From positions 1,973,533 through 2,005,532 of the forward strand of contig NC_001263.1 of assembly GCF_000008565.1 (NCBI RefSeq): 32,000 nt of DNA. The letters are read 5' to 3'. The notes beneath the pieces were generated by a model. The model was not told the DNA's origin, did no database searches, and was given only the letters and a program-made list of their open reading frames with translations. This DNA is from Deinococcus radiodurans R1 = ATCC 13939 = DSM 20539 (lineage in GTDB: Bacteria; Deinococcota; Deinococci; Deinococcales; Deinococcaceae). Both the position numbers and the translations under genes were made by a program. Of the stretch, positions 1-32,000 are shown piece after piece (within the stretch, counting starts at the first letter, position 1; each line of letters starts with the position of its first letter).

Positions 1-107
1 TCGTCCCGAACCTCCTGCGCGTGCTCGGGGGGCAAACCCAGCGTGGCGCGGCGCAGGTAACGGTCCAGATTGGCTTGGGCGAGCGGAGAGGACAGGGCAG
101 CGTGCAT
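1..107 (-). CDS. 5' end of a second PadR-associated (DUF1700/HAAS-like) membrane protein; runs off the left edge
   Basis: Minus-strand ATG at 107 with GAGG 5 nt upstream. My translation is MHAALSSPLAQANLDRYLRRATLGLPPEHAQEVRD. It parallels the N-terminus of the 377-aa protein just upstream (LQTYLRRATAGLPASRRQEVWDELEEH). Too short to appear in the ORF track. Confidence 0.45.
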   Translation of the reverse strand, partial: MHAALSSPLAQANLDRYLRRATLGLPPEHAQEVRD

Positions 108-125
108 GGGGACCTCGGGGGAAAG

Positions 126-1259
126 TTACTGGGCGCTTCGGGGGAGGAAGATGCCGGACTTGAGGTTGTTCAACGGCACGTGGCTCACCCGCACGGCCAT
201 GGCATTGATCCGTCCGCCGGTGGGATAGGGACCGAGTTGGGCGGGGTCTGCCACGAACCGCAACTGCTCATGTGCCGTCTTGAATTGTATTTTCCCGTCC
301 TGGCCGACGGGAACGATGTCGGTGTCGTAGACCTCACCCGCCTTCTTGGTGAAGACCAGAACGACTTCGCCGGGTGGAAGGTCCGTCTGCGCCACACGAA
401 CGAGCGGGCCGGTTTCGCCACCGCTCAGGCTGTGGTTTTGCGGCTGCCCGTAGACCACGCTGCTCACCAATTCCAGCCCTAACCCCCGGTAAAAGGCCGG
501 GCCGATATTCTGATGACCCTCGCCAAACCTGAGTTTCAGGTCTCCCACCGTCAGCGTGGGCTGGGCGTAGCCGCTGAGTTGTGGGGCAGCGCCGCCCTTG
601 ACTGGCCTATTCATCAGGTCAGATGCCAAGCCTGAAGCCAGGAAATAGAGGTCGTTGCCCACGGTGAAAAAAGGCACCATACGAATACGCTCACCGCCTG
701 TCAGTGTTACCTGCCAGAGACTACCGGAAAGATGTTCGACGGTGCCCCCATGAGCAGAGACTGCTTTTTTCAGCGTGCTGAGGCTAATAAATGCGCCCTC
801 ATACGTCTTTTTGTCGTTGAAGGTATAGCAGGTCACACCGTTTTTCTCGCTCACAATGGTGATGTTGGAACCGCTCGGCTTGGTGCCGCGCACGCACGAT
901 GGTGTCACAGGCTGCGTCGTGCGAATGGGTAAGGTCAGGGGCGGGTTGCCACCGCCTGCCAAGGCGTACAGACCAGCGGTCACGGCGAGCGCGGCGATTC
1001 CACCTATAGAAATCAATTTCGGCATGTTATGCACTCCGTTCATTCCAGCACTCACGCGCAGGGGCGGGCCCAACTCGGCGAGTGCCTGGGCAAGAGCTTG
1101 TTCGGGGGCCGCGCCCCGCCACTCAAGCTGCTCGGCGCGGCAGTAGACGTGTTCTTCGAGTTCGTCCCAGACTTCCTGTCGCCTGCTCGCGGGCAGTCCG
1201 GCGGTGGCGCGGCGCAGGTACGTTTGCAGGGCGGGGGGCGGGGCGGTCACGGCGGTCAT
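126..1259 (-). CDS. PadR-linked membrane protein: DUF1700/HAAS-like N-terminal helix, one TM segment, ~270-aa extracytoplasmic domain of unknown family
   Basis: 377-aa ORF starting 6 nt after the PadR stop. The N-terminal YLRRATAGLPxxRRQEVWDELEEH motif is typical of proteins encoded after PadR regulators. A hydrophobic stretch LISIGGIAALAVTAGLYALAGG follows. The rest has ordinary amino-acid composition, unlike the R/A/G-rich overlapping ORFs. Confidence 0.7.
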   Translation of the reverse strand: MTAVTAPPPALQTYLRRATAGLPASRRQEVWDELEEHVYCRAEQLEWRGAAPEQALAQALAELGPPLRVSAGMNGVHNMPKLISIGGIAALAVTAGLYALAGGGNPPLTLPIRTTQPVTPSCVRGTKPSGSNITIVSEKNGVTCYTFNDKKTYEGAFISLSTLKKAVSAHGGTVEHLSGSLWQVTLTGGERIRMVPFFTVGNDLYFLASGLASDLMNRPVKGGAAPQLSGYAQPTLTVGDLKLRFGEGHQNIGPAFYRGLGLELVSSVVYGQPQNHSLSGGETGPLVRVAQTDLPPGEVVLVFTKKAGEVYDTDIVPVGQDGKIQFKTAHEQLRFVADPAQLGPYPTGGRINAMAVRVSHVPLNNLKSGIFLPRSAQ

Positions 1260-1264
1260 GGCCC

Positions 1265-1588
1265 TCAGCTCCCGGCGAGACGGTGCACGGCCCCGGTGAA
1301 GGTCTGAAACTCCTCGCGCTTCTGCGCCAGCCGTTGCCGGCCGAGGTCGGTAATCGCGTAGTACTTGCGCGGCTTGCCGTTGCGCCCGGCCTCGCCAAAC
1401 TGCGCGGCGAGCAGGCCGTCCACTTCCAGGCGGTGCAGCGCGGGATACAGGCTGCCTTCCTTGAACTCGAAGTACCCGTCCGTCCGGTCCTTGGCCTCCT
1501 GAATGATGGCGAAGCCGTAGAGGGGCCGCCGTTCCAGGATGCTCAGGAGAATCAGGTCGAGATTGCCGCGCAACAGGTCAGGGTTCAT
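1265..1588 (-). CDS. PadR-family transcriptional regulator
   Basis: MNPDLLRGNLDLILLSILERRPLYGFAIIQEAK...GSLYPALHRLEVDGLL is the classical PadR winged-helix signature. I start at ATG 1588 (GAGGAG 7 nt upstream) rather than the ORF-track maximum at 1645. Confidence 0.88.
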   Translation of the reverse strand: MNPDLLRGNLDLILLSILERRPLYGFAIIQEAKDRTDGYFEFKEGSLYPALHRLEVDGLLAAQFGEAGRNGKPRKYYAITDLGRQRLAQKREEFQTFTGAVHRLAGS

Positions 1589-1641
1589 GGTCACTCCTCT
1601 TCGGGCCTCGGCCACGCGGCGTCCCACGCGGTTGCGGCCCC

Positions 1642-1690
1642 ACATAGCTATGTCTGTCTACATAGTCTGCCTAAGTTATTCGAATGTCAA
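1642..1690 (-). promoter_or_regulatory. PadR operon promoter with overlapping palindromic operator
   Basis: On the minus strand a perfect TTGACA (1690-1685) is followed by a 17-bp spacer and GACTAT (1667-1662). Half-sites are ACATAG (1642-47), CTATGT (1648-53) and ACATAG (1660-65). This gives ACATAG|CTATGT and CTATGT-N6-ACATAG palindromes with the ATGT/ACAT core typical of PadR operators. Confidence 0.5.
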
Positions 1691-1716
1691 GCCTAGTCTG
1701 CCTATGGTTCTAGAGA

Positions 1717-1750
1717 TCAAAAAAGGGCCACGTCGCCGCAGCCCTCTTTT
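1717..1750 (-). terminator. intrinsic terminator after the ABC binding-protein gene
   Basis: On the minus strand GAGGGC-loop-GCCCTT is followed by TTTTTT, 12 nt after the stop codon. Confidence 0.55.
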
Positions 1751-1761
1751 ATGGCATCGAT

Positions 1762-3324
1762 TTATTTCTGCACTGTCACCAAGTTGAGCGAGCCCACCGT
1801 ACTCAGCGGCCCGGTAATCCAGCCCTTGACGTAGGTGCGGGCGGCGGCGGGGGCGGTGCTGTGGACCAGCGGCAGCCGCACGTTGGCGTTGTAGGTCAGT
1901 TCGTGAAGCTGCTTGTAGTAAGGGGCTTTCTGGGCCTGGGTCAATGCGGCGCGGCCCTTGTTCAGCGTGTTCAGGATGTTGCCGGGGTTGAAGCCGATGT
2001 CGTCGCTGCCCTTGTCGCCGTAGAAGGCACTGTAGAAGTTGTCGGGGTCGTTGTAGTCGCCACCCCAGCCGTAGAGGTACATCTGAAAGACCCCGGCGCG
2101 GCGGTCTTCGAGGTACTTGGGCCAGTCCTCGGTCTTCAGGTTGACCTTGATGCCGATGGCGCCCAGGTCGGCGGCAATCGCTTCGGCCACCGGCTTGGGG
2201 GTGGGGAGGTAGTTGCGGCTGATCGACGGATACCACAGGTCGATGCTGAAGCCGTTCGGGTAGCCGGCTTCGGTCAGCAGCCGTTTGGCGACCTGGGCAT
2301 TGACCTTGACGGGCGGCACGTTCTTGCTGTTGGCCCAGGCCATGCTCGGCGGCAACATGCTGTTGTCCACGCTGCCCAGTTCACCCCAGAAGGCGTCCAC
2401 GATGGCGGGGCGGTTGACAGCGAAACGGATGGCCTCGCGCACCTTGGCGTTTTTCAGCGCGGGGTGCCGCACGTTCATGTTCAGCAGGCCCACATTGAAG
2501 GAGGTCGGCAGCACCAGGGTCAGGCGCTTGTCGGCCTTGATTTGGGCCGTCGCTTCGGGGTTGAGGTTGCTGGTGAAGTCCACCGTTCCGGCGCGGACTT
2601 CGTTGAGGCGCTGCGCCGGGTCTTTGATGAAGCGGAAGACGAGGCGGTCCAGGGTACTCCTGGTGCCCCAGTAGTTGGGGTTGGGGCGGAAGTTGAGGCG
2701 GTCACCGGCCTTCCAACTTTCCAGGATGAACGCACCCGTGCCCACCGCACTGCCCGCTGGCGTGCCGTATCTGGTGCCCTGTTTCTTGACGGCGGTCGGG
2801 CTGGCGATACCGAAATAGTAGCTGCCGATGAGTGCCGGAAACGCGGTCACGGGCTTGTTAAGCGTGAACACCACGGTGTCGCCCGACTTGCTCACCGAAC
2901 GCAGCAAACTGCCCGCCTCGCCCTTGTTGCCGCCGAGGAGTTGCGGCCAGACATCGAAGGTCGCGCCGTAGCGGTAGGCATTCTTCTTGTCCCACCAGCG
3001 GCTTACGTTAAAAATCACGGCGTCGGCGTTGAAGGGCGTGCCGTCGTGAAACTTGACGCCCTTACGCAGCGTGAAGGTCCAGACCGTCGCCGCCGCGTTG
3101 CTTTTCCAGCTCGTCGCCAGCGCGGGAACGAGTTCCGCCGTACCGGGCTTGAAATCAATCAGACGGTCATAAATCTGCGCGTCACCCTGCAAGCTGGGGC
3201 TGTCGCCGCCGTTGCCCGCGTTGAGGTTGACCGGTTCGCCGGGAGCGCCGTAGACAAGCGTGCCCGCAGCCCCCGCCTGAGAAAGCAGCGTCAATGTGAG
3301 CAACGTCAAAAAACCTTTTTGCAT
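1762..3324 (-). CDS. ABC transporter substrate-binding protein, family 5 (peptide/nickel/opine type), with signal peptide
   Basis: 520 aa. N-terminal signal MQKGFLTLLTLTLLSQAGAAG. Typical SBP_bac_5 segments are present (WTFTLRKGVKFHDGTPFNADAV, NPNYWG). AAGGAG lies 6 nt upstream of the ATG. No permease or ATPase genes are adjacent. Confidence 0.9.
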   Translation of the reverse strand: MQKGFLTLLTLTLLSQAGAAGTLVYGAPGEPVNLNAGNGGDSPSLQGDAQIYDRLIDFKPGTAELVPALATSWKSNAAATVWTFTLRKGVKFHDGTPFNADAVIFNVSRWWDKKNAYRYGATFDVWPQLLGGNKGEAGSLLRSVSKSGDTVVFTLNKPVTAFPALIGSYYFGIASPTAVKKQGTRYGTPAGSAVGTGAFILESWKAGDRLNFRPNPNYWGTRSTLDRLVFRFIKDPAQRLNEVRAGTVDFTSNLNPEATAQIKADKRLTLVLPTSFNVGLLNMNVRHPALKNAKVREAIRFAVNRPAIVDAFWGELGSVDNSMLPPSMAWANSKNVPPVKVNAQVAKRLLTEAGYPNGFSIDLWYPSISRNYLPTPKPVAEAIAADLGAIGIKVNLKTEDWPKYLEDRRAGVFQMYLYGWGGDYNDPDNFYSAFYGDKGSDDIGFNPGNILNTLNKGRAALTQAQKAPYYKQLHELTYNANVRLPLVHSTAPAAARTYVKGWITGPLSTVGSLNLVTVQK

Positions 3325-3374
3325 CTGAAACTCCTTACGCGGGGGAGATGCCGAACAGACCCCTGCATGATGGT

Positions 3375-3389
3375 TGATAAATTTTATCA
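3375..3389. promoter_or_regulatory. perfect 7-1-7 inverted repeat TGATAAA-T-TTTATCA (Fur-family box-like)
   Basis: Read directly from the sequence. It lies in the divergent region 51 nt upstream of the SBP start and 82 nt upstream of the 3471 gene. It differs from the Bacillus-type Fur 7-1-7 consensus TGATAAT-N-ATTATCA only at the innermost position of each arm. Confidence 0.45.
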
Positions 3390-3470
3390 GCTTTGAGAAA
3401 GAGCTCTAGAGTTTTCAGCCTGTTCCCGGCGCAGTGTCACGGCTACCCAGAGGGGTGACAAGCTGAGGGC

Positions 3471-4133
3471 ATGAAGTCCTGGATGCTGCGGGCGCCCGCT
3501 GACGTTCTCTCCCCTGCTGACGAGGCGGCTTGCCGGGCGGCGTTGAGGGGGAGAACGGCGGCGCAGGTACCCGCCACACTGCCGAAATGGGTCTTTTTGC
3601 GCTGGCTGACGGAACAGGGTTTTTTGCTGCATGGGTCGCCTGTTGGCGAACTCACGGAACTGCGCCCGGCAGAGAAGGCTTACCGGCAGCCCGACGAGTT
3701 CAGCAACACCATCGGCGTTTACGCCGCATCGGACGGCATTTGGGCCATGATGTACGCCCTCCGCAATCCGCAGACCACTCAGATGAGCGATATGGGCCTG
3801 CGCCTCCAGAAAAATGGGCAGTGGGGCGAAATGTGCTATTTCATGTCTCTGGCGCCGAGGCAAGGGCAAGTCAACAGGGTGGAAGAGTTGCTCGTGAGTG
3901 GCACGGTCTACGTCCTGAGCAGGGAGGGATTTCAAAATTCATCGCCTTACCACAATCCTGGCCTCGGCGAAGTTCAGGAAAGTCATTGGGTTTGCCCCAC
4001 TCCCGTCCGGCCCCTTTTCGCCGTGCCCGTGCAGGCCGCCGATTTTCCCCTGCCCGTGCGCCTGCATGACCGGGAGACGGTGGACGCCCGCTGTCAAGCG
4101 GACCCGTGGGGCTTTCCCTGGCTGGACCCTTAG
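3471..4133 (+). CDS. hypothetical protein; candidate divergent H-Y-E type ADP-ribosyltransferase (see findings)
   Basis: 220-aa ORF with balanced composition (W, Y, F, M, N, Q present), unlike the overlapping R/P/A-rich ORFs. TGaCAAGCT extended -10-like element ends 6 nt before the ATG. Motifs LLHGSP, GVYAASDGIWAMMYA and QESHWVC are present. Confidence 0.6.
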   Translation: MKSWMLRAPADVLSPADEAACRAALRGRTAAQVPATLPKWVFLRWLTEQGFLLHGSPVGELTELRPAEKAYRQPDEFSNTIGVYAASDGIWAMMYALRNPQTTQMSDMGLRLQKNGQWGEMCYFMSLAPRQGQVNRVEELLVSGTVYVLSREGFQNSSPYHNPGLGEVQESHWVCPTPVRPLFAVPVQAADFPLPVRLHDRETVDARCQADPWGFPWLDP

Positions 4134-4151
4134 AACACTTGCCAGAAAATG

Positions 4152-4206
4152 CCCCCCTCACCCCTGCCTTTGGCAGGCCCTCTCCCACTAGGGTAGAGGG
4201 TCGAAA
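4152..4206 (-). repeat. small non-coding intergenic repeat, copy 1 (double hairpin)
   Basis: The reverse complement TTTCGACCCTCTACCCTAGTGGGAGAGGGCCTGCCAAAGGCAGGGGTGAGGGGGG aligns over 55 nt with 7569-7623. Confidence 0.8.
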
Positions 4207-4240
4207 GGCGAAACATTCCCAGGCCGCGCTACCCTGCGGC

Positions 4241-4687
4241 ATGACCGCAGAGGCGACAGCTCCCGGCCCCAGGGCGCGGGCGTATCACGAGTACCTGGCC
4301 GCAGAGGGCTACCGCCCGCAGTTCGACGGCGACGGCGACGTGGAATTCAAGGCCGAAGGGTTTTACCTGTGCTGCTTTGCCAACGAGGACGACCCGCAGT
4401 ACCTCTACCTCGCCGCGCCCAATGTCTGGGCGCTGGAAGACGCCGGGGAGCGCACGCAGGCGCTCGACATCGCCATGCACCTGCAAATGCTTTACAAGGG
4501 CCTGAAAGTAGTCGTGCTGAGCGACACGGTGTGGATGAGCTACCAGGGCTTTCTGGAAGACGAAGCCGCCTTTCGCGGCGTGTTGGGCCGGGTCATCGAC
4601 CTGCTGCTCACGGGGGTGCGCGACTTTCACCGCCGGATGCGTGAGGAAACGCTTCCTGCCGAGGAACACAGCGGAGTGCAGGCGTGA
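4241..4687 (+). CDS. YbjN-like (type III secretion chaperone-like fold) domain protein
   Basis: Start moved to ATG 4241 (TACCCT hexamer ends 5 nt upstream). The upstream part of the ORF-track frame lies inside an intergenic repeat. YLAAEGYRPQFDGDGDVEFKAEGFYLCCFANEDDPQYLYLAAPNVW resembles YbjN-family proteins from memory. The stop overlaps the next start (GTGA). Confidence 0.55.
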   Translation: MTAEATAPGPRARAYHEYLAAEGYRPQFDGDGDVEFKAEGFYLCCFANEDDPQYLYLAAPNVWALEDAGERTQALDIAMHLQMLYKGLKVVVLSDTVWMSYQGFLEDEAAFRGVLGRVIDLLLTGVRDFHRRMREETLPAEEHSGVQA

Positions 4688-5685
4688 GCGCCGCGCCCGC
4701 CCCGGCCCTCATCGCCCTGCTGTCCCTGAGCGCCGCCGACGCGTTGGGGGCCGCCACCGAATTCAAGACGCCCGAGGCGATTCGCGCCCGCTACGGCGAG
4801 AGCATTTCGACCTATCAGCCCGGCAGCGTCTTCGGGTTCGCGCCCGGCGAGGCCACCGACGACAGCCAGATGGTGGCGGCGACCCTGCTCGGCTACCGAA
4901 AGGGCGACGGGCTACCGGGCGTTCTCGCGGGCCTGCGCGACTGGCTGTCCACCGCGCCGCCCGACGTGGGGGGGCTGACCCGCGCCGCGCTGCGCCTGGG
5001 CACCCTCGACGGCGGCGTGCGCGCCTGGGAACACAGCCGCTTCCAGAGCGCGGGCAACGGCGGCCTGATGAGAATCGCGGCGGTGTGGCTGCGCGGCTTT
5101 CAGGGCGAGGAATTGAACCGCGAAAGCGCCCTCGTGACCGCGCTGACCCACGCCGACCCGCGCTGCGTGTTCGCGTCGGTGTTTTTTACGGCGCTGCTGG
5201 GGCGGCTGGCGGCGGGTCAACCCTTCCAGGCCGCCGCTGAGGAGAGTCTGCAAGTGATGGACGCCTCCGACGCCCGCTCCGTGCTGCTTGATGCTGGATT
5301 GTTCGGCGTGGACACCCGCGCGGCTTTTGGCGCCTTCAAGGCCACCGAGCGTCAGGCCCGCGCCGACGTGCGCCGGGCAGCCCGCGCGGGCCTGAGCGGG
5401 CAGGTGAGGTCGCAGAGCGGCTACGTGCTGGACACCTTGCAGGCGGCGCTGGCACACGCACAGGCGGGCACCTGGCTGGGGTGCGTGGAGCCCGCTGTGC
5501 TGCTCGGCGACGATTCCGACACGGTGGCCTGCGTGGTCGGCGCGCTTTGCGGGGCACGGGGGCTGACCTCCCCCGAACTGGAGGTGCCGGAGCATCTGCT
5601 GCCGGAGCTGCGGCTGGGCCACTCCTGGCCGGGGTGGCAGCGGGATTGGGCCTGCACCGAGCATTTCCCCGAACTGCTGGCATGA
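4684..5685 (+). CDS. ADP-ribosylglycohydrolase family protein (DraG/ARH-like)
   Basis: 333 aa with the family hallmark motifs: SAADALGAATEF near the N-terminus, GEATDDSQM, and C-terminal GDDSDTVACVVGALCGA. GTG start overlaps the upstream stop and its own stop overlaps the next ATG. Confidence 0.85.
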   Translation: MSAAPAPALIALLSLSAADALGAATEFKTPEAIRARYGESISTYQPGSVFGFAPGEATDDSQMVAATLLGYRKGDGLPGVLAGLRDWLSTAPPDVGGLTRAALRLGTLDGGVRAWEHSRFQSAGNGGLMRIAAVWLRGFQGEELNRESALVTALTHADPRCVFASVFFTALLGRLAAGQPFQAAAEESLQVMDASDARSVLLDAGLFGVDTRAAFGAFKATERQARADVRRAARAGLSGQVRSQSGYVLDTLQAALAHAQAGTWLGCVEPAVLLGDDSDTVACVVGALCGARGLTSPELEVPEHLLPELRLGHSWPGWQRDWACTEHFPELLA

Positions 5686-6239
5686 CCGAAGAGGAGTTTC
5701 TGGCGCTGGTGCGGCACAACCCGGTCAACGCGGCCCTGCTGGACCGGCTGCCGCAACTCGCTGCCTTTGCGCCGGGAGCCCTGCTGGTGGCAGGCTCACT
5801 GTTCGGCACCGTCTGGAACGTGCAAAGTAGCAACGACCCGGCGGCGCACATCAAGGACTACGACCTCTTCTACTGGGACGCCGACCTCAGCTACGAGGCC
5901 GAGGACGCCGTGATTCGGCGGGCGGCGCTGCTTTTCGCCGACCTCAGTGCCCCCATCGAGCTTCGCAACCAGGCCCGCGTGCACCTGTGGTTCAATCCCA
6001 AGCACGGCCTGAACCGCCCGCCCATCCGGAGCGTGCAGGAAGGCATAGACCAGTTTCTCATCGAGTGCACCTGCCTGGGCATCGACGCGCAGGGGAATGT
6101 TTACGCGCCCTACGGCCTGGACGACATGGCGGCGGGCCTGCTGAAACGCAACGCCCTGAACCACTCGCCGGGGCTGTACGCCGCCAAAGCGGAGAGCTAC
6201 CGCGCCCGCTGGCCCTGGCTGCGAGATGTGCCTGTGTGA
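5682..6239 (+). CDS. nucleotidyltransferase family protein (Pol-beta-fold NTase, NTP_transf_6/DUF925-like)
   Basis: Start at ATG 5682 (ATGA overlap with the ARH stop). AGSLFGTVWN...IKDYDLFYWD fits the hG[GS]-x(9-13)-DhD NTase signature. The longer ORF-track N-terminus is R/A/G-rich and overlaps the ARH gene. Confidence 0.7.
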   Translation: MTEEEFLALVRHNPVNAALLDRLPQLAAFAPGALLVAGSLFGTVWNVQSSNDPAAHIKDYDLFYWDADLSYEAEDAVIRRAALLFADLSAPIELRNQARVHLWFNPKHGLNRPPIRSVQEGIDQFLIECTCLGIDAQGNVYAPYGLDDMAAGLLKRNALNHSPGLYAAKAESYRARWPWLRDVPV

Positions 6240-6301
6240 TGCAGCGGCGTGATACCGGGCAAGTGTCGCCCGGTGAACAGCGAAATGGAGGACGGCCCCG
6301 T

Positions 6302-6307
6302 TAAACT
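6302..6307 (+). promoter_or_regulatory. -10 hexamer TAAACT, 6 nt before the thiolase ATG (leaderless-type)
   Basis: TAnnnT hexamer. No Shine-Dalgarno lies between it and the ATG. Confidence 0.4.
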
Positions 6308-6313
6308 CTAGGT

Positions 6314-7513
6314 ATGTCTGAAAAAATTGTCATCGTGGCGGCCAAGCGCACGCCCATCGGCAGCTTCATGGGAAGCCTGAAAGACGTGTCGGCGGTCGAC
6401 CTCGGCGTCACGGCGGCGGGCGCAGTCCTGAGCGGCGTGAGCGACGAAGTGAAGGCCGACATTGCCGACGTCATCGTGGGCTGCGTGCTCCAGGCGGGCC
6501 AGGGCATGAACGTGGCGCGGCAGGTGGGGCGCGGCGCCGGGCTGCCCGACGCGGTGCCGGGACAGACCATCAACCGCATGTGCGGCAGTGGTTTGCAGTC
6601 GGTGGTGAGCGCCATTCAGGGCCTCAAGTCCGGCGACGGCCAGATTTACCTCGCGGGCGGCACCGAGTCCATGAGCCGCGCGCCCTACCTGCTCCCCAAG
6701 GCCCGTGAAGGCTACCGGCTGGGGCACGGCGAGATTCTCGACACCATCCTGACCGACGGCCTGACCGACGTGTTCCACAACTACCACATGGGCACGACCG
6801 CCGAGAACCTCGCCGAGAAATACGGCATTTCCCGTGAGGACCAGGACGCCTTCGCGCTCGAATCACAAAAGCGCGCCGCCGCCGCCATCGAAGGCGGATA
6901 CTTCGGCGACGAAGTGGTGCCGGTGGAAGTCCCGACCCGCAAGGGCCCGGTGACCTTCGACAAGGACGAGCACCCCCGCGCCACGTCGCTCGAAGCGCTC
7001 GCCAAGCTGCGGCCCGCCTTCAAGAAGGACGGCGGCACCGTCACGGCAGGCAACGCCAGCGGCATCAACGACGGCGCGGCGATGGTGCTCGTCACCACCG
7101 AGAGCTACGCGCAGGAACGCGGGCTGCCTATCCTGGCCGAGGTGAAGGGCTACTCGAACGTGGGCGTGGACCCGGCCATCATGGGTATCGGCCCGGCCTA
7201 CGCGGTGCCGCTGGCGGTCAAGCGGGCGGGGCTGTCGATGAGCGACGTGGACCTCTTCGAACTCAACGAAGCCTTCGCCGCGCAGAGCCTCGCCGTGCTG
7301 CGCGACCTGGGGCAGCAGGGGGCCGAGGTGGACCCCGCCCACGTCAACCTGACCGGCGGCGCGATTGCGCTGGGCCACCCCATCGGCGCGTCGGGTGCCC
7401 GCGTGCTGACCACGCTGATTCACCAGTTGCGCCGCACCGGCAAGGAAACCGGCGTGGCGAGCCTGTGCATCGGCGGCGGCATGGGGATTGCGCTGGTGTT
7501 GCAGGCCCGCTGA
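6314..7513 (+). CDS. acetyl-CoA C-acetyltransferase (thiolase II)
   Basis: 399 aa. Active-site Cys context [10 protein letters not shown]-terminal [17 protein letters not shown] and CIGGGMGIA motifs. TAAACT hexamer ends 6 nt before the ATG. Confidence 0.95.
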
Positions 7514-7568
7514 CACCGACCCGCTTACACCGGGGGCGTAGAGCATTTGACATAAGAGTGCTTGGCGT

Positions 7569-7623
7569 TTTTGACCCTCTACCCTTGTGGGAGAGGGCCT
7601 TGCGCAGCAAGGGGTGAGGGGGT
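7569..7623 (+). repeat. small non-coding intergenic repeat, copy 2
   Basis: TTTTGACCCTCTACCCTTGTGGGAGAGGGCCTTGCGCAGCAAGGGGTGAGGGGGT. Hairpin 1 is CCCTCTACCC/GGGAGAGGG and hairpin 2 is CCTTGC-GCA-GCAAGG. Confidence 0.8.
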
Positions 7624-7636
7624 CTTTAAACAGGTA

Positions 7637-7675
7637 AGGGCGGAGGGGAACAGAATCCTCTCCGCCCTTCCTTTT
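7637..7675 (+). terminator. intrinsic terminator after the thiolase gene
   Basis: 9-bp stem AGGGCGGAG/CTCCGCCCT (7637-7645 / 7660-7668) followed by TCCTTTT. Confidence 0.7.
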
Positions 7676-7683
7676 GCCGCTGC

Positions 7684-7697
7684 ACCCTCTACCCTGT
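7684..7697 (+). repeat. solo left-arm fragment of the same repeat, immediately upstream of the ankyrin gene
   Basis: ACCCTCTACCCTGT compared with ACCCTCTACCCTTGT in copy 2. Confidence 0.45.
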
Positions 7698-7701
7698 CCC
7701 C

Positions 7702-8384
7702 ATGTCCGACGCCGTGACCACCCTTTTCACCGCCATTCACGCCAACAACCCCGAGGGCGTGCGCCTGCTGGTGCGGGCCGAGCCGGAACTCTTGCAAGCG
7801 CGCAGCCCGAGCGGCCTGTCGCCGGTCATGTTCGCGGCGTACTACCAGCGGCCTTACGTGCTCGACGTGCTGCTGGCGGCGGGCCCGGAACTGGACGTGT
7901 TCGAGGCGGCGGCGACGGGCCAGCCCCTACCGGAAGGAGCGGACGTGAACGCCTTCAACCCCGACGGCTTCACGCCCCTACACCTCGCCGCCATGTTCGG
8001 GCGCACGGAGGCGGCGCGGGCGCTGCTCGGCGGCGGGGCGGACCTGCACGCGCTGAGCCGCAACCCGCAGCGGCCTCTCCCCTGCACTCGGCGCTCGGCG
8101 GGCGACAGTGGGAGACGGCGCGGCTGCTGCTGGAGCAGGGCGCCGACTCGCACGCCGCGCAACCCGGCGGCTGGACCCCGCTGCTGCTGGCGGTGCGCGA
8201 GGGCGCGGCAGACCTGGTGGCCGAGTTGCTGACGCGGGGCGCCGACCCCCACGCCCGCACCAACGACGGCGAGAGCGCGGCGGACCTCGCGCGGGACAAC
8301 GAGCACGAGGGGCTGCTGCGGCAGTTCCCGGTGCTGGCCCAGGCGGGCACCGAGAGCCAGGACGCCCCACCTCGCCCAAACTGA
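7702..8384 (+). pseudogene. ankyrin-repeat protein interrupted by a single frameshift near 8068-8076 (or a sequencing error)
   Basis: The frame from 7702 reads ankyrin repeats up to GGGADLHALSRNPQ and then becomes R/C/W-rich. The neighbouring frame continues seamlessly with ASPLHSALGGRQWETARLLLEQGADSHAAQPGGWTPLLLAVREGAADLVAELLTRGADPHARTNDGESAADLA and stops at 8384. One missing base around cag-cgg-cc restores a 227-aa protein. Confidence 0.7.
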
Positions 8385-8461
8385 GCCGCAATTAACGATT
8401 CCACCGCAATCGGTAAGAAACTTCCAACCCACCGCCGCCGCCGAGCAGCCACAATGCCGGT

Positions 8462-8974
8462 ATGGACGAACTGAATAAAACCACGGCCACCGGCACCGTG
8501 ACCACCAACACCGACGCCGGAGCCGACAGCGCCCGCGACGTGCATCAGCCGATGTACACGACCACGCCGCTCGAAAGCCGCGTGAGTAGCTCCGACGAGG
8601 GCCTGGGCAGCGCCGTGTCGCCCGACATGCCTGATCCCGCCGCTGTCACCGAGCAATTTGACCAGCTCGCCACCCGCGACCCCGAAGCGATGGAGCACCG
8701 TCTCCAGACCCCGGAATTCGCTGGGGCCGAGACGACGGCGGGCCTCGTTGACGGCGCAGCGGGCAGCGTGCTCGGCGCCAACGACCTCGCCTTGATGACC
8801 ACCGCCGACGGACTTTCGGGCACCGCCGTGGGCCGTGAAGTCGGCCTGAACCGCGACCCCAACGCGGGCTACACCGCCCCCGCCCTCAGCGGCCCGCCCC
8901 ACGTCAGCGAGCAGCCTGGCGACCTGCCCCCCGGCGAATCCGAGGAGCTCAAGTCGCAGATCGAAAACCGCTGA
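8462..8974 (+). CDS. hypothetical acidic, T/A/G/D/P-rich, probably disordered protein
   Basis: 170-aa ORF. CACAAT hexamer ends 6 nt before the ATG and a strong hairpin terminator follows the stop. No recognisable domain. Confidence 0.5.
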   Translation: MDELNKTTATGTVTTNTDAGADSARDVHQPMYTTTPLESRVSSSDEGLGSAVSPDMPDPAAVTEQFDQLATRDPEAMEHRLQTPEFAGAETTAGLVDGAAGSVLGANDLALMTTADGLSGTAVGREVGLNRDPNAGYTAPALSGPPHVSEQPGDLPPGESEELKSQIENR

Positions 8975-8983
8975 TTCTTCAAC

Positions 8984-9027
8984 AAAATGCCGCCTGCCTG
9001 GGAAATCCCGGTGCAGGCGGCGTTTTA
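8984..9027. terminator. bidirectional terminator between the convergent 8462-8974 gene and pilT
   Basis: Perfect 9-bp stem GCCGCCTGC/GCAGGCGGC (8989-8997 / 9013-9021), flanked by AAAAT on the left and GTTTTA on the right. Confidence 0.8.
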
Positions 9028-9036
9028 TTGCTCGGC

Positions 9037-10299
<1,263 letters not shown>

Positions 10300-10361
10300 G
10301 GGTCAGCTTTCCTTTTTGCTTTTGCTCTCTGGAATCGGCTTCTCTGGACGCGGCAGGCGCC

Positions 10362-13025
<2,664 letters not shown>

Positions 13026-13204
13026 GTTTCATCCCTCCAGCCGTCCTGCCTGCCACCACTGCACAGGCGGGTCGAAAATAGTCGAGGAACAGGGTAAGCC
13101 CCCGCTTGTCACAACTTTATGCCGCAGGGAACACAGTGCCGCCACTTGGCCTGTAGGGAGGTGGCGCTAGCTTACAAAGAGCGGCTGAACCAGAGCTAGA
13201 GGCG

Positions 13205-13729
13205 TTACCCCGCTCCCTTGCGGGGGTGGCGCGGCTGCCAGTCGTGGCCGTAGCGCCCAAGTACTTGCCGCTCCAGCCGCCGGGTCAGGCGGGTATGCGG
13301 CAGGGCGTTGTCGATCAGCGGCTCGACCAGCACCGTGTGCATCCCCGCCAGGTTGCCGCCCAGCACGTCGGTGAACAATTGGTCGCCCACCATCGCCACC
13401 TGCGGTGCAGGCAGACCGAGCACCTCCAACGCCCGGCGAAAGGCGCGGGGATTGGGCTTGCCTGCCATGCCCACGCCGTCGAAGCCCAGTTTCGGCAGCC
13501 AGAAGGCGGCGCGTTTGGCGGTGGCGTTGCTCAGCAGGTAGAGCCGGATGCCCGCGCCGCGCAGGTCGGCGGCCCAGGCGATTATTTCGGCGGCGTCCTC
13601 GTAACTCTTGTACGGAATCAGTGTGTTGTCGAGGTCGAGCACCAGCCCGCGCAGGCCCCGCGCCGCCAGAAACTCGGGCGTGATCTGCGAGACGTGCGCG
13701 ATGAGGTCGTCGGGCCGCAGCAGGCTCAT
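13205..13729 (-). CDS. YqeG-family HAD-IIIA phosphatase
   Basis: LVLDLDNTLIPY (DxD nucleophile motif), LLSNA, and GDQLFTDVLGGN. The ATG overlaps the pgeF stop (ATGA). Confidence 0.85.
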   Translation of the reverse strand: MSLLRPDDLIAHVSQITPEFLAARGLRGLVLDLDNTLIPYKSYEDAAEIIAWAADLRGAGIRLYLLSNATAKRAAFWLPKLGFDGVGMAGKPNPRAFRRALEVLGLPAPQVAMVGDQLFTDVLGGNLAGMHTVLVEPLIDNALPHTRLTRRLERQVLGRYGHDWQPRHPRKGAG

Positions 13730-14487
13730 GCGCGCGCCTCCCCGGTCTGCCCTTCCCTACGCGGCAGGCCGATGACCGCCCACATCCGCCCGGTTTGCCC
13801 CGCGTCGCGGCGGTAGGAATAGAAGTCGGCCTCGGTGGAGCAGCGCCCGCTGACCCAGAGGTCGCCCACTCCGGCTCCTTCCAGCAGGGCGCGGTTGGCC
13901 CCGGCGAGGTCGAGGTGCGTGCGGCCTTCCCGCTCCAGCACCCACTCGCCCAGTCCGGCGGCACGGAACTGCGCGGCCACGTCCTCCCCCACTTCGTACT
14001 GCTCGCCGCAGATACCGGGGCCGACGGCGGCGTGAATCCGCTCGGGGCGGGCGCCGAGGTTCACCATCTGCTCGACTGTCCGCTGCCCGATGCGCCCCAC
14101 CGTGCCCTTCCAGCCCGCGTGCGCTGCGCCGATGACGCCTGCTTCCGGGTCCGCGAGCAGCAGCGGGTAGCAGTCCGCCGTGCCGATGGCGAGCAGCACG
14201 CCAGGGGTGGCCGTCACCAGCGCGTCGCCTTCCCAGAACCCCGGCGCCTGCGCGTGAACGACCTGCACGCCGTGGACCTGATTCAGCCGGGCAAAATCGT
14301 CCGCCGCGAACCCGAGCGCCGCCGCGAGCCGGGCGCGGTTTTCGGCCACCGGGCGCGGGTCGTCACTGCGGTCGTCCAGATTGAGGCCCGCATACGGCCC
14401 CGCCGAAACGCCGCCCGCGCGGGTGGTAAAGGCGTGGGGCACGGCGAGGTTCGGTGCGCGCAGCAGCGGAAGGCCGGGGGCAGTCAT
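13726..14487 (-). CDS. pgeF: YfiH/PgeF family (DUF152) purine nucleoside phosphorylase / peptidoglycan editing factor
   Basis: FTTRAGGVS, NQVHG, TADCYPLLL, AHAGWKG and YSYRR motifs. Start set at ATG 14487 (TACACT ends 7 nt upstream). The remaining 424 aa of the 677-aa ORF-track frame are antisense to fabI and rejected. Confidence 0.9.
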   Translation of the reverse strand: MTAPGLPLLRAPNLAVPHAFTTRAGGVSAGPYAGLNLDDRSDDPRPVAENRARLAAALGFAADDFARLNQVHGVQVVHAQAPGFWEGDALVTATPGVLLAIGTADCYPLLLADPEAGVIGAAHAGWKGTVGRIGQRTVEQMVNLGARPERIHAAVGPGICGEQYEVGEDVAAQFRAAGLGEWVLEREGRTHLDLAGANRALLEGAGVGDLWVSGRCSTEADFYSYRRDAGQTGRMWAVIGLPRREGQTGEARA

Positions 14488-14580
14488 TGTCCAGAGTGTA
14501 GCGGTCCAGAGTGGAGCGCGGCGGCGCGGCTTGAACCCGCTCCAAGCATCTGAACCCCGCCACGCGTTAGAGTCGCCCGC

Positions 14581-15375
14581 ATGAGTGTGACGATTGACCT
14601 TTCGGGCAAAACAGCGTTGGTGATGGGCGTGGCGAATGCCCGCAGCCTGGGCTGGGCGATTGCTGAGCAACTCCTGCAAGCGGGCTGCCGCGTGGGCTTT
14701 TCCTACCAGGGCGAGCGCCTGAAAGGTGAGCTGGAAAAACTGACGAAAGACTGGCCGAACACCTGGATTCAACAGGCCGACGCGACCAGCGAAGAAGACA
14801 TGGACGCGCTGTTTGCCCGCGTGAAAGACGAGTTCAGCGAGCTGCACCTGCTCGTGCACTCCATCGGCTTCGCGCCGCGCACCGCGATGGACGGGCGCTT
14901 TATTGACACCACCGCTGACGACTGGAACACCGCGCTCAACGTCAGCGCCTACACCCTGGTCGCCGCCGCCCGCCGCGCCGAGCCGCTGATGCCCGACGGC
15001 GGCTCCATCATCAGCCTGACCTACCACGCCTCGCAGCAGGTGGTGCCCCGGTACAACGTGATGGGTGTGGCCAAGGCCGCCCTCGAAGCCGCCACCCGTT
15101 ACCTCGCCGCCGACCTCGGTGAGCGCGAGATTCGCGTGAACACCATCAGCGCCGGGCCGATGCGGACCATCGCCGCCCGCTCGATTCCTCATTTCGGCAA
15201 GCTCTACAACAAGGGGGCCATGAACGCCGCTTTCGGGCGCAACGCCACCTCCGAGGAAGTCGGCAAGCTCGCGCTGTTCCTGCTCTCCGACCTCAGCAGC
15301 GGCATCACCGGGCAGACCATCTATGTGGACGCGGGCCTGAGCATCATGACCGTGAAGGAAACCGCCGAGGACTGA
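14581..15375 (+). CDS. fabI: enoyl-[acyl-carrier-protein] reductase (NADH) FabI
   Basis: GKTALVMGVANARSLGW, SIGFAP, YNVMGVAKAALEA (Tyr-x6-Lys catalytic pair) and ISAGPMRT. Confidence 0.95.
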   Translation: MSVTIDLSGKTALVMGVANARSLGWAIAEQLLQAGCRVGFSYQGERLKGELEKLTKDWPNTWIQQADATSEEDMDALFARVKDEFSELHLLVHSIGFAPRTAMDGRFIDTTADDWNTALNVSAYTLVAAARRAEPLMPDGGSIISLTYHASQQVVPRYNVMGVAKAALEAATRYLAADLGEREIRVNTISAGPMRTIAARSIPHFGKLYNKGAMNAAFGRNATSEEVGKLALFLLSDLSSGITGQTIYVDAGLSIMTVKETAED

Positions 15376-15392
15376 TACGGCTTTAAATTGAG

Positions 15393-15420
15393 TCCCGGAC
15401 ATGTCCGGGGGCAATTTTTC
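15393..15420 (+). terminator. fabI terminator
   Basis: 16-nt perfect palindrome CCCGGACATGTCCGGG (15394-15409) followed by GGCAATTTTT. Confidence 0.7.
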
Positions 15421-15532
15421 GCGGAGCGCATAGAAAAAATACGGCTTTAAGGAGATGGACGGGCATCCGGCGCCTCTTCCGGATGTTCGGGAATCGGATG
15501 AAAACCGTATGACGCTGGGCGCCGGCAACACG

Positions 15533-15573
15533 AAAAAGCAGGACCGGCACACTGTTGTCCGGTCCTGCTTTTC
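15533..15573. terminator. bidirectional terminator next to the nitroreductase stop
   Basis: 11-bp stem AGCAGGACCGG/CCGGTCCTGCT (15537-15547 / 15559-15569), flanked by AAAAA and TTTT. Confidence 0.8.
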
Positions 15574-15583
15574 GCTGAAAGGC

Positions 15584-16222
15584 TCAGTAGAACTTGGCGA
15601 CCCGCTCCACGCTGTGGCGGTGGTGAGGGTAGCCTTCCTCGGCCCGCTTGCCGAGGGGCAGAATCCCGGCGAACTGCACGTGCTCGGGCAGGTCCAGAAT
15701 CTGGCGCACCTTGCCTTGGTCGAAGCCCAGCATCGGCACGGTATCGTAGCCCAGCCCACGCGCGGCGAGCATCAGGAACCCGAAGGCAATGTTGGCCTGG
15801 GTCAACCCCCACTGCCCACGCTGCGCGGTGTCCTGCGCCCCGAAAGCGCCGTCGAACGTCGCCCGCTGCTGGGTGCGGCCCGCGTCGCCGAGGCCAGGGT
15901 GGGCGGTGTCTTCCGCCGTTTGCAGGGTGTCTTCCATGTCGCTGTAGATAACAATCACGGCGGGCGCGCTCGTCACCTGGGGCTGACCGTAGGCGGCTTC
16001 GCGCAGTTGCTCCTTGAGTTCGGGGGTCTGCACCACCGCAAAGCGCCAGGTCTGGGCGTTCCAGGCGCTCGGCGCGAGGCTGGCGAGGCGCAGGATCTCG
16101 CGCAGGTCGTCCTGGTTCAGGGGTTCTTGCACGAACTGGCGAATGCTGCGCCGGCTTTCGATGGCTTCGGTCATGCTCAGCGGGCGCTGGGTGGCGGCGG
16201 GGGGCGTCTGGGTCGCAGTCAT
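15584..16222 (-). CDS. NAD(P)H nitroreductase family protein
   Basis: [26 protein letters not shown] and PLG motifs. I prefer ATG 16222 (TTGACT-17 bp-TAACTT-7 nt-ATG) over the TTG at 16231 given by the ORF track. Confidence 0.85.
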
Positions 16223-16229
16223 GGGCGAC

Positions 16230-16258
16230 AAGTTAGGTCAACCGCTTTAAAAAGTCAA
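16230..16258 (-). promoter_or_regulatory. nitroreductase promoter TTGACT-17 bp-TAACTT, 7 nt before the ATG (leaderless-type)
   Basis: Hexamers read on the minus strand at 16258-16253 and 16235-16230. Confidence 0.5.
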
Positions 16259-16298
16259 GCACTCTGGTTTTCGCCATACTTTGTGCTCCGTCACGGTG

Positions 16299-16302
16299 TA
16301 AG

Positions 16303-16304
<2 letters not shown>
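16299..16304 (+). promoter_or_regulatory. -10 hexamer TAAGAT, 7 nt before ATG 16312 of the HxlR-family gene
   Basis: The hexamer overlaps the first in-frame ATG (16303), which argues that 16312 is the real, leaderless start. Confidence 0.4.
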
Positions 16305-16662
<358 letters not shown>

Positions 16663-16677
16663 GAGCACCCCATCAAA

Positions 16678-16717
16678 GAAGCGGAGGAGGCCCCATCACC
16701 GGGACTTCCTCCGCTTC
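16678..16717. terminator. shared hairpin between the convergent hxlR-like and gre-family genes
   Basis: Perfect 11-bp stem GAAGCGGAGGA/TCCTCCGCTTC. The U-tracts are poor, so efficiency is uncertain. Confidence 0.6.
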
Positions 16718-16732
16718 ACATCGTTTTGCCGG

Positions 16733-17218
16733 TCAGTACTCGATGCCCTTGACCTTGTACTTCATCTGCTTGCCGCCTTCGAGGGTGACCACGAACGACT
16801 CGCCCTTCTTGCGGCCCATCAGTTCACGGCCCACCGGGCTTTCCTCGCTGATGCGGGTGATGGAGCCGCCGACCATCGCGGCCTCGGCGGCGCTCACGAC
16901 CTGCACCTTCATGTCCTTTTTGCTCGTCTCGTTGGAGAGCTGCACGATGGCGCCGAGTTCGACGCGCCCGCCATTTTCCTGGTCTTCGATGAGGGTGGCG
17001 CGGGCGAGCGTGTCTTCAAGCTCGTCGATGCGGGCCTCGATGTTCATCTTCTCGCGCTTGGCGTCTTCGAGGCCGGTGTCTTCGTTGTCGGCGCTGGTTT
17101 CCATCTGCTCTTGCAGGATGCGGGTGGCCTCGTTCAGGCGGTTCTGCTCCTGCTCCAGCGCCTTTTCGAGACGCTCGAAGCCTTCGCGGGTGAGTCTGAC
17201 TTGCTTGGTCTGGGTCAC
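16733..17218 (-). CDS. Gre-family transcription factor (GreA/Gfh-like)
   Basis: [22 protein letters not shown] coiled coil and C-terminal [21 protein letters not shown] GreA/B domain. Start set at GTG 17218 because AAGGAG lies 7 nt upstream. The ORF-track ATG at 17281 adds 21 residues with no Shine-Dalgarno. Confidence 0.8.
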
Positions 17219-17303
17219 TTCGGTGCTCCTTACGGTGGCTGCCTCGGCGGGGCCACTGGGTGCGGCAAATGGGTAAGTCATGCGGAACTAGAATTCGCCG
17301 CGC

Positions 17304-17332
17304 ATTCTGCCACAGCCCCGCAACGCTGACAA
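17304..17332 (-). promoter_or_regulatory. candidate gre-family gene promoter TTGTCA-17 bp-CAGAAT, bracketed by a 7-bp inverted repeat
   Basis: Minus-strand hexamers at 17332-17327 and 17309-17304. GCGCATT (17300-06) and AATGCGC (17331-37) embrace both hexamers. Confidence 0.35.
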
Positions 17333-17413
17333 TGCGCTGGAAAGACAGGAGCAGGGCCGGAAGACGCGCTGAAGCCCTCGCCAGCCCCGGCCCGCTTGCT
17401 ACCCTGCCTCCCG

Positions 17414-18598
17414 ATGTCTGTCGCCGAGCCTGCCCCCGCGCCGCTTTCCTCACCACCGCTGGCCCCGCCGCCCCAGCCCCTCACCTTTGCCGTGGTCGGT
17501 GCCGGCGCCGTGGCTTTTTTGTGTCTGGGAGTGTTGCAGGCAATTTATGGCCCGGCGTTTCCTGCCTTCGAGGAGCGCTTCGGGGTGGTGACGGCGCGGG
17601 TCGGCCTGATTGCCAGTGCCCACTTCATCGGGTCGGCGGCGGCGCCTCCGCTCGCGGGACTGCTGCTCGCGCGGCTGGGCGTGGGGCGGGTGGTCGGCGG
17701 GGCCTTTACGCTGCTTGCCGCCGGGGCGCTGTTGGTCGCTGCCGCCCCAACCTGGCCGCTTGCACTGCTGGGCGCGCTGCTCGGCGGACTGGGCCTGGGT
17801 GGAGTCTCGGGGGCACTGAATGCCGCCTACGCGGGCGTCGGCACCCGCGCCATCAATTTCGTCAATGCGCTGTTCGGGGTGGGCAGCATGCTCGCACCGC
17901 TACTCCTCGCACTCACCGCGCGGCAGGCGGGGTCTCCAGGAGGTGGACTGCCGCTCGCGTTCGTGACGATTGCCGTGCTGGCGGGCTTGAGCCTGCTCGC
18001 CGCCCGGCTGTGGGGGCTGCCCCGGCTGTTGCAGGACACCGGCACGGAAAGCAGTCAGGCCCGCCGCAGCACCCTGGCGCTGTTTGCTGGTTTGCTGCTG
18101 CTGTACGTGGGCGTCGAAGTCGGGTCGGGCGCCTGGGCGGCCAATTACCTCGGCGCGGTGGGGCACGCCAGCCCGGCGCTGGTGGTGAGTGCCTACTGGG
18201 GCGGCCTGACCGTTTCGCGGGTGCTCACCAGTCTGTTTGCCAGCCACGTCGCGCCGGGGCGGCTGGTGCTGGGGGCGGCGCTGCTCGCGGCGGTCGGGTC
18301 AGCGCTCACGGCGCTGCCCGCGCTCGCGCCCTTCGCTTATGTCCTGGTCGGCGTCGCCTGCGGGCCTATCTTTCCTACCACGCTCGCCTGGGCGGCCCGG
18401 CGCATTCCGGCGCGGCTCGTCGCCTCGCTGCTGGTCAGCGGCAGCGTGGGCGGCGTCCTGATGCCCTGGCTGCTGGGGTTGGGCTTCACCGGGGCGGGAA
18501 GCTGGGCGGTGCCCGCGCTGCTCACGGGGGCGGCGGCGCTGCTCGCGGTGCTCGTCGCGCTTACGCTGCGGCGGGTGGGGCCGGGGCTGGAAGGCTGA
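17414..18598 (+). CDS. MFS transporter
   Basis: About 12 hydrophobic segments and glycine-rich loops typical of the major facilitator superfamily. The 470-aa ORF in another frame of the same strand is R/A/G-rich. ATG 17414 preferred over TTG 17396. Confidence 0.8.
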
Positions 18599-18664
18599 GC
18601 AGCCGGGACTCGGCAACTCCCCCGCCCCCTTCCCCCCCTGGCCCACTTTCCCCTCCCGGAGCCG

Positions 18665-18671
18665 TGCGATA

Positions 18672-18673
<2 letters not shown>
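18665..18673 (+). promoter_or_regulatory. extended -10 TGcGATAAT in front of clpP
   Basis: It ends 7 nt before ATG 18681 and overlaps ATG 18672. Confidence 0.45.
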
Positions 18674-19282
<609 letters not shown>

Positions 19283-19286
<4 letters not shown>

Positions 19287-20494
19287 CCCGCGCCACCGCC
19301 GACCGCTGCTCGTTTTGCGGACGCCAGCACCCGCAGATCGCCCAGCTCATCGAAGCGCCGGGCCGCGCCGCCTTTATCTGCAACGAGTGCGCCGAGCGCG
19401 CCTTTGACCTCGTCAAGCAGCAGCGCAAGGAAGCGGGCAGCGAGTTCAGCCTCGACGAACTGCCGAGCGCCAAGGAAATCAAGGCGTACCTCGACGAGTT
19501 CGTGATTGGACAGGACGAAGCGAAGAAAGCGCTCGCCGTCGCCGTGGTCAGCCACTACCACCGCCTCTCGAACCCTGACGCCGGACTGCAAAAGAGCAAC
19601 ATCCTCTTGATCGGGCCGACCGGCACCGGCAAGACGCTGCTCGCCCAGAGCCTCGCGGAAATGCTCGAAGTGCCCTTCGCCATCGCCGACGCCACCACGC
19701 TGACCGAAGCCGGGTATGTGGGCGACGACGTGGAGAACGTGATTGTCCGCCTGCTGCAAGCCGCCGAGTACGACGTGGCCGCCGCCGAGCGCGGAATCAT
19801 CTACGTGGACGAAATCGACAAGATCGCCCGCAAGTCCGAAGGCACCTCGATCACCCGCGACGTGAGCGGCGAAGGCGTGCAGCAAGCGCTCCTCAAGATC
19901 ATCGAAGGGACCGTGGCGCAAGTTCCCCCGCAGGGGGGTCGCAAGCACCCACAGCAGGAACTCGTGCAGGTGGACACCCGCAACATCCTGTTCATCGTGG
20001 GCGGCGCCTTCGAGAGCATGAGCGAAATCGCCCGCGCCCGCACCAACGTCCGCGCCGTGGGCTTCGGCGCCGAGCACAAGGGCGAGGAAAAGGAAGAAGT
20101 GCGCTTCCTTCCCGAAGACCTCGTGAAGTTCGGGTTGATTCCCGAGTTCGTGGGCCGTCTGCCGCTCGTGGTGCAGCTCCAAGACCTCGACGAGGACGCC
20201 CTGATCCGCATCCTGACCGAACCGCAGGGCGCCATCATCAAGCAGTACCAAGCGCTGTTCGGCTTTCAGGGTGTGGACCTGACCTTCAGCGAAGAAGCGC
20301 TGCAAGAAGTCGCCCACCGCGCCAAGGAGCGCAAGACCGGGGCGCGTGGCCTGCGCGCCGTCCTCGAAAAATCGATGACCGATCTGCTGTTCGAACTACC
20401 CCGCGACGACGTGAAGGAAATTCGTTTCGAGGCGGAGTATATTGACGACCCACTGAAGGCACTTGAGTCTAAGGGACTCAAAAAGTCTGCATAA
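19283..20494 (+). CDS. clpX: ATP-dependent Clp protease ATP-binding subunit ClpX
   Basis: N-terminal zinc finger CSFCG...ICNEC, Walker [18 protein letters not shown] and GARGLR. The ATG overlaps the clpP stop (ATGA). Confidence 0.97.
20462..20482. promoter_or_regulatory. HAIR-like (HspR-associated inverted repeat) site CTTGAGT-N7-ACTCAAA
   Basis: 13 of 14 match to the actinobacterial/Deinococcus HspR operator consensus CTTGAGT-N7-ACTCAAG, with exact spacing. It lies in the last 11 codons of clpX, 159 nt upstream of the lon ATG. Confidence 0.5.
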
Positions 20495-20513
20495 AGCGAT
20501 TTAGCTTACAGCC

Positions 20514-20563
20514 AAAACCCCGCCTGTGACCCTAGACTTCAGGGTACCCGCAGGTGGGGTTTT
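20514..20563 (+). terminator. clpX terminator
   Basis: 13-bp stem AAAACCCCGCCTG/CAGGTGGGGTTTT (one G-T pair) with an inner ACCCT...AGGGT pairing. It ends in TTTT, 20 nt after the clpX stop. Confidence 0.75.
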
Positions 20564-20640
20564 GACCCTCCCCTGGCGGCGCATCCCCTTTAATCTTTCC
20601 GCCCCTGCGGCGGTTTTCAAAGAGCAGGCAAGGAGCAAGC

Positions 20641-23082
<2,442 letters not shown>

Positions 23083-23106
23083 GCCCCCAGAAAACAGTTC
23101 TCGAAT

Positions 23107-23136
23107 GGTCAGTGGCGCAAGCTGCTGGCCTTTTTT
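23107..23136 (+). terminator. lon terminator
   Basis: About 10-bp stem GGTCAGTGGC/GCTGCTGGCC (with G-T pairs) closed by a GCAA tetraloop and followed by TTTTTT. It overlaps the stop of the convergent GNAT gene. Confidence 0.8.
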
Positions 23137-24019
23137 ATGTCCCGGTCAGCGTCAACCAACGCGGGCCGGGTACCCATAGCAGGACGCCTCCCAGATGCAC
23201 AGCGTTCGAGTCGGCACTGTCAAGTTCGGCGCTGAGCGACTGCACGCCGCCGCGCCCGGCTGCCTGGACCGCCAGGGCCGTCAGCGCCAGCGTGAGGGGC
23301 GCGCCCGCCGCTGCCCAGCGCTGTGGGACACCGAACCAGGCCAGTTCGCCCGTCTCCGGCTCGGCGGTGCGGCGCACACTGGACACGCCCGCCAGCTCGC
23401 CGCCGCGCTCGGCCACGTACAGCCACGCCGGGCATAGGTCGTCGCCCAGAAAGTCGTCCTCGTCCATGACTTCGGGGCAGGCCGGGTCGTGCAGGTGCGC
23501 GTGGGCATACACCTCGCGGTGCAGCGGCAGCAGTTGTGTTCGGAGCTCGTCTGACAGCTCCGTCATGGGCCGCAGGACGAAGCCCAGTTGCTCTGCCGCC
23601 CGCACCCAGGGCGTCACGTCTTCCAAATCGGCGGGCCACAGCATCGGCTCAAGGGTTTCCACGCTGACACGCAGGCCCCGCCGCTGCAAAAAGCGGACGG
23701 CGGCGGACTGCGTGGCGTAGGTTTTGGCCTTCAGCGGTTGCTCGACGTCTTTGGTCACGGCATTCCAGAGTTCGCCACCGATTCCCTGTCCGCGCCACTG
23801 TGGGTGAACATGGACGCCTGCGTAAGCGTAGGTCGGATGCAGGCGGCTGTGCCAGAGCTGCCCGTAGCCCACCAGCTTTCCGGCGCAGACCGCCACCACG
23901 CCGGGGCGCCGGCCTCCGCCGTGGTAAGCGGCTCCGTTTTCCTGCCCGGCCCAGACAACAGCCAGCAGCTCAGCCAGTGCGTGACCGTCGCCGGGAGAGG
24001 TGGGCCGCAAGGTCAGCAC
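23135..24019 (-). CDS. GNAT-family N-acetyltransferase, two-lobed
   Basis: 294 aa. VHVHPQWRGQGIGGEL is the acetyl-CoA Q/RxxGxG/A motif. GTG start 4 nt after the mutS2 stop. Confidence 0.75.
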   Translation of the reverse strand: MLTLRPTSPGDGHALAELLAVVWAGQENGAAYHGGGRRPGVVAVCAGKLVGYGQLWHSRLHPTYAYAGVHVHPQWRGQGIGGELWNAVTKDVEQPLKAKTYATQSAAVRFLQRRGLRVSVETLEPMLWPADLEDVTPWVRAAEQLGFVLRPMTELSDELRTQLLPLHREVYAHAHLHDPACPEVMDEDDFLGDDLCPAWLYVAERGGELAGVSSVRRTAEPETGELAWFGVPQRWAAAGAPLTLALTALAVQAAGRGGVQSLSAELDSADSNAVHLGGVLLWVPGPRWLTLTGT

Positions 24020-24023
24020 GGGC

Positions 24024-26324
<2,301 letters not shown>

Positions 26325-26483
26325 ACGGGAGGGGCGGGCGGAAAATCGTGGGCGCGGTGAGTAAGCACGGTGGCTTAGTGCGTTGGCGAAAACTTGTTTC
26401 TTGGCCTCGGTATTTAGAGCTTTGAGGTCACTTCACAGGGGCGGCTCAGCGGGCGATCACATTCGGAGTACACACTGCCCGCC

Positions 26484-27320
26484 ATGACCAAACGACACAA
26501 CGTCATTTCTCTCCTTTTGGCCCTTTCCCTCACGGCAGCTCAGGCTGGCGGAACGGCCCAACCCCCGGTCGCCCAGTCCCATTCGGCGGGTCAGACCGTG
26601 AAGCTGCCCACCCTGAGCGTGAATGCCAGTTCGATTGGCCGCACCGCTGCGGTCAGCACCGTGGCCGCCGAAAAACGGCAAGACGGCCCCACCATACCGC
26701 TGCCGGCCCACGTCCGGGCGGTGCTCAACGCGCCGGGCGAGCACTGGAAAGCGGATGGCACCGACGTGCCGCCCACCGCTTACGTCAGCGTTTACCCGGT
26801 TGCCAGCCTGCGGGCGCGGTTCCCGAACCAGCCGAACACGTTTGGAGAACTTCTGAACACGCTGCTCAGCACCCTCACGGGCATCCGCAGCGGCGCTGTG
26901 AACCCGAGTGCCCTGAAGCTTCCGCTGCCTTATTTTCCCGCTGTCAACGCGACTCAAGTTGTGGCCGGGGCCGTCATGAAGGTGCAGACACCCGAGGTGG
27001 TGGGCGTGCGGTACCTGACCTACCACGCGCAGGCCGTGGGTCAGATTCCCGGTGACGCTCTGGAATACACCTTTCAGGGCCTGACCCGCGACGGCAAGAA
27101 CGTGGTCAGTGTTCACCTGCCCTACACGCTGGCCGGCGTGCCCACCCAGGCGCAACTGGACAAAAGCGGCAACTTCAATTTCCCCGGCGAACGACCGGGA
27201 ATGAGCGCGGCTGAGCGTCAGAAGGTCTACGATACCTACAACTCTGAGCTGACTCGCAAACTCAACGCCGCAAGCCTGAGCACTCAGGACGCGGTGGTCC
27301 GCAGCATCCGCGTGCGCTGA
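26484..27320 (+). CDS. secreted hypothetical protein
   Basis: 278 aa with signal peptide MTKRHNVISLLLALSLTAAQAGG and ordinary composition. The overlapping minus-strand ORF is R/G/H-rich. No domain recognised. Confidence 0.6.
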   Translation: MTKRHNVISLLLALSLTAAQAGGTAQPPVAQSHSAGQTVKLPTLSVNASSIGRTAAVSTVAAEKRQDGPTIPLPAHVRAVLNAPGEHWKADGTDVPPTAYVSVYPVASLRARFPNQPNTFGELLNTLLSTLTGIRSGAVNPSALKLPLPYFPAVNATQVVAGAVMKVQTPEVVGVRYLTYHAQAVGQIPGDALEYTFQGLTRDGKNVVSVHLPYTLAGVPTQAQLDKSGNFNFPGERPGMSAAERQKVYDTYNSELTRKLNAASLSTQDAVVRSIRVR

Positions 27321-27348
27321 GGAGCGACTCTAGAAGAAGGGGGCAGGC

Positions 27349-28287
27349 TCAAGCAGAGTCTTGCCCCTCTTTCATGGCGGCGGTTTCGGTTTCCCAGTCC
27401 ACCCAGAACCCCCGCGCCGCGTATCCCGCCGATGTGTAGAGCGCCACCGCCGCCACGTTCTTTTCATAGCTGCCGATAGTAACTTTCTGCGCCCCCAGTG
27501 CGGCAAAACGGTGCGTGACTTCTCGAATCAGACCTTTGCCCAAGCCCTGTCGCCGGAAGGCAGCACGAGTACCGACGGGTTCCATCAGGCCAGTGCGCGA
27601 ACCGGGGTCAAACCAGCCGAGTGCGTAGGCGGCGATTTCGCCGGAGGGTGCGACAACCATCACGTCCAGGTCAGGGCGGTACAGCGGCGCCGCTTGCAGT
27701 CGCCCGTATGCCTCCAGAGTGACTTTGGAGGGGTGCCACACGTCCTGATGCACCTTCACGCGGTCCTCGGGGCTGACTTCGCTCCCGCTCATATCGGCAA
27801 AATGGAAACCGGCGGGCAGGGCGACAGCTTCCTGGTCGCACGGCTGCACTTCGCGCACCAGCCGAACCATGCGGTTGTCCGTGAGCTCAAACCCGGCCCG
27901 TTTCAGCGCGGCCAGTTGCGGAGTGTCCCATTCGTGGGGCTGCACGGTCAGCTTACCGCCAGCTCGGGTTGCCGCAGCTGCCACCATCTCGTCCCAGACG
28001 TGGGCAGGAAGGTCAGGCAGACCTTGCAGGACGGACCAGGAGCCGTCGCAGTAGCCGAAGCCCTGCAACTCGTTCCCTCCAGCTTCACCGTCAAAAAGCA
28101 GCTCCAGCGCCTGCCGGGGGTCCACCTGCGTGTTCTGATACAGCCACCACACCAGGTCGCCGGGGTGCATAAAAGTCGTCGGCGCATGGTCGGACAGCCA
28201 GCGCAGCAGCAGGGTCAGGTCGGCTTCATCGCGGTAGGGGCGGTGCGGCATAGCAAGGAGCATAGACAACGGGGCTCCGGCGAACAT
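27349..28287 (-). CDS. GNAT-family N-acetyltransferase
   Basis: C-terminal GNAT core MEPVGTRAAFRRQGLGKGLI...NVAAVALYTSAGY. ORF maximum given. ATG 28251 (MPHRPYRDEADL...) is the likelier start (TATGCT ends 7 nt upstream). Confidence 0.8.
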   Translation of the reverse strand: MFAGAPLSMLLAMPHRPYRDEADLTLLLRWLSDHAPTTFMHPGDLVWWLYQNTQVDPRQALELLFDGEAGGNELQGFGYCDGSWSVLQGLPDLPAHVWDEMVAAAATRAGGKLTVQPHEWDTPQLAALKRAGFELTDNRMVRLVREVQPCDQEAVALPAGFHFADMSGSEVSPEDRVKVHQDVWHPSKVTLEAYGRLQAAPLYRPDLDVMVVAPSGEIAAYALGWFDPGSRTGLMEPVGTRAAFRRQGLGKGLIREVTHRFAALGAQKVTIGSYEKNVAAVALYTSAGYAARGFWVDWETETAAMKEGQDSA

Positions 28288-28337
28288 CGGCCAGTTGGCT
28301 GAGCGTCCCCACCGCCGCCTTGCTCCACAATGGCCCC

Positions 28338-28805
28338 ATGAAACTTGCCGAAGCCCTCATTGAACGCGCCGACCTGCAAAAGCGGGCCGCGCAACTCGAA
28401 GAACGCCTTGTGCAGAACATGCAGGTGCAGGAAGGTGAGGTGCCCGCTGAGGACCCGCGCGAGCTGCTCAACGAACTGCTGACCGTCTCATCGGCGCTCG
28501 AAGTCCTGCTGCCCCGCATCCACCGCGCCAATCTGTCGGCCACGCTGCCTAGCGGTCAGACCTTGACCGACGCCCTGACCCGCCGTGACTTGCTCGACGC
28601 CCGCCTGAAGGCCCTGCGCCGCGCCGCGACCGCCGCTGCCGAACGGCAAACGCGCTACAGCAACAGCGAACTGCGGATGGTCGCCGTTATTCCCCCGAGC
28701 GAGCTGCAAAAGCTGGCCGACGTGATGGCGAAAGAGCGGCGCGAACTCGAAGTGCAGATTCAGCAGGCCAACTGGCAGACCGACTTGCCCGGCTCAGGGG
28801 CTTGA
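28338..28805 (+). CDS. DIP1984 / septicolysin-like family protein
   Basis: MKLAEALIERADLQKR...QEGE.PAEDP...ANWQTDL matches my memory of this small conserved family. Start at ATG 28338 (CACAAT ends 6 nt upstream) rather than TTG 28320. Confidence 0.65.
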   Translation: MKLAEALIERADLQKRAAQLEERLVQNMQVQEGEVPAEDPRELLNELLTVSSALEVLLPRIHRANLSATLPSGQTLTDALTRRDLLDARLKALRRAATAAAERQTRYSNSELRMVAVIPPSELQKLADVMAKERRELEVQIQQANWQTDLPGSGA

Positions 28806-29010
28806 CACTCCGCCGCCTCTCCCCCACCCTGAACCCTGGACACCGGGCTGCGGCACAGGCGAAGGCCTACCGCGCGGCGGGGAAGCAGCCGCACCCATGA
28901 GGCTCCGGGACGGGGCCACCCCTGAACAGCGCACGTCCAGCACGCTTCACCCTTGACCGCGCACCGATCACCTTCACCACCGTGACCTTGATGTGCCCGC
29001 CCGGTGTCCG

Positions 29011-29042
29011 CCGCCACGCCCCTTTCGGTGTGGCGGTTTTTT
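29011..29042 (+). terminator. strong orphan intrinsic terminator, 200 nt past the nearest upstream stop codon
   Basis: 10-bp stem CCGCCACGCC/GGTGTGGCGG (one G-T pair), loop CCTTTC, then TTTTTT. Confidence 0.75.
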
Positions 29043-29064
29043 GCTTCCCCAACTCCCGCTTATT

Positions 29065-29089
29065 CCCCTTCCCATGTAGGGAGAGGGCC
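29065..29089 (+). repeat. degenerate copy of repeat hairpin 1
   Basis: CCCCTTCCCATGTAGGGAGAGGGCC shares the 11-mer GGGAGAGGGCC and the C-rich left arm with copy 2. Confidence 0.3.
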
Positions 29090-29100
29090 GGCACGGGACA

Positions 29101-30066
29101 ATGCGGGGTATGGCTGAGCAAGCAGAACATCCCTCCCGCATCCTCGTGACCGGCGCGAGCGGCTTCGTGGGCCGCGCCACCCTAGCCGAACTCACCCGGC
29201 GCGGCTACGAGGTCGTCGCAGGCTCACGGCAGGGCAAGGGCGTGGGCCGGGGCATCGGCATCAAGCTGGACGTGACGAGTGAAAAAAGCGTGCGGCAGGC
29301 GCTTCAGGACGTGCAGCCCGCCGCCGTCATTCATCTGGTGGGCATCATCGCCGAGAAAGGCAAGCAGACCTTCGAGCGTGTGCATATCGAGGGCACCCGG
29401 CATGTGCTGGACGCCCTCCGCGACTATGACGCTGCCCGGCAACAGGCCCACAAGGGCGACGAGATGGAGCGCCCCCACCCCACCCGCTACCTGCACATGA
29501 GCGCGCTCGGCGCCGATGTCCTGAGCCCCAGCGCCTACTCGTGGAGCAAGGGCGAGGCCGAGGGGCTGGTGCGCCTCAGCGGGCTGCCCTGGACCATCTT
29601 CCGCCCCAGCCTGATTTTCGGCGTGGGCGACGACTTTTTCGGGCGGGTGCTGAAAAATCTGGTGTCGGCGGCCCCGGTGGTTCCCCAAATCGGAGACGGG
29701 CAATTCCCTTTCCGCCCCATCAGCGTGGAGGACGTGGCGCTGGCCTTTGCGGAGGCGCTGGTCAAGCCGGAAACGGTTGGACAGATTTATGCGCTCACCG
29801 GCCCGCAGGAGTTCACCTTCAAGGAGTTGCTGGCGCTGGAGCAGCAGGCGCTCGGTCAGCAAAAAAAGGTGGTGCCGGTGCCCCAGAAGCTGATGGACCT
29901 CGCCGTCCCGGTCATCAGCCGCCTGCCCGCCGCGCCCATCACCCGCGACCAGTACGCGATGCTCAAGGCCGGCAACACCGCACCGAACGACGCCGCCCGC
30001 GCCGCCTTCAACCTGCCGCTGCACCGCTTGCAGGACCGGCTGCCGTACATCGTGGACCGGAAATAA
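29101..30066 (+). CDS. NAD(P)-binding atypical SDR (NDUFA9 / NmrA-like epimerase-dehydratase fold)
   Basis: [30 protein letters not shown] Rossmann motif and RPSLIFG. The in-frame ATG at 29110 is the probable start (GACAAT ends 7 nt upstream). Confidence 0.85.
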
Positions 30067-30077
30067 CCCCGCAGCAA

Positions 30078-30117
30078 ACACCGCCCGGAACATTCGCGTC
30101 CGGGCGGTGTTTCTTTC
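30078..30117. terminator. bidirectional terminator between the convergent SDR and HD-domain genes
   Basis: Perfect 12-bp stem ACACCGCCCGGA/TCCGGGCGGTGT, flanked by AAA on the left and TTCTTTC on the right. Confidence 0.85.
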
Positions 30118-30119
30118 GG

Positions 30120-30674
30120 CTATTCCAGCTCGTCGTAATGGTGCAGCAGCGCCGCTTCCGGGTCCCCCACCGAGGCGTGGTGCCGGGCCACGAGTTGCGC
30201 GACGCGAGGCCGGGCACCCGCGTAGGCGAGCAACTCGGCCCCCAGTTCAGGGTGTGCCGCCCGGATGCCCAGCGCCCCGGCAGGCGGCAGCAGAATGCTC
30301 AGGCGGTGGGGAATCAGGCCGACCAGCACGCGTTCGGCGACATGGTAGGGGCGCACGCTTTTGCCGCAGTCGTGCAGCAGCGAGGCGGCGATCAGCTCGG
30401 GGCTGGCGAGGGGATGATCGCCCAGCAGGTGCCGGGTCACGCGGCAAGCGTGTTCACGGTCACGCGGGTCCATGCTGCGGTACACCAGCCGCTCGCCGGG
30501 GTTGAGAAACTGCTCGGCCCAGCGGTCGTCGGGGTGGGCGGCGTCGGCCCGCAAGCTGCGCGACAGCCGCCGGACCTTGCCCACGTACCCCCCCAGCTTG
30601 CGCCGCAGCCGGTCAGGAAGAGAAAGCCGCAACATGACCGTCATCGTACCGCCTGCCGCCGAGCGCGCCCGCAA
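30120..30674 (-). CDS. HD-domain phosphohydrolase family protein
   Basis: H...LLHDCGK...RHH motifs. The start is uncertain: TTG 30674 is the ORF maximum, with in-frame ATGs at 30644 and 30635. Confidence 0.7.
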   Translation of the reverse strand: MRARSAAGGTMTVMLRLSLPDRLRRKLGGYVGKVRRLSRSLRADAAHPDDRWAEQFLNPGERLVYRSMDPRDREHACRVTRHLLGDHPLASPELIAASLLHDCGKSVRPYHVAERVLVGLIPHRLSILLPPAGALGIRAAHPELGAELLAYAGARPRVAQLVARHHASVGDPEAALLHHYDELE

Positions 30675-30714
30675 GGCTCACCGGAAGCTCAAGATGGTAG
30701 ACAGATCAAGCAGA

Positions 30715-30750
30715 CAAAGAAACCGGAGCGCCACGGTCACGCAGCGCTCC
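30715..30750 (-). terminator. trxB terminator
   Basis: On the minus strand GGAGCGC-12 nt-GCGCTCC is followed by GGTTTCTTTG, 27 nt after the trxB stop. Confidence 0.65.
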
Positions 30751-30776
30751 ATTCGAGTCAAACAACTCAAGACAGT

Positions 30777-31754
<978 letters not shown>

Positions 31755-31837
31755 GCGTCTCAGGGTAGCACCGGGAGGGAGACACAAAAGCGATTTCCAG
31801 TTTATTTTTTAAAGCAAGAAGTGCGACGAAAGACAAT

Positions 31838-31866
31838 AAAAAAGAGAGAAGCTGCGTGAGCTTCTC
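31838..31866 (-). terminator. tRNA-Gln terminator
   Basis: On the minus strand GAGAAGC-7 nt loop-GCTTCTC is followed by TTTTTTATT, starting about 9 nt after the CCA end. Confidence 0.7.
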
Positions 31867-31874
31867 CCTCCTTC

Positions 31875-31948
<74 letters not shown>

Positions 31949-32000
31949 ACGACCTTCTCTGGCTTAGCCTCTTGCAAGGCGGGGGGAAGTATAACGGGAG

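Follow-up and report, generated by a model that had tools for sequence, protein, structure and literature searches.

An ADP-ribosylglycohydrolase and a PF06042 nucleotidyltransferase form the conserved core of a Deinococcus operon with changing partner genes

In the window (the whole stretch of 32,000 nucleotides of Deinococcus radiodurans R1 DNA that was analysed), a gene for a DraG-like ADP-ribosylglycohydrolase (ARH) is followed directly by a gene for a Pol-beta-fold nucleotidyltransferase (NTase). We found that ARH and then NTase make up the conserved core of a chromosomal operon confined to Deinococcus, and that the gene trio of D. radiodurans, in which a YbjN-like gene comes first, is the version of this species. 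The operon is headed in part of the genus by a gene for a protein of 220 amino acids, here called up220, which is a candidate ADP-ribosyltransferase (ART). Our preferred reading, with a probability of roughly 0.4, is that of a genus-specific module for reversible ADP-ribosylation or NMPylation that acquires protein-binding adaptor genes. Coordinates of the features are collected in Table 1.

Table 1. Features of the D. radiodurans locus, in positions of the window.
Feature	Position	Strand	Basis or remark
up220, 220 aa, possibly Arr/PARP-like ADP-ribosyltransferase	3471..4133	+	weak fold match to Arr
Repeat element, small, non-coding, two hairpins	4148..4206		between up220 and the YbjN-like gene
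YbjN / T3SS class-I chaperone-fold protein (YbjN-like), 148 aa	4241..4687	+	AF2 model and Foldseek
GTGA junction	4684..4687	+	GTG 4684-4686 (ARH start) over TGA 4685-4687 (YbjN-like stop)
DraG-like ADP-ribosylglycohydrolase (ARH), 333 aa	4684..5685	+	PF03747; Trp-rich C-terminal tail, residues 309-329
ATGA junction	5682..5685	+	ATG 5682-5684 (NTase start) over TGA 5683-5685 (ARH stop)
NTP_transf_6 Pol-beta-fold nucleotidyltransferase (NTase; formerly DUF925, NTase group XX), 185 aa	5682..6239	+	PF06042

The three genes of the D. radiodurans trio lie on the same strand and are chained by two 4-nt overlaps; direct reading of the sequence bore out both of the overlapping stop and start codons described in the first-pass annotation. 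No alternative to the GTG start of ARH exists upstream of its DALG motif. The ATG start of NTase is common to all its homologues, whose alignment begins at residue 1, and that of the YbjN-like gene (ATG 4241) is common to all homologues of the latter. The overlap at the YbjN-like/ARH junction was identical in two loci of close relatives (L004 and L005), while the ARH/NTase junction was a 4-nt overlap in 10 of the 16 directly adjacent Deinococcus pairs and ranged from -14 to +67 nt in the remaining ones. On the other hand, in gene tables of other Deinococcus loci, 4-nt overlaps made up about 8 of the 26 junctions between co-directional neighbours (~30%). Therefore, the overlaps indicate operon membership and not stoichiometry, and the earlier claim that they imply a fixed stoichiometry had to be dropped; in these genomes, a stop codon that overlaps a start codon is no evidence of a stoichiometric complex. 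Scans of positions 3200-7800 for promoters, terminators and Rfam families were uninformative.

The neighbourhood survey that had been proposed as a check placed ARH and NTase together in 17 Deinococcus loci. The two genes were directly adjacent in 16 of them, and in the other one (L122) a SUKH gene alone stood between. The pair was observed in at least five unrelated flanking contexts (PadR/thiolase; DUF4385/PPK; DUF4388 or pyrH-frr-cdsA/ychF; redoxin/SDR; tdk). The operon was headed by up220 in 7 of the 17 loci, directly upstream of ARH in five (L006, L012, L023, L109 and L122) and with an insert between the two in L007 and in D. radiodurans. The up220/ARH junction was a 4-nt gap in L012 and L023, a 4-nt overlap in L109 and L122, and an overlap or near-contact in L006. 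A tight up220-ARH-NTase unit was seen in D. wulumuqiensis, D. aetherius, D. phoenicis and D. antarcticus; in D. xinjiangensis an antisense ORF separates up220 from the downstream ARH-NTase. The loci with all three genes span at least four flanking contexts, and eight ARH-NTase loci had neither up220 nor a YbjN-like gene adjacent. The YbjN-like gene preceded ARH only in D. radiodurans, L004 and L005, i.e., in 3 of the 17 loci. Thus, of the four-gene module suggested in the first-pass annotation, the up220-ARH-NTase part recurs, whereas the YbjN-like gene falls outside the conserved unit.

The changes of the first gene can be followed at one syntenic site, PadR / X-ARH-NTase / thiolase, where X is up220 in D. 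wulumuqiensis, the YbjN-like gene in L004/L005 and both genes in D. radiodurans. In the D. radiodurans lineage, a recent, lineage-specific insertion placed the YbjN-fold gene between up220 and ARH, and in L004/L005 up220 was lost after this insertion. A second gain is seen in D. fonticola, which has up220, ARH and NTase, and in which a SUKH/SMI1 gene (SUKH-1, E 6e-29) was gained between ARH and NTase.

The ARH protein matched PF03747 over residues 11-292 with 150.8 bits (cut-off 26.2; E 8e-44), and its closest solved structures were DraG (6e-14), Lmo0067 and Tri1. The residues aligned to DraG are D19/E26, T58-D59-D60, D94 (the equivalent of DraG D97) and D276-D277-S-D279-T280. That all ARH metal-site motifs are kept, as was noted on first reading, was confirmed in 11 Deinococcus orthologues, in which the catalytic residues (DALG..E26, T58-D59-D60, D94 and D276-D-S-D-T280) were invariant, as was the Trp-rich tail. 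With respect to the DraT/DraG system of reversible arginine ADP-ribosylation, ARH is nearest to DraG among solved structures and has every DraG catalytic residue, the D97 equivalent included; in many species a candidate writer gene, up220, also stands directly upstream of it. However, ARH is not a DraG equivalog (70.6 bits vs 337 for TIGR02662), the sequence of up220 is unrelated to that of DraT, and the Deinococcus operon has in addition the NTase and, in ARH, the Trp-rich tail. The threshold for a Tri1 equivalog (NF041672) was likewise not reached (55.8 vs 490 bits). To our knowledge, Deinococcus has no nitrogenase.

The NTase protein matched PF06042 with 121.7 bits (cut-off 25; E 3e-35) and an uncharacterised protein in the PDB (2LA3; 2.7e-9). 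In the alignment of homologues G38, D59, D61 and E93 were invariant, which agrees with the hG[GS] and DxD motifs and the third carboxylate. The Pol-beta G-S...D-x-D signature read earlier holds in these residues but not in its serine, as the residue after G38 varies among S, A, C and V. Since their catalytic residues are invariant, both ARH and NTase look active as judged from sequence; the degenerate active sites that the first-pass annotation had allowed for did not appear on alignment. We also observed that NTase is damaged in 4 of the 17 loci (by a stop, a frameshift, a truncation and a 150-bp insertion), and it is therefore dispensable in some lineages.

The PF06042 family was classed by Kuchta (2009) as uncharacterised and probably active, and this classification was all that a literature search for the function of PF06042/DUF925/COG3575 returned. 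Like the minimal Pol-beta NTases of toxin-antitoxin and resistance systems (MNT, MenT/AbiEii DUF1814, ANT/Lnu), the protein is single-domain, with G-[GS], DxD and a third acidic residue, and Kuchta (2009) puts its family beside DUF1814 among uncharacterised NTase groups. Unlike them, it belongs to another family, PF06042, and is without a HEPN or antitoxin partner. Homologues without ARH were found at three Deinococcus loci and at 83 other loci. None of the 83 non-Deinococcus loci had ARH, up220 or a YbjN-like gene within 3 kb in searches by tblastn and profile HMMs, so that the pairing with ARH was rejected as a general feature of PF06042. No recurrent theme was seen among the NTase neighbours outside Deinococcus, the commonest neighbour cluster being present in 6 of the 85 loci clustered. 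Homologues on plasmids occupy heterogeneous contexts; for example, a conjugative Sphingobium plasmid has a homologue that overlaps the gene for an MFS transporter, and in a Ti plasmid there is a GNAT gene near the homologue.

The survival of ARH-NTase adjacency through at least five changes of flanking context argues against the explanation that functionally unlinked genes came to share one transcript through genome compaction and were then passed on vertically in the genus. The up220-ARH-NTase order, moreover, recurs in four contexts, and the protein-binding adaptor genes that were gained, two different ones, both went into the operon, not beside it. We consider the absence of any functional link unlikely, although it would agree with the generic character of the 4-nt overlaps, with an NTase family that has no conserved partner outside Deinococcus, with the interchangeable first gene and with the decay of NTase in some lineages.

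For the YbjN-like protein, the AF2 model (pLDDT 89.5) had the topology a-b-b-b-a-b-b-a. Its top 47 Foldseek matches in the PDB were without exception T3SS chaperones, YbjN or DR_1245 (prob 0.97-1.0, TM up to 0.72), and the YbjN/T3SS-chaperone fold assigned on first reading was thereby upheld. Against TY-Chap1 (PF22551) the ORF scored 19 bits (E 1.2e-3), below the Pfam cut-off of 27. The protein shares its fold with DR_1245, E. coli YbjN and the T3SS class I chaperones CesT, SycE and VecA (Foldseek prob 1.0, TM 0.55-0.72) and is also small and acidic, but its identity to them is 7-16% and its own family is tiny: a search of 5.8 billion clusters gave seven homologues (7 clusters). The D. radiodurans protein DR_1245 is of the YbjN type and has DdrB as a binding partner; we know of no T3SS in Deinococcus. 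Homologues that do not accompany ARH are located upstream of NO synthase or of ispF-SpoU, and with seven homologues, ARH being the neighbour in three loci, the trio was rejected as a conserved unit. In L112, up220 and then a YbjN-like gene are found next to PadR, on a contig that stops short of the ARH position.

Neighbourhoods of a TY-chaperone and ARH (there ARG) were described by Iyer, Burroughs, Anantharaman and Aravind (2022, Viruses 14:1977, section 3.8; PMC9503650), and TY-Chap1-type chaperones were defined from ARG neighbourhoods in the same work. The claim that the combination in D. radiodurans is undescribed therefore fails for the YbjN-like/ARH pairing, while for ARH with PF06042 a literature search found no description. 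ARG-centric systems have an ARG without a genomically coupled ART or sirtuin, a Nudix- or WYL-HTH regulator in 42% of cases and a coupled phosphatase in 55% (Iyer et al., 2022). If the operon served such counter-ADP-ribosylation, ARH would strip ADP-ribose set on host proteins by foreign (phage or competitor) ARTs, the TY-chaperone would hold the modified proteins and NTase would be a new accessory enzyme. The likeness is real in the combination of ARH with a small protein of confirmed YbjN/T3SS-chaperone fold, and the gain and loss of variable, lineage-specific genes (YbjN-like, SUKH) between close relatives fits a hallmark listed by Iyer et al. (2022). Still, we find this role quite unlikely. 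The chaperone of D. radiodurans is sub-threshold for TY-Chap1 and lineage-specific, and its homologues also accompany NO synthase and ispF. No Nudix/WYL-HTH regulator and no phosphatase were found among the ORFs at 1-10 kb or at related loci, where a divergent PadR gene alone was present. The constant partner here, the PF06042 NTase, is absent from section 3.8 of Iyer et al. (2022), and the coupling of ARH with up220 in 7 of 17 loci would, if up220 is an ART, be the opposite of the defining criterion. The operon is also confined to one genus and flanked by housekeeping genes, and PADLOC reported nothing for the trio and a chance-level Cas3 model match for up220 (E 0.008, 13.6 bits).

The up220 protein had no Pfam, NCBIfam or PHROG match, and a profile search against PDB sequences returned nothing. 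Among the 289 representatives of its family, the motifs LLHGS, AVYAxxDGIWA and G-x-VY-xL are conserved. The best PDB fold match of its AF2 model (pLDDT 95.7) was Arr, the rifampin ADP-ribosyltransferase, at a statistically weak level (Foldseek E 0.049, prob 0.63, TM 0.25/0.38); PARP1, PolyVal ART and PARP ranked lower as non-significant matches, and hhalign of the up220 family against Arr gave a non-significant probability of 0.8%. The up220 motifs are collinear with those of Arr (PDB 2HW2, 9IAF, 9IBA), namely H-G-[ST], [IV]-Y-[FA]-[SA], W and G-x-[IV]-[YF]-[IV]-[VL], with H54-G-S and Y83 in up220. Conversely, up220 exceeds Arr in length by about 70 residues, has a beta-hairpin insert and a helical part at the N terminus, and lacks a conserved equivalent of Arr D84; no conserved catalytic acid was found. 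The ART-like character claimed for this gene is thus hinted at by its best fold match but not by family HMMs or hhalign, and the modelled structure is only suggestive of an ADP-ribosyltransferase. A RES-domain identity, as named on two database records of homologues, had no Pfam support and was rejected. In D. peraridilitoris, D. koreensis, D. metalli, one Deinococcus plasmid and one non-Deinococcus contig, up220 has no ARH-NTase in its vicinity. A gene of 149 aa that precedes up220 in D. aetherius was considered as a hidden YbjN homologue and rejected as redoxin-like.

The Arr match brings up a cluster for the modification of small molecules (antibiotics or xenobiotics), in which up220 would be an Arr-like drug ART and NTase an ANT/Lnu-like enzyme, both controlled by the PadR-type regulator whose gene is divergent from up220 in several species. 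In D. koreensis, up220 lies 17 nt after a TetR gene and a rifampin-phosphotransferase family gene, and the plasmid-borne NTase homologues by the MFS transporter and GNAT genes would fit as well. We regard this reading as improbable: these links are all single cases, the NTase neighbours outside Deinococcus are inconsistent, it is hard to see what a DraG-like ARH would do in inactivating a drug, and the TY-chaperone and SUKH adaptors suggest partners that are proteins.

A toxin-antitoxin or immunity module, with up220 or NTase (cf. MenT/AbiEii) as toxin, ARH as antidote and the YbjN-like protein as chaperone as in tripartite TAC, is very improbable: ART-ARH toxin-immunity pairs (Tre1-Tri1) and NTase-fold toxins do exist, ARH is weakly similar to Tri1 and an immunity-type SUKH protein was inserted in D. 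fonticola, but up220 occurs alone in five loci and NTase alone in three Deinococcus and 83 other loci, and there was neither a credible PADLOC match nor a mobile or defence-island context. The toxin-immunity-like nature proposed at first was not sustained, given the housekeeping flanks and the occurrence of components each alone elsewhere, and identity with a known defence system was rejected on the PADLOC result. Scans of viral contigs found no homologues of up220 or NTase.

Under the preferred reading, of a reversible ADP-ribosylation or NMPylation module, the operon would act in the cytoplasm to control protein modification. We infer that a target would be ADP-ribosylated by up220, possibly an Arr/PARP-like ART, and that ARH would strip the ADP-ribose, probably off arginine, as DraG does. 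NTase might attach a nucleotide to the same target or to a partner, a second switching layer that is pure conjecture on our part. The interchangeable small proteins (TY-chaperone, SUKH) would serve as adaptors or inhibitors that hold the target or one of the enzymes, and the 4-nt overlaps would provide for co-transcription and coupled translation of one operon. Against this reading stand the weak ART match of up220, its occurrence without ARH-NTase, the eight ARH-NTase loci with neither up220 nor a YbjN-like gene alongside, and the damaged NTase genes of four loci. A more specific form, which seems to us doubtful, is a previously undescribed three-enzyme cycle of up220, ARH and the PF06042 NTase, in which up220, as a new Arr/PARP-like transferase family, and ARH write and erase ADP-ribose on a Deinococcus target, NTase adds a second nucleotide-based mark or re-uses the released ADP-ribose, and the adaptors retarget the cycle between species. 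Such a cycle, if true, would give both PF06042 and the up220 family their first function; the former has been without one since its classing in 2009 as a probably active NTase, and the latter (about 290 representative clusters) is unannotated. For both, the stable link to an intact DraG-like hydrolase offers ADP-ribose/NAD+ chemistry as a testable context, and the locus is also an example of adaptor genes of two different folds entering one operon. Stress biology related to ADP-ribose and of the YbjN type (DR_1245) is already known from D. radiodurans, a genetically tractable species.

The repeat element had been described as separating the gene at 3471 from the trio, and it does so. An Rfam search with it gave no match. 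It has an inverted copy after the thiolase gene, at 7569-7627 (59 nt, 83% complementary), and the aligned copies had a mean column identity of 78%; the predicted fold has an energy of -38.4 kcal/mol (z -1.8). An alternative longer ORF of the YbjN-like gene, from GTG 4106, reads through the element. At the up220/YbjN-like junction of L112 the element is absent, and the gap between the two genes is 5 nt.

The four co-directional genes under study encode up220 (a 220-aa protein), a YbjN-like protein, an ADP-ribosylglycohydrolase (ARH, also written ARG) and a PF06042 nucleotidyltransferase (NTase). Two 4-nt overlaps had been claimed in the first-pass annotation, and reading the sequence confirmed both of them: GTGA at 4684-4687 between the YbjN-like and ARH genes and ATGA at 5682-5685 between the ARH and NTase genes. 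The GTG at 4684 is the sole ARH start codon upstream of the DALG motif, and all homologs of the NTase and of the YbjN-like protein align from the ATG codons at 5682 and 4241, respectively. Older gene models masked the overlaps, with the NTase called as 150 aa and the YbjN-like gene as 193 aa through a repeat.

Features of the window discussed in the text
Feature	Position	Strand	Remark
PadR gene and 377-aa HAAS-type membrane protein gene	126-1645	-	
Peptide-binding ABC substrate-binding protein gene	1762-3324	-	between PadR/HAAS pair and up220
up220 gene	3471-4133	+	first of four genes in 3471-6239
Double-hairpin repeat (~60 nt), two inverted copies	4148-4206, 7569-7627		bracket YbjN-like gene to thiolase gene
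YbjN-like gene, 148 aa	4241-4687	+	
ARH gene, 333 aa	4684-5685	+	
Trp-rich C-terminal tail of ARH	5608-5685		residues 309-329/333
NTase gene, 185 aa	5682-6239	+	
PilT-like ATPase gene	9037-10299	-	tandem paralogue
PilT-like ATPase gene	about 10300-11500	-	tandem paralogue

The overlaps indicate a single operon, and translational coupling is possible. They do not point to the fixed stoichiometry proposed from them; when other Deinococcus loci were tabulated (genes under study excluded), about 8 of 26 co-directional neighbour junctions also overlapped by 4 nt. The window is D. radiodurans chromosome, and its ARH shares a 90%-identity cluster with a protein named from that species. In one D. radiodurans assembly (contig of 2,647,123 bp) ARH and up220 were each called as two fragments (P0399/P0400, P0425/P0432), due either to strain frameshift mutations or to assembly errors.

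Profile and structure matches showed the earlier domain and fold assignments of all three proteins of the overlapping trio to be correct. For ARH, the match to PF03747 had an E-value of 8e-44 and the nearest solved structures were DraG (6e-14), Lmo0067 and Tri1, while the scores fell far under both the DraG and Tri1 equivalog cut-offs. Its catalytic site is intact: D19/E26, T58-D59-D60, D94 (D97 in DraG) and D276-D-S-D-T280 are invariant across 11 Deinococcus orthologues. Equally invariant among them is the Trp-rich tail (LRLGHxWPGWxRxW..H.P), absent from DraG and possibly a partner-binding motif. The NTase matched PF06042 (E 3e-35) and the uncharacterised protein of PDB entry 2LA3 (2.7e-9); here too the catalytic site is intact, with G38, D59, D61 and E93 invariant and the Ser of the "G-S" motif variable. 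PF06042 was classified as group XX, uncharacterised but probably active (Kuchta et al. 2009), and a literature search found no later functional work on the family. The YbjN-like protein scored 19 bits against TY-Chap1, under the 27-bit cut-off; the top 47 PDB matches of its AF2 model (pLDDT 89.5) were exclusively T3SS class I chaperones, YbjN and D. radiodurans DR_1245 (probability 0.97-1.0, TM up to 0.72).

A genome scan with the NTase produced 19 loci; those of D. aetherius, D. wulumuqiensis and D. fonticola came in addition from targeted look-ups. We found ARH and NTase genes together in 17 Deinococcus loci, a genus-wide linkage, and directly adjacent in 16 of these, with junctions of -4 nt in 10 and of -14 to +67 nt in the others. 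The genes on either side are diverse (PadR/thiolase; DUF4385/polyphosphate kinase; DUF4388 or pyrH-frr-cdsA/ychF; redoxin-like/SDR; tdk), and therefore the pair has survived many rearrangements. Three Deinococcus loci (L013-15) carried the NTase without ARH. Outside the genus, none of 83 loci (80 metagenome loci, NTases 44-59% identical, and three genome loci) had a match to ARH, up220 or the YbjN-like protein up to 3 kb from the NTase, by tblastn or by profile HMMs; thus, the link is genus-specific. No other neighbour of the NTase was recurrent there (of 85 loci clustered, 6 shared the commonest neighbour cluster), and the genes beside plasmid copies were unrelated (an MFS transporter; IS elements and a GNAT gene; a biosynthetic cluster; a peroxiredoxin). 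Across Deinococcus, the gene neighbourhood is conserved for ARH and NTase and not for the YbjN-like gene, found with ARH in three loci. We consider it unlikely that these are unrelated genes on a shared transcript.

The NTase gene was damaged in 4 of the 17 loci, which shows that some lineages can dispense with it. In two D. wulumuqiensis assemblies (contigs L109, 8038-8187, and L110) a low-GC insertion of ~150 bp, with a pair of 24-nt direct repeats spaced 54 nt apart, splits the NTase into two ORFs. In D. murrayi (L019 5477-7414) ARH directly follows a redoxin-like gene without up220, unlike in D. aetherius, and the NTase is truncated past residue 126, which suggests that the locus is decaying.

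Besides the constant pair, the upstream gene varied. At one syntenic site, between PadR and thiolase-ankyrin genes, ARH-NTase is preceded by up220 in D. wulumuqiensis (overlapping 4 nt on both sides), by the YbjN-like gene in two close D. radiodurans relatives (L004, L005), and by up220, the repeat element and then the YbjN-like gene in D. radiodurans. The YbjN-like gene lies 5' of ARH in these last three genomes only; as a trio, the genes form a lineage-specific arrangement. Overall, up220 heads ARH-NTase in 7 of 17 loci and four contexts: directly in D. antarcticus, D. phoenicis, D. aetherius, D. wulumuqiensis and D. fonticola, and with an inserted antisense ORF in D. xinjiangensis; the seventh is D. 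radiodurans itself. In D. peraridilitoris, D. koreensis and D. metalli, and likewise on a 17.6-kb Deinococcus plasmid and on a non-Deinococcus contig, up220 has no ARH-NTase in its vicinity; therefore, its link is recurrent but facultative. In D. fonticola (L122 4496-5833) a 445-aa SMI1/KNR4 (SUKH-1) gene (E 6e-29) separates ARH from the NTase, whose start it overlaps by 4 nt; the corresponding D. antarcticus locus is without it. Two differing protein-binding adaptor genes, of TY-chaperone fold and SUKH, have thus been inserted inside the operon. In the simplest history, an ancestral up220-ARH-NTase operon later received the YbjN-like gene (in D. radiodurans also the small repeat), and in some lineages up220 was subsequently separated from the rest or lost altogether.

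The YbjN-like family is very small (7 clusters). On contig L112 a PadR gene is followed by up220 and, after a 5-nt gap, the YbjN-like gene, beyond which the contig stops; the repeat is absent from the up220/YbjN-like junction. The D. radiodurans repeat resembles the small non-coding repeats (SNRs) known from this species. A 62%-identical homolog lies directly 5' of a NO synthase gene (L113-L115), one of 46% identity has a 4-nt overlap with ispF-SpoU methylase (L001-L003), and a 37%-identical one neighbours unannotated genes; the small gene recurs heading unrelated operons. In several Deinococcus species (L004, L109, L112, L123) the PadR/HAAS gene pair is transcribed divergently from up220 or from the YbjN-like gene.

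The up220 protein had no match in Pfam, NCBIfam or PHROG. Its family is real (289 representatives), with conserved motifs LLHGS, AVYAxxDGIWA and G-x-VY-xLPR, and includes fusions to HEAT repeats or to DUF3471. The AF2 model (pLDDT 95.7) had as best PDB match in Foldseek the rifampin ADP-ribosyltransferase Arr (E 0.049, probability 0.63, TM 0.25/0.38), with two further Arr entries and PARP1 lower in the list; a viral structure library returned uncharacterised proteins first, then non-significant PolyVal-ART and PARP matches. The motifs are collinear with Arr-2 (sequence verified against PDB 9IBA): H-G-[ST], ~30 residues on [IV]-Y-[FA]-[SA], 8-10 on W, then G-x-[IV]-[YF]-[IV]-[VL]. The earlier ADP-ribosyltransferase-like label is thus favoured by fold and motif order and disfavoured by hhalign, which was not significant between the up220 family and Arr; at roughly even odds, it is a reasonable lead and no more. 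In a 3256-aa protein (P0225), 21 separate stretches match the first 55 residues of up220, a helical segment that may therefore serve as a repeat unit in other proteins. In D. koreensis (L111 1442-5675) up220 follows, after a 17-nt gap, a TetR gene and a gene of an 882-aa PEP-utilising enzyme (rifampin-phosphotransferase family), a notable neighbour because the best fold match is Arr.

ARG-centric neighbourhoods that combine ARH with Nudix/WYL regulators and phosphatases as well as peptide-binding chaperones (among them TY-Chap1, a member of the YbjN/T3SS superfamily) were proposed to undo the ADP-ribosylation carried out by viral enzymes (Iyer et al. 2022, PMC9503650). The YbjN-like/ARH pairing therefore has published precedent. 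Compared with the systems described there, the D. radiodurans locus has neither the regulator nor the phosphatase, the chaperone is lineage-specific and scores under the threshold, there is a possible coupled ADP-ribosyltransferase, and the constant ARH partner is the PF06042 NTase, unmentioned in section 3.8 of that paper. What stands as apparently undescribed is up220-ARH-NTase, the unit of interest, which is akin to known ADP-ribosylation writer/eraser and ARG-chaperone neighbourhoods. A counter-viral ARG system is unlikely here. PADLOC reported nothing credible at the locus, up220 and NTase homologs were absent from viral contigs, and the surroundings are housekeeping genes.

The first-pass observation holds, and its interpretation finds support in part. 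We give a probability of about 0.4 to a reversible ADP-ribosylation module. In such a module up220 would write ADP-ribosylation, the DraG-like ARH would erase it, the NTase would add a second, nucleotide-based modification on the same target or a partner, and the adaptors would bind the target or one of the enzymes. A drug-modification cluster, with which the Arr fold match, the TetR/Rph-like neighbour in D. koreensis, the divergent PadR and the plasmid NTase-MFS pair are consistent, appears improbable. A toxin-antitoxin role is very improbable.

Elsewhere in the window, the tandem PilT-like paralogues correspond to direct repeat families D1-D4, which have about 70% identity and are spaced by about 1200 nt.
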